63,944 nucleotides of DNA, filler included, from Ministeria vibrans ATCC 50519 (GCA_943704425.1; 5 parts of 5 records of this genome joined end to end with filler, not necessarily neighbours in it), one strand, 5' to 3'; positions 1-63,944 are shown, counted from the first letter of the whole stretch. The notes: generated from the sequence alone by a model not told the origin. Translations and numbers: made by a program.

Positions 1-1
1 A

Positions 2-28
<27 letters not shown>
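1..28. repeat. Poly(A) tract at window start
   Basis: 28 consecutive A. Confidence 0.9.
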
Positions 29-34
<6 letters not shown>

Positions 35-747
35 CTCTTCAGCTGTTTCAGCCTTGTAGGAGCCGAAGCGGATGCATGGGAGATGGTACGAAGTAGCCGA
101 GAAGGACTGAAGGAGTGCCGCGCGATGCTCAGCATGGGCGTGCGCAGGGTGAGCGACCTGTCGGATCGAACTGGAAAGACCCAAGGGCAAAAGCTTCATT
201 GTACAAGACAATCTAGCCATCCGAAGCGGCTGCTTCACCCCCGCATGGGCCGAAGCGGACATGAAGATCAGTTCTCGGTGCTGCCGCTGAGTGATGTTTG
301 CCCCTCTTTGGTGAGCGAGAGCACCCATCCACTGCACCTACGGACCAAATGCCATATCTACTGCGTAACGTGTCCGACAGCAGCGTGGCTGTTTAAACGT
401 ACCGCGATGTGTGTGAGGAATGACCGGAAAGCTTTCGTCAGAGTCTGCTGGCTCTCTAATAAATGGGTTATATTCCTATTGTTTGTGACAATTTTATTCA
501 CAATTATTTAGTGAGACGTCGTGAAAATAAATGCCGATCGGCGTGCAGGACAGGGGTTGGAGACTTGGAAGTTGGAGGGGAAGACTTGAGAGGACTGAGA
601 GGACTGGGAGGACTGAAGCGGACTGGGGAGGACTGGCCAAATTGCATAGTAAAAAGACATTATTTTATAGAATAGAATAGAATACAACCCATTTATTCAA
701 TATTCATTACAGTCACCAGTTATTTTATACTATTTCCCCCTATTCAT

Positions 748-2063
748 ATGTCTTCAACTCTGTGCTACCTGGTGACTGCGGTCGTCGCACTTGCCGCTGT
801 GATGGTCGCTTCGCAAGGAATTGGACACCTTGCACCGCTTGTGCCTCAGGAATTTACTGCTGAGATGGTAAGAGAGAGAGAGAAAAAGTGTGTGTATGAT
901 GTTGGAAGACAAACAGTGAGTATCGACTCGTGTAGCGCCAGCACAAGTTCAACCACAACGGGTTTGGGGTGAACCACAACTGCACCGGGAGCTACACCAG
1001 CAGCTACTCGCAAAACATGATCCGGCAAGACATTGCGGTTGACGGCGTGTCGGGAATGCCCCTCGTTGCTGCCAACGGCTTCTGCTCGTCCATCTTCGAT
1101 TTCAACAGCAACACGAACACCGAGGTGTGCTGGGAGAGCATCGGTGCCACGCCGACGTGTTATCTGGGCCCGTTTGGTACGTCAATTGAATGTTTTCACC
1201 TTTTATCATCAAAAATTTCCAAAAAAAAAAATATTAGTCATTTCATCCACGTAAAACATTATGTATAACATTGAGATCGTGCAAGTATGTTTGGAAAGGA
1301 TGAGATGGTCTGGAAAAGTATATGTTTGTGAAACAGTTGATTATTGTACGTTTCATTGTTGAAGTTTTACATCGACTCACAGTTTCCTCACAGTGTCATG
1401 TCTGCTATCCATTTCAAAACGATTACCCAATCGCATAGTCGACATGTGTATATTATATCGTTTCTGTGTTTAAGACTCAAAAGACGACATATTAAACGAC
1501 ATTAAGCTTGTGAGTCATTCTGCACTGATGATTGGGCTGTACATTATTTTACATGTTCCATTTCCCAGAATGACGGACAACTCACTCACTCTTTTCTCGA
1601 CAGGTTATCTGCCCCCCATGAAAGACACATACCTGCGCGATGTCAACGCGGTCTTTTTCGGCACTCAGCCTGACCCTATTCACACGACAGTTGCGCGATG
1701 GCAGTTTCTTCCATCGGAACTCCCAAACACCGTTGTGACAGTCTATGTCACGGAATCCACACCGGCAGTGGTCACTCGCGTCGACATCACATCAAACGAC
1801 AAAACCCAAGGCGCAGTTGGAGTGGTCATGTAAGAATCATGATTACTTGTAGATATTGATCAAACAGAAACACACATTGAGCGAGCGTGTGATATGAATT
1901 GTTGGTGACCTGCACATGGGACAGTACTAAAAGTTGAAATAGGGAGTTCTTCAATGTGGCGGCGGGTCCTCCTTCTCTTCTTCCCAAGTCCCTCTTTACC
2001 GGTGCAGGAGTCTGTCCCAACTACACTGTTCCTCTATCATCTTCTACTTTGCCTCTTGCATAA
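748..2063 (+). CDS. Secreted protein, probably ependymin-related (EPDR/LolA-like fold); 4 exons
   Basis: Hydrophobic signal peptide MSSTLCYLVTAVVALAAVMVASQG. GT-AG splicing joins PLVPQEFTAEM | RQHKFNHNGFGVNHNCTGSYTSSYSQNMIRQDIAVDG...CYLGPF | GYLPPMKDTYLRDVNAVFFG...GVVM | EFFNVAAGPPSLLPKSLFTGAGVCPNY...*. The C-terminal FFNxxxGxxxxxxxxFxxxxxC resembles the ependymin-family end. The family call is tentative. Confidence 0.55.
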
Positions 2064-2135
2064 ACCTTATAATGTTATTCTATTTTTGAGTATTATTATT
2101 ATACAGAATTAGTATAGTTGCGTATGTACAGGGCG

Positions 2136-3057
2136 TCAGGGAATCTCGTTGACACTAACCACCACAGGCACTCCGTCGCCATACACCAGAGTCATAGTGC
2201 CGTTGAGGGTCTCCAGCGCCTCTTCGGTGCGCTCCATTAGTGCCTGAAAGCGAGCCTTGGCATTTGCGTCGGTTTTGCGGCGCTTTCTCAAGGCAACAAA
2301 TTCCGAGGCACCCAAGCCAATAAGTTGTGAAAAGACGGCGTCACCCAGACGTGCGGCAAAAGGACCCGAGCTTGTGCGCAAGATCACATCCGCTGCATAC
2401 ACACCTCCGGCGGTGCTCAGCGAGCTGGTGACCTCGTCGACTGTAGCGACGACGCTCCGCTTGCGACGCTGTTCTTCCTGAGGTGCGCCACCGGAGTCGG
2501 TCAGATCAACAACACGCGGCACGGGCACGGAAGAGATCGAGTTGGAGACGACAACAGGATCAGCCGAGTGTTGTACAGTAGGCTCACTCTTGACCTGAAC
2601 CATCTCTACGTCCGAGGGGTCACCAGTGCCAAGGAGCGCCTCCTCCGACAAATCCATCATGGCCAGGACGGCGTCGTCAATAAAATCGTCACCATTTTCT
2701 GCTTCAAAAGCGTCGTCATCGACGCTGATCGTATTGGCCACCACGTCGGGCACACGTCGCGACGGAGAGGCAGGCAAAGGGCGAGGGACAGGAGGAGGAG
2801 CGGGCGCATTGATGACAGGGAGCGCAACTGGAACATCATCGCCCTCGTCGTCGTCGTCGTCGTACCTACGCCAAGTTATTCAGCATATACCGAGAAGAGA
2901 AAAAAGCAACACAAGTACCCTATTCTAGAACGCAAAATGGTTGCATAGCTGTTTGCGTCACGCAGTGCATCCACGCCACTTCCTTCGAGCAGCTCCACAC
3001 ACTGACCGTCGAGCAACAAGGTATTGTTGCGCACACGAGCGCCTCGGACTCGAATCT

Positions 3058-3093
<36 letters not shown>

Positions 3094-3745
3094 TGTGTGT
3101 GTGAGTGGGTGTTACAAATTGTCTGCTCTCAAGCAATGGGGCTATCTATATATACCTTGGAGCCGGGTGCGATGGCCTTGGAGATGGCTCGCAACGGCCG
3201 ATACTCCATGCCACGGACGGTCTGAACGCCATCAGTGAGACGCATCAATAGACACCTCGGAGCACGTCCTCCACGCGCGTCGGCTGCACCGCCATTTGGA
3301 TTGGCATGGTTGTTCTGGCGCTGTTGCTCTGCGTCGGCGTTGTCATTGTCGTCGTCGTCGTCGTTTTCGTCGGCGTCCTCTCGCTCACGCATAATAAGGC
3401 CGCGCGCGTCGTGCACGCCCTGTCGAGCCGCTTTAGCACGGTCCTGTTGAATACGGTCGATCTGCGAGAAGGCGCTGTTTGCAATGCAGGTGACCATGTC
3501 GATTTGAAGCACAATGCCTCCCGTTCCGGCGCCAACTTGAAATTCGCCCTGTCGCCCCTTCATACCGACGGGCAACGCCGCCGCCCCTGCACCACTAGAA
3601 AGATCAGTCGACAACCAGCGGGAGAACACTCGCTGTGGAAGACTCAACGGACTCTACGAACACAAAAGTGCGTCTCGAACTCGTTTGTGACGGAAACAGT
3701 TGAAACAACTAACAATGGAAACCCAGACGGTCGTAAAAGTGCCCC

Positions 3746-3827
<82 letters not shown>

Positions 3828-3997
3828 AAGAGAGAGAGAGAAAGATAACACAACCGAGAGAAGAGCAAAAGGACAAAAGAAGAGGAGAAGAGCGAAACAC
3901 AAACCTGTGTGAGTTTCAGTTCGGTGATGGTCGTCTGTAGCCACGCCGGGTCGGCATAGACACCACGGCTCCGCAGCCACCCATTAACAGGGTCCAT
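2136..3997 (-). CDS. RMI1: RecQ-mediated genome instability protein 1 (multi-exon)
   Basis: N-terminal WLRSRGVYADPAWL, then OB-fold motifs VLQIDMVTCIANSAFSQ and RCLLMRLTDGVQTVRGMEYRPL...APGSK, then an RMI1_C-like region FAARLGDAVFSQLIGLGASEF...EALETLNGTMTL. Confidence 0.85.
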
Positions 3998-4335
3998 ATC
4001 AACGTATCAAAGTGAAGAGCGAGCGCAAAATTAAAATATGTGTGTGAATTGTACTGTTTGTGAAGAAGAAAAATACTTACTGATCATCACGGTAGTTTCA
4101 CCACTGCACGCTTTCTCTGCGCCATCGCCCCCCTCATACCTGTAGCCTAACCGAAAAACCGGCTGGACCGCGGTCGCTCCTTCCCGCTCACCCTCCAAGT
4201 GCGACAGATCGCCGACAGATGCAATATGACGTCTTTTTGTTTGAAAATTGAACCAGTTAATAATTATTATCATTCTTTAATCTTTTGGTCTCTCTGCAGT
4301 CTCTCTCACACACACTCTGCTTTGAACCAAGCCAC

Positions 4336-5229
<894 letters not shown>

Positions 5230-5283
5230 TAATAAACGACACGTTCTTTATTCCTCCTCCTCCTTCTCTCAACCGAACGTGTC

Positions 5284-5556
5284 TCAAAGGACATCGGGAA
5301 ACACCTTGGCCAGACACTCGATCATAATAGAGACTTTTTTCTGGTCACAGTTGTAAATATCTAAGCGAGCAAGAGAGAGCGAGTAAGCGATTCGAGAGCG
5401 TCACAGTGAATGGATATACCTTCGCCAGTAAAGTTTGCAGTGTTGACACCGAGCCTGTTCATAAAGGCAACGGCAGTACAGCAGTTATCAATGTAGTGCA
5501 CAGGCAGACGCGGAGACTCCTTGTAGCGCTTGTTCACACCAGACGACGACACGTGC

Positions 5557-5627
<71 letters not shown>

Positions 5628-8097
5628 TTTCATTAAACCTAACTATTATTCTTTTAATTCAACTGCCTTGCACACACACATCGTTAGAATGAAAGGAAAA
5701 GATGAATTTTGTTTTGTTTTAATACATTGTAATTATATAACTTACAACTTACGACGGATCAAACCTTTAAAGAAATCAAAACTGTTACCATCCTACAACG
5801 GACCAAACACAGCTGTTAGATGAACAAAGAAAAAGTATAGTGACAAGACAGCATGTTGTACGGGATTGAGGGCGACCAGCTCACCCGTGACCACATCACG
5901 AGCACTCAGACAGCCCGAGCCAGCTGCGATACCCGTGATACGACATCGACTTGCGCCACCGTCTACCTCCACCTCTTGGTCGGTGTGCAGCCACAGTGCC
6001 GTGTATTCGCGCTCGAGACGTCCGCCAAAGCCGTGTTCTCTGAGCTGCGCCACAATAGGCTCAAGCTGATCGAGTGTCGCCGCAAGCACCTTTTCGCGGG
6101 TCAACGGTGCCGTGTCACTAAGCTGAAGCAGGCAGGCGGCAGGCGCACGGTTAAACACGTTGATGCCAAGTCCAACGGCAACACGGTAGATCTGTTCGTC
6201 GAGAAGCAACTCAGAGCGACAAATGACACCGGCAACTTTGCGATCGCCAATGTATATGTCGTTGGGCCACTTGATGCGCAAGTCGCGGTCGACCAAGGCC
6301 CGCTCGGCGTCCGTGCGCATGAGGGCGCGCACACCCCGCACGAGCGCCATGGAGACGATGTACTGAGCAAACACCAAGTGCTCCGCTCGCGGTCCCATGT
6401 CGACGGTGAAGGTCGTCTGCACACTGCCGACATGGCTCTCCCACGAGTTCTTGCCACGTCCCCTGCCGCTCGTCTGCTCGTCCGCGATCATGAGCGAGCC
6501 CGCCGGAAAACTGCTGAACAGCTCGCCAGTCATGAGCGTCTGCGTGCTCGTCACAACAGGCGCATACAGCACAGTGCGCCCGATCTGTGCGGTGGAGAGT
6601 GCGTCGATGAACGCCACGGGACAAAATGCGGCAGCGCGGTCGCTCTCCGTCGTCGTCGTCGTCGTCGTCGCTGAGCGGTGGATGAGTGCCTGCGATGGAT
6701 GAGTGGACGCGAGCAGCGACCCGGACGGCGCCCCTGATCCCGGGATCGCAACCACTCCCAGGCGTGCTGCGGCCGCCGCTGAGGTCACCTTGGCTGCTAC
6801 ACGGACTGCGTCTCGCCCGTACACGCGCAGGACAACGTCGCGCATTGCTTTCATGCAAAGTGAGATGAAAAAGTTATTTGATTATTGAATTTCCAATCTT
6901 GGAATGATGAATCTAAAATTCTAAATTGTAAACCAACTGCTGATTACTCCACTTGTTTTGTTGACCTTTTGTTGAAATTATGTCTGACGATTCTGTTACC
7001 GCGTGCTCTTCGTTGGAGGAGATCTATGGAGACGCAAGCGCCACGCAGTACTGAAACATAAACGTTTGCGACTCTCTCTCATTCGCGGACACCCACAGAA
7101 GTGCCTACTATGCTTCAATGAAGGCAACATTCGAGGAACAGTTTGCATGTGCACCCGACTACTTTGCACGGGCGCCTGGTCGCGTGAATCTGATTGGTAT
7201 GTGCAGTGCACACTCACCAAAAAAATATACTCATCAAAACATAACAACATTACGTGTGTGTGTGTGACTCAGGCGAGCACATCGACTACCACGGGTACGC
7301 GGTGCTCCCCATGGCCATTGAGCAGGATATTGTCATGGCTGTTGCTCCGCGTGTATGGTGGGGGAGGGAGGGAGGGAGTGTGTGTGTGTGTGTAGTGCAC
7401 TGCGACGGCGCGTCTTGAAGACCTGTTGTGTGTTGTGTGTAGGACGATGCGCGTGTCGTTGTGGCCAATATGAACGAGAAGCACTGTGCGCAGCAGTTTG
7501 ACGCACTTGCCAAGGATCTTACCATTGATAAGACAGTTCATGCTTGGACTAACTATGTTCTGGCGGGCTTCAAGGGTGTCCTGGAGCATTTCAACGTCAG
7601 TCTTCTCTCGTAGCAGCGCACCCTGACTGAAACCCAATGCATAGATTGACACCTCGCGTGGTGCCAACATTCTTGTGGGAGGGCGCGTTCCACCTTCGGC
7701 GGGTCTTTCGTCGTCGTCCGCTCTTGTGTGCTGTTCGGCACTTGCACTGGCGCGACTCAACAACTCGACTATGTCGCGCTTGGAGTTTGCATCGCTGTGC
7801 ACTACCTGCGAGAAATATGTGGGAACCGAAGGCGGCGGGTAGGTCAACGAGAATAGTTTTATGCCATTGAAGAAAAATGAGGTTGCATATAATAATAATT
7901 ATATTATTATATATGTGTGTAGGATGGACCAGAGCATTTCGTTTCTGGCGAGTGCAGGACAGGCCAAGTACATTTCATTTCGGCCACTCAAGGCGGAGTC
8001 GGTTGCGCTGCCGATCGGCGCCACCTTTGTCATTGCCAACTCGCTTGTAGAGGCGAACAAAGTTGTAAGGAAGGAGAAAGAAACAAAGTGATAGAGG

Positions 8098-8184
<87 letters not shown>

Positions 8185-8219
8185 GGGAGAAAGAAACAAA
8201 GTGATAGAGNNNNNNNNNN

Positions 8220-8259
<40 letters not shown>

Positions 8260-8276
8260 GGGAGAAAGAAACAAAG

Positions 8277-8322
<46 letters not shown>

Positions 8323-10208
8323 ATGAAACAAAGCGAAAGAGAGAGAAAGAAACAAAGCGAGAGAGAGAGAGAGAGAAACAAAGCGATGAGAGACAGAAAG
8401 AGAGAGGTGGGAAGGAGGGAAAAAGAAACAAAGTGATAGAGAGAGAGAGAAGATGAGTGGTATGAGAGTGGGGGCCTAAGCGTACCTCCAGTGCTTTGAT
8501 GAGAACCACTCCCGTCTTGAGCGACTCCAGCTCGTCTACTTCGTCATCCAGGTCGGCGTCCCTTGTGTGCTTTTGCGCCCACGACAGCAGCCCCTACTCC
8601 ACCATACGCAGCGTGTCAATTTTTTCTTCTTCTCTCACTCTGATTTGGTTTGTTCTTACCGCCTTGAGGGAATCAAAGTCGCGTGGACCGCCCGTCGCCT
8701 TGAGGGTCGCCACCTTCTCGGCCATATTGTCATCACCACCGACAAGACTGACTGAGCCCGGACGGGCTTTGCGTGGTGGAGCGGGCTTGGGCTTCTTGAG
8801 CACAGTGGGTTTGGAGGCCACAGGTGCAGGGGCAGCCTGTTCGACCACCGCGGGTTTGGGAGCCGCAGGTGCAGGGGCAGCCTGCTCGACCACCGCAGGT
8901 TCGGGGGTCACAGGTGCAGGGGCAGCCTCCTCGACCACCGCGGGCTCAGGCTCAGTCACAACCATCTCGGCCACTGTTGCCTCGACTGCTTGCTCCACCT
9001 CTTGCTCCAGTTCGGGTTCAGGTTCAGGTTCGGGTTCGGCAGCCACAAGGACTGGCGCTGCGGCAGTGGGTTTCTTCAGCGACTCAAGAGCCTCGCGCTC
9101 CACATCGTCGTTGTCGTCGTCGCCCCAGTCGTCATCGTCGTCATCCACCTTCTCATCGTCGCTGTCCGGTCGCTTCATAGGCGGTGGGGGCAAATGGGGT
9201 TCAGCCGATATCACCTGGGCGGCCGGTGGGCGCGCCAGTGATACTGCAGCCTCCTTCTCGACGGCGTCCGCGTCATTCTCGCCCCAGTCCTCGTCGTCGT
9301 CGCCACCACCCTCTTCATCTTCGTCCGCCCACGCCATACCCTTGGGAGGTGGCATCACAACTGCAGCAGCAGCAGCAACATCAGTAGTAGCAACAGCAAC
9401 AACAGCAGCGGAAGTGGGTTCTTCAGACTCAGGGTCGGCAATGGCCTGCGGCACAGGCTCAATGATTTCAGGCTCAGCTTCCGCTTGGGGCTCGGGCTCG
9501 GCTGTTTCCTCCTCCTCCTCCACCTTGGGCTCAGGCACAGCCACTACAGGAGCAGGCGCTTCCTCCTGAACGGAAGCAGGTGCCTCGACCGACGTATCAC
9601 GCTTCACACGAACACTGAGACGCGCAGCAATGAGCGCAGCCGCAGTCGCCCTCGGGTCCTTCGAACCACCGCCATCCCCGCCAGTGCTCCCATCGACAGA
9701 CACCGCATTGGACTTGGGTCGCAGACGAGCGGCAATCATGGCGGCAGCAGCCGCACGTGGGTCCATAGGCTTTCCATCGTCGCCAATGGTTGAAGTTCGC
9801 TTCGACGTGACCGTCTTCGCGGTCAGCGATGCCCGTTTTGCCTCCAACACGGCCTTGGCAGCACGTTCCTTGGCCTGGCGCAGCTGTTCCGTCGCACGCG
9901 CCACCTCATCATCAACCACCTCTGGCTCCGCCTCGGGCTCTTCGATGTCTTCTGCCTCTGCAGCGGCTGCGTCCGCAGCAGCTTCAGCTTCCGCCACAGC
10001 CGCAGCCGCCGCCACACGTCGTTCCTCCTCTTGTCGCTTTCGCTCCTCCTCTGCCTGTCTCGCCGCAGCTTGTCTCTCTGCCTCAGCTTGTGCAGCAGCG
10101 GCAGCAGCTTGTCTCTCTGCCTCAGCTTGTGCAGCAGCGGCAGCAGCTTGTCTCTCTGCCTCAGCTCGTGCAGCAGCAGCAGCAGCTTGTCTATCAGCCT
10201 CAGCTTGT

Positions 10209-10264
<56 letters not shown>

Positions 10265-13024
10265 TTGTCTCTCTGCCTCAGCTTGTGCAGCAGCAGCAGC
10301 AGCTTGTCTCTCAGCCTCAGCTTTTGCCTCAGCCTCAGCAGCTTGTCTCTCAGCCTCAGCTTTTGCCTCAGCCTCGGCTTGAGCCTGTGCTGCCGCCGTC
10401 GCAGCCGCCTCGACCTCTTGCTGTTGACGCACTCGCTCGGCTTCAACCTCCTGTTGCCTTCGCTGGTGCTCAACCTGCGCAGCAGCTGCGGCAGCGGCCA
10501 CAGCAGCCGCTTGAGCCTGGGCTTGGGTTTGCTGTTGTCTCTCAGCCTCGGCTTCAGCCTGAGCCTGAGCCTGAGCCTGAGCTTGGGCCTCCTCGGCCTG
10601 TTGCTGAGCCTCATCGTGCTTGGCCTTCTCGGCCGCTCTATTTGCGATTGCCAAGGCCTGCTCCAGCTGGCGCTGGTGTGCAACTTTGGCCTCGGCACGC
10701 ATGCGCTCCTCGGGCGACATCTCCAAAGGATCGTCGTCCTCATCGGCGGGCGGCGGCGGAGGAAGAAGATCGGCGTGCTGTTGATGCACCTGTTGCTCAG
10801 CCTCGACCGGAGGCTCGCCTGGCGGCGGAGGCGGAGGCAGATCGTCTTGATGCGCTTGTACCTGTGCTGGAACCTGAGCGACGACCGACGTTGGAGGAGG
10901 CGGTGGAGGCGACATATTAACGAGCGTTGGATCGGCGGGGGCAGTGGATGGTTGGCCCGAGCCGGGCACGACACCCGAGCCGGGCAAGGGTGGAGGCGCA
11001 TTGGACTCGCCCTTTTTCCCACGTTTCTTTGCCTCCTTCTCCAGTCGCTTGCGCTCCTCCTTCTCATACTTTTCACGCTCCTTCGCCCGTTCCTTGGCCT
11101 CTTTCTCCGCTGCTTTGCGCTCCTTGTCGGTCATGGAGCCGGTACCGCCATCGCCACCCATATCCATTGTGTCACTGAGACCCGACGGCTGTCGCGACGC
11201 ACTCTTGTTACTACCACCACCACTGCCGGCACCCAGACCATCATTACATTTCATAATGGCCACCAGTTCCTTGGGAGCCGCTTCCATGCGCGTGGCAAAG
11301 CCAAGCAGCTGCATCCAGCGCTGCGCGGTAACCTCGTCTTCGTGGAAGAAGAAGTACGTGTCCATGCTGTGGTGGGTCGCTTTGAAGGCGTTCTTCTTGG
11401 CGATTTTGTCCTCCTTGACGACGGGCGACACACAGTAGCCCGGCAGTGTGATGATGCCGAGTGCACGACGGTCGTCGGGCGTCTTAAAGTAGTAGACACA
11501 GTGGTCTTCGGCGAGCACAAACCAGCGAGTCTTCCAGTTCTTCCACGAGCCGCCCTGTTTGGTGAGCCAGCCAGCGTGCACCACAGGACCCATGTCCTCG
11601 GGTGTCACAGTGATACCCTTGGCCAGGTTGCGTGCCGCCTTCTTGGCATGGCGCTTGTCGGCAAGCACTGCCTCCATTGGGACCATCTCGGCGTTGGAGG
11701 GCACGCCCGGAATAAACGCACCGCTCGAGGTCACGCGCGATGCCGACGACTGTGGCTTACCCTGATTCATCATCGTCTTGAGCGCCTCTTCGGGCTTGGC
11801 GTGCACGCGCACTTGCTGCTCCTGAACCGGCGCAGCAGCAGCAGCAGCAGCGGGCGCGACCTGCTTGGGCGGAGGCGCCTTCTGCGATGACATGGCGGGT
11901 GTCTTGCCTTGGCGCAACTCAGCCACATTGGTCAGGATGCGATCACAGAGGTGTGAGTGTTGCACGTGCAGTTCGGCAAGTCGTTCGCGCGTGATACAGA
12001 GCAACTGACGCCCGTCAATCTGATTTTCGCGAAAGACACTTGTGACGGCCGTACAGCCAAGGGCCACCAGCCATTGCTGCACTTGTTGCACATTCCACGC
12101 TGCAGATGGCACATCCGGAATGGCCTGCACAGGGACAAGCGCAGGAGCAGTAGCAGGAGCAGCGGCAGCCACCGCAGGAGCAGAAGTAGGCGTCGGTTGT
12201 TGTTGTTGTTGTTGCTGCTGTTGCTGCTGCTGAGGCGCAGGTTGGGTCGGTTGGGGAGGGGGTGCAGCGGGGGATTGAAGAGCAGTTTCAACGCTGCGGG
12301 TGGGCGGAGGAGGAGGCTGGCTTGCAGGAGGTGCTTGAGGACCACTGCCAGTACCGACGGCAGTGCGCATGGCAGCTGCAAGAGCATGTGCAGCGGGAGG
12401 TGAATTGTGAGCTACACCAGCCTGTTCGCCGGCCTTGGGCGCCATCCCTGGTGGTGCAGGAGGCATTGCGGCCGGAGCGACCTTGACCTGCATTGGTTGT
12501 GGTGGTGGAGCGCTGGCAGGAGCGACCTTGACCTGCATTGGTTGCGGTGGTGGAGCGCTGGCAGGAGCGACCTTGACCTGCATTGGTTGCGGTGGTGGAG
12601 CGCTGGCAGGAGCGACCTTGACTTGCATTGGTTGTGGTGGTGGAGCGGCCGCGGGCACATGTTTGACTTGAGCTGGCTGTGGTGCGGTTGTTGCAGGCGC
12701 GGGTGCCACAGCAACAGGCTGCGGCGGTGGAGCAGCCGCAGCTGTGGCGGGTGGCGCCTGGGCTCCCACCTCCTGGAAGAGCTCGACAAACTCCTTGCCA
12801 AAGATGCCTTTCTTATCGTCTTTGAGGCGTTGGCCCTGTGCGCACAACGAAAGAGTCTCGATCAACAACACAAGAGGGCACAGGACACAAAAAAAGACAC
12901 TCACCAGAAACCACTCCTCATCGAGGTCTTTGAGGATGCGGACTTTATCCCCGGGAGCCAGATCAAGCTCGTCTTCCTCCTGAGCCTCAAACTCGTGCAG
13001 CGTCACATAGATGGAGCCGGCCAT
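5284..13024 (-). CDS. Large scaffold: SH3 - Pro-rich repeats - SAM - PH - poly-Pro - Ala/Glu/Gln coiled coil - acidic DW motifs - C-terminal calponin-homology (CH) domain; Boi1/Pob1-like N-terminal half
   Basis: SH3 [26 protein letters not shown]...GIFGKEFV; [18 protein letters not shown]...[12 protein letters not shown]; [24 protein letters not shown]...CVYYFK. The CH domain is assembled from exon 8593-8486 (GLLSWAQKH...[13 protein letters not shown]) joined in phase 0 to exons 5555-5420 and 5360-5284 ([62 protein letters not shown]). Confidence 0.8.
5558..5622. repeat. (GA)n microsatellite at a 3' splice site / possible assembly junction
   Basis: Uninterrupted GA repeat immediately upstream (on the - strand) of the CH exon acceptor at 5556-5557. 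Confidence 0.9.
5742..6854 (-). CDS. HLCS: Biotin--protein ligase / holocarboxylase synthetase (2 exons)
   Basis: [21 protein letters not shown] and IKWPNDIY...KVAGVI motifs. Removing the last intron gives the family C-terminus [19 protein letters not shown]. Confidence 0.92.
6980..8064 (+). CDS. GALK2: Galactokinase / GalNAc kinase (GHMP family), 5' half only
   Basis: Spliced motifs [57 protein letters not shown] and [12 protein letters not shown]. No downstream exons were found before the opposite-strand exon at 8486. Confidence 0.85.
8068..8450. repeat. GA-rich compound repeat with AAAGAAACAAAGTGATAGAG units and a 10-N gap (8210-8219)
   Basis: The unit AAAGGAGGGAGAAAGAAACAAAGTGATAGAG occurs on both sides of the gap. 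Confidence 0.85.
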
Positions 13025-14261
13025 TGCGACTGAGGAGAGGGGAAATAAAAAAAAGCAAAAAAAAGTGAGATTGTTTTCGCAAATGGAATAATGGTAAGAA
13101 GGGCGACTTGCGGAACGGCAGAGGGCGCAGAGAAGAGGAACGGACGCACGGACCGAATGGGTGCAGTGGCAGCGAGAGCGTGTGGACAGGAGAGCGACGT
13201 CGTAAGGAGCGTTTTTTTTCTTTTCATTTTTGCGTTCAGAGCGTCAAAGGAGCGATTGGCCGCGGGAGGGATCGGGGAGCGAGTGGAGCAAAGAAGTTGG
13301 TTGCGTATGACAGGCAAGATGCAGCGCCATTGGCAGTGTGACAGTCAACAAGTTCAAAAAAGAAAAAAGATCAGCTTACATAGAGTCGAGGCTTCCCAAA
13401 GGCCACGTCTATCGGTTTGGACTACGTTTGGGACGAGATGTCTATCAGGCGAGGGAAGAACGAAAATTCAATAGATTTTTTTTTGATTTTTTTTTTTTGA
13501 TTTTTTGATTTTTCAGATTAGAATTCCAAAATTGAAAATCAAATCAATTCTTAATCTTCTTTCGAGTTGCGAAACCGTCTCTCTACTCTTTTCGACTTGT
13601 GGCTGTTGTTTGATCTCACAAGTGCCAAGGATGATCAAGAATGTGTACGTTGTTCGGCAAACTTGAGTGTGTCTGTAGTTCAGCGGCTTCATATCGCCAC
13701 GAGCTTGTCCGCACCTCGCGGGCTGTAGTGCCGTGGCACGTCTAGGCGCAAGAGCGACCTCGCGCATTGCCTCGATGACTGTTTAATGGGGAGACGCGTT
13801 TTTTTTCACCTTGAAAAATGTCTTTGTGGGGTTTTCCTTGTGGAATGCTCGTGTTGGGACGGGTCTCATGGGAAACGCGTGAGCGGTGTCCTTGCCAGGG
13901 AACACACTCGGAGGGTCAGTGTAGGCGATGAGGCGCTAGATTTTTATTTTTATTTTGTGTGTTGCCAAATTTCTTCACTGTGGCGTGTTGTGAGAGCGTT
14001 GTGGTGGCGCCAGCACTCTGGGCACGAGGGGTTGCGACGTGTTGTTTGCGTCGGTTGACTTTGAGCCGCAATGGGGTCGTTGTTTGGGTGTTTTTTGATA
14101 TGTTGTCCCACAAATACGAACTCGTCAGTAATTATCTCTGCTTTGATCTTTTTTGTGTGTGTGTGTCTACGTCGCTCTCCGGATGTTTTGCATCGGGACA
14201 TGTGCGTACGTGAGTGTGAGTTGACCCTGATGTTGTGCCATGCCACAGACGCTATGCCGCG

Positions 14262-14778
14262 ATGAATCTTGCGCCCATTGAGGTGAAAGTGCGCAAAGCG
14301 ACGTCGAACGAAGCATGGGGAGCGAGCGGCGAGGAACTTGCTGAGATTGCTGCCGCAACCTTCAACTAGTAAGGCACTGTATATATATAAAGGAGACTGC
14401 GTAATAACTTTTTTTTTTTTTCTTCGATTTTGCAGTGAAACCTTTCCTGTGCTGATGAAAGCCGTCTGGAAGCGACTCGACGACGACGGACGCAACTGGC
14501 GGCACGTCTACAAGGTGAGAAGAAGAAAAACAAAAGGGAGTTGAGTTGTGGGGGAGGCGTTTGACGGTTTGGATACCAATAGGGACTGCTGCTGCTTGAC
14601 TACATCACCAAAACAGGGTCGGAGCAGGTGGCCAAGGCGGCGCGCGACAACATTGTCAAGATTCGAACACTTAAGGATTTTAACTACATTGACAAGGAGG
14701 GTGTCGATCAGGGCTTTAATGGTACTGAGAATGTTCGTGTTTGTGTTTGTGTGTGATTAGTGAGCTTCATGTGTGGCC

Positions 14779-14839
<61 letters not shown>

Positions 14840-16298
14840 GATTAGTGTATGCCTTGTGTGCGAACTTGTGTTCTTTTGTCTCGCTCACTCTCTTTTACAC
14901 ATTCGGCTTCCTCCCCCCTCCTTCTTTTCTCGAACAGTGCGCGAGAAGGCAAAGAATCTGGTGGCACTGTTGAACGACGACGCACTGCTGCAAGAGGAAC
15001 GAGAGAAGGCCATTTCGTTGCGAGACCGAATGGCGGAGGTCAACACGTCGTATAGGGCCGTGTCGAACGCAGCGCAGAAGGAGCGCCACCGCTCGGCGTA
15101 TTCGGACCGGCCGAAAGGCGGCGGCAGTAGTGGAGGTGGTGGGGGGTCGCCGTCGTCGTCGCTTGGCGTGGGCTACAACCCCAAGACAGGCTTGTCGCCG
15201 GGAGCCGCGCGCAGCAGCCCCCACTCGGGCTCTTCCACATACCCTGTGGTTGCTGCTCCTGTGCAGTCGAGTGAAGAAGCACAAATTGCCATGGCACTGG
15301 AGATGAGTCGTCGCGAGCATGCCCAAGAGGAGCAGCGTCGCGCGCGATCCGAGCAAGCGGATCTTGAGCGTGCGCTGGCGGAGAGCCAACGGGCGTCGGC
15401 TGCTGCAGCGGTACCCCCTCCGGCAGCAACCACCACTGCGGACCCTTGGGCACCCCAGACAATAACTGCCGCCACGCGAACTCCACAGCAGTTCGCTGCC
15501 AACGACCCCTTTGCCCCACAGGTCTCAGCGCCCCTCAGCACATCTGCGCCTGCCCCGGATCCCTGGGCGACCCACAGCACCTCCACCACAGCATCTCCCT
15601 TCACCCCTACCGCTCCCACCACCAACACAGCAGCAGCTCCTGCCGCTGACCCGTGGGCGCCCTCTCCGCAACACCAACAGCAACAGCTATTCTCCTCCAC
15701 CCCCCCCACCACTGCCTCCACATCTGCTTCCCAGTCTGATGCCTTCTCAATGGCTCCTGTTGCCTCTGCCCTCTCCACCACAGTACACATTAGAAAGCAT
15801 TTCAAATTGAAACTGTTTCCACTGACGCTTTTTCTACCTTTTTAGTCGACGACACCGCCGACGAAGAAGCCGGCACTTCTAGACGACCGCGCGAGTCAGC
15901 TTGTGAACCTGGATGCGCTCATCACCGGCACAAGCGCATCTCCTTCCTCGTTTGCACCCACTGCTCCCGCTCACGCTCCCACCTCTGCCTCGTCGGGCTT
16001 CAACCCGTTTGCATCGTCACTCAGTGGATCTTCGCCCTTTGCCAACCCCGCCCCAGCCGCACACAAGGCACCTAATCCCTTTCTTGACCGCCAGCCTCCT
16101 AAGCCGTCAATGAACCAGATGCGTGCGGGCCCGCCTCCACCGCGCCCCGACTCGCACCTTCCTGCCCCTCTTATCCCCGTCTCCGAGCCTGCCTCTGTTT
16201 CCCGCCATGTCCCCGCCTTCTCTGTCTCCCCGGTCGTCCCTGCAGCGCCAGCTTCTTCCAAACAACCCACCTCTTTCAACACCAATCCCTTCTTCTAA
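14262..16298 (+). CDS. EPN: Epsin (ENTH, 2 UIM, DPW motifs, clathrin box, NPF motifs); true start may lie upstream
   Basis: ENTH motifs [39 protein letters not shown] and FNYIDKEGVDQG. UIMs SEEAQIAMALEMSRRE and EQADLERALAESQR. Three DPW, one DPF, LVNLD and three NPF motifs. Confidence 0.92.
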
Positions 16299-16581
16299 GT
16301 ACAATTTGGATATTATTAAAATTAATAATCATAACTAAATTAGAAGAAGAAGAAAAGGAAGACATTTCCAATTTATTATCAAGCACAAACGAAAAGCGAC
16401 AACGCGAACAGCAAAATGTAATAATAATAATTATTATTATTATTATAATTATAACATTTTTTTATACTATTCGCCTTGAATTTTTCGCAATAATTGAACA
16501 TTACGCGACCAAAGTTGAAAGGTACGATTTATTTAAGAAATAATAACATTAATAACAAATTTTCCCCATCCTTGGCATACA

Positions 16582-17077
16582 ATGTTCAAGCGAATGCAAA
16601 AATGGGGCGGGGTAGCACAGCCACACAGTTCAGAGAGCAGCGGCGAGGATTCGGGAGACGAGGATCACGAGCTGGCGAAAGTCGACCTGGATGCCGTCAC
16701 CCACCTCTCGTCCGTCCCCAACTCCGTCGTCCAGTGCCCTCTGTGTCCCGAAAAGAAGTTTCGCAGCGTCTCTGATCGCGACAGCCACCTGAAGAGCAAG
16801 GTAGCGCCGACACGTTGTGCGTTTTCCGCTGACGCAACTCGCTAGGTGCATCGCGGACGGATGCGGGCATTGACGCGCGCTGCCGAGGAAGGCGACGGCA
16901 GCAGCAGCAGCAGCAGTAGCGGTGGCAGTGACGGCGAAGAGGAGGGCGGTGCAGGCGCGACGGAAGGGCGCACAGTACACGACGGCGGGTCGTCAACAAA
17001 GGGGCAGAAGGGTCGCAAGAGCCGCAGTCGACGACGACGCAAGCGCATTGCCAAGGCAGTCGAAGAGCCGGTAGCCA

Positions 17078-17118
<41 letters not shown>

Positions 17119-17226
17119 GAGGGCGGTGGGAAGAAGCGTAAAGGGGCGTCGGACGAGGCGACGGAGGCTGTCGTGCAGAAGAAGCCCAAGCGCCGTGCAG
17201 GTGCCGAGAAGAAGCTCAAGGACTAA
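16582..17226 (+). CDS. Small C2H2 zinc-finger protein with a Lys/Arg-rich tail (2 exons)
   Basis: CPLCPEKKFRSVSDRDSHLKSK|VH after removing intron 16801-16845. Basic NLS-like stretches RKSRSRRRRKR and KKRK. Confidence 0.7.
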
Positions 17227-17381
17227 GGAGGACGCGTCGCCTTGTACCTCCATGTATATGTACAGGTTTAGTCGTGTAGGATAGATTTTGAACTTGTATT
17301 CATGATTAAAACTTAAAAATTATCGCGATCAACTTAAATCAAACACGTTAGAACGTTAGATTTAGTTGTCCGTCTCTTCCA

Positions 17382-17689
17382 ATGCGGCGATCAAAGTTTG
17401 GGCGCCATTCGCCTCCGTCTGCGTACAACACGCGAGTGCACGAATCGACGCGAATCGCCAAAGCGTGGTAGGCCGAGAAGAAGGGTTGTGCCGTCGCCGC
17501 TCACCCTCGCCGTCGCACAGGGGCGGGTTCATTGTGACGGCCGTTGTTCTGTTTGTCGTGGTCAAGTGGGATGTGGACCGCAAGAAGCGTGCCGAGCTCG
17601 TTCTGAAGAATGAAGCGCGAATGCGCGAGTACGAGGCAAGCACTCGAAAACTCGCACCCGGCAGCTCGTCGGACGCGACGGACGCTTGA
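17382..17689 (+). CDS. Small single-pass membrane protein (2 exons), function unknown
   Basis: MRRSKFGRHSPPSAYNTRVHESTRIAKAW|GGFIVTAVVLFVVVKWDVDRKKRAE...* via a GT-AG intron. One TM segment followed by a basic helix. Confidence 0.5.
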
Positions 17690-17841
17690 GAGAGACTGTA
17701 CACACGATGATGACCAATGTAACACCACGATGAGCCGACGGAGTAGAGTCAGGGACTGCCAGAATACATTTCATAAGTCATTCTTGTCTCTCTCCTTTTC
17801 TTTTCTTGCTTGAGCGCGTCTTTGTTTTGTTGAGCCGAGAG

Positions 17842-18578
17842 ATGGAGGAGTCATTTATGGGATTGTTGAAGGAAGCCGCGCCGGATCGGCTGTGTTGTCA
17901 TCGTCGTTGGTTTGCAAAGTTGCGCTCGTTGTACGAGTCGCCCTCGCGCCACTACCATCGCCTGTCTCACGTCGAGAGTATGCTGAGCGGGATCGGGTCT
18001 GTGTTTCTTGTCGACGAGTACGGTTAGCGGTTAGCGCACTGAGTCGTTGCGTAACAGTTGACCCAAAAAGTGAACTTGAAAGGTTTCAGGATGTGACTGC
18101 GACACGCTTGGCTGTGTGGTTCCACGACGCCATCTACGATGCGACAGCGGGCGACAACGAAGAGCAGTCGGCCGTGCTGTTCCAAGAATATGCCCAGGAG
18201 ATGGCGATGGACGAAGCCCAAGCGAGGCAAGTGGCGGAAATGATTATCGCGACGAAACGCCATCGAACTGCAGCGCATGAGAGCGACACGACGGCCCCCA
18301 CCGGCACGGACGATGTCCATCGCATGCTTGACCTTGACATGATGATTCTGGGCAGCGAATGGGACGTCTACGAGGCGTATTCACAGGCAATTCGTCGTGA
18401 ATACGCTCACTTGACGACCGATGCGTTTTGCGCGGGTCGTGCGAGAGCGCTCAGGAGCTTCCTTTCTATCCCACACATTTTCTGCACTCGAACGGGCCAC
18501 GAATTGTGGGAAGAACGCGCACGGGCAAATATCGCCAAAGAAATCGGCATACTAGAGCGATCGAGTGCGAGTGAGTGA
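17842..18578 (+). CDS. HD-superfamily metal-dependent phosphohydrolase (COG4339-like), 2 exons
   Basis: YESPSRHYHRLSH, LAVWFHDAIYD...DNEEQSA, DLDMMILG...YEAYSQAIRREY...GRARAL, ARANI. Confidence 0.85.
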
Positions 18579-18633
18579 GTGTTTGTGTTGAAGTGAGAGA
18601 CAGAGAGAGTCGTAGAGAAAGTGTGTATGAGAG

Positions 18634-18794
18634 TTAAAAGATGTCGGGGGCATTTGGGAATGAGCGGTCGGCCTTGTGTCTCCAGTACGCTTGGGTGTAG
18701 ACGTATGTGCGCTCGCGCGTATCAGGGTCGTCTTGCAGTGCAAAGTAACGCGGTGTCTGCAATGAGAGAGTCAAGATTGAGAAAGAGAAAGAGA

Positions 18795-18825
<31 letters not shown>

Positions 18826-19269
18826 GAGAAAGAAACAAAGTGATAGAGAGAGAGAGAGAGAGAGGAGAAGAAACAAAGTGATACTGTGATAGAGGGAGAG
18901 AGAGGAGAAAGAAACAAAGTGATACTGTGATAGAGGGAGAGAGGAGAAAGAAACAAAAGTGATAGAAATACAAAGAGAGAGAGAAAAATAAATAAATGGT
19001 ACCCAAGGAGTGCCATTCTCAGTGCGCTGTGCTCTGGCCTGTCTCTGCTTGACTTCCAGGCGAGGCTTCTCTTTCTGCGCCTCCTTAATATCGCCCTTCT
19101 CGAGCAAGCGCTGATCAGGGCGCAGACGAGAGTCAGTGGGCGCAACAGTGCCAGCGAGCGCAGAGGGCACAGGCGCATTGAGCTCCCGCGCAAACTGCGT
19201 CATTCCGTACTGGGTGCTTGCGTCACTCGGCCGTCCGTGCGCCCGCCACAGCTCAAACACCGGATCACT
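18634..19269 (-). CDS. Oxysterol-binding protein, 3' end only (cut by linker)
   Basis: QYGMTQFARELN, APTDSRLRPDQRLLE, EKPRLEVKQR, PRYF, YW...FPNAPDIF*: the ORD C-terminus. Confidence 0.9.
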
Positions 19270-19351
19270 CTGTGCGTTCATTTTTAGTCGACATTCGATT
19301 CGACGCCTTTGTTTTTTTTTTTTTTTTTTTTTTTCGTACTGGTTTGGGTTT

Positions 19352-19451
19352 NNNNNNNNNNNNNNNNNNNNNNNNNNNNNNNNNNNNNNNNNNNNTTAAT
19401 TAATTAANNNNNNNNNNNNNNNNNNNNNNNNNNNNNNNNNNNNNNNNNNNN
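19352..19451. other. Artificial contig linker N44-TTAATTAATTAA-N44
   Basis: Identical 100-nt spacer with six-frame stops at four places in the window. Confidence 0.95.
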
Positions 19452-20281
19452 TGCATCACTGGCACTCACTTGATCATGGACAAAAAAAAACTTACAAACG
19501 CACACGATGAAACTGCCATCAGCGTTAAACCGGCTTGGGCCTGGCGCCTCGGTGCGAGTCACCATCGAACACTGTCCATTGTGAACAGTCGCAACATGAT
19601 CCTGCGCAAACAAAAGGAGACATGGACGAAAAAAAAATGAGAAAACTTATTAATAAAATAATAAATATTTTTGGCGATGACAAGAGATCAAACACAATAA
19701 CAAAAGACAAAGCAGGTGAGAGCACTCAGCCCATACAACACACTGACACACACACACACACACAACAGGCGTGGGAGGGGACACACGGCCAGGGACACGC
19801 AGCATACCTCGCTCTCGGCCACTGCGCCACTGGTGAACTGCTCGCCCGCACTGTCAACGTCAAACCCCGAAAAATTCCCATCGACCACAGATGAGCAAAA
19901 CAAAACCGAGCTCCTCTGGCACGTACCGTTGAGGCTCGCCATGCTGGATGGGGTCGTGTATGCGGCGGACCCAGCGCATGCGCAGTGAAGCGCCATTCTG
20001 CAAGTGGAGTCCGCTGAGTTCAGCTTCGACGCTGTATCGGTCGCCTGTGTGCAGCAGAATCGTTGCCAGGTCCTTCGCGCCATGCGAGCCGATCAACTTC
20101 TGGTACTGCTTCCTCCTACAACACAAAGTAAGCGAGGAGAGGGCGCTCGCTTGCCGTTTGGGCGTGTGTACTTGGCCGCAGGCAACGTTCGTTTTCCTTG
20201 GCCTTTCGTCGTGATTGAGCACTGCGTCATTTCGACGCGACCGTCCGACTCATACAGAATCTTTCCAGAGGTTTGACCCAT
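19452..20281 (-). CDS. 5' part of an unknown multi-exon gene starting MGQTSG (possible N-myristoylation)
   Basis: Phase-consistent GT-AG exons: MGQTSGKILYESDGRVEMTQCSITTKGQGKRTLPAAK|RKQYQKLIGSHGAKDLATILLHTGDRYSVEAELSGLHLQNGASLRMRWVRRIHDPIQHGEPQR|AGEQFTSGAVAESE|DHVATVHNGQCSMVTRTEAPG... No domain recognised. Confidence 0.55.
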
Positions 20282-20703
20282 GACGGCAGAAGAAGAAAAA
20301 TGTATATTGTGAATTGAATTTATTGAAAAGTTACGCAATTCGTCCAAATAAAATTAATCTGCCCGTAGAAGTCGAGTAGTCTTAATTTCAAGGCGATGAT
20401 GGACCACTAAGCTACAACCAAGTATCAAGTATCAACAACCTTGACTGAACCTTGGCTTAGCGACGAGGTGATCAAAGTGATATTTTATGACGACACTATG
20501 ACGAAAAGGTTATCTCAAAGGTTATTCTTCGTCACCACAAAATCACACCTAATCAACGCAACTGGCTTGACACAGAAAAAAAAACACAAACATTTCACGT
20601 CTTTGTTCTTGAGAAACACAACATTATTTCCATTTTTATTAAACAACAACAATAATAATAACAATAATAATAATTATTATTATTATAAACAAAAACGCGT
20701 TAT

Positions 20704-23700
20704 CTATACGAGTGCGCTGCTCGTTGACACATCGAGCTCCTTGCGCAACCGCCCCACAATACCAGGCTCAATCGCATCAAACGCCTCGTCAACCGTATCC
20801 ATCATCGGCAGTCCATCAGCATCAAACTGCGCTCGTGCCCCCAACATGGTCGTAATCTTCCGATACTGCAGAATTAGTGCGTCTCGTCGCTCCACAAACT
20901 GTCGCAAGCGCTCTTTCCGCTGCTCTATCGTCTCATTCACATCAATGTCTCGCTGCATCTTCGACTGGTCATCTCGCACCTTCTCAACTACACAAACAAA
21001 CACAACGTCATGGAAAATCAAGACCCAACTTCGTCTCTTCCTCTTACCCTCTTGCAGAAGATTTGCGCGAATGGTCGCAGCACTTCCCGCCCCAATGTTC
21101 GCAATGCTCTTTTTGCGCTGCATCACATAATCATCGCTGCTCATCGCAACCACAACGTCCACAGGCACCGTCTCCTGCATGACAGACGCAATCGCAGGAT
21201 CGTCTCCACCTCCACCCTGCAGATGGTACTCGTGATCCTTGAACACCCCCTTGCGTCCCCCTTCACCACCAGGAGACTCCTCATCCTCATCATCATCATT
21301 CCCTTCATCCGGCATCATGTTCATCGGGTTTGCAATCATGTTGCCAATCTCCACCGCCTCGTCCACCATTTGACCCTCAATCGCCTCTTCCTGTGCATCC
21401 GCCTCCAGTTCCACCATGTCGCCCATTGTCGTATAGTGCACCTCACTCATCACAGACAACACTGGAGTGTCCTCGTCGTCGGTGTAGCACGATTGAGTCC
21501 CCTCGCCCTCCGAATATTTACGGTTCCCATTCGTATTGGTGCTTGCCGAGTTGTTCGTTGTGTCACCACTGCTCGACGACGGTCCCGCCATACTCTGCGT
21601 TTGCTTTGATGTCTTATTTGGAGCTACAACAGAAAGAACAAAGGAAAAAAAAAACAAGAAGAAATAATAATGAGTATTTATGACCATAGCGGCAAAAAAA
21701 AAAAAAAAAAAAAAAAGAGAACAAGAGGTGGGAAAACGGGAATCTTACTTGACTCTGTGCGTGACGGCTGCGACGTGCGGGACAACCCCGGCAGCGAGTT
21801 CTTGACATAGGTTTTGACCTCCTTGTAAGCCTTGCCACGCAGCGAGAACAGCAGACAAATCAAAAAGCCCTGGGTCGTGTTGAAGATGATGAACAGGTAC
21901 CAGAACACCACGCCTGTGAAAGACACAAAAAAAAATCACACACAAACACACACACACACACACACACACGATGAGCAACCACAAAAATAATAATAAAAAG
22001 GGTAGTTCAAGTACCTCCAACAAGAGCAATGTAGGCAAAGAGCCACGCAAGGCCCATTGACACAAACAATCCGCAGTAGAGCAGAATGTTGCGCCAGTTG
22101 CTACGCGACTCAGTCGACTGAATCTTTTTTCTGCTGTTTCGCAGAGTGTGCATCACCTGTCAAACAATGCGACAACAAATATAATTCATGTCAGTGTTTT
22201 TCAATTGTCCCCCATCCCATTTTCTTACTCGAATCATCACAAAGAGATTGTGCAACAGCACAAGTCCAATAGGCACTAGCACAGCTCCAATAAGCCCAGA
22301 GCGAGACGACAGCCAACAGTGCGAACTCCCACTGCCCAGTCCAACCGGCTCCCAACTGTTCGACACATCCACAATCGTCACAATCAGTGTGATGATGGCA
22401 GGAATGACCCAGCCAGTGAATGCATACACTCGCATCTGAGGCGGACTGGCAGACAGCCGCACAAGCAACACCTGAAAATAAAAAGACGTATTATGTGTAC
22501 GCGCCCCACAAAAAGTGAATCACTTGTCCTCCTTACCCAATACTCGTGCGCAATGTTGGCAGTCCACGCAAACGTCACCATCACAAAGAAGTACAGCACC
22601 ACCGCAACCGCATGACACCCATTGCGGTCCGACACCTGATCAATCCCCGCTAAAAACGTAATGTTCACTGCCAGAATCGCAACACACAAGTTCGCCAGAT
22701 TCGTCTGCGGTCGAGTCCGAATGGCCGCAATCAGCACAAACGACAAAAGAATGTACAAACACCTACACAAAAACAAGAATCAGTTTTCACATTCAAATCT
22801 TCTTTTCTTGTTTTTCTTACGCAATGATACTGAGCGAGCACCCAATGTACGTCAGAATCGTCAGTGCCTTCTGATCGGCCGCAGACAGCGTCGTCAGATC
22901 CACTCCCGCAAGAACTGCAAAGCTCGTCAGATGGTAACACCGACAAGTCGTCTCCGTCGCCGACTGTGAAATCACCTCGCATCCGTCGGATGACCACAAA
23001 AGAGTGTCAAAGTCAAAGTAGACACACTCACGAGGGTGGTCGACCGGCACAAGATGCTTGAAGGTCAGTAGTACAGCCGTCGCATTGGTCAGACCACTCA
23101 CTGTGCGGTTGCTCACTGTCAGTCCCACAATGTTTGAGTCGATCCGTTGCGTCTGATTGTCTAGTACAGGTCCAAACGGATTCACCCCAATGTACTCAAT
23201 GAACTTGGTGTCGAAGCACGAGAGACTGTTCACATCCGCTCCAAAGATCTCAAGTGCAAAGCCCGGCTGTAGCGTCGCCGTCGCCCCATTCGACGCATCG
23301 TATGTCTTCTCAATTTGCGTCGCGTTGCTCGCTTTCTCAATCAAGAACACCAACTGTGTTGCACTCAGCTGACTAAACCGGTCGCACGCCTGCAGTCGCG
23401 TGATTAAATCCGCAAAGTTCTCCATCAGCACCGGCACTTGGTTCACTTTGTTCTGGTCCGACCGCAGCGTCGTTGTCGACGCATTGTCCACCAGGTTGTT
23501 CAGCGCGTCCAGTGTGCTGTTCGTCGTGTTCGTCGACACATCGTCAATGTTATTGTCTGAAAACTTAATCACTCCGTCCAGAGACCCCAAAATAATGTCC
23601 GCCGCAGAAGACACATTCTCGACCGCCAGCCACGAGTTGTCCACCGTCACCTGCTTCAGACGCTCCGCATTGTCCTGCGCTGTCTGCGTGCTGTTCGTCG

Positions 23701-26700
23701 GTGTCTCAGACAGAATCCGCAGAATGCACGCCGCCGACGACAGGGACGGGTTGCCATTGAGGATCGCCCGCCCCGAACTCACAGTCTGCCAGTCCACATA
23801 ACGACCCGCACACAGGCGAATATTGTCCACAATCACTGCGTAGCCCGAGATAGTGTGCAACGATTGCATTCCCCGGATCGTCACCAGATTCGCATTCTCT
23901 TGCAGTGTCACATTGCCCGTCACCGTCTCAAGCAGATGGAATCCACGCAAATGGCGCAGGTTCGCCAGATTCACCAGAGCAATCGAACCATGCAAGGTTG
24001 TCACATTGTTGAAGTGCACATCGTCAAGTTTTGGGCACAACTTAATCGTCAAAGTACCATTCACAACCATGCCAGCGTGCAGCTGCGTTGACAGGAACAG
24101 ATCTTCGACGTCCGTCAACACTGCCAAATCGTTCACTTCAACACTCGACGCTTGCATCAGTGCCCCAAAGCACGTCTTCGCCTGTGTCAATGCACTCAAG
24201 CGCACCAGCTTAATCCCACTTTCGCCGACAGTAGTCACGCTGTCAAAGCCCGAAAGGGTCGCCAGCGCAGTGTTGTTGTCAATGTTCACTCCCACTACAG
24301 TCGTCAGCGCCGGCAGTGAGCATGACAGTGTTGTCATGCTCGCATGTTGGGTGATCGACACCACTCCGCCAACACTCGCAAGCGCAGCCAAAGGAGTGCA
24401 GTCGAGTGTCACAAACCCATTGTTGCTCAATGTCAGTGTGCCCCCAAGCGACGTCAGTGGTTCCATCCCAACCAACGACACCAGATTGGCATTGTTCCTG
24501 ATCGTGAGTGAACCACTCAGCAAAGTGGTCGACTCAAACAGGCGTGCAAAGGAGGTCATTCCATTGTTGTCAAGAGTCACAGACGACGACACAGCACACG
24601 ATGACAAGGCCGACACATTTGTAAGTGCCCCATTGTCCTCCAGCACGACCGAGTTGGCTGCAACAACTCCTTGAAGACCATCCAGCGTGGCCAGATTGTC
24701 ACATCCCGACACAGTCAGTGCACCCGTCACCGTGACTCCCGTCAGACCGGACAATCCCGTCAGCGACGTCAGAAGAGGATTGTTCGTGATTGAGAGTGTG
24801 TCCGTCGTCGACGCTCGACGACGATTGTTCCCACTAAGACCAATGCCACGCAGACCCGACAGTCCGTCCAAATTAAGCAGTTGCCCATTGTTCGAGATGA
24901 TTATCCCTCCCGTAACATTCGTCAGTGACTCCAGACCCGCCAGTGACGCAAGAAGTGTCGTGTTCTCAATGTACAGACTTCCATCAATAAAGGTGATACT
25001 GAAACCAGCCAGCGACGTCACATCCGCATTGATGACCATGTCCCCCGCAACTGTCGAACACCCAACGTATGCGCTGATCCGATTCTTGTGACTGCCGTGC
25101 GTGCCAATCACTCGGCCCCCGCGACAATCACTCTCGCATCGCTTGCCCAGCGTGTTTGGCGGACACGCACACACAAACCCGTCAATGTTGTTCGTGCATT
25201 GCGCACCGAGTGCACACGGAGCCGACGCGCACTCGTCAATGTCCACGTCACACGTGCGCCCCGTGAATCCACTCGCACACACACAGACGAAACGATTGAT
25301 TTCGTCGGTACAAGTCGCACCGTTTGTGCAGGGCGACGAGGCGCACTCGTCAATGTCCGTCTCACAGTTCACTCCCAGTGTGCCCAGTGGACACAAACAC
25401 GCGTACGACTCGATGCCATCGCGACACGTCCCCGTGTTGGCACATGGTGCTGAAACACAATCGTCAATGTTGGTCTCACAGCTATCACCTTCAAACCCGC
25501 GAGCGCAATTACAATTGTACGAGTTGGTTTCATCTTCGCATGTTGCACCGTTCAGACACGGGCGCGAACTGCACTCGTCAAACGGAATCTCCGTCTCGCA
25601 TACCATTCCCGTAAACGCTGTTGTACACGTGCACACAAAAGATCCCAGCCCGTCGATGCAAGTGCCGCCTTGTTGACACGGGTGCGTCGCACAGTCATCA
25701 ATGTTCGTCGCGCAATTGGCATCCGTAAACCCAGACTGACACGTGCACGAGAATTCGTTGACCCCGTCAACACAAGTACCGCCATTCAAACACGGCGTTG
25801 AGGCACACTCGTCGATGTTGACACCGCACAGCGCACCATTGTAGCCGGCAGAGCACAGGCACAAGTATCCGCTGATTGCATCAATACATGTGGCGCCATT
25901 TTGGCACGGACTACTGGCACATTCGTCAATGTCAACGTCGCACTGTGTGCCGGTGTAGCCAGAAGCACAGGAGCAGGCAAAGCCATCGACTGCATCGACG
26001 CAGGTAGCGCCATTTTGGCACGGAAAGGAGGCACACTCGTCAATGTTGATGCTGCACAGTGTGCCAGCGTAACCCACGACGCAATCACACGTGAAGTGAT
26101 TGGTGCCATCGCGGCAAGTCGCGCCATTCTGGCACGGCGAGGAGGCGCACTCACCCTTGTTCTCGCACACGCTATACAAAAACGGATTTTGCCCACCCAG
26201 AGAACCCATCACGCTCGCAATGCTCGTCCGCTTATTATATGCCAAGAGCTTCACGTCGTCATCCTCCATCGTCGCTCCCATTGCACGCGCCACCACCACC
26301 GCACTCGTATTCATCGCATCCACTTCAAGCAGAAACCCATCTCGATTGCCTCCCACATATCCCAGCGACAGTATTCCCGACCCGTACATCGCGCCACCCA
26401 CCAGCAAGGTGTCCCCCAACATAACCAGTGCGTTCACTTGACTCTCCGTCCCATCGTCAAAGACCGCCTCGGCAACTGTTTCCGACGATGTCACATTCAC
26501 AGTCCACACCATAGCTGTCGTCAACGTCGCCGTCGAACCACCAAATCCTGCCTGAGTGTACCCTCCCATGTGCAGAAGTCTGCGTGCGCCATCCATCACA
26601 ACGGAGTAGATTTCAAAGTCGGCCGAAGGCGTGCTGAACGTCGTTGTCAACGACGCACCATTCGTCGCATTCAGTCCGTGCACCACCAGCACAATTTCTG

Positions 26701-28478
26701 TGTCTGCGCCCGTCGCCGCACCAGCATACGTCGTCGAGCCGATCACCCCCGACAAATATACCACGTCACCCGTCGGACCCATTACAATGTCTTTTCCAAA
26801 ATCGTTACTTGCACCTCCATATTGTGCGTACCACACCACGTTGCCATCTGCGGCCGCAAGTCGCGCTACAAAAATGTCCCAGCCTCCCGCATTCGCATTC
26901 CCTGTCGTGTTCCCACTCGTATAGCCAACCACGTACGCGTCTTCTCCCGATCGAGTCAGCGCAATGCCGCGCACAGTGTCATCCTCACTCGTGCCTAAAA
27001 GCACTGTGTACAGCGTCGCACCAGTCTCCGCATTCAGGCACATCAATGCTCCATCGCGTTTGCTCACACTCAACGACGTCTGCCCGTGAAATGTCGTCGC
27101 ACTAGCCGGTTTCTCGAGCAACACAAACACGCGCCCGTGCCTCCCGTCCACCATCATCGTTACTTGGTCGTCGCCTCGGTTACTCTCGCTAATCTGGCGC
27201 GTCCACGAGTACGCTCCACCCGTCGCGTTCGTCAGGCGCCCCACTGCCACATCGTTTGCCGTGTACGTCCCAAACAACGATCCGCTTACGCCATACGCAA
27301 CGTACACAGCACCATCCCAAGCGGAATCGACGACAAGGCCGCCGGGATATACCGAGAAGGCGTGAGTCTCTTCGACAGTCGCCACCACCTCACCGGCCTC
27401 GCTCGCCGTTGAGCTCAGACAAGAACACTGGTACCCATTGACAAAGTCAATACAGGTTGTGTCGCCAGGACATGTGACATCGGAACACTCGTCGATGTTG
27501 GTCTCGCAAAAAATGCCTATGATGCCTGTCGGACATACGCACACAAAGCTCTCCGTCCCATCGTTGCATACACCGCCATTCAGACACGGGCGCGAACTGC
27601 ACTCGTCAAACGGAATCTCCGTCTCGCATACCGTTCCCGTGAACCCTGTTGCACACGTGCACACAAAAGATCCCAGCCCGTCGATGCAAGTGCCGCCTTG
27701 TTGACACGGGTGCGTCGCACACTCGTCAATGTTCGTCGCGCAATTGGCATCCGTAAACCCAGACTGACACGTGCACGAGAATCCGTTGACCCCGTCAACA
27801 CAAGTACCGCCATTCAAACACGGCGTTGAGGCACACTCGTCAATGTTTACACCGCACAGCGTGCCATTGAAGCCAGCAGAGCACAGGCACGAATACCTGT
27901 CAATTGCATCAATACATGTGGCACCATTTTGGCACGGACTAGAGGCACATTCGTCAATGTCAACGTCGCACAGTGTGCCGTTGTAGCCAGAAGCACAGGA
28001 GCAGGCAAAACCATCGACCCCGTCGACACAAATACCGCCATTCAAACACGGCGTTGAGGCACACTCGTCAATGTTGACATCGCACAGCGTGCCATTGAAG
28101 CCGACAGAGCACAGGCACAAATACCCGCTGATTGCATCACTGCATGTGGCGCCATTTTGGCACGGACTAGAGACACATTCGTCAATGTCAACGTCGCACA
28201 GTGTGCCGGTGTAGCCAGAAGCACAGGAGCAGGAAAACCCATCGACTGCATCGACGCAGGTAGCGCCATTTTGGCACGGAAAGGAGGCACACTCGTCAAT
28301 GTTGACACCGCACAGCGTGCCATTGAAGCCGACAGAGCACAGGCACGAATACCCGCTGATTGCATCACTGCATGTGGCGCCATTTTGGCACGGACTAGAG
28401 GCACATTCGTCAATGTCAACGTCGCACAGTGTGCCGTTGTAGCCAGAAGCACAGGAGCAGGCAAAACCATCGACCCCG
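20704..28478 (-). CDS. Adhesion GPCR: Ca-binding EGF array - beta-propeller - 9 EGF - expanded receptor-L/LRR solenoid - GAIN/GPS - secretin-class 7TM - long cytoplasmic tail; 5' end missing
   Basis: DIDECASSPCQNGATC-type repeats. GPS CVYFDFDTLLWSSDGC...TTCRCYHLTSFAVL. TM1 ALTILTYIGCSLSI. Later exons NLANLCVAILAVNITFLAG, CHAVAVVLYFFVMVTFAW, GWVIPAII, CWL and LFIIFNTTQGFLICL. Confidence 0.92.
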
Positions 28479-28578
28479 NNNNNNNNNNNNNNNNNNNNNN
28501 NNNNNNNNNNNNNNNNNNNNNNTTAATTAATTAANNNNNNNNNNNNNNNNNNNNNNNNNNNNNNNNNNNNNNNNNNNN
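28479..28578. other. Artificial contig linker
   Basis: N44-TTAATTAATTAA-N44. Confidence 0.95.
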
Positions 28579-29976
28579 CTTACGCAACTCTGGCTCGATT
28601 CCAACCAACTGAGCGAGGTGCCCAAGGAGCTCGGCCAGCTCACGGCGCTCACGCTGCTCGATCTCTCTTCTAACCAACTGAGCATGGTGCCTAAGGAGCT
28701 CGGCCAGCTCACCGCGCTTACGCAACTCTACCTCCACTCTAACCAACTGAGCGAGGTGCCAAAGGAGCTCGGCCAGCTCACCGCGCTTACGGAACTCTGG
28801 CTCCACTCCAACCAACTGAGTGAGGTGCCCAAAGAGCTCGGCCAGCTCACCACGCTTACGGAACTCTGGCTCCACTCCAACCAACTGAGCGAGGTGCCGA
28901 AGGAGCTCGGCCAGCTCACGGCGCTCACGCAACTCTCCCTCCACTCCAACCAACTCAGCGAGGTGCCCAAGGAGCTCGGCCAGCTCACGGCGCTCACGAA
29001 ACTCTGGCTCGACTCCAACCAGCTGAGCGAGGTGCCCAAGGAGCTCGGCCAGCTCACGGCGCTCACGACCCTCTCCCTCGGTAACAACCCGCTTCCATGC
29101 ACCGATGGTTTGGTTGTGCTCGCTGATTTACGGCGTCATTGGCAAGCGCGGAAGGTTTCTCTAAATCAGCTGAAAGGTACGAATCATGTTTCACGCAAGG
29201 TTCTGTCAGTGAACATTCGTGTTTAGACACCTTTGAGTCGCCCGCGTGGCTGTGTCCAGTGTGCAATGAACATTATGCTGTGTCTATGCACGAGCCACGA
29301 ACGGTCCCTTGCGGTCACACATTTTGTACAACATGCGTTGAGAGATTGGTGCAGAGGAAAGAGTGTGCTCTGTGCCGTGCGCCATTTGAGTGTGTGCCGC
29401 CGGTGTCCTACTTGCTTCGCGATGCATCTCGGCATATGATGCTGGTCGACTTTCAGTCGTGTCTTTCGCAAAGCGAGAAATCTCAACGGGTCGTCCAAGA
29501 GCAGTTGGCCGAACCAATTGCGGTGTGGAGCGAGATTGACCGTGAGTTTGAGCAACTGATATTTGTGCTCCGTGCTCGACACAGCGCTCTGAAATTACAA
29601 GCTGATGATTTGGAGATGGAACGAAGACGCCAACTGGAAGCGTGTGGTCGTAGGTTGGCGGAGGGTCAGGGTCTTCTGAGAGGAGGGGACGCTGAAGTGA
29701 CGATGTGCCTCACCAAGCGAGACGAGATGGAGGTAGACAATGATGAGGTGACTCGCTTGTCTACGAAGGTATGATTCTTTTTGTTTTGAACGATTGGTTG
29801 ATATTAACTTATGAGCACAGAAATACGCTACTGTCGATTGCACAGCGGTGAAGAAAGCCATCGAAGTGATGGGACTGACTTTTGTGAGCAAGGGCACAAT
29901 ACGCGCAAGAGATGACTGTTCCGCCGACGAGGACTGTGACAACGCTGAGCTGCATAAGCGTCCGCGTTTCCAATAA
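28579..29976 (+). CDS. LRR - RING(C3HC4) - coiled-coil protein, putative E3 ubiquitin ligase; 5' end missing
   Basis: Tandem 23-aa LRRs (LSEVPKELGQLTALTxLxLxSNQ). A phase-1 intron (AAAG|gtacg...ttag|AC) joins them to CPVCNEHY...PRTVPCGHTFCTTCV...CALCR. The last exon ends HKRPRFQ*. Confidence 0.85.
28580..29090 (+). repeat. Coding tandem repeat, 69-nt unit (about 7.5 copies visible)
   Basis: AACCAACTGAGCGAGGTGCC(C/T/A/G)AAGGAGCTCGGCCAGCTCAC recurs every 69 nt. Confidence 0.92.
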
Positions 29977-32478
29977 AATATTACAATGAAATATAGTTAA
30001 AACTGTAATAATAATAGCATAATATTTATTTTGATGTGTGACGCCCAATCCTTTCTACGAGGATTCATCCTAACCCCCCTCGCATCTTTTTTTCTTCTTC
30101 TTTTTCTTCGCAAAGCATTGGCAAAAGTTTTCGCTATATTGTGTATACTCACAACACACGCAGGGCAGCATCGAAAGCCACGATGATGGCCGAGCGACCA
30201 CTCGGTGACCAGTCTGCCCTGGGAAAAAGTCCCAAGGGCGACTTCTCATGTGGCCAAAATTGTTGGCAAAAACAACACAAAAACAACAAACAAAAGAAGG
30301 TGATTACTTCCTGCTTGTTTGATATTGTTGATCAATTTTGTGTCTTTAAGAGGTGCTCATTTTACAATGAATAAAATACTCTTGGCACCTTTGAGTGAGT
30401 GTTTTGACACCCACGACACCTGCTCATCTTATTCTTCTATTTTTTGTCTTATTAAGAAAATATATAGAGGATCGATAGCTGTACTCAATGTCAAAACAAT
30501 AATATACAAAACAAAAGAGCAGCGCAATACTTCGCCGTAGACTGTATTATATATATATATATATATATAAATTAGAAGGAAGAAGAAAAATACAACCCAT
30601 TCATTAATGATACAGTCACCACGCAAAGACACAGTTGCAAACTCAACCGAAACTCTAGAGGTAACATGGGAGAACAGTGGCAGGTCATAGTGCTGTGTCG
30701 ACGCTATCCAGTGAGGCAATCGCAATGGCACGCCATACCCCCAGTGGGGGCGTAGGGCTCTGACACCATGAAGGTCTCTGTCGGCAAGGAGTGTATAGTC
30801 GAAGTCGTGGTTGAAGCAATCGGATCGGTGGTCGGCGGCGGCAAGTCCATGTGGCTGTGGGGCGCTCCCGTGGTACACAGGCGGAGTGGGTCGGCTGTCG
30901 GGCGGCTGGTGTGCTTGTTTGTCGTGGCTGTGTGTTAGATAATGACGATAAAGACATGGATGGGTAGGGGGGGATAAAGCGTGGGGTTCGGGCGGGTGAA
31001 TCACTGGGTGGCGTTGACGGCGACGATGAAGCATTTGTACATCTTCCTTAAGGGACGAAATACGTTTATAGTGCGTGTCGTTGGTGCCTCGGCAAGAGTC
31101 TTGTCAACCAGTGAGTCGTGTCGGTGTCGGTACACCGCTGGGTGAGCACGGTGCAGCAGGAAGTGTTTTTGGGCTCTCCGTTGTTGCTGTTGCTGTTGTT
31201 AAGAAAGGAGACAAGGATAACGCAATGCTTCCGCCATAGCCCACTGGACGAGAATGTCCCGAGAGAAGTCCACAAACACACTGATACACTCATGAAGAAA
31301 GTGTACGGAGGCGCAAGAAGAACGTGTGCACAGCAGTCTCACGTGCACCATTGCGGTGCCTCTCAGGCTCAAAATTGCGAGAGGGCCCTTGTAGAAGAGC
31401 GAGAGAACTGGCTGCCAGCGCTCACGAGGCGGTGGCGAGCCTTGGAAGTGGTGGCGGTGAGAATGGGCAAGGTCAATGTTGCAGCCAGTAACGAACCAGT
31501 AACTGCAGAAGAGTGCCTGTTACCTGCAATTCCACCGCATGGCTCAATCGCAAAAGGCGCAAGAGCAGTGGCATTGGAATGCAAGGTCTCGGGCTGGTTG
31601 CTGTTGAACTCAGGTGCGAACTGGCGCTGCGCACAAAAAATGCTCCAGACAGGGGAGTTCGATGGCTTGTTCGATCGCGGCGTTGGATGTTTAGCGAGAG
31701 TAGGACCATATAGGACTCGGGAGGGTGTGTTTTGTAGACAAGCGCGCTGACGCGCTCACATGTGGGCAAGGAGCGATGTGGCCACTGACCAGGTGAGCAA
31801 GCACTTAGATGGCCATTGATGTGGGGCGCGCGGTGAGGGACATGAGTGACTCACATGACTCTAGTGTGTAACATCAATAATCCACAGAGTTGTTTATCCG
31901 CACTTTTGACGTATTCCGATGAAGACGATCTTAAAAAATCGCGATGACAATTGACATAGGGTTTACTTCGGAGCAATCATGTAAGCATGCTTTGCATGGA
32001 GGTTCCATGGAGGTGCGCTCGCGAGATGGCAATTGTGACTTCACTTGAGAGGGGCTTGTTGCAAGTTCCGTAAATAACAATGGGAGCCTCGCAGTTGTGG
32101 AACTGGGCAGTGGACACTGGAGTCTGGACACTGGTCACTGGACACGGTGCCAGCACACGATCGTACGCGTTCGTTGTGATTATATAAATGGAATGAACGT
32201 TTGCAAAATGAAGTGAATCACACCGCCCACGCCCATTTGCATCCATTCCACTTGACGAGACGATGGACGAGCCACATCGTCTCCCAAACAAGTCGCAACC
32301 ACAAGTGCTACGAATGCCAGATGGCGGATCATCGAAGAAAGAACGACTATCTGTACACACTAACCGGGGGTGACTCGCATCTTCAAGGACTTATCCTTTC
32401 GACCTTTTCACCGTTTGATTATTTTCAAGTTTCAATCATAAATTCCTTCATACTGCTTTCAACAACTGTTTATTCGAC

Positions 32479-33226
32479 ATGGCTGACGAACCGAAGCGAA
32501 CAGGAGCGCCTTTGAGCGGGTTTACAGCCGGTGTCGCCGCGAGCTTTCGCCGGGTGAAACAGGTACTTGCACCTGCTCGATGTCGCATTCGACGGCGCCC
32601 CCTACTGCGACTAATTGGGGTGCAGCTGCGTGTGCATGGCATAGGCATCTTTATTCGGGCACGGCTCTCTCTGGAGGGAATGTGTGAAAAAATTGTTTTG
32701 CACGCCACTGCCTTTGCCTGCCGCGCTGAAGCCGCCTAACCCGCGTCGCTGTAGATGACCGAGGAGAAAATGGGTCGTGCTGAGCGCACCGAGCTGGATT
32801 ATGAGTACGAGAACCGCATTGCGAAGCTCGAAAAGACCAAAGCTCACACGGAAAAGCTGCTGAAAGCAACGGAAGTGTATCTTGAGCCAAACCCCAGTAA
32901 GCGACCTCACCCCGCCCTGCACATCCTGTCTGTGTATACGACAAACTCTTCTGCCACCTTGCTCGCTCCCTCACTCTCTCGATGCGATTTTCTCGTCACA
33001 TAAAATATTATGTCGTGTCATTTTTTTTTTTTCCCTTCTGACACTCTCTGGCTCTTCAACTAGACTCTCGATTGGAGGGGCGTGTTCGCAGTCGGTTTGA
33101 TCGTCGCAAGCACAAGGATTCTCTTCTGGAGCGTCTGGGCGAATGTATGATTCAAGGAGGCGACGTGATTGGAGTCGATAGCAACTACGGTAACAACTGG
33201 CGTGTGGTCGCGACTGTATCAATTGA

Positions 33227-33260
<34 letters not shown>

Positions 33261-34391
33261 TTGTTACTCCCTCGTTTCCCTCCTCTCTCTCTCTATCACT
33301 TTGTCCCCCCTTCCCTCTCCACTTCTGTGTTAGGTTCGGCACTTGTCGAAGTGGGTCGTGTTGAACAGCAAATGGGCGAGTCTTGGGTGCATTTTACGTC
33401 GACTGTGACCGACAGATTTGTGTTGCCGAGCAACGCGTTTCTCGATGGCGAGCTCAAACTCATTATGGTACTTTGGTGCTGTTCCCGCTGTTGACGCTGC
33501 TCGTATCACTCAATATCTACATTGTTTTTGCTGTCTTGTGTGTAGCGACAACGCCAGAAGCTGTCGCGTGCCCGTCTCGATTTGGACGCAGCTAAAACTC
33601 GAACGAGAAAGGTCAGCAAAGGAAAAAAAGATAGGAAAAGTGTCTTATTTGCTTTCCGTCTGTGTGTGTGTGTATGTATGTATGTATATGTTGACTCAGG
33701 CACAAGCGTCACAGCCGGAGCGGATTGCACAAGCAGAAACGGAACTGCGGAGTGCGCAATGGGCGTTTGACGAGCAATTCAAAGTGGCTTCGCAGATGGT
33801 CGAGCGCATTGACGAAATGCACGACGAACAGCTGGCGTACCTTCTTGAGGTTGTCGAGGCCCAACTGCGTCACTACAGCACCGGCCAGCGTCTTCTTGCC
33901 GACCTTGTGCCCAAAATTAAGTCGTCGCAGCGGTAACAACGATACGAGAGAGAGAGAGAGAACAATTTGTTAAAAAGAAAGCAAAGACGTGATGCAAGCG
34001 AGAGCGAGTGCGAGTGCGCGGGAGAGGAAACTGTCTCATTTTTCATGTATGAATGTATTTTTCTCAGTCGTGGTCCATCCTACTCTCTTGCGACTGTCGC
34101 AGGTGCCAGCACAGAAACCGCTTCGAACGTACCGTTTTTTATTTTCTTATTTTTTTACGGGATTCTTACCTTTATTTTTGTTTTGCAAAATGCGTGTGAC
34201 AGGGTGAACTGGCAACGGTGCAAAAGGCACGAGTGCTGTACGACTACGAAGGAGCAGATGGTCAGGACAGCTGTACGCTCAAGGCAGACGAGACGGTGCT
34301 GGTGCGCGCACTGCCGGGCGGCGACTACTACCAGGTGGAGGAGGAGGGGCGCACGGGCCGAGTGCCTGTCGCGTACATTGAGCTTCTTTGA
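32479..34391 (+). CDS. SH3GLB1: Endophilin-B-like N-BAR + SH3 protein (multi-exon)
   Basis: FRRVKQ|MTEEKMGRAERTELD...YLEPNP, YGSAL, RLDLDAAKTR, AETELRSAQWAFDEQ. C-terminal SH3 KARVLYDYEG...GRVPVAYIELL*. Confidence 0.88.
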
Positions 34392-34533
34392 GTCTCCTTC
34401 AAGTCTGTGTGTGACTCAGAGAGACAGAACAGACTCTGTGTGTGTTTTTTTTTTGTGTGTGAACAACCTTTCTTTATATATTTTGCTCCATCTCTCTCTC
34501 GCTCTCGCTCTCTCTATCTCTTTTCGCCACAGT

Positions 34534-35543
34534 TTACAAGTTGAAGAAGGTCTTGAAGTGGGCGCTGGTGACTATGTTTCGGGGCATATACATCAGCTCG
34601 TGCACATATTGATCGAGCTGACCCACTCGCTCCTCTGCCGTTTTCGACGTCACGTAAAATTTCTTTCCTGGTAGATATGGAATGATGCGCCGTCGACGGG
34701 CACTCAGCGTACCCGCTTCCTTTGGGAACTAAAAAAAAATGTGTAACACGTGAGTGGGCGACCTCTTGTTTTGGTTGGACTGTTTATACTTGGTCGAGAA
34801 GGCCGCACTGGAAGTCGAAGAATTCATTGTAGGAGCGCAGGAGACGGTGCTCACTGCCATCGGCACAACGCACAGTGAGACGATACACCCAGACACCCGA
34901 ACGACGCTGCACGGACGTCACAGAGAAGCCATAACCACGCATGGGATCGGCCACGCGCAGCCCTGTCGTCGTCGTGGGCGCAGTGCTCGCGCGTGACGAC
35001 GTCATGTCCAGGCTCTCCTGCGAGTGTCGTAGTTCCAGGTACTCGGGCGCCACCTCAAGGATGCCTTTGCCAAAACTGAATCGACCCGACCCTCGCTGCG
35101 TCTCGTGACCCACTCCATCCCCAGAGTCGTCCATCATCGAAATGGCCTCCTCTTCTTCCTCCTCGCGCACGGGCGTCCCTCCCGGTGCATAGTCGAGCGC
35201 AATTTGCTCTCCCGTGTTCTCCAGCTCAAGATGCTCGTCCAACATGGAGTCTCCCTTGCGCGACCAGCTTCGACGCGATTCAATAGGACTCAGTCGTCCC
35301 GAATCCTCTTCCTCGGGAAAGTACGCGAACGAGTGCGGACGCGTCCCTCGCTTGCCACTCTTGCCGTGCTCCTCATCCGCATTTGTGGACACACCGCCAG
35401 CAGCGGTCCATTCAGCCTTTCCCTCAGTTGTATCGTGCAGCGAAAACTTCCTCTCAACGTACTACGCACACCCACCACATTAGTCCCTTATCAACAGGCA
35501 CACACAAAAAGTACACACACACACAAAAAGTACTACGCACACA

Positions 35544-35583
<40 letters not shown>

Positions 35584-36236
35584 AGTCCCTTTATAACAAG
35601 CACACACACATACGTACACCACAAAGCACTCCTACTACTACTACTACTACGACACACAACACAAATAATACACACACACACACACACACAAAAGGCGAAC
35701 TTACCTTCATTCGCATAAATTCTAACAGTTCTTCATCATCCTGTGGGTCTGGCGCGGGATATGCAGACGCGTCCCACAAAGCAAGCCACGTGGCAAACGC
35801 CCGCTGGTTCCCCCCATTGAGAATCACCTTCATTTCCTGGGAAAAAGAAGAAGAGCCAAAACACACAGAAAAAACCATCGTTGTCAACACTCAGTCGCTC
35901 GCACATCTCCAGTCTGTCGGACCCTCGGCGTTGGTCTTACTCTCGTGCTAAACACCCCCGCATTGACACTCTTGCAGCGGAAGCCCAGCATGTCCAGCAG
36001 CCCCCTGGGTCGGCGAGGGAGAGCGCCAAGACAACGTCGGTCACACAACACAACTGCGAGATGGGATGTGCAAAATCTGCCACTTACCGGCACCTATCGC
36101 AGACAAACGCCCCATTGTGCATGGATGCAAATGAAAGCGGTCCAGCCGCTCCACACTCCACGCACAGCGAGTTTTCAGGACGAGATATCAACTCGGAGAG
36201 GATCTTGAAATTTTCCGTGTCGATTGATCGCGACAT
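34534..36236 (-). CDS. ArfGAP-like zinc finger + C-terminal PX domain protein
   Basis: RPENSLCVECGAAGPLSFASMHNGAFVCDRCR|GLLDMLGFRCKSV...GGNQRAFATWLA...FMRMK|YVERKF. PX: HRLLRSYNEFFDFQCGLLDQ|FPKEAG...RIIPYLPGK...AEERVGQLDQYVHELM...FKTFF. Confidence 0.82.
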
Positions 36237-36395
36237 GATAATCTTTCAACAGTCCGTGCGACCCAAAGCGGAAAAAAAAACGAACACACGTCGCTACACA
36301 GCCTTTCTGTTCGACTCTTCACTTCAACACTTGAAAAAATAAACGAATAATTAATGGTGCGAAATGAATAATGAACAATAATAATAATAATAATA

Positions 36396-36431
<36 letters not shown>

Positions 36432-36478
36432 GCGATTGACATCATTTCTCACTTTAGTCACTTAATCACTTTTTTCAA

Positions 36479-39400
36479 ATGAGCCGTCAGGGCCCTCCGT
36501 TTAACAACAACCGCGGTGGCGGCCGCGGTGGAGGTCGTAGTCACTCTGGAGGACACCCGTACGCCGACTACACCGGTCCCCAACCGTACGCTGCGCCTGC
36601 CATGCCGGCAATGCCACCGCCCTACTTTCCGTCGACTCCTTTGGCCGCTGCCGCCGCTCTCGCCGCTGCTTCGGCCACTGCCGCCATGCCGTCCATCGCA
36701 CCAGGCTCTTTTCTACCTCCACGCGCGTATCCCGTGCCTCACAACATCCCATCGACGCCGGCAGCGCACATCGAATACACCGCTCACCAAATCGTCGCTG
36801 TCGCCCCAAACATTCGTCACCACGAGTTTCTACTGCACGACCTCTCGCGCAACCTTGTCTTGTCGGCACACAGTCCCTCCAGCGCCATTGCCAAGCACTT
36901 TCCTCCCTTACTCGACGCCCTGAGTCCCGTTGTCGTCAACTATTCTGTTGAGCGAAACATTCGAAAGCTCGCCGCCGACTCTCTCATGCTCTTTCTACCG
37001 CACCTCTGGCACGCCTCCTCCGCGTCGCGTCTCCTTTCTTGGGCGCTCGCCAAGGCCGAAGGACTCCCTCCGAGCAGCGATCAAGCCACTGTCTCTGCTC
37101 TCCGTCCCCCTCATCAACACCGTAGCATTTCGCCCCTCGCCGCCCTCGCTCGCTTCCTCTGCAACACAAACACAACGGGCATCCCCGCTGACTTTGTGTC
37201 CGACCTTCTCTTGGGTGTCGTGCGTCTTGTCACGCTTCACACCGAGGACACGCACAATTTCAGGCGGTCGCGCGCCTTCTACGAGACCTACATGCGTCTC
37301 CTCGGCTGGACTGTCGACTGCCACCCCGACCTCTTTGACAAGCACTTTGAGCGCCTTGCCGCCGCACTCATCGCACTCCTCCGAACCCCTCTCGCCCCCT
37401 CGTCCACCACCAACCTCTCGGCACAGCTCCTCATCGGCCTGCAATTCTTCTGGGCATCCCATCTGCAGTGTTTCGTTGATCAGATCCACTCGCTGCTCGA
37501 CAGCCTCGAGTCGCTCCGAGATCAACTCGCCGAATTTGACTCGCTCAATTCCACGCACTATAGACCGTCAAAAAAGGTGGCGCTGAGTCTGTCACGGGCG
37601 CTGTTCGCGCTCAAGACCACCTTTGAGTCGGCGGGCGCCTACTTCTCGCCCGCCTCGGGTGGTCCCATGCGAACCGATGCCCTCGTCACCATCGCAAATC
37701 GCCTTTTTGCTGTCTGCACCGGTGTTCACTGTCTCTTGCGCGTCGCACCACGTCTTGCCGAGTTCTCCCACCAATGGATTGGCCTTGTCCATGCCATTGT
37801 GGGCTCCCTTGCCGCCTCTCAGACACACCAGTTTGCGCCGTTTGCCGCAGGTGCACTCACTCTGCTTCTCGAGGAGTTTGTCGTCGTCGACCACGATCGA
37901 GCGCTCATTCATGTATTTGATCCCGCTCATCTCGTCAACTGGTGTAACGCCCTTACGTGCGTCGCCTCCGCCTCGGCCTACGACTGGCCCCTCGAGACTG
38001 TCCACCTCTTGCTCGGTTCCGACTCGCCGCTCACTCGCCTGCGCCACCACGCCCACCCGTCTGTCGTTGTCGCTGCCCTCGACGTCCACATCGCCCTCTT
38101 CTCCTCTGGTGTCATTCACCTCGTTGCCGAAGCGTACACGGCCCTCGCGTCGAGTCTGATCGCGCTCCTCGACAGTCGCCTTGATAATCCCTCGGACGAC
38201 CACAAGGCCGTAGTGCTAGGCCACAGTCACAATACCCTACTGGTGCTCCCACCCGTTACCCCTTCACTTACCGCTGCTCAGCAGGATTCCGCTATTGCTT
38301 TTCACATCAGCGTCTTTCTGCGTCTCCTCTCCGTCGCCTCGAGCGACCGCCGTCTCCTCACCTGTCTTGGCACTGTCCAGTATCCACAGACGCTCAGCGT
38401 CTTTTTAACGCGCGTCTGTGCTCACCCAAATCTCCCCTGGCACCTCGCTGCGCTCGCCATTGAAACTCTTTCCGCGTGTACCAACACACTCCAGCAGTCG
38501 CGCGTCACTCCCGCCACAACACTCGCCTTGGCCGTGAGTGACGCCTGCTTTGCCGTCTTGCGACGCGGCCCGCTCAGTCCAGATCACGACCTTTGGGTCG
38601 ACTCCCACACCTCACTCACCCTCACGCGTACCCTCTCGCTTCTCTCGCAACAACCGTCCGCCCTGTTTTCCAACGCCTCCTCGTCGATCACCTTGAGCCA
38701 AAATATTCACGAGTTGATCACCCCACTCGTTTGTCTCAACGATGCTGAGGTGCGTGCCGCCGCCTTGCACTGTCTCACTAAGCTCGTCGAGTCTCTCCCA
38801 CTTGTCGACACAGTGCACCACACAACGGGCACCTCGTTGGCGTCTTCTTGTCTCACCGCACTTGCCGACGAAGACCCTAGAGTGCGCGACGCCGCTCAGC
38901 GCGCCGTGCCCGTTGTCATTGGCATCAATGCCTGGCGCATTGATGAGGACTCGGCGGCCGCCATGGCATTGCGGGCTCTTGCCATTCGTCCCCGTCCCGA
39001 GGCGTTTTCCGAGGCTCAGTTTGAGACGACAGTTTGTTCCGTCGTGGCCGTGAAGCCGCCGTCATCCAAACGTGGCTTCCCCGATTTCACCGACTGCTTT
39101 GACAACGATGACAACGACGGTGGCGACGACAACGACGAAGTCGATGTCAACAGCGCCAACGACTCCAGTAGTGCACGCGAGGAGGGCAAGGTTGGCAAGT
39201 CGACGCGCCTCGTGAACCAATTAAAGGACATCGTCGCACTCTGTGGCTCCGCCAACGTGAACATGGGTAACATTGCGAGCAGCACTCTCGCGCGGTCGCA
39301 ACCCATACGGCAACACGCACTTTCTGGTGCCTTTTCACTGTCGAGCAATCGTCACTTGCTCATGCTACATGCTAGCTACGAGACGGCTCGCTTCACAGTC

Positions 39401-42400
39401 GCCGCTCGTCTGCGCACCCCTTTAGGTTTGCCCATCGAGACACTCACTGCTTTTGAGCAGCACATCCAGAAGCTCACGTCGCTCTTGGAACGCGACCCCT
39501 CCGTCTCGTCTTCGGTCCATGTTCACGTCTCCGACGATCACCATGCTCTGGCGGCCCTTCATTTCATCGATCATTTAGAGCGCTGCATGGCGACTGCAGG
39601 AGAGGGCGCTCGCTCACACCACCAACAGCAGCAACAGCAACAACAACATCAACAACATCAACATCAACACCAACAACAACAACACCACGGTATGTATCCC
39701 GCAGCTGCGCAGAATTTCTTCCATACAAATCGATCCTCGTGCGACGCGTGGTTGTCACGTTTGCGCCAGTCGTTGTGCTCGCTCGCGTCGTCGGTTGATG
39801 CCCACGAACACGCCGTTCATCATGGCATGGAGCGTCTGCGCGAACTCATTGTCTCGGGCGAAAACCGCAACCGTGGTACCTTTGAGCGCACCTGCGCCTT
39901 TGTGGCTCGCTCACTCGTGCGTCTCCATGATTATGACACTCTCACGGGTCTTGTTGCCTGGTCACGCTCCTGCAGTCTTGCTCCTACCGGCGAAGAAGCG
40001 TCCTGGATGCCCTGGCTTGACGCGTGCATTGCCCAGGCAAAGGGTCGTCTTGAGGACGCGATCTCCCTCTATGCGCGCCCTTCTCTTGTCGCGGGCGACT
40101 CGTCTGGCGCCACCCTTGCCGCTGTGGAACGTGTTCTTTGTGCCGCTCAGCTCGGTGAATGGGACATTCTCCGGGGCGTTGCAACAGCGTCCGATAGTGT
40201 GGCGACGGCGCGGCATGCTTCTAAGATGGCCGCGCGTCTTTCCGTTTGGGAACAAGTGGAAAATCCGACGGCGACGTCGCAAAGTGAATCGTTTGGTGGC
40301 GATGCCGCTCGCCTGGGGGTTTTTGGTCGTGGGCTTGATGGAGCAGTGTGGCGTTGTCAGGACACGCTTATGCGTTCACTGGTGGCCATGCAGCAGCGTC
40401 ACGGCCATGGACCCGCAAAAAAACTTTGTTCTATTGTCGAACGTGATGCGCACTCTGCGCTGCTCTTTCGTGCTTCGTTCAACTCACCCGCTCTCGCACC
40501 CATCATTTCCGTCTGGCAATGCGCCCACGTCGTGCTCGACGAAGCCGCTCAGCCTCCACTCTCCTACACCCCCAACGCCACCGCTCCTCGTCGTTTCCCT
40601 CGCCGGCCTCTCATGGAGCGTCTGCACATGGACGCACTGCAGCTACGTGGTGCTGGTGCCGCATCCACACTGCTTGCTCTCCGTGTCCTCGACGCCCTTC
40701 CTCATGGTGGCAACACCCACACGCTTCGCATCCACTTGGCTCGTCACGCTCGCCATCTTGGAAACCTCTCCTTTGCCCAAAAATCACTGCCGTCGACCAC
40801 CACAGCGTTTGGGAGTGCACCACCTGAATGCTACGAGCGCGCGAAACTGCTGTTTGTATCGCAACGTGTGCCCGAGGCGGTCGAGCTGATGATTCGACTG
40901 TCGCATGCACCGGACAACGCCTCGTCTCGTCACTACTCCACGCGTGCGCTGCTCACCCTTGCTCGCTGGTGTCGTCGCTCACGTGTTCAGACCGTTCCTC
41001 AGATAGTGCATCGTCTCAGCGAGTCGCTCCAGACCAAGCCCATCGTTGCACACGTTCCACCTGCACTGCGGCTTGTCACTCCAACACTCTCCTTGGACCA
41101 TGACCATGACAACCCCAACTGCTGCAACGTCGAGACAAGCTCTCTTGCAGGCGCCTACTTGGCTCGCGCTGTTGTCAATGCAGATGGTTCCCTGGGCAAG
41201 GCGTGGCACGCCTACGCCGCTTGGGCCTATCAACAGAGTCGTCTTGCGGCTGCTGACCAGCAGACAGCAGTGTCACACCAAACACAACAGTTTCGCCGCC
41301 ATCGTCATCGTCGTGGTCCTCATCGAAACCGTCACCCTGCTAGTCGCAGTCCTACAAGGTCTCATCAAGAGCAATCATCACTGCTCCTTGTGGGTGACGA
41401 AGACGAGGACGACGATGATGACCGTCATTCCCACAACGATGAGGGGGACGCTCTGGTGGTGGAGGAGGAGGAGGAGGAGGAGGAGGAGGAAAGCAACGCC
41501 CCTGACGGCGACGATGGTACTGTCGTGTCTGCCGGTACATATGCTGTGAGTGCCGCGCACGCCTACTTTCGGTACCTGTACCTGGACGGCGCTAGCTTTT
41601 CCCCATCGCTGCTCATCCCCAGTGCGCTTGACCTGGACTGCGCTCCTTTGCGTGTTTCTGGCGGTAGCACAGCTAACACTAAACAGACGACGACGACGAC
41701 GACAAGTGCACCAACGTCGTTGCTTCACGACACCGACAATGATGCGGCGTCATACACGCACCACACGCCAAAGACGGGCCAGCGCAGTCTAACAGCCATT
41801 TTACGACTACTTCGACTCATTGTTAAGTTTGCCACCAATGCCGAGGTGAACTCGCTCGTCGAAGAGCACCTAGGCAAAGTGCCTACTCAGCCGTGGCTCT
41901 CTATCGTGCCCCAACTCTTTGCACGTCAGGAACATCCTTTGCCGAGTGTCAGTCGCCTGGTTACCACGTTACTCTGTCGCCTTGCCAGTGCGCATCCTAG
42001 CTCCATTGTGTTTGCGACTATGACCCGCCTCGAGCATGGTCGTCACGCGCCCGCCGTCCGGCCCATCGTCCATGCGCTGCTCCAGTCGGCACCCCAGGCG
42101 GTCAATGAGGCTAAGGTGTTTCTCGGCGAGCTTCGCCGCGTGGCGCGTCTCTGGAGCGAACAGTGGTTGCAGTGTTTGCAACGATTGCGCAGCGAGGTGG
42201 TCGCACGCGGTCAAAAGGCGGTCGAGGAGTGCGCGCGCGTTGCGCACAATGCGTCACTGTTGGAACGCGAACGGCGCCGCCTGGGCGACGAGAAACACAC
42301 AGCAATCATGATGCCCGTGCTGCGCGAACTCGATGCTTGTGCCGCAACCACGTACAGCGGTCACGAGATGGACACCAATGTGATTGATCACTCTCGTCTG

Positions 42401-45400
42401 TCGGTGGACGAGTCGCGTTTTGTGAGCGAATTTCATGCGCGCATTGTCTCGCTTCGTCTGTCACTCGCCCAGCCCGTGTGGCCCGACGAAGCTACTGCCG
42501 CCACAGACGCAGAGACTGTTTCTGTCAAGGGCACCAATGGTCGTGGCAAGGCGAAGGGAAAGGCTCGAGAATCCACGACCACAACAACAACAACAACATC
42601 ATCGTCATCATCATCAGCAGCAGCAGCATCAGCAGCAGCAGCAGCAGCACCGATGCGCCCTGTCTGGTCTGACATGATGGACCGTCTTATTGGTGACTTG
42701 GAGCGTGTCGAAGGGTCGCTTGCCGAGCACCCTCGCTCCATGAGCGATGTTTCGCCGGTACTGGCACAGTTCCACGCGAGCGAACTTGAGGTGCCCGGTG
42801 TACCTGGTGTGGTCATTGGCGGTGTGGGCGAGCGTTTCCAGACGCTTCGAACGAAGACGCGTCCCAAAAAGCTATCGTTCTTGGGCGACGATGGCCAGAC
42901 GCACTATGCGCTGCTCAAGGGTCTAGAGGATCTTCATTTGGACGAGCGCGTGTCGCAGTTTATTGCCGTGGTGAATGCGTCATTGGAGCGCGACAGTGCC
43001 TCGAGTGCGACCACACGCGGTCTCTCGTCTATTCGCCACCGTGCTCGTACGTACACGGTGCTTCCGGTGGGCAGTCGGTGTGGTCTCATTCAGTGGGTAC
43101 GAGGGTGTACGCCTTTGTTTGCGCTTGTAAAACGCTGGCAACGTCACGACGCTGACATGGAGCATAAGCGCAAGAAGAAAGGGCCCTCCAGCGACGCCAC
43201 GGCAGCATCCTCTGTTGCCGCTGCTGCACCTCCCCCTGTCCCATTGTTGCGGCCCAGCGAACAGTTTCAAGTGGTCCTTCAGGCGAAGATGCGCGCCGCA
43301 GGCATTCAGACGGTGCCGAGCGACCGACGTTTGTGGCCCATGGCAGTGCTGCGCGAAGTCCATGCCGAGCTCGCCTCGAAGGTGCCCGCGTCGCTTCTTG
43401 AACGCGAACTCTGGCTTGCGTCGGGCACCGCTGAAGCCTGGTGGCGCACGCGTGTCAATTTCGCGTGCAATCTTGCTGTGGGCTCGGCCGTCGGATACGT
43501 CATTGGGCTGGGAGATCGTCATTTGGACAACATCCTGCTGAACACGAGCACGGGTGAAGTGGTGCACATTGACTACAACGTATGCTTTGACAAGGGCCGT
43601 CGACTGCGTGTTCCCGAGCGTGTCCCGTTCCGCCTCACGCGTGTGTTTGAGCATGCCCTTGGGCCCGTTGGAACACGCGGGAGTTTTCGGGCGACGCTCG
43701 AGCGAGTGCTCTCGGTGATGCGTGAGAACAAGGAGACGCTTCTTACGCTGCTCGAGGCTTTTGTGTACGATCCTCTGATTGACTGGACCTCCGATGTGGC
43801 GGTGGAGCGTGAGCGTGCCGAGATGGACGCAGGTGAGGCAATGGCGTTGTTGTCGACCCGTGCCAGTGAACATCGCGCGCTCCTTGCCGAGTTCCAAGTG
43901 CGTCTGGGTGAACTCGCTGCTGAATGGGACTCGGTCGTGGCGAGTGCTGGTGCGTCTGATGATGGAGACCAGGCGTCAGCCGTGGCCGACGAAGTGCATC
44001 ATTTGGAGGTGGCACTGCGCAAGGGACCTGAGACGCTGAAGCAATCACTGGAGACTGCACGCGAATTCTTGTCGAGCACCGAACGATTGCACGCACTGCG
44101 TGTCGCAGCGACACAGCTCTCGTCGGTTCTCGAAGGCTGGTACGAAGCGCATCGCGCTTCTATGGACGCGGCCCTGTCACTAGCATCTGCTGCGCCACTG
44201 CCATCACAACTGCAATGGGTCACGGACATGCAAGCACTGCTCGCCGAGCCCACTGGTGGGAATTTGCTTCCACCTCCGCCAACCCGTGTACCACCACCTC
44301 AACAACAACGGCAATTTTATCAACATGTGGTGGAGACTCATCAAGCGCATTGCACCGCCGAGCTCGAGTGTCTTGGTGCGTTGCGTGTTTACGGCGAACG
44401 AGTGCTTCAGGTGCAGCGCGCAGCGAATTTGCCGGAGACGACAGGTCCCGTGCCAACCATTGGTTGCTCGTGGTGGTTTGTCGAGTCGTTGCGCCTGTGT
44501 GTCGCTCGCGATGCGTGTGTGTCCCTTGGTGATCGTTCGGTGCTTCCGGCGCGCGCTAACAAGGAGATTCTGCATCGTGTTAGTCGCGGCATGGCGCAGT
44601 GGCACACTCAGGCGTGCGACTATTTAGCGACACTCCCGAGCACCAGTGTCGACGCAGCGAGTGTGCTGGGTGCCTTGCAGTGTGTGCAACACATTGATGA
44701 GGTGTGCTTGCGCTGCACGATTGCACCATGCGCCACATTGGTTGCGTCGGAATTGCACTGGTGCAACCAGCTAATGGATTTGCTTCGCTCCGTGCCAACG
44801 ACCACTGACCATGCGAGTGTGGTGCCCTGGCTCACGCACGTTCACGATGCACTCGTGGCCATTGTGCCACTGGCACGGACATCCTCGTTGAGTGTCGGTG
44901 ACGCAGTGGATCTCGATGGTCTTGCAGCGAGTCGCGAGCTTGTGACACGTTTTGTGGTGATCATGGTACATCTACCGGTACATCTGTGTTTCGTCGACGC
45001 TCCCGAACACCTCTTGGCGTTTGTCACGTTTGCTGACTCGCTCGAGTGTGTTGCGGGCGACGTGGCGTTTCTCGTGGAGAAACTCGAGACGGTGTGCGAT
45101 GAGCATGGGCGACATAGTGGGGCGGTGCGAACGGCTCGCAAGTGGCGTCGCGTACACACGCGCGCTGTGGCGGTTGCCGACAAGGTGGCGCGCATTTTGA
45201 ATGAGTCGTCCATGCCGCATGATGTTGCGCCGTACAATGTTGGTGCGCACACTTCCAGTGCGGTTGCCGAGCAAATCCGTCAGCTGAACGGTCTGTTGGC
45301 TGCCTGTGAAGAGCCCTGGCGTCGACTGGTTGCCGTTGCCGAGTCTAAAAGTGGGTCTGGGGCCAGTAGTGCTGCTGCTGCTGCTACTACTACTACTACT

Positions 45401-46995
45401 GGAGGTGAAGGAGGAGGAGGAGGAGGTGGAGGGAGCGGAGCGCCGACGGTGGCTGAGCTGCGGGACAATCTCATGGCGTGTCGTCGCATTCAGACAGTGT
45501 TGGGTCTGGTGCGGCAGTGGCGCGCCTGTGTGGTCACTGCTCTCGACGCGCATCCTCAGCTTGTGGTGTGTCGTGTAGTCGATGACGATGAGACGGAAGT
45601 GTTGGCAGAGAGTGCGGCTGCGTCTGCGGCGACGCCACTGCCACTGGACCCGCTGAACGTGTCGACATTGATGCGATACTTTGTGATACCGCTGATGCGC
45701 GACCAGGTCTCGCGTCGAGTGGCCGCCCATGTGGCGCGCCGTATGTCGACAGAGCACCAACAGACGGCGACGGTGGATGTGTTGCCCGAGACGGTTGAAA
45801 TTGTGCTGGCGCACGAGCAGACGTGGCAGTGTCTCCGTGGGAGCACGCGCCGCTTAGTAGAGAGCACTGTTGCGGTGACACAGCGACTATGTGCCGTACA
45901 TCAGATTGCGTGTGGTCACCCTAATGAAGAGTTGGCCATGATGGTTTCCCAGGCGACTGGCGTCGTCTCGAGTGCCTGGCAGCAGCTTGAGTGCACAGCG
46001 AGTGCGCACATTGCAGCTCTGACCGCGTACATGGACAGTCAACCGCAGCAGCGAGAGGCGAAAAATGTGTCTGCACGCGCGATGCGGTCTGAGATGGACC
46101 AACGTTTGGCGACGCTGTGCTCGGGTGTGGTTCACTTTGAAGGGACGCGCTGGGCGTGTCCTCGGTCGAATGGTGAAGAAGTGTCGGTACTGGATCAGCA
46201 CGACTCTATTATTGGGCGCATTCGTGAGTGCGCCGTTTCCGTGAAGCGCACGAGCGAGTCACTCGCGCACGTTGGGGGTGCTCGCATGGCGATGGCTGTG
46301 GCGACGGCACAGCAGCACGAACCCCACCTGAGTGTACATCGTGCGGTGGAGTCGCGCCTCCGTGTACTTTCAGCCAGGGTACGTGAACAGTCTGACGCAC
46401 AGACGGCAAAAGAGCAGCGTGCGACACGTTTACGCAATGAGTGGCAGCAGTTTTGGCGATCGCAAGTGGAGCCGGTCTGCGGACGCGAGCTGTGTCATTT
46501 GGCTGAGGAATGTGTGCGCACGGGACGCGCGTGTGGGCGCGAAAACGAAGGAGCGGCGCACCTGGTGGAGTCGTATGGACTGCTGAGTGCAGCTGTCGAG
46601 GCACTGCTGAGTAGCGCAAGTGGAGTGGGTGGTGCGACTGTGGTTGACAGCGCCGAGGAGTTCTTTGGTCGTGTATTTGAGCTGATGGTGAAGGAGGTGA
46701 GCGATGAGATGGACACTGCGGCTGGTGTTGATGGGCGGATAGTGGAGGAGGAAGAGAAGGATCTTGACGAAGACGATGTAGAGGAAGAAGACGATGCGGC
46801 CGAGTATGCTGGAATGGCTAAGGTAGTGCTACACGACGGGTGATGCATTGCTTTTGATTCTCACTAAAAGACGTGTTATCATGTAGATTGTGGCTGACAT
46901 TCTGGGCGAGGACGAAGCTGGCTCCGAGGCTGAGCTGTCACAGGATAAGGAGCAGCGCAGTGTGACGACGGACGCGAGAGCACACACAGAAGAAG
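36479..46995 (+). CDS. SMG1: SMG1 PIKK kinase (NMD); 10.3-kb first exon plus a short second exon (46887-46995); FATC not found
   Basis: RLRTPLG, WLSIVPQLFAR, TKTRPKKL, KGLEDLHLDER, GLGDRHLDNILL, VVHIDYNVCFDKGRRLRVPERVPFRLT and ETLLTLLEAFVYDPLIDWT, followed by a long post-kinase insertion typical of SMG1. Confidence 0.93.
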
Positions 46996-47028
46996 GTGCG
47001 ACGAGATACGAACCGTATCAGTCTGAGC

Positions 47029-47108
<80 letters not shown>

Positions 47109-47230
47109 TAATAATAATAATAATTAAAATAATATTTATTTTATTATAATATTAATATTAATAATAATTTATTTATTATTAATATTATTATTAATAATAT
47201 TATTATTTTTATTATTACATTTTATTATTA
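47029..47230. repeat. (AAT)n / AT-rich microsatellite, probable assembly junction
   Basis: Long TAA array followed by TTA-rich sequence, lying between two truncated genes. Confidence 0.85.
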
Positions 47231-47252
47231 TTGTTCTTGTTTGGGGCTTTCT

Positions 47253-47296
<44 letters not shown>

Positions 47297-47299
47297 CAG

Positions 47300-47688
47300 G
47301 CAACACTGCGGTGTATCTGCTGTACGCTCTGGTGCGTATGGACTCGATCAAGCGCAAGGCGGGTGTGACAGAGGAGTCTATTGTGGCGGCGGTTGACTCG
47401 CTCGAGCTGACACACGAGAAGGAAATCGAAGTGGCCAAGCAGCTCATTCGCTTCCCTGAAGTGCTCGAGTCTGCCATGGCAGACCTCATGCCGCACACAA
47501 TCTGTGACTACCTGTACATGCTCTGTGGAGCGGCGACCGAGTTCATCGAGGCTTGCCGTGTCATCGAACACGTGGGTACGCCCGAGCAGAAGGTCAACAT
47601 GAGCCGAGTGGTGCTGTGCGAGGCGGCCGTCAAGGTTCTCAAGGCCGGCTGCCAGATTGTGGGGCTGAAACCTATCCAGCGCATGTGA
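47300..47688 (+). CDS. RARS: Arginyl-tRNA synthetase, last exon only (DALR anticodon-binding domain)
   Basis: GNTAVYLLYALVRMDSIKRKA, PHTICDYLYML, SRVVLCEA, GLKPIQRM*. It is preceded by a poly-T/CAG acceptor, but no upstream exons are present. Confidence 0.9.
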
Positions 47689-48024
47689 GAGAGAGAAAGT
47701 TGTGTGGTTGCAAGTAAAAATGACACAGTTGCCGTCACGGTGGATGAGGTGGATGAGGATGTCTTTAGCGTTGCAATTAATTTATTTTGATCAAACGGTA
47801 TTTCAGTAGGGTATTGTTCACAGAGTGTCGATGGTCCTAACACAATTTGCACAAATCCCTGATATCGCTCGGAACCGCCTTCAAGCGACACAAACATCGA
47901 AAGGGACTAAGGGAGCGGAGACAAAGACATTAAAGTGATATCAAACAAAATAATTATATTATTCAAACATTCGAGTTTTGAGTTGACAATAACTTTGATT
48001 GATTATTTTAATTCTTGCCTGACA

Positions 48025-51000
48025 ATGAGCACCGATCCCACTGCGGACATCTTCGCTCAACTGGAGGCGGCTGAAAAGCTCCCTCCGTGCGCCCCGCCCG
48101 CGCCTCCCTCCCAAGGTATGGCTCTGTCTCTGTCTCGGTCTCTCTCCTCTTTCGCATCGCTCACCCAAATGCAGTTCCTCTCGACTTTGTCGTTCGCGAG
48201 AACGGCCTTGGCGGAGCGACGCTTGCGCACCCCTCGAACGACGGCAACACGTCGCTCCCAGTAGGACCGCCCGAGCTTCAATGGACGGACGATGGACTTC
48301 GGTAAGTGCGTCCGTTTGCCACCGGCCCTCTCTCAATCTGCTTCCGCACCCGCCAGCGGACTTCTCGTAGACCAGTTTCTCACGCTGCCCACCGAGAACG
48401 ACACAGTACACACGTTCACACGTGCACAGCGCCATTGGGACCGTCCTGCGGATCTCACAGCGCTGTTTACGACCAGCGTATCCCCTGCCACCCACACCAT
48501 TCAGCCGAGTGCCGAGGGCGACGGCTGGAGCGAGGTACAGGGCCCCCCCAGGCGCATCATCCCGTCTCACATTGTGTCCCTGACTATGACTAGGTCCCCC
48601 TGCTGGGCGCAGGTGAGTCGGCAACCGACTCGGTGTCGCTGAATCGTGCGGTCGGCAAGTCGCGCGACTTTGTGCGTGGCGGTACAGGACAAATGCCCTT
48701 TCAGCCGGGTGGCCTGGAAGACCGCATGGAGGCACGTGCACACGAGACGGCGACAATGCAAACGAAAACCCTTGATCCCAACGAGCTGTTGGCGGTACCG
48801 CCCGGCTTTGCTCATGGAATGGTATTTGGCAGCGATGGCGAAGTCATGCCGGAGAGTGTGGCGCGCGACGCCGCAGAAGCCATGCAGAGTGCGGGGGTAG
48901 TGGTGGCGCTGAGCGATGTGATTGACAGCACATGGCTAGACGAGGAGGAGAAGGATGAAGAAGAAGACAAACAAGAAGAGGCGTCGGAGCAGACACGAAC
49001 GGAGACAGTGTTGGACGAGCCGAAACTGAAGCGCAGTGACAGTCTTGATGAATTTCTTGCGTCGAGCGAAGCAAACGCACAGTCTAAGCGAATGGGAGGA
49101 CTGAAGGATGCAAAGAAAGGCGACGATGATGACAAGTGGGTGATTATGGAGGACATTTCAAATGGTGTTCCTGATTTCCACGAGAAGGTAACAAAAGTAG
49201 CGAGCCAGAATTTCTTTCCTTTTCATTTTCTTCTTTTTGTTTGCAGGTTCCTGAAATGGCACACAAGTACCCGTTTGAGTTGGATGCGTTCCAGAAGCGG
49301 GCGGTGGTGCTCTTAGAGGCGCACGAGAGTGTGTTTGTGGCGGCGCACACCTCGGCCGGCAAGACAGTTGTCGCCGAGTACGCTATTGCGCTCGCCCAGT
49401 CGCACCTTACCCGCACTCTCTACACGTCGCCCATCAAGGCCCTCTCCAATCAGAAGTTCCGCGACTTCAAGAACACCTTTGGCGATGTGGGGCTGCTCAC
49501 GGGCGATGTACAGATCAAACCCGATGCTGCTTGTCTTATTATGGTGCGGAAGCGGAAGAGGGAATGTGTGAGCGTGTGATAAACTTGGTGTGTAGACGAC
49601 TGAGATTCTGCGGTCGATGCTGTACAAGGGCGCGGATCTTATTCGGGATGTAGAGTGGGTCATTTTTGATGAGGTTCATTACATCAATGATTCCGATCGT
49701 GGAGTAGTCTGGGAAGAGGTATGCCATTGACACGTGAAATTCGCTCTTACCAAAATGATCCTCCATTTCTGTTTAGGTGATCATCATGCTGCCACCACAC
49801 GTGAGCATCATCATGCTAAGTGCCACGGTGCCCAACACACGCGAGTTTGCCGCGTGGGTGGGCCGCACCAAGCAGCGTCCTATTCACGTCATCTCCACCC
49901 ACAAGCGTCCCGTTCCTCTCGAGCACTTTCTCTACACTGGCAACAGCGCAAAGTCCGCCAAGCAGTGCTTCAAAATCGTCGATTCCTCCAAAACGTACTG
50001 GACAATATCGAGTCGTTCTCGCATTAACTTACCTCGTCTCTCTTTGCATAATGAATAATTATTGTAGATTCCTTCCCAATGGCTACAAACAAGCTCAAGT
50101 GGCAATTGAGGAGCGAAACAAGCCAAAGACAGCCCCAGGCGCAGGCGGACAGGCCGCAAACCAGGCACAGAAGAGAGGTACATCCACACAGACACTGCTT
50201 CAATCCAACGAGTTGGTTGTGTAATCTATGCTTTGTCGCTTTTTCTCGTTACGTAGGCGGCAACAACAACAAGGGCGGGCACGGAGGGCACTCGCAGCAG
50301 CCCAGCGACCGCAGCATCTACCTTGCACTGCTGCAGTTCTTGCAGGCGGAGCAACTCACGCCCTGTGTTATGTTCACCTTCAGCAAGGCTAAGTGTGAGG
50401 CTCACGCAGACGCACTGCAGTCCGTTGATCTGACCAGCTCCGCCGAGAAGAGCGAAGTCCATGTCTTTGTCCACAATGCCATCTCGCGTCTCCGAGGCTC
50501 AGACCGCTCTCTGCCGCAGGTTACATTGAATATTTCCTTGCTTTTGGCAATTTCACACGCTAACATTTGACATTCTGGACTCAGGTGTTGCGTGCGGAGG
50601 AGATGCTGAAGCGGGGTATTGGTGTGCATCATGGCGGTTTGCTGCCCATCATCAAGGAGACAGTGGAACTGCTCTTCCAAGTCAGTTCTTACTGCAGTCT
50701 ATATTTGTTGTGTGTGTTCATTTTCTTGCGTGTCTTTTACAGCGTGGACTTGTGCGAGTTCTGTTTGCAACGGAGACGTTTGCAATGGGAGTGAACATGC
50801 CCGCGCGCTGTGTGGTCTACGACACGATCCGCAAGCACGACGGAACAGGCTTTCGCAATCTACTCCCAGGAGAGTACATTCAAGTGAGCTTTATCCACCA
50901 TCTTTTCCTCTTCCTCTGACCACCTCTCCTTTTCTTTTTTTGATAAGATGGCGGGTCGCGCAGGTCGTCGTGGACTGGACCCGACGGGCTCCGTGATCAT

Positions 51001-51535
51001 TCTGATTAAGTCGGCGCAGTCGTTTCCCTCGTCCGCCGAGCTCCATCAGATGATGTTGGGCAAGCCCACGCGACTTGAGTCGCGCTTTCGCCTCACGTAC
51101 AACATGATGCTGCAGCTGCTGCGTGTCCAGCAGTTGCGTGTCGAGGACATGATGGCCCGCAGTTTCAGCGAGTTTGGTACGCGAACGAGGAGTAAATCGC
51201 GCGCGCTCTCTCTCACACTTTATACATTATTTTGAATAATGGTAGGGACACGGAAGGACGCAGCACAGGAAAAGGCAACGCTGGGCGATGTGGAGAAGCA
51301 GCTGGAGGCCATGGGCAACATGAACTGCATCTTTTGCGATGAGGATCTCGAGGTATTGTTCTCTTTCTGTTTTTGTGTGCTTACTTTGACTTTTGTAGGA
51401 GTACTTGCGTCTGAACAGCCACATTCTTGCATTGCGTCGTGACCTCTCATTGGCGATGGCGGCGAATCCTTCGGGACAAAAATGGCTCACGGGTGGACGT
51501 ATTGTGGTCATCAATAATATGGTATGAGAGATGAA

Positions 51536-51566
<31 letters not shown>

Positions 51567-52764
51567 AAGAAGAAGAAGGAGAAAAAGAATACTCACGCGA
51601 GTTTACTCACCCACTGTGCACATACTTCTTTCTGTGCACATAGACTCATCGAAATGCAGTTGGAATTGTGCTGGTGAACACGATTGGTGACGATGCGACA
51701 CCTCGGGGACTGCGCAACCGCAAGCCTGCGGGCGGGAAGCAGTTCTGGGTGCTGCTGGGACCGTCGAGCAGTGACGGGAGTGCGTTACCAGTGACGCAGC
51801 TGACGTTGAGCCGCAGTGGCGACGATGCTCAGGTGGTTGCAGTGGACGCGGGGGATGTGATGCGCGTGAGCAAGGGCAAGGTCAACGTGGATGTGCAGGC
51901 GGTGCTTGATCGTCGCGACAGTAGCGCCATGGCCGAAGCGCTGCAGCAGATGCGCTCCTATGTCGACGTGACACGCAAAAAGGGATTTCCAGGTTAGACA
52001 CTCTTTGCATGCAAAAGTGATTGATTGATTGTTTTTTTTTTCGGTGTTAGCATTGGATGGAGTAAATCTCGTAAAGGATTTGCGCATGAATGATATGGAC
52101 GTGGTGGACACGTACACGCGGCTGAGCACGTTGGAGAAGCAACTTGACGCGTTCAAGTGCGCAAAGTGCCCTGAACTTAATGCCCACGTACGCAATAAGA
52201 GAAATAGAGAGAAACCTTCAAAGTGATAGAGGGAGAGAGAAAAAAGAGAGATACGTCTGATCATTGATAATTGTGGATTGTGGGCTTAGTTTGGGCAAAT
52301 GTTTGCGCGCACGCAACTGTCGGATCAAGTGCGGTCGCTGGCACATCGACTGAGCGACGAGTCGCTTGAGCTTCTGCCCGAGTACAATGCACGCTTGGCA
52401 GTGCTAACCAAACTGAAGTACCTGGACGACAATGGGACGGTGCTGCTGAAGGGGCGGGTTGCCTGCGAGGTACCACATGTGTGTATCGTATTGTGTGGTA
52501 TTGAGGGATGTTGTTGTAGATCAACACGTGTGATGATGCGGGGGCGCTCATTGTGACTGAGCTAATCTTTGACAATGCGTTTGCCGCGATGACTCCCGGT
52601 GAAATTGTGGCGCTGCTCTCGTCACTTCTTTTCCAGGAGAAGAATGCCAGCGCACCCAATCTCACTCAGAAGCTCAAAGAGGTGAGTCACATACACATTG
52701 TCATGTCAAAACAAACAACGCGACCCCGCCCTCCCTCCAGCGCCTCTGATAGAATGATGAAACG

Positions 52765-52803
<39 letters not shown>

Positions 52804-53243
52804 GGGCAAGAGCGGTTGACTGAAGCTGCACGCATTCTGGCGGAGACGCAGACAGCGCTGGGGATTGACACGCCAGTCGATGAGTTCTTGCGCAACACCT
52901 TTAAGTTTGGTCTGGTCGAGGTGGTCGACGAGTGGGCCAAGGGAATGCCCTTTCGTCAGATTATGGACCTGACCGATGTGCTTGAAGGTTCCATTGTGCG
53001 TTGCATCACTCGCTTGGATGGTACTTCTAAAACGCAAACCAATGTGTCTGGGGTCCCCATTTATTATTGTCGACTGTGCGTGTGCACTCCTGTCTTACAA
53101 CTGTTGCTTTTGCAGAGACGTGTCGAGACATGCGGAATGCGGGGCAAGTTATTGGCGATCCTGAGCTTGTGGCCAAAATGGAGGAGGCGTCAGCACTCAT
53201 CAAACGCGACATTGTATTTGCCGCAAGTTTGTACACTCAATAA
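48025..53243 (+). CDS. SKIV2L: Ski2-like DExH RNA helicase (multi-exon)
   Basis: [105 protein letters not shown]. The N-terminal Ski2_N-like [16 protein letters not shown] distinguishes it from Mtr4. Confidence 0.95.
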
Positions 53244-53385
53244 ACCACTCTACAAAATTAATTATAAAAACAAGAAACTACAAAATTTCTATTAGGACTA
53301 TTACTTTTCATTGTATTCATAATTATATTGTGTACTTTACTCTCCTGAGTAACTTTTCACTTCATATTTTTTAGACATTGACTAC

Positions 53386-53479
<94 letters not shown>

Positions 53480-53579
53480 NNNNNNNNNNNNNNNNNNNNN
53501 NNNNNNNNNNNNNNNNNNNNNNNTTAATTAATTAANNNNNNNNNNNNNNNNNNNNNNNNNNNNNNNNNNNNNNNNNNNN
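53480..53579. other. Artificial contig linker, flanked by (TTA)n and (GT)n
   Basis: N44-TTAATTAATTAA-N44. Confidence 0.95.
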
Positions 53580-53668
<89 letters not shown>

Positions 53669-53669
<1 letters not shown>

Positions 53670-54267
53670 ACTTGTCAAGTACAAGGGGTTCCAAGTGCCG
53701 CCTGCTGAGCTTGAAGGTGCACAATGAGACGATAGAGAGGGTGATTAATGGTGTCAGGTTGATCAATGTGCGCCCACCCTCCCCCCTCTTTCTCTTAGGA
53801 CTGTTGCTGAGCCACCCTAAGATTGCTGATGTCGCTGTGGTGGGTCTTCCTGATGAGTCGTGCGGAGAGCTGCCCGTTGCCTTTATTGCCACCCCGCACA
53901 AGGTACTCACTTCGATCGTGCCATGGAAACATTCTTGGATCTTTCTTGTTTCCTTACTGTCACTTAAGATAAACTGACTCTTCACTGTGTGCTGACTCTT
54001 TTTCTTATATTTTATTAGGATCTGACAGAACAAGAAGTCGTTGACTTTGTCTCTGAATCGGTTGCGCCTCACAAGCGACTTAGAGGTGGAGTTCGATTCA
54101 TCGACGCAATCCCCAAATCCGCGTCCGGTAAATAATTCACATTCTCAAAATGGTAGTAAAATCTATCGTAAACTATGTGCCTCTCTTCCTTTCTTCTTTC
54201 CGTTTCAACAGGCAAGATTCTTCGTCGTGTGTTGCGTGACACGCTCAAAGCAGAAATAAAAAAATAA
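53669..54267 (+). CDS. 4-coumarate:CoA ligase / luciferase-like acyl-CoA synthetase, 3' end only
   Basis: ELVKYKGFQVPPAELE|GLLLSHPKIADVAVVG...GELPVAF|...PHKRLRGGVRFIDAIPKSAS|GKILRR. Confidence 0.88.
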
Positions 54268-54578
54268 ACGAAATCATTATTTTGATGACGAAGAACATGA
54301 ATTTTTATAGCGTTCTTATTCCGTTTTAGTTTTAATGAAACGTGAATAATAATTAAAATATATATTAGTACTATTATTATTATTAACATTGAGTACAACT
54401 CTCGATTCACTATTATTTTATTAATTTTTTTTCTTATTTTTTATTGTCTTGTCGGTATGTTATTATTGAGTAGATGCAGGAACAAAACGAGAATAAATCA
54501 CTTTTGCGCAAGAGAACAGATTGACGGATGGCCAGACATGACAAGAGATGTGTAGTCGTGTACGTTGTCAATATGTTT

Positions 54579-55815
54579 CTATCGATCCATTTGAAAGTAG
54601 GCGGCAGCAACGGCACCAAAAAAGAGAAGAAGGAGGAAGAAGGCCAAGGCAGCGCAGCAGGCAAAGGCGGGCACAGGGTGCATGCGCTGGTGCGTCGAAG
54701 CGGCTGCCTGCGCCGACATGCTCATCTCGGGCGTGCGCGACTGTAGGTACAGGTTTCCCGGGCCGTGGAAGCGGCACATGAGCATTTCACCGCTTGTCAC
54801 ACTCGAGAAGAGGGACGAGCCGGCCATTTCAACGCCATACTACCATGAAAAGCGTCCCCCCGCCCCATTCAATAATAATGTTTTCCTCGTGTGCTTTTTT
54901 TCCTTCTTGTTCTAATTATACCTGCATGTGTGCACTCCAAGCCATGATATGGCCGTTGTCGACGATGCGTTGTTCACCTTGCTGCAATACATACCTGAGA
55001 AAAGGATGTGAGTTGCAGAGCGAAGTTGAGAGTGAAAGTACGGCGTGGGTACCTGTGGATTGTTCCATAGGTGGTCACGGCGACAGTGCCGTGTCCACTG
55101 AAGCGCAGCACGAAGAAGCCGGCGCCCGAGAAGAGTCCGCCACGCAGATTGTTCTGCATCTCGGTTGTGACCACCACCGAGTCGGACGCGCACAGGAACG
55201 CCCCTTTCTTAGCCAGGTAGTCGCAGGAGCCATCGAGCTCGAGCAAGACAATGTCACCCGCATGATCGGGTGCGAATATAACGTCCTGATCGTCTGCCTG
55301 CGCTGTCAGCTCTTGAAAGAACAGACTTTCGCCCGTCAGAAATTTCCGAGCCAGTCCACTGAAGAGGCCGCCTCCTAAACAGACAAACACAAAACACAAA
55401 AAGAAAGAGTCAGCCAGGACGCGTGTGTGTGAGAGAGAGAGAGAGCATCAGCTTGGCGAGTGTAATGAGTGCGAAGACTGAAAATGAACTTGGCACAATT
55501 ACCCCCCACGCGAACGGCCACGTCGGTCCCCCAAGCACACCACAGGGGTATTCCCGGCATAAACGACGATCCCGTGGCAACCCAGCACATCCATACACAC
55601 ACCCCACGTACCCAAGCTAGAAGTAAGAGCCACTCCGGGTGACATAGTAACAAGAGCATTGCTCTCTGCTTTGACCTTCTGCCCTCGATCCAACAGGACC
55701 TCAAGAGACGCAAATCCCCCAGGATTCAATATCTACACATTCAATGGGGTTCAACATAGTATCCCAGCTTGCGCGTCGCGTCAGCAGAGAAGCGAAATCA
55801 TACGTTGAAGCGCAT
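54579..55815 (-). CDS. AIM24 / TIGR00266-family protein with a C-terminal hydrophobic segment
   Basis: MRFN|ILNPGGFASLEVLLDRGQKVKAESNALVTMS, LARKFLTGESLFF, GLFSGAGFFVLRFSGHG, IVDNGHIMAW, SGEMLMCRFHGPGNLYLQSR. Confidence 0.85.
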
Positions 55816-55969
55816 AATTGTTAAAAGTTGAAATTCGACTGATTAATTTTTTCGTTTTTGATTTTTATTTTTTTTGTCCATAATAATTATTATTATTATA
55901 TTCTTATTCATAATAATTCATTAAATTTTAAAAGTTGATACACAAGAGAAATTTCCTCGGCCATCCACG

Positions 55970-57198
55970 ATGGACAAACTGACAAGCACGCAGAAGGTAT
56001 GAGCCTGATCACCCGGAAGAGAACCTGATCAAGAAACCGACGACGTGTCTTGTTCTTTTGCAGTCGAAACTGAAGCAATTTCAGAACATCACACAAGCAT
56101 CCAAGGCAACGGGCTTGGCGTGTCTGTCGGAGGGTGGGTGGGACCTGGACCGCTCACTCAACTACTTCTACAGCTCAAACGGGGCAAGGTTGGACGAGAT
56201 TGTCTGTCTGTTCCGGTCGAAGTGACGCCAACGAATCTCCTTCTCTCTCTCTCTCTCTCGTTCTCTCTCTTTGCACGACAGTAGCCAAGCCCGAGGGTCC
56301 GGTGGGGGCGACTCAAAGAAAATCACTGCCTTATTCGAACATTTCCAAGGTGCGACAGTGCGTCGTTTGGTCTTGGCGCGACGGGCGGCCGAACACTCTC
56401 CTGTCTTGTTTCTAAACTTTTATTCGTTGACAGATCTTCCCGAAGAGAACTGCATTGGACCTGCTGGGGTGGAGAGGTTTTGCATTGAGCTTGGTGTTGA
56501 TCCTGCCGATATTGTCACGTAAGAGAAGATGTGGACGTACGAAGTGGGGCAGTCTAGTATTGACATTTGTCTTTCGCGTTACAGACTTGTCATTTCGTTC
56601 CACATGAAAGCCGAACGCATGGCCTACTTTAAACGAGAAGAATTTATTGCTGGCATGACAGAAATGGGGTAAGGACACGTTTTTCTTGAAGAGGAATTCT
56701 CACCTCAGACTCTCTTGTGTCTCTTCTCTCTTGTATGTATATCTTCTCTTTTGTGTCTCTTTACAGTTGCGACTCGATTGCACAGCTGAAAAAGAAACTC
56801 CCCGAGCTGCGTCGAGAGCTGGACAACTCGTCCATTTTCAAGCAAATCTACCTGTACACCTTTGACTTTGCGCGTGAGCCGTCACAACGCGGCCTCGGTG
56901 CGTGAAAGATGCAGCACTTTGTTTGTTTCTTTTTTCTCACTTTGGTCATTTTTGTGCAGGACAAGACACGGCTATTGCACTGTGGCAGCTTGTGTTCAAC
57001 AAGGAGCGATTTCCGTTCCTCGATGAGTGGTGTGCGTTTCTGGTCAGAGAGCACAACAAGACCATTCCCAAGGACACCTGGAACCTCTTGCTTGACTTTG
57101 CCACAACCGTCCAGGGAGATCTTACCAAGTACGACGAAATGGAGGCTTGGCCCGTCCTCATCGATCTCTTTGTTGAGCACATGCGTGCTCAGAAGTGA
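55970..57198 (+). CDS. DCUN1D: DCN1-like NEDD8 E3 ligase (UBA-like + PONY domains)
   Basis: MDKLTSTQK|[10 protein letters not shown]...[69 protein letters not shown]. Confidence 0.93.
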
Positions 57199-57451
57199 AA
57201 CCCCCATGAACTCTTTGTACACTTCTTTTGTGACTCCATGCTGACAAAAATTTCTACTGATTGATTTCTACTGTGCGACTCAAGTTGTGATCTTAACTGT
57301 GCCCCTCAGGCCACGTGCCACGCGGAATCGCTGTAGTTTGTTGTGAGTCCCGTTCTTGTCCATCGACTAAAAGAAGAAGAAGGAAACAGTTAATGCATTA
57401 AAAGTGCATTTACGTAAGTTTCTTCAAAATTTTAGTCACTCACTAACAACT

Positions 57452-58608
57452 ATGGCGTCAAACGGCGTTGTACGCCCACTTGGCAGCGGCGGTCGTCATG
57501 GACAACCGTCTGTGAAAAAGCTAGTGATTAAAAACCTCTCAGGTTTCGACATGATTCTTTTTTTTCTTTTTTTTATTCGCCGCCTTTCTGTTGACGTGCC
57601 CCTTGAGGGCTAGAGCACCTGCCTGTTTCCAATTATTGCGGTGTTGGTGTTTGTTGTTCGCTGGCGTGCGTGCGTGTGTCGTGTAGCTGTGTGGATCTCG
57701 TGAAATTCTGTGTTGTTTCTCATTCGTCTTGGTCGCACAGTGTCGCCTCGTCTGCCGGCCGATTTCGAGGCGGTGACCTGGGCGAAGCTGCGGGAGGCAG
57801 TGCGTGCGATCTTCAGTCGACGCGCCTCGGGTAGCCTTGAAGAACTCTACCAGTGTGTACGCGATATGTGCACGCACAAAGTAAGCGAACTTGACTGGGT
57901 CCTCCTCCTATGCATGTCACACAAACCACATCCCATTTGTATCACTTTCTCTCTATCGCTTTGTTTCTTTCTCTATCACTTTGTTCTTTCTCCTCTTCAT
58001 CACTTTTGTTTCTCTCTCTCTCTCTTTATTCTTATTCTCTCTATGACTTTGTTCTCTCTTCTCTCTTACTTGGTTTCTTTCTCATCACTTTTGTCTCTCT
58101 CTCTATCACTTTGTCTCTCTCTATCACTTTGTCTCTCTCTATCACTTTGTCTCTCTCTATCACTTTGTCTCTCTCTATCACTTTGTCTCTCTCTATCACT
58201 TTGTCTCTCTCTANNNNNNNTCTATCACTTTGTCTCTCTCTATCACTTTGTCTCTCTCTATCACTTTGTCTCTCTCTATCACTTTGTCTCTCTCTATCAC
58301 TTTGTCTCTCTCTATCACTTTGTCTCTCTCTATCACTTTGTTTCTCTCTATCACTTTGTCTCTCTCTATCACTTTGTCTCTCTCTATCACTTTGTCTCTC
58401 TCTATCACTTTGTTTCTCTCTATCACTTTGTCTCTCTCTATCACTTTGTCTCTCTCTATCACACACACACACTCTCTCTCTTGGTTTTTTTTCTGTCATT
58501 TTGTTCTCACTATCACTTTTTTCTTTCTCTCTTCTCACATTCTTTCGCATACTATGCAAACTAATATAACATTAAGTTTAATGCCATTCATTAACGATGT
58601 GGTTGTTG

Positions 58609-58642
<34 letters not shown>

Positions 58643-61484
58643 AGCTCGCCAAGAAACTGTATGAGAGCCTTTGCGAAGAGTGCTACACCTATGCAGTGTC
58701 GGTTCTTGGCGAGATCACGGGCCGAGGGGACGTCTCGGGTGCAGCTGCGTCTTTTTTGCCAATGATTGACGAGCGATGGCAAAACTTTTGCAAGCAAATT
58801 GGCATGGTGCGCAACGTCTTTCTGCACCTCGATCGCACTTATGCGCTTCAGACGGCCGGTGTTGTCTCGTTGTGGGACATGGCCGTTGGCTATTGGCGTG
58901 ACATTGTGGTCAGCAATGCCCGCGTGCAAAATTGGCTCGTGTTAGGTCTGCTGGGTCAGATTGAGTTGGAGCGTCGAGGCGACGCTGTCGATCGCTCCGT
59001 GGTGCGCAACCTCTTGCGCATGCTCTCCTCCTTGCACATCTATGACGCCGTTTTTGAAGTTCCCTTTCTTAGCGGCACTCAACAGTTTTACCAGATTGAG
59101 GGTCAAGAACGCATGGCGTCGCTCAATGTCCCCGATTACCTGGCGCATGTGGAGGCTCGATTGGCCAGCGAAGCAGAGCGCGCGGCCACGTACCTTGATG
59201 TGAGCACGCGTGCACCTCTGCTTGCCTCGGTCGAAGAGCATCTCATTCGCGTCCATGTGGTGTCATTGCTTGAGCGTGGCTTTGTGTTGCTCATGGACGA
59301 GCGGCGCACCCCAGACCTGGCGCGTCTGTACAGTCTCTTGTCACGCATTGGTGCCTTGGCCGATCTCCGCCAGCACTTCCAGGCATTTGTGAAGCTGCGC
59401 GGTCTTGCAATGGTCAAAAACGCAGACAAGGACGCCACTCTCATCACCGAACTTATCGCTATGAAGCAGATGCTCGATGCGTTTGTCCACACTGCCTTTG
59501 CCGACAACGAAAAGTTCCAAACCGCAACCAAGGTGGCGAAAAACAACCCTCTTCTCCAGTGCAACATCGCTCTTACCCCTGTATTTTGTTAGGATGCGTA
59601 TGAGTCGTTCATCAACGTGCGAGAGAACAAGCCCGCCGAATTGATTGGTACCAAGAAGAAAAATGTCAAAAAGAAGCGCTCAAACTGTCTTTTTTTTTCT
59701 TTTTTTTTTGTCTTTCAGCGAAATTCATTGATTCGAAATTGCGAATGGGAAATAAGGAATTGGGCGAAGAGGAACTGGAGGCAGTGCTAGACGATGCGAT
59801 TGTCATGTTCCGTTTCATTCATGGTGCGTGCTTCAATGTGAATGTGCGTGAGTGAGTGAGAGCAAAAAGTTCAAATTTGTCGTTGTACTGTTGCAGGGAA
59901 AGATGTGTTTGAGGCGTTTTACAAGAAGGACTTGGCGAAGCGGCTGTTGTATGGAAAGAGTGCATCTGTTGATGCGGAGCTGATGATGCTGTCTAAGCTC
60001 AAAAGTGGTACGTGCTATACTGTGTGTCAATTCAATCGCTTGCTCTTTGTTTTCTCTGTCTCCCTGTCACACCTTTTTTGCATGTGTGTGTGTATGTGTG
60101 TGTGTGTGTGTGTGTGTGTCTGAAAATTATTGTGTACTGTTTTGCCTTCTTTTCCAGAGTGTGGTGGAGGGTTCACGTTGAAGCTGGAGGGAATGTTCAA
60201 GGACATTGGAACGTCGCGAGATCTCATGGCATCGTTTCAGGTAACAGCAATATGCTCAGCAATACTACCAGTTTGTCACTATAATTATAAACGACACAAA
60301 AAAAATTTGCTTAGGCGTCGCGCAGTGCGATTGACGCGACTCACGGTATTGAGTTGTCGGTGAATGTGCTCACGCAGGGTTACTGGCCCACCTATCCGCC
60401 CGTCTCCGTGCACATTCCCGACGATGTAAGTTGACCATGTTGAATGCGAATTCATTAAGGGTTTCTTTTTTAGATGAGTGCGTGTCAAGTGGCCTTTCAA
60501 GAATTTTACTTGCGGATCCACACAGGTCGACGCCTGACATGGCAAAACTCGCTTGGCGACTGTGTGATCAAAGCGCGTCTGGCCAAGGGCACCAAAGAGC
60601 TCGTGGTTGCCATGTACCAGGCACTGGTGCTCCTTCTCCTCAATGGCCCTCGCGACATGCAACTCTCCTTTTGCCAAATTCAGGAGACGACCAATATTGG
60701 TGAGAAATTGGTGTATATGTTGTCAAAGAGTCATTCTGACCATGTCTTTCTCTTGTGTATTTAATTGATTTTTTTTTTCGTGTGCGTAGCGAGCGATGAG
60801 TTGCGACGCACTCTGCAGAGTTTGGCGTGTGGAAAGATTGACACTCGAGTTCTTGCGAAGCAGCCAAAGGTAGTGCAACTTGAATACCCACACTGAGTTT
60901 CAATAATTCAAAATAATTATTAAAATAAAATAAATATTAATTTTGTCTACTCTCTTTTGTGTTGTGTTCCTTTTGTCTGTACATAGGGACGCGATGTTGC
61001 TGACGACGACCTCTTCTCGGTCAATCAAGACTTTAAGAACCCCCGTGTCAAGATCAAAATCAACCAAGTGATGTTGAAGGAGACGGTAACAAACAAAAAT
61101 GATCCTTTCTTACGCTCCATCTCACTTCATGACCTGGCTGTGTGTAGCCGGAAGAGAATAGCAACACGCGCGAGAAAGTCTTCCAGGACCGACAGTACCA
61201 GGTTGATGCGGCCATTGTGCGCATCATGAAGACCCGCAAGAAACTCTCCCACACTCTTCTTATTTCAGAACTCTTTGAACAGCTCAAATTCCCAATCAAG
61301 GTATGCGGGAAACATTCGAAATGATTAATTCCATCTTTTTTTTTTTTTGTGCGTGTGTGTGACTCTGATTGTCTCTTGTTTAACCCAGCCGTCGGATCTG
61401 AAGAAGCGCATTGAGTCTTTGATGGATCGAGAATATCTCGAGCGCGATCCTAACAATTCCAGCGTCTACATTTATCTTGCTTAA
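57452..61484 (+). CDS. CUL4: Cullin-4 (multi-exon)
   Basis: [16 protein letters not shown]...[76 protein letters not shown] (neddylation site), [18 protein letters not shown]. Confidence 0.95.
58084..58460. repeat. Intronic minisatellite, ~18-nt unit TCTCTCTCTATCACTTTG, with a 7-N gap
   Basis: About 20 near-identical tandem copies inside a CUL4 intron. Confidence 0.92.
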
Positions 61485-61595
61485 GAGACTGGCGTCTTTC
61501 CTTTGTTCCCTCCCTTCTTTTCTGTATAAACATAAATGACTCACCCGCACTCAGTTTACGTTTTTTTCAAGTCAGCTTTTTTTTAGGCAATAGTC

Positions 61596-61788
<193 letters not shown>

Positions 61789-61888
61789 NNNNNNNNNNNN
61801 NNNNNNNNNNNNNNNNNNNNNNNNNNNNNNNNTTAATTAATTAANNNNNNNNNNNNNNNNNNNNNNNNNNNNNNNNNNNNNNNNNNNN
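61789..61888. other. Artificial contig linker
   Basis: N44-TTAATTAATTAA-N44. Confidence 0.95.
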
Positions 61889-61944
61889 GGGGGGGGGTCA
61901 GAGAGAGACAGAGACAGAGAGAAGACTGAGCATGTCTCGTGTAG

Positions 61945-62704
61945 CGACGAAGGAGGAAGTTCAAGCAAGAAGCGAAAGCGCGAGTCAAAACCAAAGGCAA
62001 CGTCAAAGGGAAAGGGAACGGTATCAAGAGAGTATACATTAACTTTGCGCGCGCGTGTGTGTGTTTGTGTATGTGTGTGTGTGACAGAGTTGTTTTTCGA
62101 TTAGAAGAAGAAGAAGAAGAAGGACCCAAATGCGCCCAAACGACCCGCAAACGCGTACTTTTTGTGGACCAACGCAAACCGCGATCAGTAACAACATCTT
62201 GACACTTGGACGCACAGACCAATGACTCATTTTATCACGTTTTTGTTTGCGCAGGTTTCGCAAAGAGTACCCTGATCTTAAGATGACAGATTTTGGTAGG
62301 AAATTGGGAGAACTTTGGAACCAAATGTCAGCAACGGATAAAGAGGTACCAAAATATGTTCCGTGTTGCCTCATTGCCTGACACAATTCCTTTTTCTCTC
62401 TCTCTCTCTTTCCCTGTGTCTCTCTTGCTGTCTGTAGCCTTGGACGGAGAAGGCGACTGCCGACAAGGCGCGGTACCAGGCTGAGTTGGCCGAGTACGAG
62501 AAGAACAAGCCCCCATCGTCGTCCGAGTCGAGCGACGACAGTGACTCGGACGGCAGTGGCGGCGAGGGCGGCAAGGCACCGCCGAAGAAGCGTGTGCGCA
62601 AGGCCGGAGCGAGTGCGTCCAAGAAGACCTCTTCCAAGATCAAGTCCAGCGAGTATGTTTCGTCGAGTTCGTCATCGGGCGATGACGACAATGACGATGA
62701 GTAA
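61945..62704 (+). CDS. SSRP1: HMG-box protein 3' end, most likely FACT subunit SSRP1
   Basis: KKKKKDPNAPKRPANAYFLW...|FRKEYPDLKMTDFGRKLGELWNQMS...|PWTEKATADKARY. The tail KSSEYVSSSSSS resembles the SSRP1 C-terminal KSKEFVSSDESS motif. Confidence 0.72.
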
Positions 62705-62774
62705 AACGATGGTAGAGACGAGATACAGAACTTGGGAACACAGAAAGAGAAAACGAACAAGAATGCGATGTGTA

Positions 62775-63622
62775 TTAATGAAAGACAGGGCAGTTCTCAA
62801 AGGCCTCGGCAAGGACCATGACACCGCGAGTGCCCTCAGCGGGTCTGATCCAGGCACGATGGTTCACCGGATCGTAGTAGACGCCGCCCTGAGGAGCACG
62901 CTGAAGCAGAGCGCGCGAAGGGTGGTGGTCAAGACGGACGGGGATCGAGGGGAGAGTGTTGTAGACGCGCGAGGGATTGAAGCTGCAGATGTTTTGAAGG
63001 AGAAGCTGGACACGAAGGGTGGGGTGTGCAGTGACTGTAAAGGAGAGTGCGCCTGTGGCGGAGGCGTGGTACGAAAGCTCCAGACCGCCTTGGCCCTTGT
63101 ACTCGCGGATGTGTGTGCGGTCGCCCTGCAGTGAAGGGCGGTCGAGAAGGATGGTGAGAGCACCGTCGGAGAACGCGTCGCCGTGGTGCGGAGCGCCCGT
63201 GTTGGATGCAGTGACGTTCAAGGGAAGAAGGGCCCCCGAGCGATGGTAAACGGGAAAGTCGGTGAGGTTGGCAAAGGATATGTGCGCAGTGGTGCCACCG
63301 GTGTACGAGAGGGACGCATTGAACCACGAAACCCAGTTGCTGCCTGCGGGGAAGTCCACCTTGACAATGTCTGTCTTGTTGTCGACAATTGGCGTCACCA
63401 GAATGTCGCGGCCCAGCAGGTAGGCGTACGTCGCCGGCTCAAAAAGATCCACGAGTCGGTCAATGTAGCTTTCATGCTTGGCCAAGGGAGTAAGCGACGA
63501 GCGGTTGTTCTCAAGCGCATCACTACCCGTCGTCAGCAGATATGGCACCAGTTGGTAGTGAATGTTGACGTAAAGACGGTAAATGTCCGTCACGGGTGCA
63601 GGGTACATCCAAGGACGGTGTT
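62775..63622 (-). CDS. Glycoside hydrolase family 31, last exon only
   Basis: EHRPWMY...IYRLYVNIHYQLVPYL, YLLGRDILVTPIV, VDFPAGSNWVSW, FPVYHRSGALLPL. Confidence 0.82.
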
Positions 63623-63782
63623 CTACGCGACACAATCAGTACCATACTTTTGCTTCTATAGTTGTTCTTTCTTCCCCCTCCTCCAGTTTCTCTCTCTCTA
63701 TCACTTTGTTTCTCTCTCTATCACTTTGTCTCTCTCTCTATCACTTTGTCTCTCTCTCTCTATCATTTTGTTTCTTTCGTCC

Positions 63783-63816
<34 letters not shown>

Positions 63817-63835
<19 letters not shown>

Positions 63836-63944
63836 TGTGTCTCTCTTGCTGTCTGTAGCCTTGGACGGAGCAGGCGACTGCCGACAAGGCGCGGTACCAG
63901 GCTGAGTTGGCCGAGTACGAGAAGAACAAGCCCCCATCGTCGTC
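63817..63944 (+). repeat. Near-identical second copy of the HMG-gene intron end and last-exon start (62396-62523)
   Basis: Offset 1421 nt. One difference seen: A62450 vs C63871 (AAG to CAG). Confidence 0.9.

Follow-up and report, generated by a model that had tools for sequence, protein, structure and literature searches.

The minus strand of the window, by which we mean the whole 63,944-nucleotide stretch of Ministeria vibrans DNA that was analyzed, carries what is very probably a single eukaryotic gene for a giant adhesion GPCR, cut off at its 5' end and comprising at least 2430 codons across 7 exons. All elements of the gene lie on this strand, which the first-pass annotation had left unstated. 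Exon 1 (28477..22821, 1885 whole codons), the 5' end of which is cut by the edge of the sequence piece, encodes, in order, EGF array 1, an SBBP propeller, EGF array 2, a Recep_L-type solenoid, a GAIN domain with its GPS and the start of TM1. The features and the evidence by which each was placed are as follows:

27419..28477, minus strand: EGF array 1, residues 1-353 (Pfam EGF/hEGF/EGF_CA, Cys spacing)
26168..27418, minus strand: predicted SBBP-type seven-bladed beta-propeller, residues 354-770, 417 aa (Pfam, homologues, AF2, Foldseek)
25136..26167, minus strand: EGF array 2, residues 771-1114 (Pfam, unit list)
23708..25135, minus strand: short Cys linker, Recep_L-type leucine-rich solenoid and C-terminal Cys cap, residues 1115-1590 (Pfam, repeats, AF2)
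22898..23707, minus strand: GAIN domain with GPS, residues 1591-1860 (Pfam GPS, phmmer against the PDB)
22925..22933, minus strand: predicted autoproteolysis site HL/T, H1849-L1850-T1851 (read from the translation)
22821..22882, minus strand: last part of exon 1, first half of TM1, the helix being split by intron 1 (22820..22763, 58 nt, GT..AG)
22537..22762, minus strand: exon 2, remainder of TM1, TM2 and TM3 (7tm_2 2.4e-6 over profile positions 19-96, P0055 residues 219-307, hydropathy)
22229..22471, minus strand: exon 3, TM4, ECL2 with CW motif and TM5 (7tm_2 7.2e-9 over profile positions 103-180, P0055, hydropathy)
22015..22156, minus strand: exon 4, ICL3 and TM6 (tblastn with P0055, splice sites, hydropathy)
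21749..21913, minus strand: exon 5, TM7 with FNTTQGF motif, followed by the first part of the cytoplasmic tail (tblastn with P0055 residues 472-525, 37% identity; splice sites)
21623..21048, 20987..20707 and 20706..20704, minus strand: exon 6, exon 7 and TAG stop, respectively (open frames, GT..AG sites)
20635..20640, minus strand: probable polyadenylation signal AATAAA in an A+T-rich 3' region (read from the sequence)

The open frame containing exon 1 extends over 28477..22820 on the minus strand (1886 codons, 5.66 kb), is free of stops and reaches the piece edge, in agreement with the frame of about 5.6 kb that had been described before. A frame of 1886 codons in which five domain families are recognised independently far exceeds what chance would produce. 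Six short GT..AG introns of 58-125 nt join exon 1 to five or six more exons; intron 6, of 60 nt, is in frame and stop-free and is, therefore, possibly retained. The modelled coding sequence of 7290 nt contains no stops and no frameshifts, all of its splice sites are canonical, and the ectodomain carries 26 N-x-S/T sequons. When considering this model, it should be kept in mind that the N-terminus and signal peptide fall beyond the piece edge. At the other end, the TAG stop coincides with position 20704, given in the first-pass annotation as the start of the feature. The cytoplasmic tail encoded by exons 6 and 7 is acidic and of low complexity and ends in a charged helix. Neither a Pfam family nor a homologue was found for it; judging by frame and splice consensus, the two exons probably belong to the same gene. 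The ORFs in 19452-20700 had no Pfam match, and no tRNA or Rfam features were found in the piece.

The encoded protein is classified, by sequence, as a probable class B2 adhesion GPCR, as it combines GAIN/GPS and 7tm_2 in one polypeptide, with the GAIN domain just before TM1. The GPS motif, CRCYHLTSFAV at residue 1845, scored 51.2 bits with Pfam GPS. In a phmmer search of the PDB, the GAIN region retrieved adhesion GPCRs only (ADGRG2 at 8e-15; ADGRF1 over query residues 29-300), and a search of a representative library gave 1337 matches. Animal ADGRG2, ADGRF1, ADGRD1, ADGRL3 and ADGRG6 have homologous GAIN/GPS and class-B2 7TM regions. The HLT residues, the four GPS cysteines (C, C, C.C) and the Trp are invariant relative to P0055 and P0056, the tethered-agonist-like TSFAVLAG directly follows HL/T, and cleavage at this site can be predicted. 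Only 14 residues lie between the tethered peptide and the TM1 helix, and the GPS and half of TM1 share one exon. Evidence for the 7TM region was gathered exon by exon from Pfam, alignment with P0055 and hydropathy, and seven hydrophobic helices were counted in this manner. The GAIN and 7TM assignment made from the sequence earlier thus stands, with 7tm_2 recognised in the two exons that follow the GPS.

P0055, encoded on a 2810-nt ENA metagenome contig (L001), presents a solenoid end with Cys cap, GAIN, HL/T, 7TM and an acidic tail in an order identical to that seen here. It is 41-43% identical to the gene (41.6% in the solenoid end and 35-43% in the stretch from GAIN to TM7), scores 8e-32 with 7tm_2 and is collinear with the gene from TM1 to TM7. 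The contig ends before any EGF or propeller. As the 7TM region of P0055 is intronless and follows the solenoid end and GAIN in the matching order, the 7TM exons can be considered part of the gene here.

By Cys spacing, EGF array 1 consists of one partial unit, 8 full units and one 5-Cys unit of the calcium-binding type, in line with the 9-10 Ca-EGF repeats and cut 5' end previously proposed, and array 2 indeed holds the 9 full EGFs expected, most of them calcium-binding (about residues 772-1114). Pfam E-values were 6e-110 for EGF, 6e-95 for hEGF and 8e-43 for EGF_CA. We searched both arrays with the consensus patterns for calcium binding (D/N-x-D/N-E/Q-C), O-glucose (C-x-S-x-P/A-C) and O-fucose (C-x4-S/T-C), finding 8, 7 and 7 sites, respectively, in array 1 and 7, 8 and 8 in array 2. 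This amounts to 15 sites of each kind over ~19 EGF units, a number of units that is possibly an assembly artefact, as the repeats are recent tandem copies with 90-94% nucleotide identity. Within array 1, a unit of 228 nt occurs as 3 tandem copies of 90% identity, and array 2 has a stretch of 517 nt that matches part of array 1 at 91% identity. The Pfam matches and consensus sites together identify the arrays as Notch-type and calcium-binding, as had been suggested. The likeness of the gene to Notch is confined to the style of its EGFs: no Pfam match to LNR repeats, the NOD/heterodimerisation domain or ankyrin repeats was found anywhere in the gene.

Residues 354-770, which contain a single Cys and the DIFVARLAAADGN repeat at residue 534, are predicted to form a closed seven-bladed propeller. 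The single-sequence match to Pfam SBBP (PF06739) is marginal, with one stretch that scores 21.1 bits, the cut-off being 20.5. This match is strengthened by the presence of PF06739 in all 23 propeller homologues (7 + 16; best E 1e-71) and by alignments that span several repeats, as in the repeat-by-repeat BLASTP alignment with P0001. The AF2 model (pLDDT 75.7, pTM 0.84) contains 26 strands in about 7 groups, and its top Foldseek match is the propeller of CylK (E 4.5e-19, TMq 0.79-0.80), with propellers of the WD40 and YVTN kinds ranking next; a phmmer search of the PDB gave nothing useful. The CylK C-terminal domain (7fh6/7roo) is alike in its seven four-stranded blades and Pfam repeat, although CylK is a cyanobacterial enzyme with 18-20% identity to the propeller here, and no catalytic role is implied for the latter. 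The earlier reading of this region of about 400 aa as an SBBP-type propeller is thus supported by its relatives and by superposition on CylK (TM 0.79).

The solenoid corresponds to the stretch of about 440 aa recognised previously, with CSTVAGDMVI at residue 1140, IVDNIRLCAG at 1549 and the last cap Cys at 1584. It is continuous over ~450 aa and comprises at least about 11 turns, with an L.I..N repeat of ~24 aa period recognised in at least 9 turns. Its AF2 model predicts a single-stranded right-handed solenoid of short leucine-rich turns, with a pLDDT of 75.4 overall and above 85 at model residues 31-300, except around 101-110; confidence is low in the last third (50-70) and falls below 50 at the cap. 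Pfam Recep_L_domain (PF01030) matched in 2 stretches with 51.6 bits (cut-off 21.8), the best spanning profile positions 3-100 of 112, and LRR_EndoS reached 27 bits, slightly below its cut-off of 27.9. A phmmer search of the PDB gave nothing useful, but a profile of the solenoid retrieved, among the 60 matches listed, only L domains of ErbB3/4, EGFR, ErbB2, IGF1R and the insulin-receptor-related type (E 5e-4 to 0.02). These L domains share PF01030 with the solenoid and, among the matches listed, no other solved structure was reached by its profile, although the match is weak at about 21 bits.

The solenoid has its strong homologues among bacterial Recep_L/LRR_EndoS arrays (PF01030 + PF23952; E 1e-57 to 1e-20), and ESM Atlas likewise returned bacterial 'Receptor L domain' clusters. 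The surface proteins concerned (for example, P0008-P0036; Myxococcota, Bacteroidota, Rhodothermaceae) have in common with the gene the ~24-aa L.I..N repeat, the array length class and a similar Cys end cap. Their E-values reach 3e-57, and identity is 24-32%, save for the two weakest entries. One of these two entries is an animal GPCR. Unlike the gene here, the bacterial proteins lack GAIN or 7TM and instead carry T9SS, CARDB or FN3 domains. EGFR/insulin-type receptors present two L domains of ~150-190 aa with a furin-like Cys-rich domain between them and kinase output, whereas the gene presents one continuous solenoid and GPCR output. No furin-like domain was found in the solenoid at E up to 10, only 11 Cys are present in its 476 aa, and the repeat run is unbroken, such that an ectodomain of the L1-furin-L2 type was rejected. 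Of the earlier description of the solenoid as receptor-L-like and RTK-type, the first part is supported by Pfam and the PDB profile, while the second is not, given the bacterial kin and the missing furin-like domain.

The solenoid could also belong to the common LRR domains without being specifically related to receptor L domains, in which case the gene would encode an adhesion GPCR of the LRR type, comparable to ADGRA or the LGRs but with additional modules, although we consider this unlikely. Its period and motif are LRR-like, and Pfam places Recep_L in the LRR clan. A wide fold search returned generic LRR proteins (RPP1, internalins, Roco, LGR4; Z 17-23), with no L-domain structure among the top 50, and Foldseek with the entire solenoid gave weak LRR matches only (TM of 0.42 or less). 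The structural comparison proposed in the first-pass annotation thus held for the propeller, while the neighbours of the solenoid were ordinary LRR proteins. However, as the strong matches are to generic LRR proteins, fold alone cannot tell an L domain from an LRR, and L domains, being short, would rank low in Z against a 476-aa model. Recep_L_domain is, moreover, the best Pfam family at more than twice its cut-off, PF01030 is present in every strong homologue, and the listed PDB profile matches are all to ectodomains of the ErbB/EGFR/IGF1R/insulin-receptor-related kind. We, therefore, retain the Recep_L-type reading.

The integrity of the gene itself should also be considered. A protein with the EGFs, propeller, solenoid and GAIN, secreted or single-pass, might end in exon 1, with a separate GPCR gene lying downstream. 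A stop does occur in the open frame two codons past the proposed splice donor, and GAIN domains are found in non-GPCR proteins too, according to a recent survey (PMC12716839, eLife 2025). Nonetheless, exon 1 closes with a hydrophobic stretch that makes up only half a helix, the remainder of which continues in frame past the 58-nt intron, exon 2 lacks both an ATG upstream and its own signal context, and GAIN, TM1 and TM2-7 are found in one unbroken ORF in P0055, making two genes highly improbable. We assign equally little weight to an assembly chimera or contamination, in which bacterial SBBP and Recep_L segments would have been mis-joined to a eukaryotic EGF/GPCR gene. While the closest sequence relatives of both segments are bacterial or metagenomic and the near-identical flanking EGF repeats could seed mis-assembly, both segments are in frame with the EGFs within the one open frame, identity to bacterial proteins is just 25-37% in the tabulated matches, and GC3 is even over all domains (0.59-0.67). 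The independent environmental contig L001, moreover, also links a solenoid end to GAIN-7TM, and Recep_L is joined to GPS in P0120 and P0165. Finally, the recent internal duplications, the EGF without a sixth Cys and the failure to find an orthologue could point to a decaying or non-functional copy from an expanded receptor family. This is very unlikely, given the uninterrupted coding sequence with its canonical splice sites and the intact catalytic GPS residues, TM3-ECL2 cysteines, TM6 Trp and TM7 QG motif. A single gene for an adhesion GPCR thus remains the preferred reading.

Among known sequences, P0120 (1178 aa) and P0165 (705 aa, a fragment), both from JGI metagenomes, contain Recep_L_domain with GPS, and P0120 also contains 7tm_2; the combination that the first-pass annotation had proposed to search for thus occurs in P0120 as well. 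Their solenoid regions are homologous to that of the gene (E 3e-7 and 6e-15, respectively; 23-29% identity), and a search of P0120 and the 5 kb upstream of it gave no match to EGF or SBBP. Neither the protein itself nor a relative of more than 43% identity was found in a collection of 15 billion proteins, and a metagenome scan with the GAIN-region alignment yielded no relative. A DNA-pattern scan with the GPS/tethered-peptide motif also gave no match, using a pattern (Leu for the Val of the gene) that fits P0055-like genes only. Of the 150 nearest GAIN relatives, 6 carry similar EGFs and none an SBBP-like region. The S. rosetta Cupidon, with its EGF, ConA, TSP1 and HRM ectodomain, and a 4644-aa Capsaspora GPCR with a GAIN match, which is a Calx-beta (ADGRV-like) receptor, were both rejected as being of the same type.

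EGF-CA arrays are used by animal adhesion GPCRs as well (ADGRE, CELSR), as are LRRs (ADGRA) and, in the form of the latrophilin olfactomedin domain, a propeller; these LRR and propeller modules, however, belong to families other than Recep_L and SBBP. According to the survey (PMC12716839), filasterean and choanoflagellate adhesion GPCRs present GAIN-7TM with a conserved HL/T and long shuffled ectodomains, as here, the filasterean ectodomains sharing EGF, LRR, Furin-like, PQQ and RLD with those of choanoflagellates or animals, and GAIN-7TM receptors with extra ectodomains are reported there only in the filasterean/choanoflagellate/animal branch, to which the host of the gene, therefore, probably belongs. 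SBBP (PF06739) is unnamed in the text of the survey, and HRM is absent from the gene here. Literature searches gave no match for the order EGFn-SBBP-EGFn-RLD-GAIN-7TM and nothing relevant on SBBP with GPCRs or on Recep_L_domain with GPS/7tm_2. The architecture had been presented as novel, which was overstated, since ectodomains with EGF, LRR, RLD and propeller repeats such as PQQ are already catalogued in PMC12716839. What appears to be undescribed is an SBBP propeller in a GPCR and the exact domain order. An adhesion GPCR with EGFs, a propeller and a long leucine-rich solenoid is unusual but not unprecedented.

By analogy with other adhesion GPCRs, the conserved motifs suggest how such a receptor might work. 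The extracellular N-terminal fragment would contain two stiff rods, each built from calcium-binding EGF repeats of the Notch style, and these rods would carry two candidate ligand-binding modules, namely the SBBP propeller between the rods and the solenoid adjoining GAIN. GAIN would cleave itself at HL/T, with both fragments remaining bound together. Once surfaces, matrix, other cells or prey bind or pull the ectodomain, the tethered TSFAVLAG peptide could become exposed, and this peptide would activate the class-B2 seven-helix bundle and thereby G-protein signalling.

The propeller and solenoid are of kinds typical of Myxococcota and Bacteroidota surface proteins. It is conceivable, although we regard this as rather doubtful, that a holozoan adhesion GPCR lineage acquired both modules, the SBBP propeller as well as the long Recep_L array, from bacteria through domain-level transfer, and that the receptor is the first GPCR known with an SBBP propeller. 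If true, a bacterivorous protist would possess a receptor built partly of prey-type adhesins. Ectodomain shuffling is a hallmark of adhesion GPCRs, and this current picture is unchanged by the gene. Non-animal adhesion GPCRs are used for reconstructing the pre-multicellular origin of cell-contact sensing, and the gene adds a concrete and very large example, in which Notch-style EGF rods, a propeller from a family known to date mainly from prokaryotes and a receptor-L-type solenoid are placed on a canonical GAIN-7TM core. The receptor-L fold may thus be coupled to GPCR output here, besides its coupling to kinases in EGFR and the insulin receptor. The gene also provides one specific example with which to address a possible movement of ectodomain modules between bacteria and early holozoans.

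The analysis covered positions 19452..28478. The receptor gene lies on the minus strand, where the frame 28477..22820 runs for 1886 codons without a stop and extends into the edge of its piece, so that the gene lacks its 5' end here. Residue i of exon 1 corresponds to nucleotide 28477-3(i-1). The modelled coding sequence totals 7290 nt, exactly 2430 codons, and the gene model contains the following features:

28477..22821, minus strand, exon 1
22820..22763, minus strand, intron 1 (58 nt, GT..AG)
22762..22537, minus strand, exon 2, with its own Pfam 7tm_2 match
22536..22472, minus strand, intron 2 (65 nt, GT..AG)
22471..22229, minus strand, exon 3, with its own Pfam 7tm_2 match
22228..22157, minus strand, intron 3 (72 nt, GT..AG)
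22156..22015, minus strand, exon 4
22014..21914, minus strand, intron 4 (101 nt, GT..AG)
21913..21749, minus strand, exon 5
21748..21624, minus strand, intron 5 (125 nt, GT..AG)
21623..21048, minus strand, exon 6
21047..20988, minus strand, proposed intron 6 (60 nt, GT..AG, in frame and stop-free)
20987..20707, minus strand, exon 7
20706..20704, minus strand, stop TAG, directly after exon 7

The G+C content is 53-58% in exon 1 and 42-50% downstream of it. Intron 6 keeps the frame and contains no stop, so it could be retained, adding 20 residues to the cytoplasmic tail. Exons 6-7 encode an acidic tail with a charged helical end, for which no homologue was found, and we only infer that they belong to the receptor gene. 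Intron 4 contains a (CA)16 microsatellite (21937-21969), and intron 5 a run of about 23 T near 21700; a shorter CA run occurs at ~19745-19765. Downstream of the receptor, at ~19690-20290 on the minus strand, open frames resemble two to three short exons of another gene; one begins MGQTSGKILYESDG, another contains KLIGSHGAKDLATILLHTGDRYSVEAELSG, and none matches a Pfam family at E up to 1.

Residues 1591-1860 form the GAIN domain (Pfam GPS, 51 bits), for which phmmer against the PDB returned only adhesion GPCRs (ADGRG2 at 8e-15; ADGRF1 over query residues 29-300). An exhaustive HMMER search with this region yielded 1337 matches, the best being P0055, an environmental relative (43% identity) encoded on the metagenome scaffold L001; the collections searched contained neither the organism's own proteins nor any relative above 43% identity. 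Those of the nearest relatives that have names are animal receptors, with 28-48% identity over the GPS-TM1 part, and a Capsaspora receptor of the Calx-beta type is also among the GAIN relatives. The GPS motif C-R-C-Y-H-L-T-S-F-A-V-L retains the HL|T triad, followed by a tethered-agonist-like peptide, and TM1 starts 14 residues past this peptide, within exon 1. When the spliced model was searched exon by exon, TM1-TM7 all aligned to P0055 in the same order. P0055 itself has 7tm_2 at 8e-32 in a single intronless ORF; L001:1-2810 (G+C 60%) carries the whole GAIN-7TM-tail in that one intron-free ORF, and the ORF directly upstream encodes the last turns of the solenoid and its Cys cap (41.6% identity). 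On the strength of this collinearity and of the solenoid end upstream on L001, the 7TM part belongs to the same gene as the ectodomain, which answers the refuting condition that the first-pass annotation had set, namely that the 7TM exons form a separate transcript. One frame change on L001, located between 620 and 679, could reflect either a small intron or an error in assembly. In the helix bundle, the cysteines of TM3-ECL2, the CW of ECL2, the Trp of TM6 and the N..QG motif of TM7 are all kept.

Two EGF arrays are present: array 1 (residues 1-353) comprises one partial EGF, eight full EGFs and one five-cysteine EGF, and array 2 (residues 771-1114) comprises nine full EGFs (Pfam EGF 6e-110, hEGF 6e-95, EGF_CA 8e-43). 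By the consensus patterns that we assume for such sites, the units carry 15 calcium-binding, 15 C-x-S-x-P/A-C (O-glucose type), 15 C-x4-S/T-C (O-fucose type) and 18 Asp/Asn hydroxylation sites. Their earlier description as Notch-like is fair for the style of the EGFs, but the protein shows no further Notch domain. Where array 1 ends (residues 350-353, 27419-27430), its last EGF, with only five cysteines, leads directly into the propeller segment and lacks the sixth. Array 1 is built from a 228-nt tandem unit of two EGFs (3.0 copies, 90% identity, 27788-28478), and 517 nt are common to both arrays at 91% identity (27579-28094 and 25551-26066), which points to a recent duplication or gene conversion within the gene. 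Judging from these similar sequences, the arrays have expanded recently, and copy number is provisional. The tandem array reaches the piece edge and may extend further upstream, so that the number of EGFs is uncertain.

Residues 354-770, which contain one cysteine in all, were previously suggested to be an SBBP-type propeller. Pfam detects one marginal SBBP repeat (21.1 bits, cut-off 20.5). A word-based search found 23 relatives, 7 of them long and 16 of domain size (best E 1e-71), all with PF06739; those with names are all bacterial (Adhaeribacter, Archangium, Myxococcales). In BLASTP against P0001, an SBBP homologue, the segment aligns many times, repeat by repeat. The AlphaFold2 model built on these homologues (pLDDT 75.7, pTM 0.84) has about seven four-strand groups, and Foldseek ranks the CylK seven-bladed propeller highest (E 4.5e-19, TMq 0.79-0.80), ahead of WD40 and YVTN propellers in their hundreds. 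The suggestion is borne out by the shared PF06739, the model and the CylK match.

In the solenoid region (residues 1115-1590), a short Cys linker precedes nine or more L.I..N turns, which repeat every ~24 residues and lead into a Cys-containing cap. Pfam Recep_L_domain matches it in two stretches (51.6 bits, cut-off 21.8), and LRR_EndoS falls slightly below its cut-off (27 bits). Of the 31 relatives recovered with this region, 29 are large proteins with PF01030, mostly together with PF23952 (E 3e-57 to 4e-7, identity 24-32%); those with names come from bacteria (Saprospiraceae, Rhodothermaceae, Polyangiales, Flavobacterium), and in the ESM Atlas its neighbours are 'Receptor L domain-containing' clusters of bacteria, chiefly Myxococcota. 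The AlphaFold2 model (pLDDT 75.4) is confident in the first two thirds and poor in the cap; its fold is that of LRR proteins in general (RPP1, internalins, Roco, LGR4; Z 17-23), and the LRR likeness in Foldseek is weak. A small profile made from the solenoid and its relatives, run against all PDB sequences, gave, among the 60 matches listed, only ErbB3/4, EGFR, ErbB2, IGF1R and insulin-receptor-related ectodomains (E 5e-4 to 0.02). By sequence, the solenoid is therefore assigned to the receptor-L family, in the long-array form that is frequent among surface proteins of bacteria. It differs from the L1-furin-L2 unit that receptor kinases have, and Pfam detects no furin-like domain in it. The 'RTK-type' label should be replaced by 'Recep_L-family array of bacterial-surface-protein kind'.

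The bacterial affinities of both modules raise the question of mis-assembly or recent transfer, which is unlikely, as GC3 is 0.59-0.67 in every segment of the gene, both modules are in frame with the EGFs, identity to bacterial proteins is just 25-37% in the tabulated matches, and other environmental eukaryote-like genes likewise join the solenoid to GAIN. An ancient capture of the domains from bacteria is conceivable.

By analogy with established adhesion GPCR behaviour, as reviewed in a 2025 survey (PMC12716839), the receptor most likely works by the same type of mechanism. The GAIN domain would self-cleave at HL|T, the fragments staying associated; calcium-stiffened EGF rods would present the propeller and solenoid as binding surfaces at a distance from the membrane; on engagement or under force, the N-terminal fragment would be shifted or removed, and the TSFAVLAG peptide would then activate the helix bundle.

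Among the 150 nearest GAIN relatives, none has an SBBP-like region, six have similar EGFs, and two (the metagenomic proteins P0120 and P0165) have a solenoid homologous to this one that Pfam matches to Recep_L; our literature search turned up no publication that pairs SBBP with a GPCR. The same survey reports that filastereans, choanoflagellates and animals have GAIN-7TM receptors carrying additional ectodomains, and lists PQQ propeller repeats and receptor L domains (RLD) among the ectodomains, so that receptor-L and propeller-repeat pairings with GPCRs are already catalogued (PMC12716839). The first-pass annotation observed the architecture correctly and interpreted it largely rightly, but over-sold it. 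The gene encodes a new architectural variant within a known, notoriously modular receptor family, its new elements being the SBBP propeller and the exact domain order.
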